Part shown: positions 1 to 41,131 of the stretch, in pieces
How positions within the stretch are numbered: the stretch's first letter is position 1
Layout: each line of letters starts with the position of its first letter
DNA from: a virus
Lineage: Duplodnaviria > Caudoviricetes
Length of the DNA stretch: 41,131 nucleotides
Virus record (IMG/VR): IMGVR_UViG_3300036713_000295
Span: 1-41,131 of that record
Strand: one strand, 5' to 3'
The notes under the pieces: generated by a model
Seen by the model: the letters and a program-made list of their open reading frames with translations, nothing else
Told to the model about the DNA's origin: nothing
Database searches by the model: none
Translations under genes and position numbers: made by a program

Positions 1-146
1 AGTTAAAATTCTTCTCATATTTTGACCCCTAATAAAGACAAAATTCCAACGATTAAAGCACCGACTATGATTCTCAATACCCACTCTATCAATGAATCGT
101 ATTTTTCTATTTTAGATTCAATCTCTCTCACATCTTCTTTTGTAGC
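1..146. repeat. Terminal direct repeat, copy 1 (circular assembly overlap)
   Basis: 1-126 is identical to 40986-41111; the next 20 nt carry 4 mismatches. Confidence 0.95.
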
Positions 147-311
147 ATATGATCCCCTGACCTCTTTTGAGAGTCTTTTAACACTCTCTTTGATGTCATC
201 AATACCAGCTTTCATATACTCAAGGTCTTTTGACATAATTAGAATTGCTTTCGAGTTCTCCGACACTTGAGTATCTGCTATGTAGTTGGTACTTTCGTTT
301 TTTTTTGACAT
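15..311 (-). CDS. Coiled-coil protein with C-terminal TM helix (holin/XhlA-hemolysin-like lysis-module membrane protein)
   Basis: 98 aa, ends in WVLRIIVGALIVGILSLLGV; across the circular junction its stop overlaps (ATGA) the start of the gene at 41003. Confidence 0.55.
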   Translation of the reverse strand: MSKKNESTNYIADTQVSENSKAILIMSKDLEYMKAGIDDIKESVKRLSKEVRGSYATKEDVREIESKIEKYDSLIEWVLRIIVGALIVGILSLLGVKI

Positions 312-317
312 TGATTA

Positions 318-497
318 TTATTCTAATATTACGTTCATATTCGTTGTAACTACAAGGCTTCCATCTTTTATTTTGCACTCATAATGAGGTTTGACACTTG
401 CAAATAAATCTACACTATACCCATAGACAACCTTCACGAATAATAGGCTATATAGAGTAAAGAATATTGTATAAAGTAATGATTTGATTCTTTGCAT
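318..497 (-). CDS. Small membrane protein, 59 aa (not in ORF track)
   Basis: Hand translation MQRIKSLLYTIFFTLYSLLFVKVVYG...VILE*; exactly fills the gap between neighbouring genes. Confidence 0.6.
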   Translation of the reverse strand: MQRIKSLLYTIFFTLYSLLFVKVVYGYSVDLFASVKPHYECKIKDGSLVVTTNMNVILE

Positions 498-499
498 TT

Positions 500-694
500 T
501 TATAATGTGTCTATAGATAAATACAGAATTAAATCTCGAACAGTAATCGCTGGATTGGGATCTTTTTCAAGGTCAAATTCAAAATAATCACCTACGCTTT
601 TATTAAATGGTCCTAAAACCTCATTAGCTTTCTCTATTGATATACAGGTATTGCTCTGTTTCCTTAGATATGTTTTTGCTTCTTGTTTTGTCAT
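500..694 (-). CDS. Hypothetical protein
   Basis: 64-aa ORF tightly packed in the operon. Confidence 0.65.
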   Translation of the reverse strand: MTKQEAKTYLRKQSNTCISIEKANEVLGPFNKSVGDYFEFDLEKDPNPAITVRDLILYLSIDTL

Positions 695-701
695 AAAAAC
701 C

Positions 702-2282
702 TTATGCTAATTTTACTGATATTCCCATAGAACCAACTAGAGTGTAACAATCTTGTGCAGAGCTTGGATTCTCTGCAATAATAGCAAGATAGTTTCTTGT
801 ATTAGTTGGTAAGTTGGTTGTGTGTGTGGCGAGTAGTGTTTCATTACAATAGAATTTAATATCTGTACCGCTTGTGTAATGAGCCCAAAGTATATAGGAG
901 TAGTTGCCAATACCTGGCAAGGATGATGTCACATCAGTTTCGGTTAAGGCAACGCCCTTATTGTATGCGTACATTGTTCCAGTTCCAGATGATATATCGA
1001 GTCTAAATCCAAAGTTGTGCCAATTATCAGCATTAGCATCATTAGTCTCACCATGCGACCACTTAATGTTACCGTTGCCAGACCCAGTCGATATATATTG
1101 AATGTTCCACCAAACAATAGGGTCTACATCGTTTTCATCTACTGCTATAGCTGCACCAATTCCAAGCCCATTTGCAGATACACGTGCTTTAGAACTAGCT
1201 GTGGAGTTTGTTCGCACCCTAACTCCGTTGTCAACATCTTCTATTGCCCCTGATCCAGACAAGCTTCTAGAAAATCTAGTGGCAGTAGAAACATTGATAA
1301 AATCAGTTGAATTGGCAATCCTAATCTCACTGCCCCCACCACCTGCTGGGGTTTCTGCGTTCCAGTCTGTACCATCAAATGTGAGTACGTCTCCATCTGC
1401 TGGGGTTTTAGATTTATCTGTATCAACTCCAGAGTGTGCGTCTATGGATATGCTTCCCAAGGCAGTAGTTACATTAGTTGCATCTGTAACATCTGCACTA
1501 GCTTCAATTCCATCTAATTTGCTGTGATCTGCGTCTGTAAATGCGTTCGTATCAGCTTCGCCCTCATAAGCAGCTTTGATCTCTGCTCCTGTTTGGTCTG
1601 CTGTAGCTCCATCTTCTACATTTAAATATGATCTAACACTGGCAACTGTGCTGGTTTGATATCCACCCAAGCCATCGGCAGTGATCATGTTACCCTCAAC
1701 ACCTGGTGTCAATCCTGCCAGAGAATCTAATTGTGCATCATGTGCCTGTACGTCTGAGCCTATAGCTAAGCCGAGATTTGTTCTAGCTGTTGCCACGTTT
1801 GCAACATCAGAAAGATTGTTTGATGCGAGCATATCTCCACCACCTGTGATCGATTGCCATGAACAAGTACCATCTCCATCTTCTCTTAGATATTTAGTTC
1901 CCCCTACTTCTCCAGTAGATTTAATTTCTGTACCTTCTATGTCAACGTATGCACCATCAACTGCTGTACCTTGCCATGTACCAGTAGTTACAGTTCCAAC
2001 GGTAGTAACATTTGCAGAACCCTGGTATCCGTCTTTTAATCCATCTGGGGTAACTGCTCTTGTTGCATCTGCACCAGTTGTAGTTTCTGCTGTGGTTGCA
2101 AGTTCTACCTTTCCTTTTGTAGTAGAGTCCGCATCTGGTACTATGTTTTTTAGGTCTGATACTAATACGTGTTTATCAGATCCATTGGCATTATCTGTTG
2201 TATCAGATACATCTACTATGTATAGTTTGTCACCATCCGCAGGTGTGCCACCTATGTCTGGTTTTTCTGTTATGTTTGCCAT
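702..2282 (-). CDS. Tail fibre/spike-like structural protein
   Basis: 526 aa, rich in G/T/A/D; fibre motifs ADSTTKGKVELATTAE...AVTP and NNLSDVANVATARTNLGL; beta-rich C-terminal domain. Confidence 0.75.
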   Translation of the reverse strand: MANITEKPDIGGTPADGDKLYIVDVSDTTDNANGSDKHVLVSDLKNIVPDADSTTKGKVELATTAETTTGADATRAVTPDGLKDGYQGSANVTTVGTVTTGTWQGTAVDGAYVDIEGTEIKSTGEVGGTKYLREDGDGTCSWQSITGGGDMLASNNLSDVANVATARTNLGLAIGSDVQAHDAQLDSLAGLTPGVEGNMITADGLGGYQTSTVASVRSYLNVEDGATADQTGAEIKAAYEGEADTNAFTDADHSKLDGIEASADVTDATNVTTALGSISIDAHSGVDTDKSKTPADGDVLTFDGTDWNAETPAGGGGSEIRIANSTDFINVSTATRFSRSLSGSGAIEDVDNGVRVRTNSTASSKARVSANGLGIGAAIAVDENDVDPIVWWNIQYISTGSGNGNIKWSHGETNDANADNWHNFGFRLDISSGTGTMYAYNKGVALTETDVTSSLPGIGNYSYILWAHYTSGTDIKFYCNETLLATHTTNLPTNTRNYLAIIAENPSSAQDCYTLVGSMGISVKLA

Positions 2283-2302
2283 ATTTTTCCTTTATTAATT
2301 AA

Positions 2303-2674
2303 TTATCCCATAAATTCCATACTTGTTCCGTCCATAAACTCTAAATCATTTCCTGCCATATCATCAAAGTTGCCATCAGCCGTCGCCGCTCCGCTTCCTG
2401 CTGTTAGTAATTCAAAGTTTCCATTGCTATTATATTGACCCTGCACAGCAACGTATGTACCAGGGTTGTTAATGTCCTCTGCCACTATCACCATTTGTGC
2501 TGGGCCAGCAATCCGTGTAACCAGCTCGCCATCAGAGTTGACAAGTATGTTTCTATAATTACCAGCAGCATCAATCCCCATTATTCCCTCTCTGGGTATA
2601 ACAGGTGAGACATTCTTGTCTGCGGATTCATTCTTTAGTCTTTGTAGTGTTAGTTCTGTTGCTGTTTTAGTCAT
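2303..2674 (-). CDS. Putative virion protein
   Basis: 123 aa, coupled to the upstream gene and lying next to the fibre gene. Confidence 0.55.
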   Translation of the reverse strand: MTKTATELTLQRLKNESADKNVSPVIPREGIMGIDAAGNYRNILVNSDGELVTRIAGPAQMVIVAEDINNPGTYVAVQGQYNSNGNFELLTAGSGAATADGNFDDMAGNDLEFMDGTSMEFMG

Positions 2675-4161
2675 TATCTTCCAAATAGGCTTTGAATAAT
2701 ATTTCTACCAGCTGGGACACCAAGCGACCTTGGAACCTGGGACTTTATGGCTCTTTTTATTGGATCTTCAGCTATTCTTTTGCCAGTTCCCTGTGCAAAC
2801 TTAGCTAAGCTAGGCTTGCTAATGCTTTTCACAAGCTGTGGAGCTTGAGAAGCTGCTCCTAATATACCAACAATGGGGCTCCATATAGCTGTTGATCCAG
2901 CCGCTGCCATTTTTGCTGTGTTGGCCAAAACATCATCCATTGATTGTTGCGCCAGTTGTTTTTGTAATTTCAAACCATTGTCAATGATTGCTGATTTCCA
3001 TGCGTATCTTTCTGACATTTCTCTTAAAGCTGCTTCTGTTCCATCAATTTCCTTAATCATTGATAGGGCTGCCCATCCAGCTTCTGCTCCAGAAGCAGAG
3101 TTAACGGCCGACTTAACCTTCCCAGCCTTGGTAAAAACTCCATTCATGGCATCTTTTTTGAAATCATAGAGCTCTAGTGGTGATATGTTATCTGGTAGAT
3201 GCTCTTTGGCAAACTCTATGGCAGCGTCAGTTATTTTGTCATTACCAGCCTTGGACCTATTGTTTTCAACAATCTCCAGTAAATCTGTCTTTTTGAAAAC
3301 CCTGTCGCTTTCTTTTAACACTGGAGCCATTTGTTCTTTGTAAATTTCCCCAATTTGTTTGTCCATTTTAATATCGCCATTAAATCTCCAGTTGCCAAAC
3401 TTATCCTTCGATTTTCTCAACAAGTCGTCCGCATCAATTCCAACTTTTTTTGCGCCATCATTAACGTTTTCATATAATTTCTCTAATGTTTGCCTAGCCC
3501 TCTTTCCAGTGTTGGCATAAAAAGTATTTAAGTCATCGGCTCCGATTGGGCCCTTTTTTGCAAATTTATCTTTAATCTTTTTAACAACCTTCCCGCCAGC
3601 TTGAAGCGCCTTGTCTATGGTGTAGCTAAGAGCCGCTGTCTCAGCCCCCTCTTTAAGTGGCTTTAGTCCAGCCTCGATTGGGAGATCATCTTGTCTCCCG
3701 GTTAGGTCTTGATATGACTCTCTAATTGTTGCTGTTCCAGCCCTAGCGGCCCCCGTGGTGGCGGCAGATACCCTTCTTGCCCCCTCTGGCCCCCCAGTGG
3801 CAAAACCAACTAGGTTCCCCAGCATTCCAGCTCCGGCTTCTAGCGCAAATCCGCCAACCCCACCAGCTATCTCTACTCCCTTTTGAAGTTTGGACTTTGG
3901 CTTCTCTAGGTTTCTATATTTGCTTACTATAGCTCCCTGAGCTGTTTTTTGAGCAAATGTGCCGGGCTCTTCAGCCGATATTCTTCTCATTTCCTCAATT
4001 TTATTCATCTCGTCTCTGGTTACCCCTTTTGGAAGCTCTTTCTTTTTAGATAGCCCAGCTTGAGAGAAAACATCACTCATGTCTTGTTCTGTTGGAGGGT
4101 TATCCCCAGTAAATTTAAACTTTTTGCCAGTTTCCTCATGGGTTATTAGGTAGTCTGTCAT
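2674..4161 (-). CDS. Putative internal/ejection (DNA-transfer) protein
   Basis: Helical, A/G/K-rich with hydrophobic GxxxG stretches; position typical of podovirus ejection genes; start placed at MTDYL (4161) to avoid overlap. Confidence 0.55.
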   Translation of the reverse strand: MTDYLITHEETGKKFKFTGDNPPTEQDMSDVFSQAGLSKKKELPKGVTRDEMNKIEEMRRISAEEPGTFAQKTAQGAIVSKYRNLEKPKSKLQKGVEIAGGVGGFALEAGAGMLGNLVGFATGGPEGARRVSAATTGAARAGTATIRESYQDLTGRQDDLPIEAGLKPLKEGAETAALSYTIDKALQAGGKVVKKIKDKFAKKGPIGADDLNTFYANTGKRARQTLEKLYENVNDGAKKVGIDADDLLRKSKDKFGNWRFNGDIKMDKQIGEIYKEQMAPVLKESDRVFKKTDLLEIVENNRSKAGNDKITDAAIEFAKEHLPDNISPLELYDFKKDAMNGVFTKAGKVKSAVNSASGAEAGWAALSMIKEIDGTEAALREMSERYAWKSAIIDNGLKLQKQLAQQSMDDVLANTAKMAAAGSTAIWSPIVGILGAASQAPQLVKSISKPSLAKFAQGTGKRIAEDPIKRAIKSQVPRSLGVPAGRNIIQSLFGR

Positions 4162-4162
4162 T

Positions 4163-5212
4163 TTATAACTCCTCCCATTTTCCACCACTTTTTGTTGACC
4201 CAGACTTAGCTGATTCTTCAGCCTTACCGGCTTCTAAAACCATTGGGTCATCTATGCTTATTCCTACACTTGTGGATAAAATCTCGTCAAGGTCTCGCCA
4301 CTTTTTCTCAGCATCTTCTTGAGAATCAAACCTGCTTGGAAGAGCGTCCATGATTCTCATTGCGTCAGTGTCGGTAAGAACTCCGGTGTCGCCAGTAATG
4401 CCCTTAAGAGTGGCAACCAAAGATTTTCTCTTGTCTTTATAAATCTTCATGGCAGATGGTTTGTTAACCAGCCTTCTTCCAAATGAGCCAATGCTTAAAC
4501 CAAGCCCCCCAAGAATACCCTGGCTTAAATCATCCTGATCACCTTCTTCCCCCTCCCATAGTTCTTTCATTTGGGATAAAGACTTTAGTGTGATTACATC
4601 ATCTTTTCCAAGCCACTCGTTTAATTCTAGTTGTTCTCCAGCTTGGATTTTAGCTAATAAATCTCTTGCCCTAGCTCCCCTTTCTTTTTCTGTTTTTCCA
4701 AGCCACACCTGGGTTCCAAGTTTTTCTCTGATTGCAGAAACAGCCTCTCCGTCTGGGAGATTACTATAAAGAGCTGTTCCCATTTCTTTCATCTCAGCGT
4801 CACTCATTCTTCTTGGCTCATCGAGTATGTTGCCCTGCTCATCATAAATGCTTAAACCCTTCATGTTGGCTTCAAGTTCTTGTTCTCTTAGGGCTATTTG
4901 AGTGTCAGCCAGTTGTTGTTCATAGGCATCTTGTTGTTTTTTAAGAGATGTCATCTGACTTAAAACTTCCAAAACATTCTTTTGACCATATTCATAGTCT
5001 GCAGCAGCAAACCTATCAGCCGCCCCCATCCCCCTAGAAATTGTCTCTGTTGGGCTCATGCCCTTGGGGAGTTGGGAGGTGTCTCCAATCATAGATGCTG
5101 TTTCTTGCTGCCCTGGTTTTAGTTCGCTAACTTTTGATGAGAGCCCCTGTGCTTTTTCAAGCTCAGAGTTTAGTCTCTCTGCTAATGATTCGTATGTAAT
5201 TTCTTCTGCCAT
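4163..5212 (-). CDS. Putative internal/ejection protein
   Basis: 349 aa, helical; motif GDTGVLTDTDA; synteny. Confidence 0.5.
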   Translation of the reverse strand: MAEEITYESLAERLNSELEKAQGLSSKVSELKPGQQETASMIGDTSQLPKGMSPTETISRGMGAADRFAAADYEYGQKNVLEVLSQMTSLKKQQDAYEQQLADTQIALREQELEANMKGLSIYDEQGNILDEPRRMSDAEMKEMGTALYSNLPDGEAVSAIREKLGTQVWLGKTEKERGARARDLLAKIQAGEQLELNEWLGKDDVITLKSLSQMKELWEGEEGDQDDLSQGILGGLGLSIGSFGRRLVNKPSAMKIYKDKRKSLVATLKGITGDTGVLTDTDAMRIMDALPSRFDSQEDAEKKWRDLDEILSTSVGISIDDPMVLEAGKAEESAKSGSTKSGGKWEEL

Positions 5213-5213
5213 A

Positions 5214-5918
5214 TTATTTTGTCCTTATAAAACCCACAATTGATGGGTCATCTAGTCTAATTTTTCGATTGTGCGTAACTCTCTTATCCCAGTTCCAGTT
5301 GGATTCAGTGAGGGTTGCGGTTCCATCAGGGTTAATTTTATTTATTACAGCTACATGTCCCCACTTGGTTCCAGGGTCGATAATAACAGTGTGTCCTGCC
5401 TCTGGGGCATCCTCTCCTGGCTTAAATCCGTGTCCACCTGCTCTATATCTTTCAATCGACTCCTTCTTCTGTTTAATTGTATCTCCAACAGTCCATCTAC
5501 TTCCGTTTTCTAACTTCACCACATTTTGAGCATAAACCCCACAGTGCCCACCCACGGTGCCTTCTGGAACAGAGGTAATATCTTCTCTTGAGAGGTCTCT
5601 GTTGGCATAATCAATTTCTATGTTTGCTGTTGGAGTTAAACTATCTGCTTGAGGTGCGTTGGCTTGGTGCACAGCCACCTCATCCTGTGGGTCTGGTAGT
5701 TGTGCCAAAAGAGCGTTAATTGTGTTGTGTTTTTGTTCCATCTTGGCAACCGTCTGTTTTTTAGCCCCAAGCATTGCGCTAACTGGACTCTGGTCGTTCT
5801 TAAATGCCTCAAAATCGGATCTAAACTCCGGAACATCTATCTGTGACGGCTCTGGCCTTATAGACTGATTTTCCTGCCCCTGGTATTCTGATAAGTCTTG
5901 TTTAAAGTTAAACGCCAT
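5214..5918 (-). CDS. Virion-associated CHAP-domain peptidoglycan hydrolase
   Basis: GHCGVYA (catalytic Cys), KWGHVAVI (catalytic His) and LTESNW match the CHAP pattern. Confidence 0.8.
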   Translation of the reverse strand: MAFNFKQDLSEYQGQENQSIRPEPSQIDVPEFRSDFEAFKNDQSPVSAMLGAKKQTVAKMEQKHNTINALLAQLPDPQDEVAVHQANAPQADSLTPTANIEIDYANRDLSREDITSVPEGTVGGHCGVYAQNVVKLENGSRWTVGDTIKQKKESIERYRAGGHGFKPGEDAPEAGHTVIIDPGTKWGHVAVINKINPDGTATLTESNWNWDKRVTHNRKIRLDDPSIVGFIRTK

Positions 5919-6669
5919 ATTGATCCCTAAATGCTCTGTCTAATTTGTTTTGTTCAATTAGCTCAGATCCTCTTTCATATTCACCGCGCTCTGTCCTGTC
6001 AATTGCGGCTAGTTTCTTTGAAAGATCTCTTTCTGCTCCCTCCATACCTCTGTTATAGTCAAACTGAGTGTCTTGCCCTAGTCTTCTGTATTTGCTTGTA
6101 ATATCCTCAGTGTTTCTTTCACTTTGTATTTTACCAAGTCTTCTATCCTCATCCCTTAAGGCTTGCCTGTATGCAAAAACTCTTTCCTTTGGATCAACAA
6201 TATTAACTTTTCTCTCCTCAGCTACCTCTGCCTCTTGCCTTTTTTGGATTCCAGAACCAAGCATGCCTCTTGAGCTTGCTGCTTGAGCAACTTGCTTTTT
6301 TTCTTTTTCTGAAGCTAGGGATTGTTGTTTTCTAAACTCAATTTCTTCTTTGCGTTGCTCTGAGTCCTCCATGTCTTTTTTCTTGAGGAAGTTGGCAATA
6401 TCTTCTTTTTCTCTGCCAGTGAATTTTTCAAAGTCATAGGGAACCCTGCCAATTCTCTCTTCCAGGGTGTTGGCCACCTTAGCAAAAAAACCAGCCCTGG
6501 CTGTGTCGTCTGTGCCAAGAGCAAACTCAAATTGCTTCTTTAAAAATTTAGTAACAAAAGCAAAGTCGCCCTGCGCCTCTTCTTTGAGATCATCAATATA
6601 TTTGTTGATTTTGTCATAAAGACCCCGGTCTTCTGACTTTACTTTTTCTTTTAGATCTTCTGTTGCCAT
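5908..6669 (-). CDS. Coiled-coil putative internal virion protein
   Basis: Highly charged helical protein with an SRGMLGSG motif; synteny. Confidence 0.5.
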   Translation of the reverse strand: MATEDLKEKVKSEDRGLYDKINKYIDDLKEEAQGDFAFVTKFLKKQFEFALGTDDTARAGFFAKVANTLEERIGRVPYDFEKFTGREKEDIANFLKKKDMEDSEQRKEEIEFRKQQSLASEKEKKQVAQAASSRGMLGSGIQKRQEAEVAEERKVNIVDPKERVFAYRQALRDEDRRLGKIQSERNTEDITSKYRRLGQDTQFDYNRGMEGAERDLSKKLAAIDRTERGEYERGSELIEQNKLDRAFRDQYGV

Positions 6670-6678
6670 AATTACTTT

Positions 6679-7800
6679 CTAAAATATAAATGCTCCTCCA
6701 CCGCAGTATGATTGACCACCTGTTGAGGTGCTAGCTGATGGGCTTGTTGTTCCAGATATACTACATGATTCTATTCTAATACGACCCACCCCTGAGTCAC
6801 CGCCTTTTTCTGAGCTGGGTGTTGCTGCTCCCCCAGTAGCCCCAGAGGCAGTTATCTTGCCTGATCCAGCGTTAAAATACTGTGATTTAATCAAGATGCT
6901 TCCTCCAGATCCAGCCCCACTAGCAACTAAATCATCGGTGCTGCCGATATTCTGCCCGTCAAGACCATTGTTTCCATTCGCCCTAAGCTCAGTAGATGTG
7001 CTAATAGACTTAGCATAAACCACTATAATTCCACCACTATTTCCACCAGTTTTTCCAGCCCCACCAGTTCCTCCTCCACCAGCTCCACCAGCTCCTCCAA
7101 AAGTAAGAGTTGAAAGGTTTGCCGCCCCAGTTGTTAATCCGCCTTTACCTCCGTTTGGCTTACTGTCGCCTCCGTTTATGTGATCCTGTCGCTGTCCATT
7201 TTCGCCAGAGCTACCATGTCCTCCACCCGCACCACTACCATCTCCGCCTGTGCTTACACCATTTGCACCACCACCACCGCCACTACTATTAGAATCTTGC
7301 AAGTTTTGAGAAGCTCCAGACGTATTTTCTCCACAACCTGCTCGGCCCTCAAATGATGTATTACCTACTCCACCCCTATATCCTTTGCCATTCGCATTTA
7401 TTGTTCCTGAAAACACCCCATTACAGGCTATAACAAAAAGTCCTCCAGTGTCTCCGTTCCAGGCGGGGATAGTTAGGCTACCAGACACACCAGTGGCTTG
7501 TGGAACAACAACTACCTGGGCTTGTGAATCTCCTGAGTCAGAATATGTATTCTCTAGGGGATGTACTAGGCTTATTGTTCCAGCCACGTAACTGGCAATG
7601 GTGTTATCCTCATATTTACCAACATTAGAGCCACCCCTTGACTGGTGGATAAAAATTCTTTGCCCCGCTGAGAAAGAGGCATTTGTAGCTGTTAAGCTAG
7701 TAGACCCACTTGACCCAGAGCAACTAGATCTAATTTGTGTATAAGAGCTAAGGTTAATAGAGCCGTCAGCTCCGTTTCCCAGCCCGAGAAATCTAGCCAT
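6679..7800 (-). CDS. Glycine-rich structural/tail-associated protein
   Basis: Long GGxGG runs; GGIIVVYA and GSGGSILI repeats. Confidence 0.7.
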   Translation of the reverse strand: MARFLGLGNGADGSINLSSYTQIRSSCSGSSGSTSLTATNASFSAGQRIFIHQSRGGSNVGKYEDNTIASYVAGTISLVHPLENTYSDSGDSQAQVVVVPQATGVSGSLTIPAWNGDTGGLFVIACNGVFSGTINANGKGYRGGVGNTSFEGRAGCGENTSGASQNLQDSNSSGGGGGANGVSTGGDGSGAGGGHGSSGENGQRQDHINGGDSKPNGGKGGLTTGAANLSTLTFGGAGGAGGGGTGGAGKTGGNSGGIIVVYAKSISTSTELRANGNNGLDGQNIGSTDDLVASGAGSGGSILIKSQYFNAGSGKITASGATGGAATPSSEKGGDSGVGRIRIESCSISGTTSPSASTSTGGQSYCGGGAFIF

Positions 7801-8036
7801 TATTTTTCCTTTTTATATTCAATTACCATTTTAGCCTCATAGCCAGGCTCAACCGCAGTTCTCATTCCGCTCATATCTCCGCCAAGCTCATCTGGTAATC
7901 TTACTTCTTCAGTGAAAGCCTTCATGTGCATAGCACAAGCATCTTTTCCAGATGGTTGAACGACTTCAACTGCCTCAACTTCTGTCTCGCAGAAGTCGCA
8001 TACTCTATATTCGATTGTTTTTGTTTTCTTTGCCAT
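7800..8036 (-). CDS. Small protein with possible zinc-binding motif
   Basis: CDFC...C-x2-H; start/stop overlap with neighbours. Confidence 0.55.
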   Translation of the reverse strand: MAKKTKTIEYRVCDFCETEVEAVEVVQPSGKDACAMHMKAFTEEVRLPDELGGDMSGMRTAVEPGYEAKMVIEYKKEK

Positions 8037-8037
8037 T

Positions 8038-8586
8038 TTATGCCTTTATGGTTACTGTTATATCTGCACCTGCCGTGCTACTTCCTACCTGATCGATGTC
8101 CAGTGTGAGAACATCGCCCTCAGCTATTGATGTGGTGTCAAAACTTGTTTGAGTTCCACTTGTTGCTGATGCCGCAATTGTAGCCCTATTAGCCTGTGTT
8201 GTATTCCAAATAGAAGTTCCATTCTTGTTTATATCAACAATGATTGAAGCTCCCATGGGTGCTGTCTTTACATTCACATAAACCTTGCTTATGGTTAAAG
8301 CTCCTGTTGCTACCAAAAGAGGTGCAACGCTTGTTCCTGTGGTTAGTGTTCCTGTTACTGTAAATACTAACCCCTTTGGAATTGCTTTTGAGTTAATGCC
8401 ATCATGATCGTGTCCAGAAGAGGTATCAAACGCTAGCTTGCTTTCCTCTATTCCGGCATCGCTGGCCATATTGTCGTTATCTAACGAGGCAAGAGCGTTG
8501 AAAAGAGCGTTTTCATTAGCGTTGTTCTCATCTGGATTAATTGTTTCTCCATCTGCATATGTATATTGTCTTGTTGGTATTGCCAT
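8038..8586 (-). CDS. Tail fibre/baseplate-type structural protein
   Basis: N-terminal Y-x-DGETI...NANE virion-anchor-like segment; GHDHDG; T-rich beta C-terminus. Confidence 0.6.
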   Translation of the reverse strand: MAIPTRQYTYADGETINPDENNANENALFNALASLDNDNMASDAGIEESKLAFDTSSGHDHDGINSKAIPKGLVFTVTGTLTTGTSVAPLLVATGALTISKVYVNVKTAPMGASIIVDINKNGTSIWNTTQANRATIAASATSGTQTSFDTTSIAEGDVLTLDIDQVGSSTAGADITVTIKA

Positions 8587-8593
8587 AAAATCC

Positions 8594-10120
8594 TTACTTT
8601 ATTTTTTTCTTTTTAATAGCCACGGTAAACGGATAAAGCGTTACTGGCTGACTATTTCCTGTATTTTTAAATCTAATCATCAACTGAGAACTTCCTATTT
8701 TAAAAGCAATTTTATCTTTTACCTCAGTTGTTCTCGACCACGTATCTGTGCCCCACTTGGCCGTATTCCACACATTTCCTTGTTTTAGGTTTTTAGAATC
8801 TTGATAAGTAAATGTTGTGCCATCTAGGGATGTGTAGATGTCTAAATCATAATCCCCACTTCCTTTTGCTCCGTATTTCATAAACCTAAATGTTTTCTTC
8901 ATCTCTGGTGAACCACCATCAATCATGGAACCCTTGACGTCCATATCAATGTTTCCAACCTCATCTGAGTCCCCAGTTTCCCCCTGAAGAACGTTGGTTA
9001 GCAGTGAATCCCCATAGTGAAGCTGCGGAACACCACCGCTTAAGTGGATATTGTAGCAATATGGTGTCCAGTTGGCATATGTGTACCATGGGTGAGGATT
9101 AAATGGGTTATCCAGGCTTATTCTGGTGTTAGCAACCATTGTTATTGTGTTGGTTGTTGACGATCCAGTTGGGATAGACATATAAACCTTGTTATCAAAG
9201 AATACCCCACAAATCTTGCTATAAGCAGATTTATTAATTGAGTCTATGGTGGAGTTAATGTTCTCAGAAACGATACCCATGAGTGGAACCGAGCCCTCCT
9301 CATTTCTCTTTACGCTCCTAAAACCATCATCGCTAGCAAACCACAAATCATTGCCAACCTGCACGATAGATTTGGCAGAAACACAGCCAACACTATTTGA
9401 TATGCTCACCAGGTTGTTTACACTAGAGGATAGCTTCCATGCATCTGGGTTTGATCCAGACATGATATAGATAGATTTCCTTTTAAAAATTACCAAGAAT
9501 TCCCCCAAGGGGTATATGCCGGTAATTGATTGTCCGTCTGACTTACCAACGTCAAAATAGTCTGTTCCCGTGGTCATTGTGTCTGGGTCTCCAAGGTTGG
9601 AGAAAAACACCCTGTTCTTATAGCTAGCCCCCCCAATGGCGGCATCTCCAGCTATAAAAAAGTAGTTTTTCCACCAAGCTGAATATAGCCCCTTTGGATA
9701 GCTTGTCCCAAGGTCTGAGACCGCAGATCCATCATATGAGTGAGTGTTGTCTGTGCCATTGGAGATATAAACCTTATTATTTGCCTGGGTAAACCATGTG
9801 TCTAGCCCCGTGGTAAAGCCAGTGTCTATATTCGTCCATGTTCCAGAGTTGTTGTACTGAAGATTTGTCGTCTCCATCCTAAGCTCTTTGGTGACTCCGG
9901 CATCTGTGATAAATGTAAAAAGCCCAACGACCGGCTCTTCCGTTGCTAGCTCATTGCCAACATAGGTATTGCCATTTCTTTTGTTTAATACCCCTTTTGA
10001 GTCGGTTATAGCATCCTGAATAAGGGTACACTCATTCTCATTAAGCTGGTCTGGCTCATCAGAGTCATTTTGACCGCCTGTAAAAGAGTTTTTCAGATAG
10101 TAGTAATAGTTTCTGGCCAT
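8594..10120 (-). CDS. Tail tubular/nozzle protein (P22 gp10 / T7 gp12-like)
   Basis: 508 aa, beta-propeller-like; FTGGQN, KRNG, RVFFS, GCVS motifs; follows the adaptor gene. Confidence 0.65.
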   Translation of the reverse strand: MARNYYYYLKNSFTGGQNDSDEPDQLNENECTLIQDAITDSKGVLNKRNGNTYVGNELATEEPVVGLFTFITDAGVTKELRMETTNLQYNNSGTWTNIDTGFTTGLDTWFTQANNKVYISNGTDNTHSYDGSAVSDLGTSYPKGLYSAWWKNYFFIAGDAAIGGASYKNRVFFSNLGDPDTMTTGTDYFDVGKSDGQSITGIYPLGEFLVIFKRKSIYIMSGSNPDAWKLSSSVNNLVSISNSVGCVSAKSIVQVGNDLWFASDDGFRSVKRNEEGSVPLMGIVSENINSTIDSINKSAYSKICGVFFDNKVYMSIPTGSSTTNTITMVANTRISLDNPFNPHPWYTYANWTPYCYNIHLSGGVPQLHYGDSLLTNVLQGETGDSDEVGNIDMDVKGSMIDGGSPEMKKTFRFMKYGAKGSGDYDLDIYTSLDGTTFTYQDSKNLKQGNVWNTAKWGTDTWSRTTEVKDKIAFKIGSSQLMIRFKNTGNSQPVTLYPFTVAIKKKKIK

Positions 10121-10816
10121 TTAATTTCCTAATACTGTAGCAACACTTGATAGTTGATTTGGATTTGAGTAACCATAGTATTCTTTGGTTTTCAGCATCC
10201 TTCTTCTTGTGCCTCTTTTTCTTAATGCTTCTTCTTTTTTAGCTTCCCTCACATACCAGTTGAAGGTGCCAGCCCTAGGTCTTAGAGCGCTTCCCATGAG
10301 GGCCTCTTGCTCCCCATGCTCCTCATCGTATCCGTTGTAAATTGCAAAAGCATAAATCACCAATGCCTCGTGGTATACCTCTGGTAAATTAGCAATATCT
10401 GAGTCAGATGGCGAATCACTATCAGCGGTCATTTTACTTGGTCGAATCACATATGACATTTGGATATTGTTTGATGTGCTTATGCTTGGGGTTGGGTTAA
10501 CGTAAATATAGTTATTCAAGATTGAATATGTTTTTTGACTAGCTGTGTACATGTCCCTCTGCTCATATGGAACATACTGATATCTGTCTCCACCTATTTT
10601 TACCTCAATCATTCTTTTCATGTTGGATGGGACCTGGTATCTCTCTTGACCAGAAACAGTTGAGGCTGTTTTCCTGGTTCTGAGCCAGTGATAGTCATAT
10701 GTATTGCAAAAAGTCAAAAGACCTTGGTTAAGCCAAGTAGTGAGATGAGCATTGTCCACCTCTGGCTCTGAGCCTATTCTTTCGTTTAAGTCTGTAAGTA
10801 GTTGGCTAAGTGTCAT
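10121..10816 (-). CDS. Head-tail adaptor (tail tubular protein A-like)
   Basis: MTLSQL start, WLNQG, LPEVYHEALVIYA; synteny with the nozzle gene. Confidence 0.65.
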   Translation of the reverse strand: MTLSQLLTDLNERIGSEPEVDNAHLTTWLNQGLLTFCNTYDYHWLRTRKTASTVSGQERYQVPSNMKRMIEVKIGGDRYQYVPYEQRDMYTASQKTYSILNNYIYVNPTPSISTSNNIQMSYVIRPSKMTADSDSPSDSDIANLPEVYHEALVIYAFAIYNGYDEEHGEQEALMGSALRPRAGTFNWYVREAKKEEALRKRGTRRRMLKTKEYYGYSNPNQLSSVATVLGN

Positions 10817-10823
10817 AATTTCC

Positions 10824-10991
10824 TTATTCTTCCGCCCATGCGGTTTCTATTTGATCTGCTTCGTTATAAAATATTTTGCCATCAAAAGAAATTTTCAAAT
10901 CAAATGGCGAGCTGACATCAAATGGCACGCTTATGTCGTCTTCCTCTGCCCATCCTGTTTCTATAGTATTTTGATCTGTCCATGTTGTCAT
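10824..10991 (-). CDS. Small acidic protein, 55 aa (not in ORF track)
   Basis: Hand translation MTTWTDQNTIETGWAEEDD...QIETAWAEE*; internal IETxWAEE duplication. Confidence 0.6.
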   Translation of the reverse strand: MTTWTDQNTIETGWAEEDDISVPFDVSSPFDLKISFDGKIFYNEADQIETAWAEE

Positions 10992-10994
10992 AGG

Positions 10995-11717
10995 TTATAA
11001 GTAAGCACATACTGCTCTGATTATTGTAGTTGATTGATCTCCTCTAATTGCTATTGTGGTTGTACTAGCCTGATCTGTTTTTATGTTTAAGTAATATGTG
11101 TCTTTTGTAGATAAGCTAAGTTCTTTTTCTAAATAAATAGTATCTCCAAGCAGTGTGGTGTTTCCGAGATTGTAGCTACTAAAATCTTTATCTGACTCGC
11201 TGTTGTTGGCTGTTGAAAGAGTTGAAAATAAATTTATTGGGGCGGCAGATGCTCTATCAAGTCTTATACTTGCATGATAAGAAACATCCCAAACTCCAAT
11301 CGGAATATCAATACTAACCGATCCAGGGTTATACCAAGTACCACCACCAGGGCTTGATTGCGAGTTACTACTAGTATCTTCTACCAATACCTGCCATTTA
11401 GTAACATCTAATGGAAACCCAAACGGTGCTTTAAAACTTGAGAAGTAAGGTTCTGTAATCGTTCCAGTTGATAGGTCGTAATCTGTGCCACCATAGAGAG
11501 TGATTGTTGTGCTTGTAACTGCTGTAATGATGAAGTATTGAGTACCACTATCTGTAAGTTTTACCCTCATACCTGGACTATATTTGGTTGTAGCATCACT
11601 TGGCACTGTTATAACATAAGTAGGATCATCTGAGCTTGAATAAGTCCAAGTCTCCTTTGCTGGTGTCCACCCATCTCCCCCTATTGCTTGTTGTGTTTTT
11701 AAAAGTGTTTCTGTCAT
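10995..11717 (-). CDS. Stand-alone tail fibre tip domain, paralog of the C-terminus of 12732-14582
   Basis: Shares GMRVKLTDSGTQYFIIT, LYGGTDYDLSTGTITEPYFSS, STANNSESD and TIIRAVCAYL with the long fibre. Confidence 0.8.
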   Translation of the reverse strand: MTETLLKTQQAIGGDGWTPAKETWTYSSSDDPTYVITVPSDATTKYSPGMRVKLTDSGTQYFIITAVTSTTITLYGGTDYDLSTGTITEPYFSSFKAPFGFPLDVTKWQVLVEDTSSNSQSSPGGGTWYNPGSVSIDIPIGVWDVSYHASIRLDRASAAPINLFSTLSTANNSESDKDFSSYNLGNTTLLGDTIYLEKELSLSTKDTYYLNIKTDQASTTTIAIRGDQSTTIIRAVCAYL

Positions 11718-11726
11718 GGTTTCTTT

Positions 11727-12725
11727 TTATAGTTCTGCGTCTGCATCGATCCAGTTGCTAACAGACTTCCATCTGATTTTTGCTGGAACATTACTTGCTG
11801 ATGCCCCAGCAACAGTAACCAAAACTGATTCCTTGGACTGATTACTAAATGTTGTGCTTGTTCCAGCATAAGGAGTTGACGTAGATCTAACATCAAACTC
11901 ATTTCCAGACGAAGATGATGTGGTTGGAATATCTCTCTTGTTAACCTTAAAAAACCACATGGCTTCTGCAAGATTACTTGAGCCAATGAAGCCATGACTA
12001 AAAGAATATCCAGCTCCAGCACTAGTTATACGCTCATAATACCTCTGACAAGCCCTCAACTCTTCCTCAAAGCTCTTTGGTTGAAATGGTAAAGCTGTAG
12101 AACCTGCATTTAGTTGGACTTGGGCAATGTCAAGCGTTCCTGTCCAAGAGTTTTCAAGTGTGAGCCTAGCCTCTAGTGAGTCATCACCATTTGTTCCAAG
12201 CGTCTTTCCAGAAATTGAGGGTACATCAAAAGTATACGTGAATTTCTGCCATGAAGTGGTCACTGTTTGTGCGTCTCCAGCAGTATTTACATCGCTTGAT
12301 GGCGAACCTCCTGTGCCGAATTTTTGTTTTACCAATGGTGTAATCTCATGTGTTCCACTATCCACCTTAGCCCAAAACGATATTGTGGCTTGATGTCCAG
12401 CAAACTTCTCAACTCCTTCTATTCTCTGATTAAGAGCGAAATATGTTGTTGTTGATGTTGTTATGGCGAATCTTGCAAAATACTTAGGATTATTTGGTAC
12501 GTCTGTTTGTCCCACAGTAAATGTTTGTCGACTTACTGTTGCAGCCCAAGCAGTTGACGCTAGCCCGAGATAGAACCTATCCATCATATAATCGCCATTA
12601 CTAGGATTACTAAAACTAGTCCCCCTCTGCCATACATCAAGGTTTCCGTTAATGAGAGCTTGTTGGTACAGCGATGTAGTATTGTTTAGATTAGCTTGTC
12701 GTGGTGTTATTTGTGTTTCTGTCAT
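11727..12725 (-). CDS. Tail fibre protein with carbohydrate-binding-like domain
   Basis: LINGNLDVWQRG, TISFWAK, IAQVQLNAGSTALPF and EEELRACQRYY are motifs typical of phage fibre CBM-like domains. Confidence 0.75.
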   Translation of the reverse strand: MTETQITPRQANLNNTTSLYQQALINGNLDVWQRGTSFSNPSNGDYMMDRFYLGLASTAWAATVSRQTFTVGQTDVPNNPKYFARFAITTSTTTYFALNQRIEGVEKFAGHQATISFWAKVDSGTHEITPLVKQKFGTGGSPSSDVNTAGDAQTVTTSWQKFTYTFDVPSISGKTLGTNGDDSLEARLTLENSWTGTLDIAQVQLNAGSTALPFQPKSFEEELRACQRYYERITSAGAGYSFSHGFIGSSNLAEAMWFFKVNKRDIPTTSSSSGNEFDVRSTSTPYAGTSTTFSNQSKESVLVTVAGASASNVPAKIRWKSVSNWIDADAEL

Positions 12726-12731
12726 AGTTTT

Positions 12732-14582
12732 TTATAAGTAAGCACATACTGCTCTGATGATAGTTACAGACCAATCTCCATGAACACCAATTGTACTCAT
12801 GCCAGTATTAAGTGTCGAATAGTTTAGATAATAACTTGTCTTACTTGATAGAGTAATGTTTTTATTTTTATAACTCTGAGCATAAACAACTAGAGTTGCA
12901 CTTGCACCTCCCAATCTTGTAGCACAAGTTAGATCAGGATCACTTTCTGAGTTATTAGCAGTTGATATAGTTATTTTTAAATTAGTATCTGTTCCAACGT
13001 CGCTGTGATAAGGACAAGCGTGATAATAAATATTCCAAGATCCTATAGGAACACTTAATGAAGTTGCGTTGTACCATGTATATTGAGTTGGTGATGCAGT
13101 AGAGTTATTAGATGCAGAAGTTGTTTCTTCTGTCCATTTTTCAGTTTCTAACGGAAACCCTAATGGAGCTTTCCAGCTTGAGAAGTAAGGCTCTGTAATC
13201 GTTCCCGTAGATAAGTCATAATCTGTACCACCATATAAGGTTAAAGTGGTATTGGGATCTGAGTAGGCTACCTTGGTAATAATGAAATATTGTGTGCCTG
13301 AGTCTGTAAGTTTGACCCTCATTCCGGCTGAATATTTGTTTGTTTTGTCACCAGAGATAGTTAATGTGTAGGTGGGATCATCGCTTGAGGCGTATGTCCA
13401 TGTTTCCCCAGATGCAAACCAACCACTTTGCAGAGCATCCAAAAATGTATCTGCATGATAACCATCCAAGGTATCTGCATTTCCTGCAACACTCAAGCTC
13501 TGTTGATAAAAAGCTGTTAGCACACTATCAGTTACAGGTGCGGTAGTCATTGTTATAGTTGTTCCAGATAGTGAGTAATCAGCGCTCCCACCCTTTAACA
13601 ACTGACCATCTCTGTATAGCTGTAGTGTTCCTGATACGGGGGTGTTTGCCAGGGTGAATGAAGTATTAGCCCCATCAACTGTGCCAGATGGGGTTTCATC
13701 ATAAACAAATGAAGTAGATCCCTGTGCTATTTCTCCAGCTGTTGTGAAGTAATCGCAAAGAATCTTGTCACCTGTCTCTGGTGCTGTAATGAATGTGACT
13801 GTTGTTCCAGAGAGAGTGTAATCATCGGTTACTTTTTGCCTTACACCATTAACATATACCCTCAGTGATCCAGTTGCTGGAGTGTTTGATAGTGTAAAGT
13901 CTGTGTTTGAGCTGTCTACTGTACCAGATGGTACTTCACTCATCACGTGAGTTGTTTCTGGGGTGTCTCCCCATGCTAAGCCGGTGGATTCACTGCTATC
14001 TGCCTTTAGAACTTGCCCATCTGTGCCAACGGGTAATCTGTCCGAGCTTGTTGAGTAGGTTTGAATATCACCTTTGGTGGTTACATCTACACCTGAAACA
14101 TCAGCCCATTTAACCCCAAGAGCCTCCCCCGAGTCTGCTGTTAAAACCTGATTATTAGTGCCAACTGGGATTCTTGCGGGAGCTGAATCATATCCTTGTA
14201 AATCACCTTTTGTTGTCACACTAACTGAAGTTGGAGCATCTGCCCACTTAACACCACTTGCTTCACCACTATCGGCGGTAAGCAATTGATCGTTTGTTCC
14301 AACTGGCAAACGAACAGCATTTGAACCATTTTCTACAATTAAGTCACCCTTGGCTGTGGTGGGGGTGACATCATCAATGTCTAGGTTGTCTAAACGATAA
14401 GTCAGGGAACTTGCGTCAGTTGAGTTGGTAATCCCAACTGTCGTCTCTAGTTTTTCTATAGCATCATTTTGTGCCGACTCTAAACCTGCGTGATTAAAGT
14501 CTTTCATGTCGGTAGAAGATGTTGGATCAACAAAAGATGTTTTAGCTGTTGGGAATGTAGAAGAAGCGGGCGAGTACGACAT
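12732..14582 (-). CDS. Long tail fibre protein with internal repeats
   Basis: Three TTKGD...PVGT..QVL.ADS...G..W repeats, two E.PSGTVD..NT.FTL repeats and NADTLDGYHA; start placed at MSYSP (14582). Confidence 0.8.
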   Translation of the reverse strand: MSYSPASSTFPTAKTSFVDPTSSTDMKDFNHAGLESAQNDAIEKLETTVGITNSTDASSLTYRLDNLDIDDVTPTTAKGDLIVENGSNAVRLPVGTNDQLLTADSGEASGVKWADAPTSVSVTTKGDLQGYDSAPARIPVGTNNQVLTADSGEALGVKWADVSGVDVTTKGDIQTYSTSSDRLPVGTDGQVLKADSSESTGLAWGDTPETTHVMSEVPSGTVDSSNTDFTLSNTPATGSLRVYVNGVRQKVTDDYTLSGTTVTFITAPETGDKILCDYFTTAGEIAQGSTSFVYDETPSGTVDGANTSFTLANTPVSGTLQLYRDGQLLKGGSADYSLSGTTITMTTAPVTDSVLTAFYQQSLSVAGNADTLDGYHADTFLDALQSGWFASGETWTYASSDDPTYTLTISGDKTNKYSAGMRVKLTDSGTQYFIITKVAYSDPNTTLTLYGGTDYDLSTGTITEPYFSSWKAPLGFPLETEKWTEETTSASNNSTASPTQYTWYNATSLSVPIGSWNIYYHACPYHSDVGTDTNLKITISTANNSESDPDLTCATRLGGASATLVVYAQSYKNKNITLSSKTSYYLNYSTLNTGMSTIGVHGDWSVTIIRAVCAYL

Positions 14583-14601
14583 AATAGTTAATATCGTTCC
14601 G

Positions 14602-14630
14602 CCTATAACATAAATAACACAACTAGGCAA
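14602..14630 (-). promoter_or_regulatory. Putative sigma70-like promoter for the tail genes
   Basis: TTGCCT-17 nt-TATAGG with extended TG. Confidence 0.35.
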
Positions 14631-15072
14631 TATTTGCAAGTATTTGCATCTTTTTCTTCTCTATATCGGCAATTCTATTCTTGGTTTTAGCCAAGAAGAG
14701 GGATTTTCTCAATTTATATATTGGAGCATCATTCTCTTGAAGATTTAACTCTTGAGAAAACAAATCCAAGAGTTGCTTGGTTTGCTCCACGGTAACCTCA
14801 TTATCATTGTCCACCAAAAGCTCGTGCAGCTCTCTTGCCATTTCAGTAATTTGCGGGTTGGTGTTATAAAACTCTTTAATTCCAAAATAGTCAATTACAT
14901 ATGGGACTCCATTAGAAGCCTTATATGAGAGGTGGTTCATTGTGGAATCACTTAAGATAACATCTCTATCATGTGGCGCAGGAGGACTACTGGTCGCAAT
15001 CGCCTCTTGCAAGTCGCTAGTAGAAATTGGTACTGCTACTGGTTCAGACATTTTTGGTATGCTTTTATCCAC
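14623..15072 (-). CDS. Hypothetical protein
   Basis: 149-aa ORF in the operon; start uncertain (probably MSEPV). Confidence 0.65.
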   Translation of the reverse strand: MDKSIPKMSEPVAVPISTSDLQEAIATSSPPAPHDRDVILSDSTMNHLSYKASNGVPYVIDYFGIKEFYNTNPQITEMARELHELLVDNDNEVTVEQTKQLLDLFSQELNLQENDAPIYKLRKSLFLAKTKNRIADIEKKKMQILANIA

Positions 15073-16049
15073 TTTTCATAATGGTCTGAGAGTGTCCAGT
15101 TGTCAATGATTTCCCTCTTGGCCTTAGCCGCCATGGCATCTCTCTCATCTGGATTCTCAATTAAAAACTTAATATGTTTATAAAACTCTTCCGCATCTTT
15201 TGCTTTTAAAGCATGTTTAATGTTTTTATAAGCAGGAACATCAGAATAGACCCCAGCACAGCCGTTTAGCGAGTATTCTTGCCACTTAATGTTTGATTTA
15301 CACTTATTAAACTCATCATCAACCAATGGGGCAAGAGCGATATCAAGATGAAGTGTTTTGGACTTCATTCCCCATGAATCAATGTCTGAGCCCAAATGAA
15401 ACTCTCTTCTATAGACTGGTATATCCGTAAAAAAATCTTTTCCATACATTAACTGGGTGTGCTCTGATTCACTAGATGCCCCACCAGCCCCACAATAGAT
15501 AAACTTAACATTATCAAACTCATCTATTATTCTTTTTATAATTGGAGCCAGGAAAACCAGGTCTTCACTATGTGAGTATGAGCCAGCCCAACCAATTCTA
15601 ATGTCTCCCCTTCTTTTAATATTAACTTCTGGCCCCCACCACTTTGTGTCAATGTAGTTGGGAAGGACAACCACATTTTTATTAAACTTCCTTGCCTTTT
15701 TGGCAAGCTCCTCAGTAGTAACAGTTACCATGTCTGCGGCTTTAATAGACTCAATCATTCCCCCGATAAAGCGATCGTTGTCATCAACCTTTTCTTTATT
15801 AACTTTTTCTGTTAATAAATCGTCCATTTCATAAACCACCTTAGCCCCCTGCTTTTGTGCCTCCAGAATAGCCTGGGGGCTTATAAGCATTTGAAAAACA
15901 ACCAAGTCTCCGTCTAAAGAGTCTCCTTTCCACTGTTTCGTGTTAAAGCACAAAAATTCATGGTCTGTTTTATAGTTGAAGTGCCTAGCAACAGACTGTA
16001 GTCTCCACCATGCAGAGCCAGAGGAATTAGTAAACGCTCTTATTTTCAT
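15036..16049 (-). CDS. GT-B (GT4-like) glycosyltransferase
   Basis: VVYEMDD, ADMVTVTT, IRIGWAGS.SH.EDL, DIALAPL...FN.CKSNIKWQEY, VYSDV.AY. Confidence 0.85.
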   Translation of the reverse strand: MKIRAFTNSSGSAWWRLQSVARHFNYKTDHEFLCFNTKQWKGDSLDGDLVVFQMLISPQAILEAQKQGAKVVYEMDDLLTEKVNKEKVDDNDRFIGGMIESIKAADMVTVTTEELAKKARKFNKNVVVLPNYIDTKWWGPEVNIKRRGDIRIGWAGSYSHSEDLVFLAPIIKRIIDEFDNVKFIYCGAGGASSESEHTQLMYGKDFFTDIPVYRREFHLGSDIDSWGMKSKTLHLDIALAPLVDDEFNKCKSNIKWQEYSLNGCAGVYSDVPAYKNIKHALKAKDAEEFYKHIKFLIENPDERDAMAAKAKREIIDNWTLSDHYEKWIKAYQKCLNQ

Positions 16050-16309
16050 ACATGGAGCTCCCCGCTGGTTTGCAAACCAGTCTTCTTTTTGAGATTCTTT
16101 TTCATTTTCAAAACATTGTTTTTATTCTTCAGCCAGTCTTTTCTTAGGCTCTTAAACATCCCTGGAAAAAACATCATTGCATCCTTGGTGAGAAGAGTTT
16201 CTGCAATTTCAAAAATATAGGCCCTCTCTGGTAAGAACTTTCTGGTTTTATCTATGTCAACCCAGCGGGTCCATCTACCATCTTTTTTATATTTCCATCT
16301 AATTTTCAT
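16046..16309 (-). CDS. Small basic hypothetical protein
   Basis: 87 aa, K/W-rich, overlaps both neighbours. Confidence 0.6.
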   Translation of the reverse strand: MKIRWKYKKDGRWTRWVDIDKTRKFLPERAYIFEIAETLLTKDAMMFFPGMFKSLRKDWLKNKNNVLKMKKNLKKKTGLQTSGELHV

Positions 16310-16931
16310 TTTTGTCTCCTTTTAATACTTCTGATAAAAATTTCCACTCATACTCATTTGGAACTTGCACCAATCTAATAAGAGATTCGCTTAGGCCGTT
16401 GTTGCAGCCATCACCATCTTGGATGTGTCCATGGCCAATTATATTGTCTAGTTCTACTGGAAAGTCATCTTTGTAATTCCAGTTGTAGTATCCATCTTCA
16501 ACCACCAAGTACCCCATGGTTTCTATGGCATTTTTTGCCTCATCGCTAATCAACCATTGGGGTGCTTTAAATATTTTAACAAATGGTATTTTAGTATCTT
16601 CAAAAAACTTCTCGGCAAATTTCACCTTTGCAACAGCTAGCCTGGCCTCCATTCCCTCAAACTCTCTGGGTGCGTGTGTTAGTCCATGCACTGCAATCTC
16701 CAGCCAGCCATCTTCTACCCCGTGGCGAACTATATTAACCCATTCAGAGTATTCTGGCTTACTAATTGGGGTGCCACCCATCTCGGTGTTAAATCGAATA
16801 TCCCAAGGGATAGTAAACATAGTGATTTTAAAATCTTTATATCTATCCCTAAGTTTCCTAATAACATCTAGCCTATGATTTAGGGGTCCAAAGTCATCTG
16901 CTTCAAGCGTTATTGTTTTTTTCACTATCAA
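16299..16931 (-). CDS. Polysaccharide deacetylase-like (NodB/DUF2334) protein
   Basis: EADD, EIAVHGLTH, FKAPQW and HGH: the CE4-like metal-binding motifs. Confidence 0.8.
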   Translation of the reverse strand: MIVKKTITLEADDFGPLNHRLDVIRKLRDRYKDFKITMFTIPWDIRFNTEMGGTPISKPEYSEWVNIVRHGVEDGWLEIAVHGLTHAPREFEGMEARLAVAKVKFAEKFFEDTKIPFVKIFKAPQWLISDEAKNAIETMGYLVVEDGYYNWNYKDDFPVELDNIIGHGHIQDGDGCNNGLSESLIRLVQVPNEYEWKFLSEVLKGDKNEN

Positions 16932-17587
16932 CCTCCATGCAGTTTATTAAATAATTTAGTGTTTTCAGGATTGTCTTCTTGCCCTCCGTGATAGAAATGG
17001 TTTATCTTTACGTCCCCATAGTGATAGCAAGGAATTCCCATTTTCATTATCTTTGCAAAAACATCCCAGTCATCCTTGCCATAGCCCACGAATCTTTCAT
17101 CCCAATATCCGATTGATTCTAGGTCTTTTTTTAAAACAATCATTGAATTTCCAGTAAGAGCTCCCGGGTTGGTTTTCCTTAAACAAATATCACAGCCACC
17201 CCTCCAGTCTTGGGAATGGAAAGAACCATCTGGGTTAACATTCTCTCTGTATCCACACCCCGCCGACCCAGGTACATATGTTTTTTTAAGAGTTTGTAGT
17301 GTGTTTTCTTGCAAATAGGAGTCACCCATTACTATAAAAATTAAATCACCAGTAGCTCTCCTCAAACCATTGTTAAGATTCATTGCCAACCTCATTCCTT
17401 TGTTTGATTGCCAGAAACCTTGCACCCAATCTTTTGTGCTGTATTCTTTTATTAAATCTAGGGTTCCATCAATAGAACCGTCATCACAAATAAGCCATTC
17501 ATGTGGTTTTTGACTCTGCATACTCTCCCACAAAAAAGGGAGTGTGCTCTCATGGTTGAAGGTGGCAGTTACAATAGATATTGTCAT
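16928..17587 (-). CDS. GT2 glycosyltransferase with GT7C-like C-terminus
   Basis: ISIVTATFN, CDDGSIDGT, NNGLRRATGD, GYWDERFVGYGKDDWD. Confidence 0.85.
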   Translation of the reverse strand: MTISIVTATFNHESTLPFLWESMQSQKPHEWLICDDGSIDGTLDLIKEYSTKDWVQGFWQSNKGMRLAMNLNNGLRRATGDLIFIVMGDSYLQENTLQTLKKTYVPGSAGCGYRENVNPDGSFHSQDWRGGCDICLRKTNPGALTGNSMIVLKKDLESIGYWDERFVGYGKDDWDVFAKIMKMGIPCYHYGDVKINHFYHGGQEDNPENTKLFNKLHGG

Positions 17588-18099
17588 CTAGTTGCTCTCC
17601 CATAAACATATCTGCCTTTTTGATTAATGACCTCAGCGATATTCCAGGAGCAAAACTTTAGCAAAAATTCAACATCACCCTGATCATCAAAAACAGTTGG
17701 GTGGAATTTAGTTTTACTCTTAAGTGGTACACTAAAAATTAGCTCATCGCATTTTAAGTTGTTAAGAAAAAACTTTGGATCTTCCAGGTGCTCAATTGTT
17801 TCCAAAGAGACACAGACATCACACTCTGGTAACTCATCTTTGTTAAAATCAGCTTGAATATAATTAACTCCATCAACTTTATCAGCAAAAGAAATATCTT
17901 TATCAGCACCCGCTATTTCTTTAGCTCCCCATGATAACATTCTCGTTCCATAGCCGGTTCCACAGGCCGCATCCAAGACTTTTTTGTTTCTAACAAACTT
18001 CATCGCATAAAAATAACGCTCAATATGATCAATGAGTGTTTCATAATCACCATCAGATGTTTTTGCGGTTTTAAAATCTATTCTTTCGAGTAATGGCAT
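17584..18099 (-). CDS. Class I SAM-dependent methyltransferase
   Basis: HIERY, VLDAACGTGYG, SLETIEHL; type common in glycan loci. Confidence 0.85.
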   Translation of the reverse strand: MPLLERIDFKTAKTSDGDYETLIDHIERYFYAMKFVRNKKVLDAACGTGYGTRMLSWGAKEIAGADKDISFADKVDGVNYIQADFNKDELPECDVCVSLETIEHLEDPKFFLNNLKCDELIFSVPLKSKTKFHPTVFDDQGDVEFLLKFCSWNIAEVINQKGRYVYGRATR

Positions 18100-18129
18100 A
18101 TGGTTTTCTTTTTTAAATCCGTTTTTGAG

Positions 18130-19536
18130 CTATTCTACAGCCTTCTCTTGAGTAAAAAGTGTTGATTTTTCCTCTTTTCTACGCTCAAAGTAGTCTTTGT
18201 ACTTCTTTTTTTGCTCTCCCGTGCCATCTCTGTGCCTAATAATGTGTTTTGGATAGTAGCACGGCATATATCCAGCCCTTGCAAAGGCGGTTGATGCTTC
18301 TAAGTCCTGATATCCATGAAGAGTCATGTCCTTCCATCTAAAGTCATCGTATGCTTTATGGTCAATTGCGGCAAAAATACCACCAATATGTTCAGTAATC
18401 TCTATTAGATCGTCTCCAATAAGAGCGCTTCCAATTCTTAGAGCTCCTCCTGGGTTATCAATTAATCCCTCAACATATGGAGAAATATAAATCAAATGAT
18501 TTGTCTCCCACATTTTCACAACATCAGTCAGCCATCCATAAGTAATAAACTCAACATCGTTGTCAATTTTAATAATAATGTCATATTCGCTGTAAGACTT
18601 AATAAGATCAATTAAGTCATTGCTTGCCTTGGCAATCCCAACATTCTCTGCATACTCAATTACATGCTTACAATCAACAGTTTTTAACCACTTGGCTGTG
18701 CCATCTTTTCCATTGTCTGCACAAAACCAATCAAACTCATAACCAGCGGTCTCTTTCATTTCTTCATATGTTGTCTTTGAGTAGCTCAGTCTGTCGTAGT
18801 GAATTGTGAAAATTGCCACCTTGGGTTTTTTATAGCTCCCAAGTCTAATCCTACAATCAACTGGATCAAAGGTTGGAACATAGAGCTTTCCCAGGATGGG
18901 ATGATGATACATTGGTGTTTTAACTCTTTGAGACTTGGTGTTGTCATGCATGTAATAATCAAATGTAACTTTTTGCAACCTCTTAAATTTATATCCAGCT
19001 TTTGCAATTCTTACAAACAAATTCCAGTCAACAAACTTTGGTAGAGACTCATCCCATCCACCAACATAGTCAATGGCCTCTTTTCTAATCAGGGCAGAAG
19101 ATGTATCTATGTAGTTTTTTAAAGAAAGGAGTTGTAGATCAAATTCCTCAGAAACGCCCTTCTCATTATTGGGCATAAACCACATCTCTCCATAAACAAC
19201 ATCATAGCCCTTCTCAATCTCTTCTATTAAGTTTTTTATCGCATCTGGCCTTAGTTGAACATCATCATCTAAAAACAAGACATATTCTCCCCTTGCCTTT
19301 GACAGCCCAAGGTTTTTTGGCAGGGGATCGCTACCAGAGTTCTCCTTGGTTTTTAAATACTTAATTTTCTTATCTTTAATAGACTCAACATACTTCCTAG
19401 TGCCATCAGTAGAGCAATCGTCAACTATGATGTGCTCGTAGTTGGTGAAAGACTGTTTTTGTACTGATTTTATGCAAAGGGGGAGAAAATTTTTAGACCT
19501 ATTAAAAGTTGAAGTGATGATTGAAACTTTAGGCAT
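18130..19536 (-). CDS. Tandem two-domain GT2 glycosyltransferase
   Basis: Domain 1: VSIITSTFNR, IVDDCSTDGT, FLDDD, GGWDE. Domain 2: VAIFTIHYDR, ADNG, NVGIAKASN, KIDND. Confidence 0.9.
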   Translation of the reverse strand: MPKVSIITSTFNRSKNFLPLCIKSVQKQSFTNYEHIIVDDCSTDGTRKYVESIKDKKIKYLKTKENSGSDPLPKNLGLSKARGEYVLFLDDDVQLRPDAIKNLIEEIEKGYDVVYGEMWFMPNNEKGVSEEFDLQLLSLKNYIDTSSALIRKEAIDYVGGWDESLPKFVDWNLFVRIAKAGYKFKRLQKVTFDYYMHDNTKSQRVKTPMYHHPILGKLYVPTFDPVDCRIRLGSYKKPKVAIFTIHYDRLSYSKTTYEEMKETAGYEFDWFCADNGKDGTAKWLKTVDCKHVIEYAENVGIAKASNDLIDLIKSYSEYDIIIKIDNDVEFITYGWLTDVVKMWETNHLIYISPYVEGLIDNPGGALRIGSALIGDDLIEITEHIGGIFAAIDHKAYDDFRWKDMTLHGYQDLEASTAFARAGYMPCYYPKHIIRHRDGTGEQKKKYKDYFERRKEEKSTLFTQEKAVE

Positions 19537-19544
19537 ATACTGCA

Positions 19545-19573
19545 CTTATAACACAAAACGCTACATAAATCAA
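19545..19573 (-). promoter_or_regulatory. Putative promoter for the glycosyltransferase block (leaderless)
   Basis: TTGATT-17 nt-TATAAG with extended TG; ATG 8 nt downstream; no SD. Confidence 0.5.
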
Positions 19574-19603
19574 AAAACCCCCACAGCACTTGGCTATGGG
19601 GGC
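19572..19603 (-). terminator. Intrinsic terminator after the major capsid gene
   Basis: GCCCCCATAGC-caagt-GCTGTGGGGG followed by a T-run. Confidence 0.85.
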
Positions 19604-19622
19604 TTATATTCAACAGTTAAGT

Positions 19623-20543
19623 TTAAGCTGAAGCAGCGGATTCAATGGATACCATGTAGTCGTTGTTCAAGATTGCAGTTGCAAAACTTGTCTTCCAACC
19701 CACATCTGCATAGAGCTCTAGTGAAGAGTTCTTTGAAGGATTGTGTACGATGGTTCTGATGTTTTGAAGATCAGATACTCCAAAAGCTTCCTCACCGAAG
19801 ATGAGGGTTTGGTAAACTTCAGTTCCTGCGGAACCAGAGTTTGTCAAAACTGGAGCATTGCTGGAGCGAAGGAATTTCACACCATACATTTCACCAGTTT
19901 CACCCTGCCAGATTCGGCCTACACCTTTTTCAGTGTATTGTGAAGCATTTACCCATGAGTCATCACCCTGCAAGTCGTATTCGACATTTGGGTGAACAAC
20001 AGCTACGAACTTACCACCAGCTTTGCTGTGGGGCATAGCGTTGGCAGCTCTAAGAGTTCTAACAGCTTTTCTAACATCTGCAATTTGCAAAATGTCTGTT
20101 GCTGAAATAGAAGTTCTGTTGGCAACACCAGAAGCGTATAAAACGTTTGTGGTTGATGCAACAACGTCTCTTACAACGGTGTCAACAGTTAAACCTGCTT
20201 GGTAACCCAAGAGTTCAACGGCTGAGCTAATAACGTTGTCGAAAGCGGTTAAGCTCAAAACATCGGTAACCTGAGTTAGGTCTCCGTATTGAGCTAAAAC
20301 TGCTGACACGGTAACAGCGCTGATTCCTCTTGCTGTTGGATCTGTTCCCTCTGTTAGAGCAGAACTTTGTGCTGGCATGTTGGTATATCTGGTCCAGTAA
20401 ATTGTTTTACCTTCTCCATTTGGAATAGTTCCAACACGACCAATTTGTTTGTATACCAGTTCTTTCTCAGCCCTTTTAAGCAGTCTCTTGTCATAGTAGA
20501 TCTGCATGACTGGAGAAAGAGTGGTTGTGTTTGTTAAGGCCAT
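19623..20543 (-). CDS. Major capsid protein (N4-gp56 family-like, HK97 fold)
   Basis: GKTIYWTRY, LTEGTDP, QYGD, AVVHP.V.YDL, GETGEMYGVKF, GWK; follows portal and scaffold. Confidence 0.9.
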   Translation of the reverse strand: MALTNTTTLSPVMQIYYDKRLLKRAEKELVYKQIGRVGTIPNGEGKTIYWTRYTNMPAQSSALTEGTDPTARGISAVTVSAVLAQYGDLTQVTDVLSLTAFDNVISSAVELLGYQAGLTVDTVVRDVVASTTNVLYASGVANRTSISATDILQIADVRKAVRTLRAANAMPHSKAGGKFVAVVHPNVEYDLQGDDSWVNASQYTEKGVGRIWQGETGEMYGVKFLRSSNAPVLTNSGSAGTEVYQTLIFGEEAFGVSDLQNIRTIVHNPSKNSSLELYADVGWKTSFATAILNNDYMVSIESAASA

Positions 20544-20573
20544 TTTCTTTTTCCTTTAACTAATTTAATACTA

Positions 20574-21290
20574 TTACCTCGCAGAAGCTGGGATACTTAA
20601 GACCTCTTCAAGTTCCTCGATGGTCATCTTGGAGTAGTCTGTATCGTCTCCCCTCCTGGCATTAGAGGCTGACTCAGCAAAGGCACGTTTATTTTGCTGT
20701 TCTTTTTCAGTTCGCCTAGAAGAAGCATTAACCTTTTTACTAAGACGATCATAATTAATGATCTTCACCGCTTGAGACAACTCAATTTGTGGATTTCTTT
20801 CCATCAAGTTAATTGCCTGGTCAAGCTCATTGTTGCTGATCTCTGGGAATTGCTTTTTAATTTTTGCAATTCTTTGCGAGGCTTCATCAACCTTAGCTCT
20901 TTGTAATAGCGGTGATAGCTTTTTATTTAATTCTCGATCGAGCAATTGTTGTAAAACACCAACTGCCTCTCGTTGTTCCTTTGGAAGGTCATCGAATGGG
21001 TCCTTCTCTTCTGGCTTAGTTGACTCCTGAATCTTCTCCACCATACCGCGCAGTTCTTTTAACTCCTGCATGGTTGGATTCATTTTTGATTCCAAGTTTT
21101 TATAAGCATCAACAAGATCATCGACAGAATCAAAATTCTTGATCTCTGCTAATTCATCAAAAGCAGATTTTACCTGCTCTTGTTCTTCAGTTTGTTTTGC
21201 TGACTCGGTCTCAGCCCCGACTGCTTTCTCTATTTCAGCAATTTCATTTGCTGGTGTAGGAGCTTGGGCATCGATTGTTGAATCTGACAT
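20574..21290 (-). CDS. Capsid scaffolding protein
   Basis: Acidic helical protein, DDLVDAYKNLE, C-terminal YSKMTIEELE; directly upstream of the MCP. Confidence 0.75.
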   Translation of the reverse strand: MSDSTIDAQAPTPANEIAEIEKAVGAETESAKQTEEQEQVKSAFDELAEIKNFDSVDDLVDAYKNLESKMNPTMQELKELRGMVEKIQESTKPEEKDPFDDLPKEQREAVGVLQQLLDRELNKKLSPLLQRAKVDEASQRIAKIKKQFPEISNNELDQAINLMERNPQIELSQAVKIINYDRLSKKVNASSRRTEKEQQNKRAFAESASNARRGDDTDYSKMTIEELEEVLSIPASAR

Positions 21291-21309
21291 AACTTCCTTT
21301 CAGACGTGC

Positions 21310-21384
21310 GTAGTGAACTGATTGCAAAGGATCGCCAGACGGAACATATCTATAAAAAGCTATCCTCTGCAAACAATTCACTAC
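21310..21384 (-). promoter_or_regulatory. 23-bp RNA stem-loop in the scaffold gene leader
   Basis: 21362-21384 pairs with 21310-21332; 22 of 23 positions pair on the minus strand, including 2 G-U. Confidence 0.7.
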
Positions 21385-21642
21385 TTATTTTTTAATACGC
21401 TTTCTTTGAGTTTCTGCACGTTTCCTCCATTGGGAGACAATGTCCTCAAAGAAATCTAAACCATCTATAAGCCCGCGATTATATCGCAAGTCCTCAATGG
21501 TTTTTGAGCCAAGCGCCTCTGTGGTTGCTTGCTCTTTTTTTAAAACCAATCTCTCATGGATTAGTTTATAAACCTCACTAGCCACCAGTTCTTCGACCAG
21601 TCGGCCACGGTGGAGGTTTTTTTCTACTAACGATTGTTTCAT
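21385..21642 (-). CDS. Hypothetical protein between portal and scaffold
   Basis: Helical, LRYNRGLIDGL; position is common in P22-like head modules; start placed at MKQSL. Confidence 0.65.
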   Translation of the reverse strand: MKQSLVEKNLHRGRLVEELVASEVYKLIHERLVLKKEQATTEALGSKTIEDLRYNRGLIDGLDFFEDIVSQWRKRAETQRKRIKK

Positions 21643-21643
21643 T

Positions 21644-23425
21644 TTAAGCTGTATCTTTAACTCCCCTATTGAGCTCAATGCCCTCCTGCATTACGCCCTG
21701 AGAGTTTCTATCAGAAACACCAGATAACGCAGCGGCTCCACCTGGAACGTCACTAATTGGTGTTTGATTTCCTCTTTGCGGAGCGGTTGCTGTTTCATCT
21801 GTTAAATTTAAAAGCTTATCAACGTTTTTCTCGTTACGAGACTCAAAGACTCGTTTTTTAAGCTCAATCTGATTGACATCTGGGTCTCCAGCAAAAAGCT
21901 GGTACATTTCCATTGCCTGTTTTCTCTTGATAGCATCGTTTTCTTCAAGAGTTGAGCCAGATTGGACTCTAATATCAAAGTTATCATATAAATCCTGTGG
22001 TTTAACATTCACCCACTCTATACCAGTGTCCCCAACGATTCTAATTACCTTTTCTTCCGTAATAAATTGTTTATTCAACGAAGACATGAGTTCTCCCATT
22101 CTTCTCACAGCGGCCTCAATATTCATCATTTTTAACCTGAGTCTTGAGCTTCCAGCCTCCTGCATTAGGGCAATTCCGGTAGCAGTCTCATTTGCCATTG
22201 CATCTGATGCAACACCCTTTGTGTAGTCAGTAATTCCAGTTGTTTGTTGAATATCTGCCTTAATAAGAGTTTCCTCTCTGTATGACGAGTTTGGAACCTC
22301 TGGCATAAGAATTGGTTGCACCCCGTTAATATCATCTGTGTGAACAACCCCTCCAACATCGGAAACAAGCTCATCTTCGTCTACATTGGCAGCATTTTCC
22401 ACAATCCACATCCTGTTAAGAATCATGGATGCATTATCCATCCTCTGATTCCTCATGTCATTTAGCTCATATTGCAAAGTTTCAATCGGCTCAATTTCTC
22501 CAATTCCAAGGAATTCCTTTGGAACAGACTGGTCGACCAGGCGGATAAATGGCTTCTTGCCATGTTGGTTTGGGTTTGATTTCTCTTCTCTAATCACAAA
22601 TTTTCTATTCGCCAGGGTGACAAGCCTATTATCTTCCCAATATTCAATAAGTTCTATGTTGGACTCATTTGTGCCCCCACTTCCATAAGCCTTGGGGTCT
22701 GATGAATTAACAGCTGACTGTCTCTCTGATTTATCATTTTCGCCCATGTACATCTTGTCAGCAAAATCTTTTAAGAGATTAACGTTTTTGTAGATACCTT
22801 GTTTTTGTAAGTCCACTAAGTAATCATATGATCGATATGTTCTGTGAGCCACCCACGCACAGCTGTCTATGTCATATCCATTTGGGTCCCAAAAGAAATC
22901 ATATAGATCAACCAACTCAGCTGATGGGCAGTCTTTAACAACCTCTTCAGCCTCAACTTTTTTAAATCCCATCTCCTCAAAATCTTCATCAACCGCAACC
23001 TGCTTCTCAATCATTCTAGTTTTCTTCTCCCACGACAGCTTCATAATGGATGTTCCATAGATTAGGGCTTGCCTAATAAAATCAGGCATAATCTGTTCCA
23101 TTTCCATGGTATCCCACTCAAAATCAATTATCTTTGCCTGAAGCATTGCATATAGCGAATCTTCCTTCTCTCTTGGAAGAACATCAATTTGTGGTTTTGA
23201 AGAAACAAGTCTTGGAACTATGGTTTCAATTGTGGAAAAAGCGTATGGCACAAAGATGTTTGCCTGCCATGGATAATTCTTTTTTTCCAGGTAGGTCCTA
23301 TATAATTTATAGTACCTGTCCCATTTTTGTTTAAATGGCTCCCTCCATGTGGAAGAAGTAGATATTTTTTTGCTAATTTCCTTAGCTATTTTTTCATTAC
23401 GAACGGAATTTAAGTTTTTAGCCAT
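21644..23425 (-). CDS. Portal protein (P22-like)
   Basis: ANIFVPY, ALIYGT.I.K, DFFWDP, IEYW, QYELN..RNQ.MDN, ETATG; follows terL. Confidence 0.9.
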   Translation of the reverse strand: MAKNLNSVRNEKIAKEISKKISTSSTWREPFKQKWDRYYKLYRTYLEKKNYPWQANIFVPYAFSTIETIVPRLVSSKPQIDVLPREKEDSLYAMLQAKIIDFEWDTMEMEQIMPDFIRQALIYGTSIMKLSWEKKTRMIEKQVAVDEDFEEMGFKKVEAEEVVKDCPSAELVDLYDFFWDPNGYDIDSCAWVAHRTYRSYDYLVDLQKQGIYKNVNLLKDFADKMYMGENDKSERQSAVNSSDPKAYGSGGTNESNIELIEYWEDNRLVTLANRKFVIREEKSNPNQHGKKPFIRLVDQSVPKEFLGIGEIEPIETLQYELNDMRNQRMDNASMILNRMWIVENAANVDEDELVSDVGGVVHTDDINGVQPILMPEVPNSSYREETLIKADIQQTTGITDYTKGVASDAMANETATGIALMQEAGSSRLRLKMMNIEAAVRRMGELMSSLNKQFITEEKVIRIVGDTGIEWVNVKPQDLYDNFDIRVQSGSTLEENDAIKRKQAMEMYQLFAGDPDVNQIELKKRVFESRNEKNVDKLLNLTDETATAPQRGNQTPISDVPGGAAALSGVSDRNSQGVMQEGIELNRGVKDTA

Positions 23426-23454
23426 AGCTTTGCCATAATTCCGTCTTATAAGAA

Positions 23455-23483
23455 TAAATACCACATAAAATAAATAAAATCAA
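23455..23483 (-). promoter_or_regulatory. Putative promoter for the portal/head genes
   Basis: TTGATT-17 nt-TATTTA with extended TG. Confidence 0.35.
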
Positions 23484-23484
23484 G

Positions 23485-24774
23485 CTAGAACCCCCACCTA
23501 CTTGATGTTGAGTATGTTAGTTTTTTCTTCCTTGGCTGTCTCCTCATGGGCTTCGAACCCCGATGGCTCATTGAAAAATAGCGTATCATATCCATTGCGT
23601 CATCATCCTTTTTATAGGGGACCTCCATTACCTTTCCATCGGTTTTTCTTTCCATCCATCTGTACTTCTCCATCTCATCTGCCACCCAGTTTAGATCCCT
23701 ATTAAACATTAGTGTTGGTTTTCCAGTGTCTTTTCTAATCTTCAAAAGCTCCGCCACCTTGCTTATTCCATGCTTAACACTATCTCTCCCCTTTTCAACT
23801 GGGGAAAAATTGACCCCATATTTTTTCAGCTCCTCAATGCTCATTGGCTGGGCACTATCTGCCACTGGATTGTTTATATATCTACCGGCATCTTTTACCA
23901 AGCAAACATTGGCAATATCATATTCTGTAAGCCCCTCTTGATAGAGACCATCATACATATAAATCTCTTTCATGTCTGGAGAAATGGCAAAATAGCCCAG
24001 GGCGGTTTTGTGGCTAAATCCAAAGTCTAAAGCCCTGCTAAACGTCCAGTTGGTGCTAAACTTGTCAAAGGGAACATCTACCATGTGGGTTTCACGTGAA
24101 AAGTCCTTATAGATGAGACCCACCAGCTTTCTAAACTCCCCCATGATTTCCTGGGCAAATGAATCCTCATCCATCTCGGCCTTCATCATCTCAATCTCTT
24201 CCTTATCAATGTAGGGATTGTCATAGGTTGTAAAGTGAAAGTAGTTCACATCATCATCCCTAAACAGCTTATATGCCCCATTAGGAACAAAGTTGTCTGC
24301 CAAATGCTTAAAATGATTGAAGCCATTGGGGGTTGAAATAAACCATGCATCAGCCTTGGAGTCAGCAAGTGTTGGTCTAAGGATTTTCCAAACCTCATCC
24401 CACCTGGCAAAGAAGGCAACCTCATCAAAAATCGCCAGGTCAATCTTCACACCACGCAAAGAGTCTGGGTTATCTGCGCCCTTCAAACTAATCTTGCTTT
24501 GGGTTTTGAGAATAACGGTTAGGTCGGTTTCATTCCACTTAAGCACCAATGATTTGGGGATAAACTGCTTAAGCATCTCCCACACAATCTGCTTGGCCTG
24601 TTTGTAGGTGGGGGCTATGTACCAAATCTGTTTCCCGGATTGTCTGGTGGCAAAATCCACCATCTTCAGGGTTACCAACATGGTCTTCCCCGCCCTACGT
24701 CCGGCATTAATTACCTTGTATCTGTGGGGGTCATCCCAAACAGTTGTTTGCCAGTTGCTTAGTGAAACCTTCAT
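23485..24774 (-). CDS. terL: Terminase large subunit
   Basis: Walker A AGRRAGKT, YIAPTYKQA, Walker B IFDE, ISTP.G.N, nuclease motifs LDFG, DSA and DDAMDMIRY. Confidence 0.95.
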   Translation of the reverse strand: MKVSLSNWQTTVWDDPHRYKVINAGRRAGKTMLVTLKMVDFATRQSGKQIWYIAPTYKQAKQIVWEMLKQFIPKSLVLKWNETDLTVILKTQSKISLKGADNPDSLRGVKIDLAIFDEVAFFARWDEVWKILRPTLADSKADAWFISTPNGFNHFKHLADNFVPNGAYKLFRDDDVNYFHFTTYDNPYIDKEEIEMMKAEMDEDSFAQEIMGEFRKLVGLIYKDFSRETHMVDVPFDKFSTNWTFSRALDFGFSHKTALGYFAISPDMKEIYMYDGLYQEGLTEYDIANVCLVKDAGRYINNPVADSAQPMSIEELKKYGVNFSPVEKGRDSVKHGISKVAELLKIRKDTGKPTLMFNRDLNWVADEMEKYRWMERKTDGKVMEVPYKKDDDAMDMIRYFSMSHRGSKPMRRQPRKKKLTYSTSSRWGF

Positions 24775-24844
24775 TTTTTACCAAAATAGCACAAAAATCC
24801 CAAAAACGCTATTGACACGGGCTTTTGTTATGGTTTAGAACTAG

Positions 24845-25265
24845 GTAATACACGTAGGGGGGCGCGAGGAAACCACCCCGCCCATACCGCGACATAGATC
24901 TTTAAAATGGATATTGGGGAGGCCGTAAGAAGCTTGCCATGATGACGAATTACCGAGGAGTCCAACAGGAGGACATTTGGTGGAAAGAGCAATCGACTAG
25001 GGGATCGCTCCTCCTTTCCTAGCACCATCCGCCAAATCGCACAAAGGCAGATATCCATTATAACCAAACAGATCATATTATTTTTTCCATCAGGCATGGA
25101 GGGGAACTTTGCGGGCATTTGTTAAAATCCCCCCCTCCCCCAAACATCGCCAAAAAAATCCCCACACCTCGCCCTGCGCCTGATACTCGGGCGAGCACGT
25201 GGGGGTTTGGCGGTTGGGGGTGTTGGGAGCTGGGGTTTTTTGTGTTGGGGGGGGCTTGGGTGTGT
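24845..25265. ncRNA. Candidate structured non-coding element between terS and terL
   Basis: GC-rich with several nested complementary stems and no convincing ORF (see findings). Confidence 0.4.
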
Positions 25266-25379
25266 CCTATAATAGTTCGAAAATGAGTCTGGTGTGGGGG
25301 GAATGGTATCTATATATTAATTATATCTACACACTTGGGGGGTATACCCCACTACCCACACATAATGCGTATATATCAA

Positions 25380-25790
25380 CTATTTCTTCTTGGAAGATTT
25401 AACAATAACCAAAGACTGCAAACTGTCAGACTCCATCTGCACATGTTGTGCTTCTAGATTGGGCATAACCTTGTCTAGCAGGATTTTAGAAGCTTGGATT
25501 TTATCTCTGTTACTTGAGTTAGGAGATTTACTTAAATAAAGCAAGTTCTTGATTAAGTATGGTGTAAACTTGGTTATAGCAGTATATAACCCCTGTCTTG
25601 AGAAAGACTTACTAGTATCAACCCCATCAAGCCTATTATAAGCGTCGGGGAGTTTTGGGGCGTTTTGGGCGTCCTCACCTCTGGGGGAGACGTGCTTATA
25701 AGCCTTTATTTCATCGTCGATTTTATCTTTTGGAGTGTCTGCAAATACTGTTTTTAGTTTTGGCATGTTATAGGCTACTGTAAGTCTCAT
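25380..25790 (-). CDS. terS: Terminase small subunit (putative)
   Basis: DKIQASKILLDKVMP motif; located upstream of terL. Confidence 0.6.
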   Translation of the reverse strand: MRLTVAYNMPKLKTVFADTPKDKIDDEIKAYKHVSPRGEDAQNAPKLPDAYNRLDGVDTSKSFSRQGLYTAITKFTPYLIKNLLYLSKSPNSSNRDKIQASKILLDKVMPNLEAQHVQMESDSLQSLVIVKSSKKK

Positions 25791-25813
25791 AATAATAACA
25801 CGCTTTCAAGCAC

Positions 25814-25847
25814 AAAAAAAGAGGCTGATTGTGTCAACCTCTCTTTT
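25814..25847 (-). terminator. Intrinsic terminator ending the early operon
   Basis: GAGGTTGA-cacaa-TCAGCCTC followed by T7. Confidence 0.75.
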
Positions 25848-26062
25848 GAGCCTGGCGAATTGTTGAGCCTGGCGATTTTTTGAGCCTGTGGTGAGCTTTT
25901 AGCGAACCTAGTAGTTGCTTCTATCGTTTTGATTCCAAAGTGTGAAGAACAACACTAGCACAATTATTGCGATTATCATTTTGTTAGCCACCTTTCAAAT
26001 ACTTTGTATGGTTCTTGTTCATGTTGGAGTTTGAAGCGTTGGGCGAATTGTTGAGCCTGGCG
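25846..26062. repeat. TTGAGCCTGGCG direct repeats
   Basis: Copies at 25846, 25863 and 25880 (partial), 17-bp period; 25854-25874 is repeated exactly at 26042-26062. Confidence 0.85.
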
Positions 26063-26127
26063 GATTCTGCACTCCTCTTGCTTCTTCTGCTTCTCATCCT
26101 CTAACCACTTTGTGTAGTCGGCTTTTT

Positions 26128-26328
26128 TCATTTTTCCAATCTTTCTTTTCTATCTTTTACTTGTTGCCAGTCCACCATGTAGCCTCGTGGGGTTTTAATG
26201 GTTTGGATTAGTCCGATTCTGGCATACTGATATACTGTTGAGTATGCTATGCCTAAATACTTTGCAACCTCTGTTAGGCTTGTTGCGTATTCTTTACCCT
26301 CATAGGTAACTATTGTTGGCTTTGTCAT
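26128..26328 (-). CDS. Excisionase/MerR-like HTH DNA-binding protein
   Basis: SLTEVAKYLGIAYSTVYQYARIG. Confidence 0.8.
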   Translation of the reverse strand: MTKPTIVTYEGKEYATSLTEVAKYLGIAYSTVYQYARIGLIQTIKTPRGYMVDWQQVKDRKERLEK

Positions 26329-26333
26329 TTTGT

Positions 26334-26471
26334 TTATTCCTTCTCTATAATTTGTATTGAGTATTCTCCTTGTTTAATCATCTCTTGTGCTTGTTCTATT
26401 GCTTCCTTGTCTGTTTCTGCCACTGGATCATAATCTAGGGCTATGCTAAGTGTGTATGTTTTCTCTGTCAT
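26334..26471 (-). CDS. Small acidic protein, 45 aa (not in ORF track)
   Basis: MTEKTYTLSIALDYDPVAETDKEAIEQAQEMIKQGEY...; SD GAAAGGA. Confidence 0.65.
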   Translation of the reverse strand: MTEKTYTLSIALDYDPVAETDKEAIEQAQEMIKQGEYSIQIIEKE

Positions 26472-26481
26472 TTTGTCCTTT

Positions 26482-26700
26482 CTAAAATGGTAGGCAAGAT
26501 GCAAGTTCTATAACCTGTGTTACTCTGCCTTGTTGCTGTAATAACTCAATACGAGTCAAGCGATATTTTCTTTTATAGTGATTGATGGTGTCAATCATTG
26601 TCTCTATGGTTTCACCGCTTTCAATATATTGGTTACCTTTATTTGAATAAAAAAATAGTTGGAATGAGTTGTTTTTAAGTTTTAAGTTGTCTATTTTCAT
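26482..26700 (-). CDS. Hypothetical protein
   Basis: 72 aa, ATGA-coupled to the upstream gene. Confidence 0.6.
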   Translation of the reverse strand: MKIDNLKLKNNSFQLFFYSNKGNQYIESGETIETMIDTINHYKRKYRLTRIELLQQQGRVTQVIELASCLPF

Positions 26701-26873
26701 TCTTCCCTTTCTGACCCAGATAGGCCATAAATTACTAGCTCATTATTTTCACCGTCAAGAATAGCAATCTCTCCATTTGTTCTAATTGTGTTTAATTCTT
26801 CATCACTTGCAAACATGATTTTTGCATCTTGTCGATATACTTTAAGATAGCTTATAAGTTCTTTTACTGTCAT
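26697..26873 (-). CDS. Small hypothetical protein, 58 aa (not in ORF track)
   Basis: MTVKELISYLKVYRQDAKIMFASDEELN...; SD GAGGAG; ATGA overlaps. Confidence 0.7.
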   Translation of the reverse strand: MTVKELISYLKVYRQDAKIMFASDEELNTIRTNGEIAILDGENNELVIYGLSGSEREE

Positions 26874-27295
26874 TTTGTCTCCTCTAGTAGGCTAATAACA
26901 AAGCCATATATCTCCTGTATTGCTATATATTGAGCAATGCTAAGAATATTGTCTTTGGCTTCGAGGTCTTGCACTGCCTGATCTATGTACCCAGTAAAAT
27001 AATTACTTGAGTTTAGCCATGATGTGAGATCATGTGTATAAACATATACCAAACTATCAACTATCTCATGCTGAATAGAATCATCCTCTGTTGTGAAGTC
27101 ATCATACTCAATCATCCTCTCCAGAATGCTGTTATATGTTGAGAAAATCCAGTCATGGGGAAGCATACCTTGATGAGTTTCATAGACTGATTTTTTTAGT
27201 TCTTCTGAGGCTGTGGGTCTGAGTACAACTATTGTATCTTCCCCTCTTTGCTTGGTCTCGAATTGATCGAGATATTTTTTTATTAGTTTTTGCAT
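26870..27295 (-). CDS. Ocr (T7 gp0.3)-like acidic anti-restriction protein (putative)
   Basis: DDSIQHEIVDSLVYVYTHDLTSWL resembles the Ocr H-x-x-AD-x-x-VP-x-Y-x-x-D segment; first gene after the promoter; SD AAGGAG. Confidence 0.5.
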   Translation of the reverse strand: MQKLIKKYLDQFETKQRGEDTIVVLRPTASEELKKSVYETHQGMLPHDWIFSTYNSILERMIEYDDFTTEDDSIQHEIVDSLVYVYTHDLTSWLNSSNYFTGYIDQAVQDLEAKDNILSIAQYIAIQEIYGFVISLLEETK

Positions 27296-27327
27296 ATTAA
27301 CTCCTTTATATGCTTATTACTATCTGT

Positions 27328-27356
27328 ATATTCTCATGTATTTACATGTTTGTCAA
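27328..27356 (-). promoter_or_regulatory. Early promoter with overlapping palindromic operator
   Basis: Perfect TTGACA, weak -10; operator TTTACA-TGTT-TGTCAA at 27341-27356. Confidence 0.55.
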
Positions 27357-27536
27357 TACCTAATTATCTATGCAAAAACAACTACGGATTTAATCAAAAC
27401 CCACATATATATAGTATAGAACACAAATATACATCAACAATAACAAATAGACGAATAGAAGCGTCTATTTTTTTTATTCAAATTCACCCTATTAAGCAAA
27501 TTGCAAGCAAGGTTCGCGCGCGTATCTAATCATCAC

Positions 27537-27585
27537 AAAAAAGTAGGGAGAAGATTTTCTTTTGGAAAAAACTTCTTCCCTACTT
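27537..27585 (-). terminator. Long hairpin/terminator downstream of the SSB gene
   Basis: AAGTAGGGAGAAG...CTTCTTCCCTACTT with flanking A/T runs. Confidence 0.7.
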
Positions 27586-27627
27586 AATTCTTTTTTATAT
27601 ATCTATCAAAGATAAAAAAATAAAAAA

Positions 27628-28134
27628 CTATTTATTGATGTTGAAGAATGGGTCTCCATTGATCAATAAAAGCTCTGGTTCAACCTCATATTTATCATCA
27701 GCCGACTTAACTTCCTTTGAGACAGCCTTTGGAGGGCTTGCTACGACCTCATATCGGGTTTGTTTGCCCTCACCAGTTCTGGTGATGCTCACATCATAGC
27801 CTCTTGGGTCTCCGTAGTCCTCATTCTCTGTGTACATCTTAAGAGCCTTCAAGATTGTCTTTTGGGTTACTTGCCACACCTGAATGGTTTTGGCATTATA
27901 GTTATAGACTTTAACAGCCATAAACTGCTTAACTCCATCTGGGCCAACCTCGCTCTGGTCATACTCTTGGTCGAGAGAGAATCTCTTTGGCTTTCTTGCG
28001 CCAGCTTCGTCCTCCAACCATGTTTCATATCCAAAGCAGGGCTCACCAAGGATGCGAAGCTTTGTTGCTCCTTGTCCTAGTTTGGTGTACCTTGATGGGG
28101 TCTCGGTTTGTACTTCTTCTGGAAAAAATGACAT
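27628..28134 (-). CDS. Putative single-stranded DNA-binding protein
   Basis: KL..G.TKLRILG, GDPRGYDVSITRTGEGKQTRYEV (gp32-like OB fold), C-terminal DPF; in the replication operon. Confidence 0.65.
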   Translation of the reverse strand: MSFFPEEVQTETPSRYTKLGQGATKLRILGEPCFGYETWLEDEAGARKPKRFSLDQEYDQSEVGPDGVKQFMAVKVYNYNAKTIQVWQVTQKTILKALKMYTENEDYGDPRGYDVSITRTGEGKQTRYEVVASPPKAVSKEVKSADDKYEVEPELLLINGDPFFNINK

Positions 28135-28219
28135 TGTGTCCTTTCGTATATTTTTATATTTTGTTTGTTTGGTGTGTTTTGCGTGTTTTACATATGTTCC
28201 TTTCTTTGAATATTATATA

Positions 28220-28501
28220 TCACTCATCTATCGGCAAAAAGAGGGATTCTACAACCATCTTCTCAAAGCTATCTTTGGCATCCCTAAGGGCCATTAGGGT
28301 TTCAATTAAATACACAATCTTCTTGTATGACCTAGAGCCAGGGAGGGTGTCCCAAAGGCTTTGTTTGGCTTCAAACAAGCAAATCTCAATCTCATTTTTT
28401 GTCAGCTTATCAATGCCCTTCTCAAGCAACCTCTCAACCTCAAGCCTTGATACTTTTCTTGCCCCACCCAATGCCAATGGTTCATTTTTATCTATCCCCA
28501 T
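28220..28501 (-). CDS. Hypothetical protein
   Basis: 93 aa, coupled to the primase-helicase gene. Confidence 0.6.
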   Translation of the reverse strand: MGIDKNEPLALGGARKVSRLEVERLLEKGIDKLTKNEIEICLFEAKQSLWDTLPGSRSYKKIVYLIETLMALRDAKDSFEKMVVESLFLPIDE

Positions 28502-30051
28502 GACATATCTCCTGACTCTGCAATATACGCACTCCCTGGATTAAATTTAATACTGCACTCTCCGCTTGGACCAGCTTTTGTCTTAGCCACAATAATCTTC
28601 CCCTCATCTTCCTGCCTGGTGACAATCAAAACCTCTGTGCTGTCCTGCTTAAATGCAGATGAGCCAGAAATTGAATTAAAGTCCAGGGCTCCCTTCTTGC
28701 TAGACTTCTTGTTAATATGGGCAACCATAAGAACTGCCAAGTTATTGAGCTTTGCCATAGTGGCAATCTCCTTCATGGCGTTGGATTGCTCCTGTATATA
28801 TCCCTCACCAGTAGAAATGAAATATGAAATGTGATCTATAATCACAAGGTCATATCTATCAAGTGTTTTAATGATATTTTTTAACTTATCTATTGTTTTA
28901 ATTCCTGAAGTAAAAACATCTATCCCATCGCTTAAATTAAAAATCTTCTTCCTGGTTTCTTCAAATGTGCCCCTGTGCTTAATAGATGCTAGGTAATCAA
29001 CAATAGTATTTCCAGGCTCGAGGGCAAAGTATAAAACCCTCTTTCCCTGTTTTGCAACATTCATTGAGAAATTACAACAAATGGCGGTCTTACCCACGTT
29101 GGTTTCTCCAGTAATTGTATATACATGTCCTGGTAGAAATCCCTTTATGTAATGATCCAATCCCCTGTACCCGGTGCTTGGAGCCTCATCTTCCAGTGCA
29201 TACTCCATCATTCTCTCGTTGGCAACAAAGTTAAGGCTTTTTGGTTTTGAAAACTCCTCTGGGGTTAGAATTAGTTCTGGATGGTTTCTGGCATGTATGT
29301 CTCTAATACTCTCGTATGTTCTTCTAAGTGAATACTCATCTAATGGGGGGTCACATTTCACGTGGTTCCAGTATTTAACAGCCGGCCAGATCACTTCCTC
29401 TCCAAGCGAGTAATCTATACGGGCAAATAGGCTCCCCACAATCCTGGTTAGAGTCTCATTTCTGTCTCCTTTTGAAGCTTCTGGGAAATCATCCCCAACT
29501 GGTATAGAAAGCTCCTTTTTGCGGTCTTCTATCGCCTCTATGACATCATTTGGAACCCGTCCTAAGCTAAATGTGGGCCCCAACCTATCAAACACATACT
29601 TATTCTTTCCAAGTGAGCTTGGTGGAAGAATAATAACCCCACCATCACTTCTAATATCCACTGGGGAATCTTTGAGTTTAGCTGTGGTGCGACTGGTGGG
29701 GGTGTATTCATAGTAATAATGCTTGCCACCGCTAAATGGAGATGAAGCCACAATGCTTGAATCTAAACTCTCAAAGGGAATGTTATTTTCATCGCCTGTG
29801 TCTATATCTACGACCGTTAGGTTAGAAATTTCCCCGGTTACAACAGCAATGGCGTTGTATTTATCGCTCCATTGGGTAATTTCATCTTCTGTGGGAAGGC
29901 GCTCTTGATATTCTCTCCAGGTGGGGATGGCAGGCATTTTCTTAACCTTACCATTGCCCTCATCAATTAGTTTCCAGGGGATGACGCTCCACCCCATAGC
30001 AAGATATTTCTGGTATGTTTTTTTGTTGATGTTTTGCATTTTTTTCACCAT
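28492..30051 (-). CDS. Bifunctional Prim-Pol primase / PriCT / DnaB-like (SF4) helicase fusion
   Basis: GWSVIP, VVDID, GGKHYYY, DIRSDGG, GDRNETL, Walker A GETNVGKT, Walker B IIDH, SGSSAFKQD, KTKAG; start at 30051 or 30039. Confidence 0.9.
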   Translation of the reverse strand: MVKKMQNINKKTYQKYLAMGWSVIPWKLIDEGNGKVKKMPAIPTWREYQERLPTEDEITQWSDKYNAIAVVTGEISNLTVVDIDTGDENNIPFESLDSSIVASSPFSGGKHYYYEYTPTSRTTAKLKDSPVDIRSDGGVIILPPSSLGKNKYVFDRLGPTFSLGRVPNDVIEAIEDRKKELSIPVGDDFPEASKGDRNETLTRIVGSLFARIDYSLGEEVIWPAVKYWNHVKCDPPLDEYSLRRTYESIRDIHARNHPELILTPEEFSKPKSLNFVANERMMEYALEDEAPSTGYRGLDHYIKGFLPGHVYTITGETNVGKTAICCNFSMNVAKQGKRVLYFALEPGNTIVDYLASIKHRGTFEETRKKIFNLSDGIDVFTSGIKTIDKLKNIIKTLDRYDLVIIDHISYFISTGEGYIQEQSNAMKEIATMAKLNNLAVLMVAHINKKSSKKGALDFNSISGSSAFKQDSTEVLIVTRQEDEGKIIVAKTKAGPSGECSIKFNPGSAYIAESGDMSWG

Positions 30052-30199
30052 ATAGCTCCCCAACTTAGGAGTTAAAAATAGCGGCAAGCTATCAAGTTAG
30101 GGAGCTGTATAGTGAAATAAATAACGTTCCTTTTATAACCCGCTTGCCCAGGGTTGCCATCTCAAAAAAGATGGGGGTTTTTTGTTTTTTACCATCACC

Positions 30200-30229
30200 A
30201 ATATACTCACATTCCAAAAGAATTGTCAA
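30200..30229 (-). promoter_or_regulatory. Putative promoter for the replication operon
   Basis: TTGACA-18 nt-TATATT. Confidence 0.55.
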
Positions 30230-30460
30230 ATATCACTTTCTATATCACCAATTGTATATACTATATACGCGCGCGTTAACGCTATATGTACATAATATAC
30301 GTAACTCTTAGTTACTAGTAATACTAGTGTTACTTAAACTACCATGTGTACATGTATAGATGTGATACACCCCGGTTATACGGAGGGGTGTATGTATCTA
30401 TATGTTGTACATTATGGTGTTACACGAGTAACGCACGTAATGCAAGTAATGTTCGCTTAA
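30230..30460. other. Candidate replication origin / divergent control region
   Basis: AT-rich, many short palindromes and GTAAC/GTTAC repeats; lies between divergent operons next to the primase. Confidence 0.4.
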
Positions 30461-30499
30461 GTCTCCCTCACTTGAAATTCGGGAGACCGCGAACCCAAT

Positions 30500-30527
30500 T
30501 TGCAAACGTGCAGTTTCCTGCCATAAT
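30500..30527 (+). promoter_or_regulatory. Putative rightward promoter
   Basis: TTGCAA-16 nt-CATAAT with extended TG; ATG 10 nt downstream. Confidence 0.5.
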
Positions 30528-30537
30528 ATATTCAAGT

Positions 30538-30927
30538 ATGCCCACCAAAAAACCCAAACTAAGGGTCCTTAAGAAAAAGCTTTGGAAGCTCGTATCCATC
30601 TCAGTTAAAATGAGAGACAACTTCACTTGTGCCAGGTGCGGCAAAAAAGACTCTGGCTCATTAATCCACGCCAGCCACATCCTTCCCAAAGGCCAATACC
30701 ACAACTATGAATTTGAAGAATGGAATCTAAAATGCCTATGCATGAAGTGTCATCTTCAGTGGTGGCATAAAAACCCCCTAGAGGCTTGTGGGTGGTTTGA
30801 GAAAAAATTCCCCAAACGCTATAATGAAGTGATGCTGAAAGCAAAGCAGTATTCCAAAGTAGGTAAGTACACTAGTAGCGAAATCCAGAAAAGAATCAAG
30901 CAATATGAGGGCCCAATAACATGGTGA
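30538..30927 (+). CDS. NinG/Rap-like HNH endonuclease
   Basis: RDNFTCARCG, HASHI, NLKCLCMKCH; start placed at MPTKK. Confidence 0.8.
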   Translation: MPTKKPKLRVLKKKLWKLVSISVKMRDNFTCARCGKKDSGSLIHASHILPKGQYHNYEFEEWNLKCLCMKCHLQWWHKNPLEACGWFEKKFPKRYNEVMLKAKQYSKVGKYTSSEIQKRIKQYEGPITW

Positions 30928-31580
30928 ACATTGGAGATCTAGCAAGAGCCCAGCTGGTTAAAGAGCAGGATCTCAAAAACAACAACCATGTGTCCAGCGG
31001 GAAACTCTCGGCTGGGATTTTGCTGTGGCCAACCCAGTGGCAAATCCTCAAAATGGCAGGAGAGCCACAATCCCCAATCCCCCCAGAGAGACTGGGGACA
31101 TTACGCAGGGGAGTTTTGCTAGAAGATGAGCTGGCCAGACTCCTAAAGGCCAGTGGGCACAGGGTAGACACACAGACTTTTGTTGAGTATCGTGATGTGG
31201 TTGGCTATGTTGATCTTTTGGTAGATGGTGAAGTAGTAGAAGTTAAAACCACAGCACAAAAAACATTCAAGCGATTAAAGCAAGCAAAAACGTCTCATGT
31301 CCTTCAAAGCTGTCTATACGCACTGGCACTAGAGAAAGACGATTTTAGTGTATGTTACATTGCCACAGACAATCTTTTTATCAAACAGTACAACTACAAA
31401 ACATCCAAATGGGCACCACGGGTTGAAAAGTGTATAAACATTTTTAATTCCAACATGGAGAAATTTAGAGAAAAAAATATAGTCCCAGGATTTTCAGCAA
31501 GAGAGCGATGGCAAAATGCCACAAGCTTTAATCCATTTCCAAAATTTGAGAATCACACACAGCAGTTTAAGTATGTATAA
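30921..31580 (+). CDS. PD-(D/E)XK exonuclease (Cas4/RecB-like, no Fe-S cysteine set)
   Basis: GYVDLL, VEVKT, H.LQ..LY. Confidence 0.8.
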   Translation: MVNIGDLARAQLVKEQDLKNNNHVSSGKLSAGILLWPTQWQILKMAGEPQSPIPPERLGTLRRGVLLEDELARLLKASGHRVDTQTFVEYRDVVGYVDLLVDGEVVEVKTTAQKTFKRLKQAKTSHVLQSCLYALALEKDDFSVCYIATDNLFIKQYNYKTSKWAPRVEKCINIFNSNMEKFREKNIVPGFSARERWQNATSFNPFPKFENHTQQFKYV

Positions 31581-31587
31581 TTAAAAC

Positions 31588-31632
31588 AACACCCGCTTTG
31601 AGTTACGCATTTTTCTCGGAGCGGGTGTTTTT
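31588..31632 (+). terminator. Intrinsic terminator
   Basis: AACACCCGCTTTGAG...CTCGGAGCGGGTGTT followed by a T-run. Confidence 0.8.
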
Positions 31633-31637
31633 GATAT

Positions 31638-31665
31638 TTGACATTTATGTAAAACTATGTATACT
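31638..31665 (+). promoter_or_regulatory. Sigma70 promoter with palindromic operator
   Basis: TTGACA-16 nt-TATACT; operator TTGACA-TTTA-TGTAAA. Confidence 0.75.
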
Positions 31666-31693
31666 TAATGCAGTACAAGATAAGGGAGTTATC

Positions 31694-31903
31694 ATGGACA
31701 TACAAATTTCCAACTACGAGGACTACAAAGCCCTCAAACCAAGCGAAAAAACACCAGAAGGATTCTGTAGAGATTGCGGTGTAGAACTCATCGACATGGA
31801 TCAGGTTTGGTGCATGAGATGCGTATATGAGGGTGCAGGACTTGAATATAAGTTTAGCAATGTTTACACATATCCAACACCAGATATTCAAGGGAGAGAA
31901 TAA
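31694..31903 (+). CDS. Small zinc-ribbon protein
   Basis: CRDC...CMRC; SD AAGGGAG. Confidence 0.7.
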   Translation: MDIQISNYEDYKALKPSEKTPEGFCRDCGVELIDMDQVWCMRCVYEGAGLEYKFSNVYTYPTPDIQGRE

Positions 31904-31904
31904 A

Positions 31905-32081
31905 ATGTCAGCACACCAAGAAAAAATCCTAGAGCTTCTTAAAAAAGAAATAGAAACAGCACTTGCCAAAGAAGAATCCTCACGGGGAACATGGCATCAC
32001 AACCAAGCCCAGGGATATACAAATGGTCTTATGGAAGCTAGAGACATAATATTAAGGGAATTTGCAAAGGAGGACAAATGA
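31905..32081 (+). CDS. Hypothetical protein
   Basis: MSAHQEK... start with SD; coupled to the next gene. Confidence 0.65.
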   Translation: MSAHQEKILELLKKEIETALAKEESSRGTWHHNQAQGYTNGLMEARDIILREFAKEDK

Positions 32082-32266
32082 ACAAATTTAGACAATCAGT
32101 AACTAAGAAATTAGATGACATCATAGATGACATCATAGCCGAAACAGAGGACGGCTACACAGATGACATGCTTGTTGATTTAATGGAGAATCCAGACAAG
32201 AGGCAAGAAGCTTTTGAGTATTTATTAGACATAGCTGAAGAGGAGCTAGGATATTATGCAAACTAA
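32078..32266 (+). CDS. Small, highly acidic protein
   Basis: 18 D/E in 62 aa; SD GGAGG. Confidence 0.7.
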   Translation: MNKFRQSVTKKLDDIIDDIIAETEDGYTDDMLVDLMENPDKRQEAFEYLLDIAEEELGYYAN

Positions 32267-32447
32267 AATATATTTTAAAGACAAAAGAAGAAAACCATTA
32301 GAAACAGATATGGTAGCCTCAGAGATAGTGAGAAAACTATCAGAAGGTGAGGATAAAACAACAATAATAGAAAACACAGAGGGAGAGGAAATAGTATTAA
32401 GAAATAAAGACGTACACCAATTTGAGGGATACGGAGAAGGATATTAA
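32256..32447 (+). CDS. Hypothetical protein
   Basis: 63-aa ORF in the operon. Confidence 0.6.
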   Translation: MQTKIYFKDKRRKPLETDMVASEIVRKLSEGEDKTTIIENTEGEEIVLRNKDVHQFEGYGEGY

Positions 32448-32448
32448 A

Positions 32449-32919
32449 ATGCCAAGAACAATAACAATAAGCGATGAGACATATGAGAAGCTTAAAGATC
32501 AATTTGTAGATAAAAAAGAATCTAAGATTAAGATTTATTCAAGAATTGATCCAAGTGAAATCATCTATAAATCAAACAAATCAACATTAAAAGAAGCTGT
32601 TGAGGATGCAAACTTAGAGGGTGTAATCCTAGATTATGCAAATCTAGAGGGTACAAACTTAATGGGTGTAAACCTAGAGGGTGCAAATCTAGAGGATGTA
32701 AATCTAAAGAATGCAAACCTAAAGGGTGCAAACCTAGAGGATGCAAATCTAGAGGGTGCAAATCTAGAGGGTGCAAATCTAGAGGGTGCAAACTTAAGGG
32801 GTGCAAGCCTAGAGTATGCAAACTTAAGGGGTGCAAACACAGAACATTGTGTGGTTAGTTTTGCGTCATTAGAATATGAACAAGCAAAACAATTTATAGA
32901 AGGATTAAAGAAATATTAA
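32449..32919 (+). CDS. Pentapeptide-repeat protein
   Basis: About 15 A-N-L-x-x repeats; N-terminal RTITISDETYEKLK is RHH-like. Confidence 0.9.
   Translation: MPRTITISDETYEKLKDQFVDKKESKIKIYSRIDPSEIIYKSNKSTLKEAVEDANLEGVILDYANLEGTNLMGVNLEGANLEDVNLKNANLKGANLEDANLEGANLEGANLEGANLRGASLEYANLRGANTEHCVVSFASLEYEQAKQFIEGLKKY
32608..32838 (+). repeat. 15-bp coding tandem repeat (GCAAATCTAGAGGGT)
   Basis: Encodes the pentapeptide repeats. Confidence 0.9.
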
Positions 32920-32920
32920 T

Positions 32921-33313
32921 ATGTCAAGAAGACCAGAACTCACACCATTAAATCCTAATAGGCCAGGAAATAGTAGTAGTAGGGGCTTATGGGCTAGATT
33001 GGTTGATGCAATTAGATCAAACAAGATAACCGAGCAAGAAGCTAGATCAATCCAGGAGCATGTTGGTAAGTCTAGATACTCAGAAACAGACGAATCAGCA
33101 GGTGAAATGAATAGAGCTATAGACGGTGCAATAGTAACAGGATTTCTAAAAAACCTTGCAGAGGGAGAGTTGGGAAACCAAGAAGAACGATCTGAATACT
33201 ACAGTGAAAAAGATGGCGGAGAACCAACAAGGGTGTGGGATCATGAGCCAGATGCACCACCATCACGAGGTGGATGGAGCAATGATGGTTGGGGGATTGA
33301 AGATGATTATTAA
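32921..33313 (+). CDS. Hypothetical protein with acidic tail
   Basis: 130-aa ORF in the operon. Confidence 0.65.
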   Translation: MSRRPELTPLNPNRPGNSSSRGLWARLVDAIRSNKITEQEARSIQEHVGKSRYSETDESAGEMNRAIDGAIVTGFLKNLAEGELGNQEERSEYYSEKDGGEPTRVWDHEPDAPPSRGGWSNDGWGIEDDY

Positions 33314-33419
33314 ACGAGCTATCTACTTATTTATGTTGTTTGCAACACTAAGCTGGGTAACTCTGTTTGTAGTTTTATATAACGTATTATTTTATCAATT
33401 TATTAAGGGGGTAATATGA
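33303..33419 (+). CDS. Small single-TM membrane protein
   Basis: MIIKRAIYLFMLFATLSWVTLFVVLYNVLF. Confidence 0.5.
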   Translation: MIIKRAIYLFMLFATLSWVTLFVVLYNVLFYQFIKGVI

Positions 33420-33514
33420 TTGAAGCACTAAAAGGTACAACACTAATTCTATCTCTAGGAGCAATAGGAATTGGACTACCAATTTTAATAGTAAATAATT
33501 TTGGGAAGAAATGA
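33416..33514 (+). CDS. Small single-TM membrane protein, 32 aa (not in ORF track)
   Basis: MIEALKGTTLILSLGAIGIGLPILIVNNFGKK*; ATGA overlaps on both sides. Confidence 0.55.
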   Translation: MIEALKGTTLILSLGAIGIGLPILIVNNFGKK

Positions 33515-33876
33515 AACAAAACAAACAAGAGCAGTGGGAAAAAGAATTGAATGCAATTCTAATATCTGGAAAACAAGATGTTGATGAACCTATTGGAGAT
33601 TTTTATAAAAGAATTAAAGATTTGTTCAAAAAAACTCTATCTCAATCCAGACAAGAAGCTGTTGAGGAGGAGAGAGAACGGATTAGGAGATGCACTTATC
33701 CAGTTATTGATTTAGATAAAAAATTTCACAAGGATTGTCCAACATCATATATTCAAGAAGTAACAGATGTTCCAGATAAAAACAACAACTTTAATGCGAG
33801 ATTTATCTGTCCTGAACATGGCGTTTGGTGGGAAGAAGTTTTTGCTAAATCACTATCATCAAGAAAGGAAGAATGA
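33511..33876 (+). CDS. Hypothetical protein
   Basis: 121 aa; ICPEHG motif. Confidence 0.65.
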   Translation: MKQNKQEQWEKELNAILISGKQDVDEPIGDFYKRIKDLFKKTLSQSRQEAVEEERERIRRCTYPVIDLDKKFHKDCPTSYIQEVTDVPDKNNNFNARFICPEHGVWWEEVFAKSLSSRKEE

Positions 33877-34061
33877 AAATATCACTAGAAACAGTAAACA
33901 ATAAGTATGAAGAATTATTGAGTGAAGGCAACCAACAACACGAGGCTATACAGCTTTTATCGGATACATTTCCGCCTAATGTAGTAAGAGATTGGCTTGT
34001 TTGGGTAGCCACTGCCAAGCAAAAAGCCAAAGGAAAAAGAAAGTGGTTTGGAGGTAAATAA
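33873..34061 (+). CDS. Hypothetical protein
   Basis: 62 aa, ATGA-coupled. Confidence 0.6.
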   Translation: MKISLETVNNKYEELLSEGNQQHEAIQLLSDTFPPNVVRDWLVWVATAKQKAKGKRKWFGGK

Positions 34062-34195
34062 TGAAAATACTTAAACTAATAAAAGACTTTTTTACTATAA
34101 AGCCTGAAATACAGTGGAGATGCCCTAAGTGTAAGAAACAACTCTCTTGCACTAGAGGATTAAAACAGCACATATCAAAGGTACATAAGAAATGA
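34061..34195 (+). CDS. C2H2 zinc-finger mini-protein, 44 aa (not in ORF track)
   Basis: CPKC-x12-H-x4-H; SD GGAGG. Confidence 0.7.
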   Translation: MKILKLIKDFFTIKPEIQWRCPKCKKQLSCTRGLKQHISKVHKK

Positions 34196-34332
34196 AATGT
34201 AAAATCTGCCAAAAACCAACAAAGGGAGAAAGAAAGACGTGTAGTAAAATATGCTTATCAAAGTTGAAAAGTAATAATCAATCTAAATGGCTAAAACTTC
34301 CAGGAAACAATGCTAACAAAAAAACAAATTAA
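34192..34332 (+). CDS. Treble-clef-type zinc-finger mini-protein, 46 aa (not in ORF track)
   Basis: MKCKICQKP...RKTCSKIC; ATGA overlap. Confidence 0.65.
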   Translation: MKCKICQKPTKGERKTCSKICLSKLKSNNQSKWLKLPGNNANKKTN

Positions 34333-34462
34333 ACAACTAATAGAAATGTACATGGAAGATATCAAAGCCAAGCACATCGCAAAGAAGCTTGGTGTATCTC
34401 GAGTAACTATTTATAACTACCTTAAAAAGTCAGGTATTAAACCTAATAGGAAAAGCAAATGA
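34310..34462 (+). CDS. HTH mini-protein (Hin/resolvase-type HTH), 50 aa (not in ORF track)
   Basis: AKHIAKKLGVSRVTIYNYLKK; stop overlaps the MTase ATG. Confidence 0.75.
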   Translation: MLTKKQIKQLIEMYMEDIKAKHIAKKLGVSRVTIYNYLKKSGIKPNRKSK

Positions 34463-35430
34463 GGTATTGCGACTTGTTCGCTGGTGTAGGAGGATTTAGA
34501 TATGGAATTGAACAAGTATGCAAAACCAGTGATGCCTTGGGAATTGCACCCGACAATAGATGCAAATTATTACAAGGGGTACAGTCACCAAAGGCGACTT
34601 GTGTATATTCAAACGAATGGGACAAATATGCAAACTCAGTCTATAAAAAACACTACGGAGAATGTGACAACAGAGACATCAGAGAAGTCAAAGCAGAAGA
34701 AATTCCAGAGTTTGATTTATTGTGTGGAGGCTTCCCCTGTCAATCTTTTTCAATCGCTGGAAAGCGGGGAGGATTCCAAGATACAAGGGGTACGCTCTTC
34801 TTTGAAATCGCTAGAATTGCTAAACAAAAACAACCACGCCTTTTATTGCTTGAGAACGTCAAAGGGCTTCTATCTCACGACAAAGGAAACACGTTTGCTA
34901 CCATCATCTCCACGCTTGATGAATTGGGGTATGACTGTCAGTGGCAAGTGCTTAACAGCAAGAATTTCGGAGTCCCCCAAAACAGAGAAAGGGTGTTCAT
35001 TGTCGGACATCTTAGAGGAACAAGTAGACCAAAAGTATTTCCTATCACAGGATCAAATGGACAGAATAGGTTATCAAACCATGCAATCGCTTGGAGTAAA
35101 TCGCATAGAACTGGAAAAGCACCAGAAGATTTCAAAAGGAAAAATTATGGAAAAACAGAACTAAGAATCAAGAGGGGTGAGTTTAATACAATAAATACTG
35201 GCGATGGCGGAGGTAATCAAAGTACCCAAAATTATGTTGATAAAACTAAAATACGCAAATTAACCCCTACAGAATGTGAACGCTTACAGGGATTCCCTGA
35301 CGATTGGACTAAATACGGACACGAAGGACAGGAAATTAGTGATACCCAAAGATATAAAATGATGGGCAATGCAGTAACCACAAATGTTGTGAGTGCAATA
35401 GTGAGTAAATTATTTAGCTCTTTACAATAA
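34459..35430 (+). CDS. DNA (cytosine-5) methyltransferase, main/alpha chain
   Basis: Motif I DLFAGVGG, IV GGFPCQ, VI ENVKG, VIII PQNRERVF, IX RKLTPTECERLQGFP, X GNAV. Confidence 0.95.
   Translation: MRYCDLFAGVGGFRYGIEQVCKTSDALGIAPDNRCKLLQGVQSPKATCVYSNEWDKYANSVYKKHYGECDNRDIREVKAEEIPEFDLLCGGFPCQSFSIAGKRGGFQDTRGTLFFEIARIAKQKQPRLLLLENVKGLLSHDKGNTFATIISTLDELGYDCQWQVLNSKNFGVPQNRERVFIVGHLRGTSRPKVFPITGSNGQNRLSNHAIAWSKSHRTGKAPEDFKRKNYGKTELRIKRGEFNTINTGDGGGNQSTQNYVDKTKIRKLTPTECERLQGFPDDWTKYGHEGQEISDTQRYKMMGNAVTTNVVSAIVSKLFSSLQ
34502..35164 (+). CDS. Nested +1-frame MTase partner polypeptide (beta-chain-like)
   Basis: 220 aa with no stop; AGGAGG 8 nt upstream of the ATG; carries PTIDANYYKG and SLSDILEEQVDQKYFLS, both typical of C5-MTase variable regions. 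Confidence 0.7.
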   Translation: MELNKYAKPVMPWELHPTIDANYYKGYSHQRRLVYIQTNGTNMQTQSIKNTTENVTTETSEKSKQKKFQSLIYCVEASPVNLFQSLESGEDSKIQGVRSSLKSLELLNKNNHAFYCLRTSKGFYLTTKETRLLPSSPRLMNWGMTVSGKCLTARISESPKTEKGCSLSDILEEQVDQKYFLSQDQMDRIGYQTMQSLGVNRIELEKHQKISKGKIMEKQN

Positions 35431-35460
35431 TGTAAACTATGGTGTATGTTAGATACACCT

Positions 35461-36018
35461 ATGAAAACAAAACATGAACCACAACTTAAACCTCTTTTAT
35501 ATTTGGGTATTAGTATTTTTATTTGTCTTGCTATTAAGTTTTTCTTTGAACCTACAACCACTGATTTAATCAGTCCATACGTATCACATAATTTCCATGT
35601 ACAAGCTCATTATCAGCCTGTAGAAACCACAGAAATCGTTGTATTTGGTGATCCAAGCTACTACGAACTACACGCAACAGAAAAAGACCGAATTATTCAA
35701 TATATCCAGGCTGTATTTGGAGATGAAGCATACAACGCTATAAAGATAGCTAAATGCGAAAGTAGATTTAATCCTGGAACAGTAGGTGATACTCACATAA
35801 TGACATATCACTCAGGAGAGTTGGTAGGAGACTCAATTGGTATCTTTCAAATAAGAACAGGTGGTAGTGATTTTAATAGGGCAAGAGCCAACGGGTTATC
35901 AGCAGATGAGTTTAGAACCAAACTAAAGGATTATAAATACAACATAGATTATGCAAAAACAATCTACGAACGCAGGGGGTGGAGTGCTTGGTACAACTGC
36001 ATGAACAAGGTTTTGTAA
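35461..36018 (+). CDS. Membrane-anchored lytic transglycosylase (SLT/lysozyme-like)
   Basis: N-terminal TM; IAKCESRFNP, SIGIFQI, NIDYAKTIY, GWSAW. Confidence 0.85.
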   Translation: MKTKHEPQLKPLLYLGISIFICLAIKFFFEPTTTDLISPYVSHNFHVQAHYQPVETTEIVVFGDPSYYELHATEKDRIIQYIQAVFGDEAYNAIKIAKCESRFNPGTVGDTHIMTYHSGELVGDSIGIFQIRTGGSDFNRARANGLSADEFRTKLKDYKYNIDYAKTIYERRGWSAWYNCMNKVL

Positions 36019-36113
36019 ATTGGGTGTCTTATGCTATAGGGGTACTGGTGAATAAAAAGAATAATCCAGGGGGTGAACTAGAACACCTAATTTCTAAAGC
36101 CCCTATAGCTATA

Positions 36114-36143
36114 AAAAAACACCTCTTGCCAGGTGTTTTTTTT
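36114..36143. terminator. Bidirectional intrinsic terminator between convergent operons
   Basis: AAAAAAACACCT-cttgcc-AGGTGTTTTTTT. Confidence 0.85.
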
Positions 36144-36190
36144 GTTTAACTCGTAACGCCTGTTGTGGCAAAACCAGTTAAGTTAAATCT

Positions 36191-36219
36191 AATATATCTA
36201 TATTATACATTTATGTCAA
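36191..36219 (-). promoter_or_regulatory. Sigma70-like promoter with operator, pointing into the intergenic region
   Basis: TTGACA-17 nt-TATATT; operator at 36204-36219. Confidence 0.55.
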
Positions 36220-36590
36220 CGATCAATTTCATAGAACCAATCTTCTCCCTTTTCTTCTCTCCATGCGTTTTTAGCTTTTCTTGATTGTATTGTGTAATCA
36301 CCTTCCTGGTAGAAATGTGCAGAGTGTTTGAGGGCATTTCTTGCTAACTTCTCTCTTACCTCAGTTTCAATGTCGCCTCCCAATAATTCAAATATGGTTA
36401 GGCAATAAATGTATATGTCAGCAGCCTCTGTAAGCTGTTGTTTTCGGTCGTTTGTCTCTAATAGCTCTAACACCTCACCAACTAAAGCATGAGCCACGTT
36501 TATTAGGCTAGAATCATTATCAGCCATTATTGGCCGATCTTGTATAAATCTTTTGTGAATTTCAGATAGACTAGTTATTTTTTCGCTCAT
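36216..36590 (-). CDS. MazG-like nucleotide pyrophosphohydrolase
   Basis: ALVGEVLELLE, EAADIYIY, KLARNALKH. Confidence 0.8.
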   Translation of the reverse strand: MSEKITSLSEIHKRFIQDRPIMADNDSSLINVAHALVGEVLELLETNDRKQQLTEAADIYIYCLTIFELLGGDIETEVREKLARNALKHSAHFYQEGDYTIQSRKAKNAWREEKGEDWFYEIDR

Positions 36591-36822
36591 GAATGTTTGA
36601 CCATGCTTGACTTGCTAAAATGCTATCAATTAAATTGCCAAGATCATCATATTCATCTTTGGTCAACAATCCATCCATTAAATCTTGATGCAAACTAATC
36701 CATAAAGATGTTGCATCTATGTTTTGTTCGTTTTGAATTCTATGCTCGTAAGATTCTTTAATCTGTCTCATTATCAAATACAACCACTCTCGTTGTGTGT
36801 CCTGTTTGTTTCTCATGCTCAT
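36571..36822 (-). CDS. Hypothetical protein
   Basis: 83-aa ORF in a packed operon. Confidence 0.55.
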   Translation of the reverse strand: MSMRNKQDTQREWLYLIMRQIKESYEHRIQNEQNIDATSLWISLHQDLMDGLLTKDEYDDLGNLIDSILASQAWSNIHERKNN

Positions 36823-37024
36823 TGGCTATTTTTTCAGCCTCAGCCAACATGCTAATAGCAAGTATTGTAAGTGTTGTATCATCTTTAGCACAACCCGAAG
36901 ATTCAACATACTCTCCATGATGTTTGCCTTTTTTATCGTATCCATGATGTTGAAAGTCTTGACCCTGGCAAAATACTCTAATGTGTGGCTTGTTTATTTC
37001 GTTTCTGTTTCTAAAAAATTTCAT
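36758..37024 (-). CDS. Hypothetical protein
   Basis: ORF starting MKFFR, ATGA-coupled to the upstream gene. Confidence 0.5.
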   Translation of the reverse strand: MKFFRNRNEINKPHIRVFCQGQDFQHHGYDKKGKHHGEYVESSGCAKDDTTLTILAISMLAEAEKIANEHEKQTGHTTRVVVFDNETD

Positions 37025-37728
37025 TCTTCTTTCCATTCAAATAAATTGTATTGTTCTTCTAATAACCCAATATTCAATCTAGCTAACTCCTCATTTGTAT
37101 AAAATCTGTGTAGCTCTACATGGTCATCTCTGTGTAGTGGGATACAATTTGCAACACTAGTTATCAATGACTGTGGCATTTCCCACTCTCTAGCTATCTC
37201 TACAGGCACTTTGTGGTGAAATTGATAATCTGCTGGGTCTGCATCTGCTGGTATATCACCACGCCTGACTGCTTGTTCCCAAGCTAATGTTTTAGTTTCC
37301 TGAGAAAATTCCCATCCTGTACGCCTAGATTCCAATAATACAAATCCAGTTTCTTCATCTATTGGATATACGAAGGTCATATCCTCAATGTCATATTCCT
37401 CTAGTAAAAACTCAAGTTTTGTATTTCCTATTAGCTCTGTAGCTGGGAAAACTCTAATGTTTACTTCTGCTTGTTCTAGTGGAAAATCCAACAATACTGG
37501 CTCTGGATCTTCTAAGTGGAAGCTTGGTAGTTTCTCTAAAGAATCAATTAAACCCATTATTGCAACAGCAATAGGATTGTTACCCTCTTGGGTTTGTCTT
37601 GAGTGTTCTGCCAACATTACAGTTGATGAAATTGCGTATAAAAAAAGCAGTCCTAACACGACTGCTACCACCATTGTTTTGCCAGACTCTTTGTCTTTGT
37701 GTACTGCTATGATCTCAGCTTCCTTCAT
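37021..37728 (-). CDS. Membrane-anchored protein with C-terminal HNH-like motif
   Basis: TM segment VVAVVLGLLFLYAISS; YQFHHKVP...ANCIPLHRDDHVELH. Confidence 0.65.
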   Translation of the reverse strand: MKEAEIIAVHKDKESGKTMVVAVVLGLLFLYAISSTVMLAEHSRQTQEGNNPIAVAIMGLIDSLEKLPSFHLEDPEPVLLDFPLEQAEVNIRVFPATELIGNTKLEFLLEEYDIEDMTFVYPIDEETGFVLLESRRTGWEFSQETKTLAWEQAVRRGDIPADADPADYQFHHKVPVEIAREWEMPQSLITSVANCIPLHRDDHVELHRFYTNEELARLNIGLLEEQYNLFEWKEE

Positions 37729-37931
37729 AGAAACCCAAACTTCTTTTTGCTTTTAGTAAAATACACCTTTTGAGTTTTAGAGTCAAAGAAGAATTTAACA
37801 ATATATCCATTTGCCTCTAGTTGCTCTATTTCTTCTAATAATCCTTCAAGGCTACCAATAGCACCATGAGCAATATCTATCTGCTCCTGAACAGTGTTGA
37901 TAAATTCGGTTCTACTTATTCTTTCTGGCAT
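37725..37931 (-). CDS. Hypothetical protein
   Basis: 68 aa, coupled to neighbours. Confidence 0.6.
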   Translation of the reverse strand: MPERISRTEFINTVQEQIDIAHGAIGSLEGLLEEIEQLEANGYIVKFFFDSKTQKVYFTKSKKKFGFL

Positions 37932-38232
37932 CTTTTTTGCTTTCTAGCATTGCAGATAATATAGCTAGGTAATTTGCAGAATCTATCAGGCTGTCTCTAA
38001 TGCTCTCATCTGCCACCAGCCTATCTTTATCTAATAGATTGCTAATCCTTGCCATCTTATCGGCTACTCTAATTAATATTGCTCTCTCTGGTGAAACACC
38101 AACGAGATTAGCAAAGTTAAAGTTCTTAAATGGGTTTTCTTTTGATGCGTAGTCGTGGTTTTTTCTCTCAACAAGAGATAATGCTTCCTTAAAAAAGCTA
38201 TCTAGATATGAGATGAATTCTTTTTGGTTCAT
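37912..38232 (-). CDS. DUF1599 / nucleotide-modification-associated domain protein
   Basis: RKNHDYA..NPF.NF, DKMARI, ESIRDSLID.ANY. Confidence 0.75.
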   Translation of the reverse strand: MNQKEFISYLDSFFKEALSLVERKNHDYASKENPFKNFNFANLVGVSPERAILIRVADKMARISNLLDKDRLVADESIRDSLIDSANYLAILSAMLESKKDARKNK

Positions 38233-38243
38233 CTTACAAGCTC
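38223..38243. repeat. 21-bp direct repeat flanking the DPPY MTase (downstream copy)
   Basis: TTTGGTTCATCTTACAAGCTC; 20/21 identical to 39401-39421. Confidence 0.85.
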
Positions 38244-39410
38244 CGCATTTATTCTTGATTCTGCTATTTTCATATACTCCTCGTTTAACTCTATACCTAT
38301 AAAATCAAACCCTAGATTCTTACAAGCTATTCCCGTAGTTCCTGAACCCATAAAAGGATCAAGGATTGTTGCACCATCTCTTGAAACTAATTTGATTAGG
38401 TATTCCATTAGGGCGATAGGCTTAACTGTTGGGTGGTTGTTTTTGTGTAAAATGTTTCTTTCATTTCCAGAACCAGTTAAAGAGTTTTCAAAGTTTTGAC
38501 TAGTAATATGGGATTTATGTTTCTCCTTCAACCCCTCACACCCTGCGTTTCTCTCACGCTTTGAGGCTTTGGCACAATAAAAGAATCTCTGGCTATTATT
38601 AGGAAACAACCCCACTACCTCATCAGATCCATCGTGGATGAAGTTAGCTGGAAAGCGACCATTTTGGTTAGTTTCTGCCTTAAACTGCTTATCTGTTGTC
38701 CATTTTTTTCTATATCCATCATCAATTTGTTTTTTAATGATTGCAGATATACCTTTGTGTTTAGCACCTTTGAAACTACTTAGTTTATCTTGTACTTGTT
38801 TTAAGTCGTTATTATTTTGATAATCAACCCGACTCTCATCTATATTTATTCCACCAGTTCCCCATTTAAGTACGTTCTTGGCTACTGTTTTCTCACTTAG
38901 GGGTTTTCTTGCTACTACAATAGGTTCATGTGCAGGTTTTAGAGCTGTTCCCCAGCCTTCCCATTCGGAAATGCCTGTTGATAATTCTCTAGTTATTTGT
39001 ACCTTTTTACCGAGTATTCCAGAGCTTCTACCCTCTCGTTCTTGGATACCTGTAACTTCTCTCTCATTCCCCTGCAACTTATCAACTGCCTTGCCTATAT
39101 TATGAGATTTGGGAAAACCACTGCCATACACCCACATAATCTGATCTCTTATCTCAAACCCCGCATCTTCAATAGCTACTGCCATGCGGTGATAGGTTCT
39201 TGAGCCACCAAAACTAAGTAGATATCCACCTGGTTTTAAGACTCTTAATGCTTCAGTCCATATCTCTTTTGAGGGTACGTCATAGTCCCATTTCTTGCCC
39301 ATAAACTTTAGCCCGTATGGAGGATCAGTAACAATAGCATCAACACTATTTTCATCTAGTGTTTTCATTGCATCAAAACAGTTATCAAGAATTAATCTCA
39401 TTTGGTTCAT
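38229..39410 (-). CDS. DNA N6-adenine/N4-cytosine methyltransferase (beta class)
   Basis: VTDPPY, HPTVKP, LDPFMGSGTT. Confidence 0.95.
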   Translation of the reverse strand: MNQMRLILDNCFDAMKTLDENSVDAIVTDPPYGLKFMGKKWDYDVPSKEIWTEALRVLKPGGYLLSFGGSRTYHRMAVAIEDAGFEIRDQIMWVYGSGFPKSHNIGKAVDKLQGNEREVTGIQEREGRSSGILGKKVQITRELSTGISEWEGWGTALKPAHEPIVVARKPLSEKTVAKNVLKWGTGGINIDESRVDYQNNNDLKQVQDKLSSFKGAKHKGISAIIKKQIDDGYRKKWTTDKQFKAETNQNGRFPANFIHDGSDEVVGLFPNNSQRFFYCAKASKRERNAGCEGLKEKHKSHITSQNFENSLTGSGNERNILHKNNHPTVKPIALMEYLIKLVSRDGATILDPFMGSGTTGIACKNLGFDFIGIELNEEYMKIAESRINAELVR

Positions 39411-39421
39411 CTTACAGGCTC
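39401..39421. repeat. 21-bp direct repeat flanking the DPPY MTase (upstream copy)
   Basis: TTTGGTTCATCTTACAGGCTC. Confidence 0.85.
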
Positions 39422-39589
39422 ATCAGTTACAAACCTGAGAACACCAAAGATGACTCCGATCAAAGATACTAATAACTCTTGCATTGATTGCTCACCTGCA
39501 AAATACATTCCAATACCTGTAGCAACAGTTGCGATTGATGCCCACATGGTTTTGCTTTTTAACACTGACTTGGCTTTTCTTTTTGCCAT
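39407..39589 (-). CDS. Holin (two TM helices, putative)
   Basis: LKSKTMW, two hydrophobic helices, LRFVTDEPV; directly after the endolysin. Confidence 0.7.
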   Translation of the reverse strand: MAKRKAKSVLKSKTMWASIATVATGIGMYFAGEQSMQELLVSLIGVIFGVLRFVTDEPVR

Positions 39590-39590
39590 T

Positions 39591-40556
39591 TTATCCTTTC
39601 TTGAAAATATTATTAAACCACTCAATAGCGGTTTCTAATAAGTTTAATTGCTCTTTCTTTCCTTCTTGTTCTTTGAGACGTTTTTCAACTGTCTCAACAC
39701 GCCCCAGCAGTCTTTCTACTTCAGCCTTTAATCTCCTAACATCATCTTTAAGCTCTGCGTTCTCAGCTTCTAACTTTCTCTTTTCTTCACTAGCCATTTT
39801 CTCAGTATTCTTTAGCTGTTGTCTCAACTGATCTTCAGTCGACATATCCATTTCTATTTTTTCTAAGATGTGACTTTCATCAGCCAAACTATCAATCTTT
39901 TTTGCAACCTTATCAAGGAAAGCTTGATGTGCTTGTACAAGCTCGTTTGCCCTAGTCCTAGCACCGTCTCTCTCAGCTCTATATCTCGAAGCTTTCTCAC
40001 GCTCCGATTTTAAAAAAGACATCTCTTTATCCCAGACTTTTATTGCTTCTTCCTCTGTCTTTACTCCTATATGTTCTAGTAGTTTGTTTGGCATACTTTC
40101 ATTAGTACTTGATAATTTATCAACATCTATCCTTGCATATCCTACTGGCCGATAATAGCTTGTTGATTTTGTTGTCCCAAACCAGGGATCATTCATTTGA
40201 CCATTCCCTATATATAATACCCAATGTCTACTTGCTCCTATACGACTCCCATCTACCTCAACTAAACACCCACCGTTCTTGTCAATAGCCTCTTTTACTT
40301 TATCGTTATCATAAGAATAGCCACGCCAGATAAACTTACCAGATAAACACTCACTAAGCTTTGACCATATAACCAGGTTTTTATTGCTACCTGCATATCC
40401 ATTTACTGATTTTAGCTTGTTGTTGATAATGTCGGGGGTTGTGCCAAAAAGCATGGAAATGGATGAAATTGTGCATCCATAGTTGTGAATTGTTGTTCTA
40501 CCAAACCCTAGTTTTTGTGATCCCCATTTTGGATCTCTTTGGGAAAGTGGTTTCAT
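39591..40556 (-). CDS. Endolysin: peptidase C39-like domain plus long coiled coil
   Basis: SQRDPKW, YGCTISSISM (Cys), RHWVL (His), NDPW (Asp). Confidence 0.75.
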   Translation of the reverse strand: MKPLSQRDPKWGSQKLGFGRTTIHNYGCTISSISMLFGTTPDIINNKLKSVNGYAGSNKNLVIWSKLSECLSGKFIWRGYSYDNDKVKEAIDKNGGCLVEVDGSRIGASRHWVLYIGNGQMNDPWFGTTKSTSYYRPVGYARIDVDKLSSTNESMPNKLLEHIGVKTEEEAIKVWDKEMSFLKSEREKASRYRAERDGARTRANELVQAHQAFLDKVAKKIDSLADESHILEKIEMDMSTEDQLRQQLKNTEKMASEEKRKLEAENAELKDDVRRLKAEVERLLGRVETVEKRLKEQEGKKEQLNLLETAIEWFNNIFKKG

Positions 40557-40568
40557 ATATTTATTCTA

Positions 40569-41003
40569 TCATTGAATTGTAAACAACCGACCATTTATGG
40601 TTTGTGTCTTATGAATTCCAAACGGTAAATTAACAGTTATATGGCTAACCAAATAGCAGGTTGACTTTTTCTGAGGTGTAAATGCTAAGTATTGCCATAC
40701 TACAGTTTTTTCTAATATTTCATTATTGTGTCCAGAAGATGAGTAGCTTGATACTCTAATAAACTCATCATTATTATATGAGCATTTTAAGACATCGTTC
40801 CAAGATATAGGACTTTTGTGCCTGACAACAAGGCTACTTTTAAATGAAAGTATCTCGCCCTTTTCAAACACATCTTTAGTAGGTTCTACGCTGTAATAAT
40901 GAGTCCAGAAAGAGCCTGGCAAATACCAGTAAAAAAATAATATGAACGCAAAGATAACTGTCAGTATTCTTGCCAGGTTTGCCATAGTTAAAATTCTTCT
41001 CAT
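40569..41003 (-). CDS. N-terminal TM protein in the lysis module
   Basis: ILTVIFAFILFFYWYL, then a beta domain with a Cys pair; start MRRIL overlaps the stop of the upstream gene. Confidence 0.65.
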   Translation of the reverse strand: MRRILTMANLARILTVIFAFILFFYWYLPGSFWTHYYSVEPTKDVFEKGEILSFKSSLVVRHKSPISWNDVLKCSYNNDEFIRVSSYSSSGHNNEILEKTVVWQYLAFTPQKKSTCYLVSHITVNLPFGIHKTQTINGRLFTIQ

Positions 41004-41131
41004 ATTTTGACCCCTAATAAAGACAAAATTCCAACGATTAAAGCACCGACTATGATTCTCAATACCCACTCTATCAATGAATCGTATTTTTCTATTTTAG
41101 ATTCAATCTCTTTCACATCATCCTTCGTAGC
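40986..41131. repeat. Terminal direct repeat, copy 2
   Basis: Matches 1-146 with 4 mismatches in the last 20 nt. Confidence 0.95.

Follow-up and report, generated by a model that had tools for sequence, protein, structure and literature searches.

A nested +1-frame gene places a TRD-like module in the motif I-II insert of a phage C5-cytosine methyltransferase gene

M.EcoHK31I is a C5-cytosine methyltransferase that forms part of a restriction system. In the accessible text of the articles on it, the enzyme recognizes YGGCCR and needs both of its chains for activity, beta being encoded inside the alpha gene in another frame (PMC2836561, PMC3404938), and beta supplies motif IX, the sole TRD belonging to alpha (PMC2836561). 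The accessible text also presents M.AquI as a natural two-chain C5 enzyme (PMC3404938), and natural permutations of C5 methyltransferases are treated in the accessible part of PMC5944983. The nearest annotated precedent for the locus described here is found in Streptococcus phage MM1, whose orf13 and orf14 (DQ113772.1) are annotated as the alpha and beta subunits of a C5 methyltransferase. Another group is that of M.SPR, M.phi3TI, M.rho11s and M.H2I, which the accessible part of PMC2413257 describes as multispecific enzymes with tandem, exchangeable TRDs bearing the TL motif, a TRD hallmark. These Bacillus phage enzymes are single chains in which all TRDs lie between motifs VIII and IX and the +1 frame is closed. 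M.phiBssHII is said, in work of Sethmann et al. from 1999, to possess a functional extra TRD at its N-terminus, away from the canonical site, and this TRD reportedly belongs to the same chain and frame, with no overprinting. Finally, the accessible text of PMC11855218 reports the ShiLan insertion of actinophage methylases, an out-of-frame HNH insert that is stop-free in the host frame, and mycobacteriophage Druantia has a split gene (gp78/77) whose parts overlap by 23 nt and are not nested.

The nested two-chain C5 layout is therefore already known from M.EcoHK31I and from MM1 orf13/orf14. What is new in the locus presented here is a motif I-II insert coding a swappable +1 module in a gene whose alpha retains a module of its own as well as motifs IX and X. 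A literature search that covered mainly recent, openly accessible papers returned no account of a TRD read out of frame from the motif I-II loop when alpha retains a TRD and motifs IX-X.

The window, that is, the whole stretch of DNA analysed, is a virus record of 41,131 bases in which a Pfam profile search recognizes terminase, portal and capsid genes. Its alpha gene (34459-35430, plus strand, as for all features of the locus given below) encodes a C5-cytosine methyltransferase of 323 aa (PF00145, E 5.9e-86) with motifs I to X in order: motifs I-VIII, then a TRD-like module of its own, then motifs IX and X. The catalytic PC and ENV are present, and the PCQ of motif IV (34735-34743) is invariant in 97/97 aligned alphas. 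The core of the alpha module (KRGEFNTINTGDGGG...YV, residues 238-260, 35170-35238) starts just past the beta stop and aligns with the TRD region of M.HhaI; residues 242-252 are the segment FNTINTGDGGG, in which the initial annotation had rightly seen a TRD-like element. A single match to this module exists in our set, the canonical module of L138 (E 9e-4). Motifs IX and X (35254-35388), with the motif IX sequence RKLTPTECERLQGFP, are single-coding, and the third position dominates their substitutions (40/14/201 by codon position). Modelled alone with AlphaFold2, alpha has a mean pLDDT of 79, with a confident core and a disordered stretch below 50 over residues 201-258.

The parallel with M.EcoHK31I drawn in the initial annotation holds as regards a beta nested in another frame, but, set against the accessible account of that enzyme, not as regards motif IX: the window alpha bears it, and the window beta bears a TRD-like module instead. 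In addition, M.EcoHK31I belongs to a restriction system, whereas the ORF list and the Pfam search place no restriction nuclease gene adjacent to the alpha/beta gene in the window, so that we read the methyltransferase as an orphan phage enzyme. The arrangement of M.AquI is also different, since there a small chain carries the distal variable region with motifs IX-X, whereas the window beta stops at 35164, before motif IX, and the window alpha is complete to motif X. AquI-like variants do occur among the relatives: in L178 and L187 alpha terminates once motif VIII is complete, leaving the TRDs, IX and X to an extended beta, and P0050, P0074 and P0107, known from beta proteins alone, have a beta that continues to IX-X.

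Beta (34502-35164) is a 220-aa protein of the +1 frame, fully nested in alpha as first described, and it matches phrog_16143 (E 2.9e-35). The perfect AGGAGG that had been pointed out 8 nt before its ATG is there (34488-34493), made by the Val-Gly-Gly codons GTA GGA GGA of motif I, with a Shine-Dalgarno duplex energy of -10.2 kcal/mol. When alpha was recoded synonymously with the codon usage of the window, the chance of a stop-free +1 frame over the ORF was log10 P = -4.3, and 3/20000 recodings reached 220 codons; in the 18 other genes of the window, the longest open +1 stretches measured 27-74 codons. Beta starts at the same offset as in the window in 28/157 loci, 96% of these 28 having a duplex energy of -6 kcal/mol or lower, and 56/157 loci have a weak Shine-Dalgarno sequence at their commonest beta start. 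Further Met codons lie inside the window beta at residues 11, 43, 140 and 144, and internal Met codons served as restart points for the beta of M.EcoHK31I. Behind its N-terminal module, the window beta contains a linker (residues 37-135, 34610-34906) that shares its DNA with alpha motifs II-VI and is predicted to form a disordered tether, followed by NWGMTVS (residues 141-147, 34922-34942) and by CSLSDILEEQVDQKYFLS (residues 165-182, 34994-35047), the post-motif-VIII element which in single-chain enzymes is in frame. Pfam and NCBIfam hold no family for beta (nothing in Pfam at E <0.03), Foldseek gave no match at E<=0.001 for a low-confidence model of beta, and blastn of the dual-coded block gave none in E. 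coli genomes.

To describe the family, we assembled 195 loci: the best 80 of 598 viral loci, 33 found with a beta query, the best 80 of 559 genome loci, phage MM1 and the window. The best-80 sets were chosen by similarity to the query, and near-copies among them are not independent. After nine unparsable loci were dropped (L085, L109-L114, L163, L174), the 186 parsed loci gave 172 distinct alphas. Looking for +1 stops in homologues, a check proposed at the outset, we found the +1 core open in 169 of these 172. Among the best 80 of 598 viral loci plus the window, the core +1 codons contain 0 stops/9709 (81/81 loci) and the codons past the beta stop 753/9492; the +2 frame at motif VIII is open over only 9-37 codons. 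The initial annotation had further stated that the LxDILE..KY segment is absent from the main frame, and indeed LSDILEEQVDQKYFLS occurs only in +1, as beta residues 167-182, over the end of motif VIII. The same pattern is present in 168/172 distinct alphas, whose +1 core is open and whose LxDIL is confined to beta; in 2/172 the reverse is seen, LxDIL standing in the main frame and the +1 frame being closed by stops (9 in L176 and 7 in L179), and the remaining 2/172 comprise one alpha with a single stop at the edge and one that is open but missed by the pattern. The single-chain enzymes of SPR, rho11s, H2 and phi3T have the element in frame and 32-41 +1 stops, and the beta motif aligns with their element and that of M.EcoRII (shuffle p 0.001); the version shared between the Bacillus phage enzymes and the window family reads LxEILE..VDEKYYL. 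Because the two patterns exclude each other across homologues and single-chain enzymes, the open +1 frame and the in-frame element are alternatives, and beta supplies the element.

The alpha and nested +1 beta of MM1 are homologous to those of the window. In both, alpha has kept TRD, IX and X: the window has a +1 frame open over motifs II-VIII that ends in LxDILE..KYFLS and an alpha devoid of the element, MM1 has an alpha with its TRDs, IX and X, and the MM1 beta ends in the same CSLSDILEE.VDE.YFLS element as the window beta. MM1 differs from the window by the absence of a motif I-II insert and by a beta of 141 aa without an N-terminal module.

The structure predictions point in the same direction. 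Beta alone gives a low-confidence model except at about 161-200, with pLDDT <50 over 55-116, but when the two chains were co-folded, as had been suggested, alpha and beta scored 0.81 versus 0.00 for the best control, a mark reached by 116/157 solved complexes and 2/215 mismatched pairs. The co-fold runs have at least 54% of contacts in common and a partner pLDDT of at least 45. Their tightest pairs join beta 141-147 to residues 159-164 of alpha, the strand of motif VII, whose coding DNA is partly that of NWGMTVS, and beta 171 and 179 to motif IX; the interface of the best run also includes beta 15-21, 23-24 and 32-38 (alpha partners not given), the fold of beta being uncertain. This result supports binding without showing it, because the two parts of a divided enzyme can score well through their resemblance to single-chain structures already solved. 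Together with the open +1 frame of the homologues and the codon constraint described below, it sustains the heterodimer first proposed from the sequence, and alpha and beta very probably form a two-chain enzyme. Its assembly might proceed as follows: translation of alpha would be coupled to that of an upstream HTH gene, the AGGAGG within motif I would serve to initiate beta, and residues 136-182 of beta would then add a strand to alpha motif VII, pack on motif IX and complete the small domain.

The N-terminal part of beta is read from the motif I-II insert (alpha 21-45, 34519-34593), a loop whose amino acids are unselected in alpha. Aligned with M.HhaI, alpha jumps there from residue 19 to 42, and so the odd insert noticed after motif I amounts to about 22 aa net. 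In +1, this DNA encodes a TRD-like module (beta 11-36, 34532-34609) with a TL core at 34547-34579, where HPTIDANYYKG is read just as announced. A lengthened motif I-II loop exists in 99/157 assessable loci; since 58/157 have no insert, it is dispensable. The inserts are mostly 15-60 codons long and fused to beta. In 22 disjoint pairs (877 codons), their differences fall 291/118/82 on alpha codon positions 1/2/3, and the synonymous share of the changed codons is 0.64 in +1 and 0.10 in frame 0, the reverse of motifs IX-X, where it is 0.09 in +1 and 0.86 in frame 0. The proposal that the main-frame insert is there for the sake of a TRD read in the other frame thus finds the +1 codon constraint it predicted (64% versus 10% synonymous). 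The alpha frame is open through 99/99 inserts versus 7.2 expected, a figure partly built into the locus parsing.

What the +1 inserts resemble was found by comparing them with the canonical variable regions of other loci: 79/98 match one at E<=0.01 (65 at 1e-4), whereas the control readings match in 1/99 (frame 0) and 0/99 (+2), and the 8 cross-frame pairs obtained from ten chosen examples and the matches of the window all keep the same codon phase at the DNA level. A TL-like pattern occurs in 63/99 +1 inserts versus 0/99 alpha readings, and 58 of these 63 have a +1 ATG upstream. The module of the window matches the canonical-site modules of L080, L145 and Pitbull gp54 (shuffle p 0.001), its best BLAST match being short and modest (E 0.002); against the variable regions of SPR, rho11s, H2, phi3T and EcoRII it gave nothing significant (p 0.09-0.36), and across the family 6/98 inserts match these characterised enzymes. 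Gp54 of the GC-rich actinophage Pitbull of Arthrobacter (L198:780-1778) has an unannotated 167-codon +1 beta of the same kind, and its alpha TRD reads CLDANYWKG. The codon pattern and the matches show that the motif I-II insert is selected as a +1 protein, one homologous to the modules at the canonical TRD site of other enzymes, and the N-terminal module of beta probably touches DNA. As far as sequence goes, the window enzyme has two TL-motif modules like the multispecific enzymes (beta 11-36 and alpha 238-260), but these do not stand in tandem between VIII and IX of one chain, one being carried by a second chain and encoded in the I-II insert.

Comparison of close relatives showed that this insert is gained, lost or replaced. 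The metagenome loci L204, L205 and L208 have no insert and, from residue 24 onward, share 93-96% identity with P0001, L204 being also without the Shine-Dalgarno site and the ATG in motif I, and the window module shares 23/26 residues with that of P0001, against 46/94 in the linker that follows. The two cores nearest to that of the window, L006 and L127, bear other modules. In 83/99 loci with an insert and 23/58 without, no more than 20 codons separate motif I from the first +1 ATG. Single-linkage clustering sorted the inserts into 35 classes; the clustering of alpha variable regions put 111/157 in one class, and L204 and L206 have a common core with different alpha variable regions. C-terminal extensions of beta can hold modules too (10/97 matches). 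Those of L058, L013, L135 and L148 contain TRD-like modules matching phi3T/SPbeta MtbP, and the beta of L058 has modules at both ends. On a quick core tree of 135 columns with many open forks, the module classes are more clustered than shuffled labels, yet scattered, with 18 changes for class N0 and 7 for class N1 (at least 4 forced in each). This scatter fits repeated exchange or loss, the order of events not being given; because the core tree is weakly resolved, our claim is limited to presence, absence and replacement, and does not extend to direction.

Combining these data, we consider it fairly probable that the enzyme is a heterodimer bearing an additional recognition module on a tether; it would likely be bispecific and serve against restriction. 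By analogy with the tandem TRDs of the SPR/phi3T enzymes and with M.phiBssHII, the N-terminal module on its tether of about 100 aa would alternate with the module of alpha in the DNA cleft, and the enzyme would methylate two sites, shielding the phage from host restriction enzymes. Two specificities are on balance what we expect. The main rival is a heterodimer of single specificity, in which only one module works, or both form a composite site, or the beta module aids affinity or dimer stability, and it appears unlikely to us: the alpha variable region is admittedly short, with that one match for its module, and the beta module sits about 100 residues away from the docking motif, but the same module classes are found at the canonical site in other loci, purifying selection on the +1 inserts argues against decay, and alpha modules can suffice, because the near-twins without insert keep theirs. 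As for the target of the beta module, it is similar to STISARYYKDG of L176 and L179 (p about 0.01), a sequence that in turn looks by eye like TLSARYHKDG of M.EcoRII. CCNGG/CCWGG is a doubtful candidate, no more than a guess, because the direct EcoRII match is not significant. In the window, CCWGG and CCSGG are not depleted (O/E 0.92 and 0.95), and GGCC, GCGC and GCWGC are (O/E 0.51, 0.53 and 0.42). Depletion over the whole window extends to GGCC, GCGC, GCWGC, GGWCC and GATC, with O/E of 0.42-0.65.

Selection on both reading frames of the alpha/beta gene was demonstrated by a test of single columns on 121 loci, those remaining of 161 with an ungapped core after thinning at 90% identity. In beta 136-182, 17/47 columns exceed the conservation expected from the amino acids of alpha, G143 being observed at 0.99 versus 0.14 expected and L171 at 1.00 versus 0.18, and the linker is weakly selected, with 3/88 scored columns (48-135) above synonymous expectation. 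These numbers make it very improbable that a single polypeptide arises by programmed ribosomal frameshifting between the frames: at motifs VII-VIII selection acts on both readings of the same DNA, which one chain cannot use twice. Five database proteins (P0013, P0015, P0078, P0109, P0115) do begin as alpha and end as beta, but they switch at differing points, as sequence errors or broken genes would, and are probably frameshifted or mis-called genes; beta has, moreover, its own Shine-Dalgarno sequence and ATG. We give equally little credence to the view that the insert conceals, in its other frame, a selfish or regulatory element with no role in methylation. The geometry of ShiLan, stop-free in the host frame with a real protein in another (accessible text of PMC11855218), is the same; however, that insert encodes a homing nuclease, whereas the insert of the window codes no HNH nuclease, is part of a beta without a Pfam family at E <0.03, and belongs to a set of short, beta-fused segments homologous to TRD-site modules. 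Least probable of all is a +1 ORF that is an unexpressed shadow of alpha's conservation, with which the linker mean (0.49 versus 0.33 expected, weakly above) and the Foldseek result would agree, but which the synonymous-site tests, the stop counts, the distribution of LxDIL and the codon pattern of the insert contradict.

The preferred reading, that of a heterodimer with a tethered recognition module, would mean that specificity of a C5 methyltransferase can come from a module of a second chain, on a tether of about 100 residues, encoded out of frame inside the SAM-binding region. It would also illustrate clearly how modules evolve within dual-coding DNA, and the roughly 35 insert classes would offer a ready collection with which to relate TRD sequences to their DNA targets and to engineer split methyltransferases. 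The beta profile matches 784 clusters at 50% identity (E<=1e-30), and because annotation usually records alpha only, specificity predictions for this large family of phages and prophages miss a module. A bolder proposal, to which we give an even chance, is that the beta N-terminus is a plug-in specificity socket that redirects the enzyme in trans and lets phages shuffle specificities combinatorially against restriction. A TRD cassette between motifs I and II would then be a meaningless loop in alpha, read in +1 from the start in motif I, and three slots (beta N-terminus, beta C-terminus, alpha variable region) would be separated by dual-coded blocks conserved as DNA. Such a socket would give a 5mC enzyme a natural recognition module that acts in trans and can be programmed.

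Concerning the assembly, runs X1 and X2 (one sample, which may be the source) show zero differences to the window over 34300-34940 and 35002-35500, and in them no single contig spans the alpha gene. Because of this lack of a bridging contig, and because the 3' variable region differs in another contig of the same sample, the exact pair of 5' and 3' modules could be an assembly chimera. The DNA of the dual-coded block 34915-35040 is conserved to such a degree that many contigs of unrelated metagenomes align to it with at least 85% identity, and it is here that assemblies break; this block is likely a recombination junction and a source of chimeric assemblies. Many of the homologues lie on contigs binned with Patescibacteria and others in Streptococcus and other Bacillota, bins being no proof of host.

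The neighbours of the alpha gene are a lysozyme-like gene on one side and, on the other, a small HTH ORF (50 aa, 34310-34462), whose TGA overlaps the ATG of alpha (ATGA) and which may take part in translational coupling or in regulation. At 38229-39410, the minus strand encodes another orphan DNA methyltransferase, of the N6/N4 class (PF01555, E 1.8e-41), and a pentapeptide-repeat protein with ANLEG repeats visible in its translation is encoded at 32422-32919 (+). Finally, the minus strand of the window encodes a Prim-Pol/DnaB helicase fusion (28492-30087) and a family 2 glycosyltransferase (18130-19545), the gene of the latter adjoining the capsid gene.
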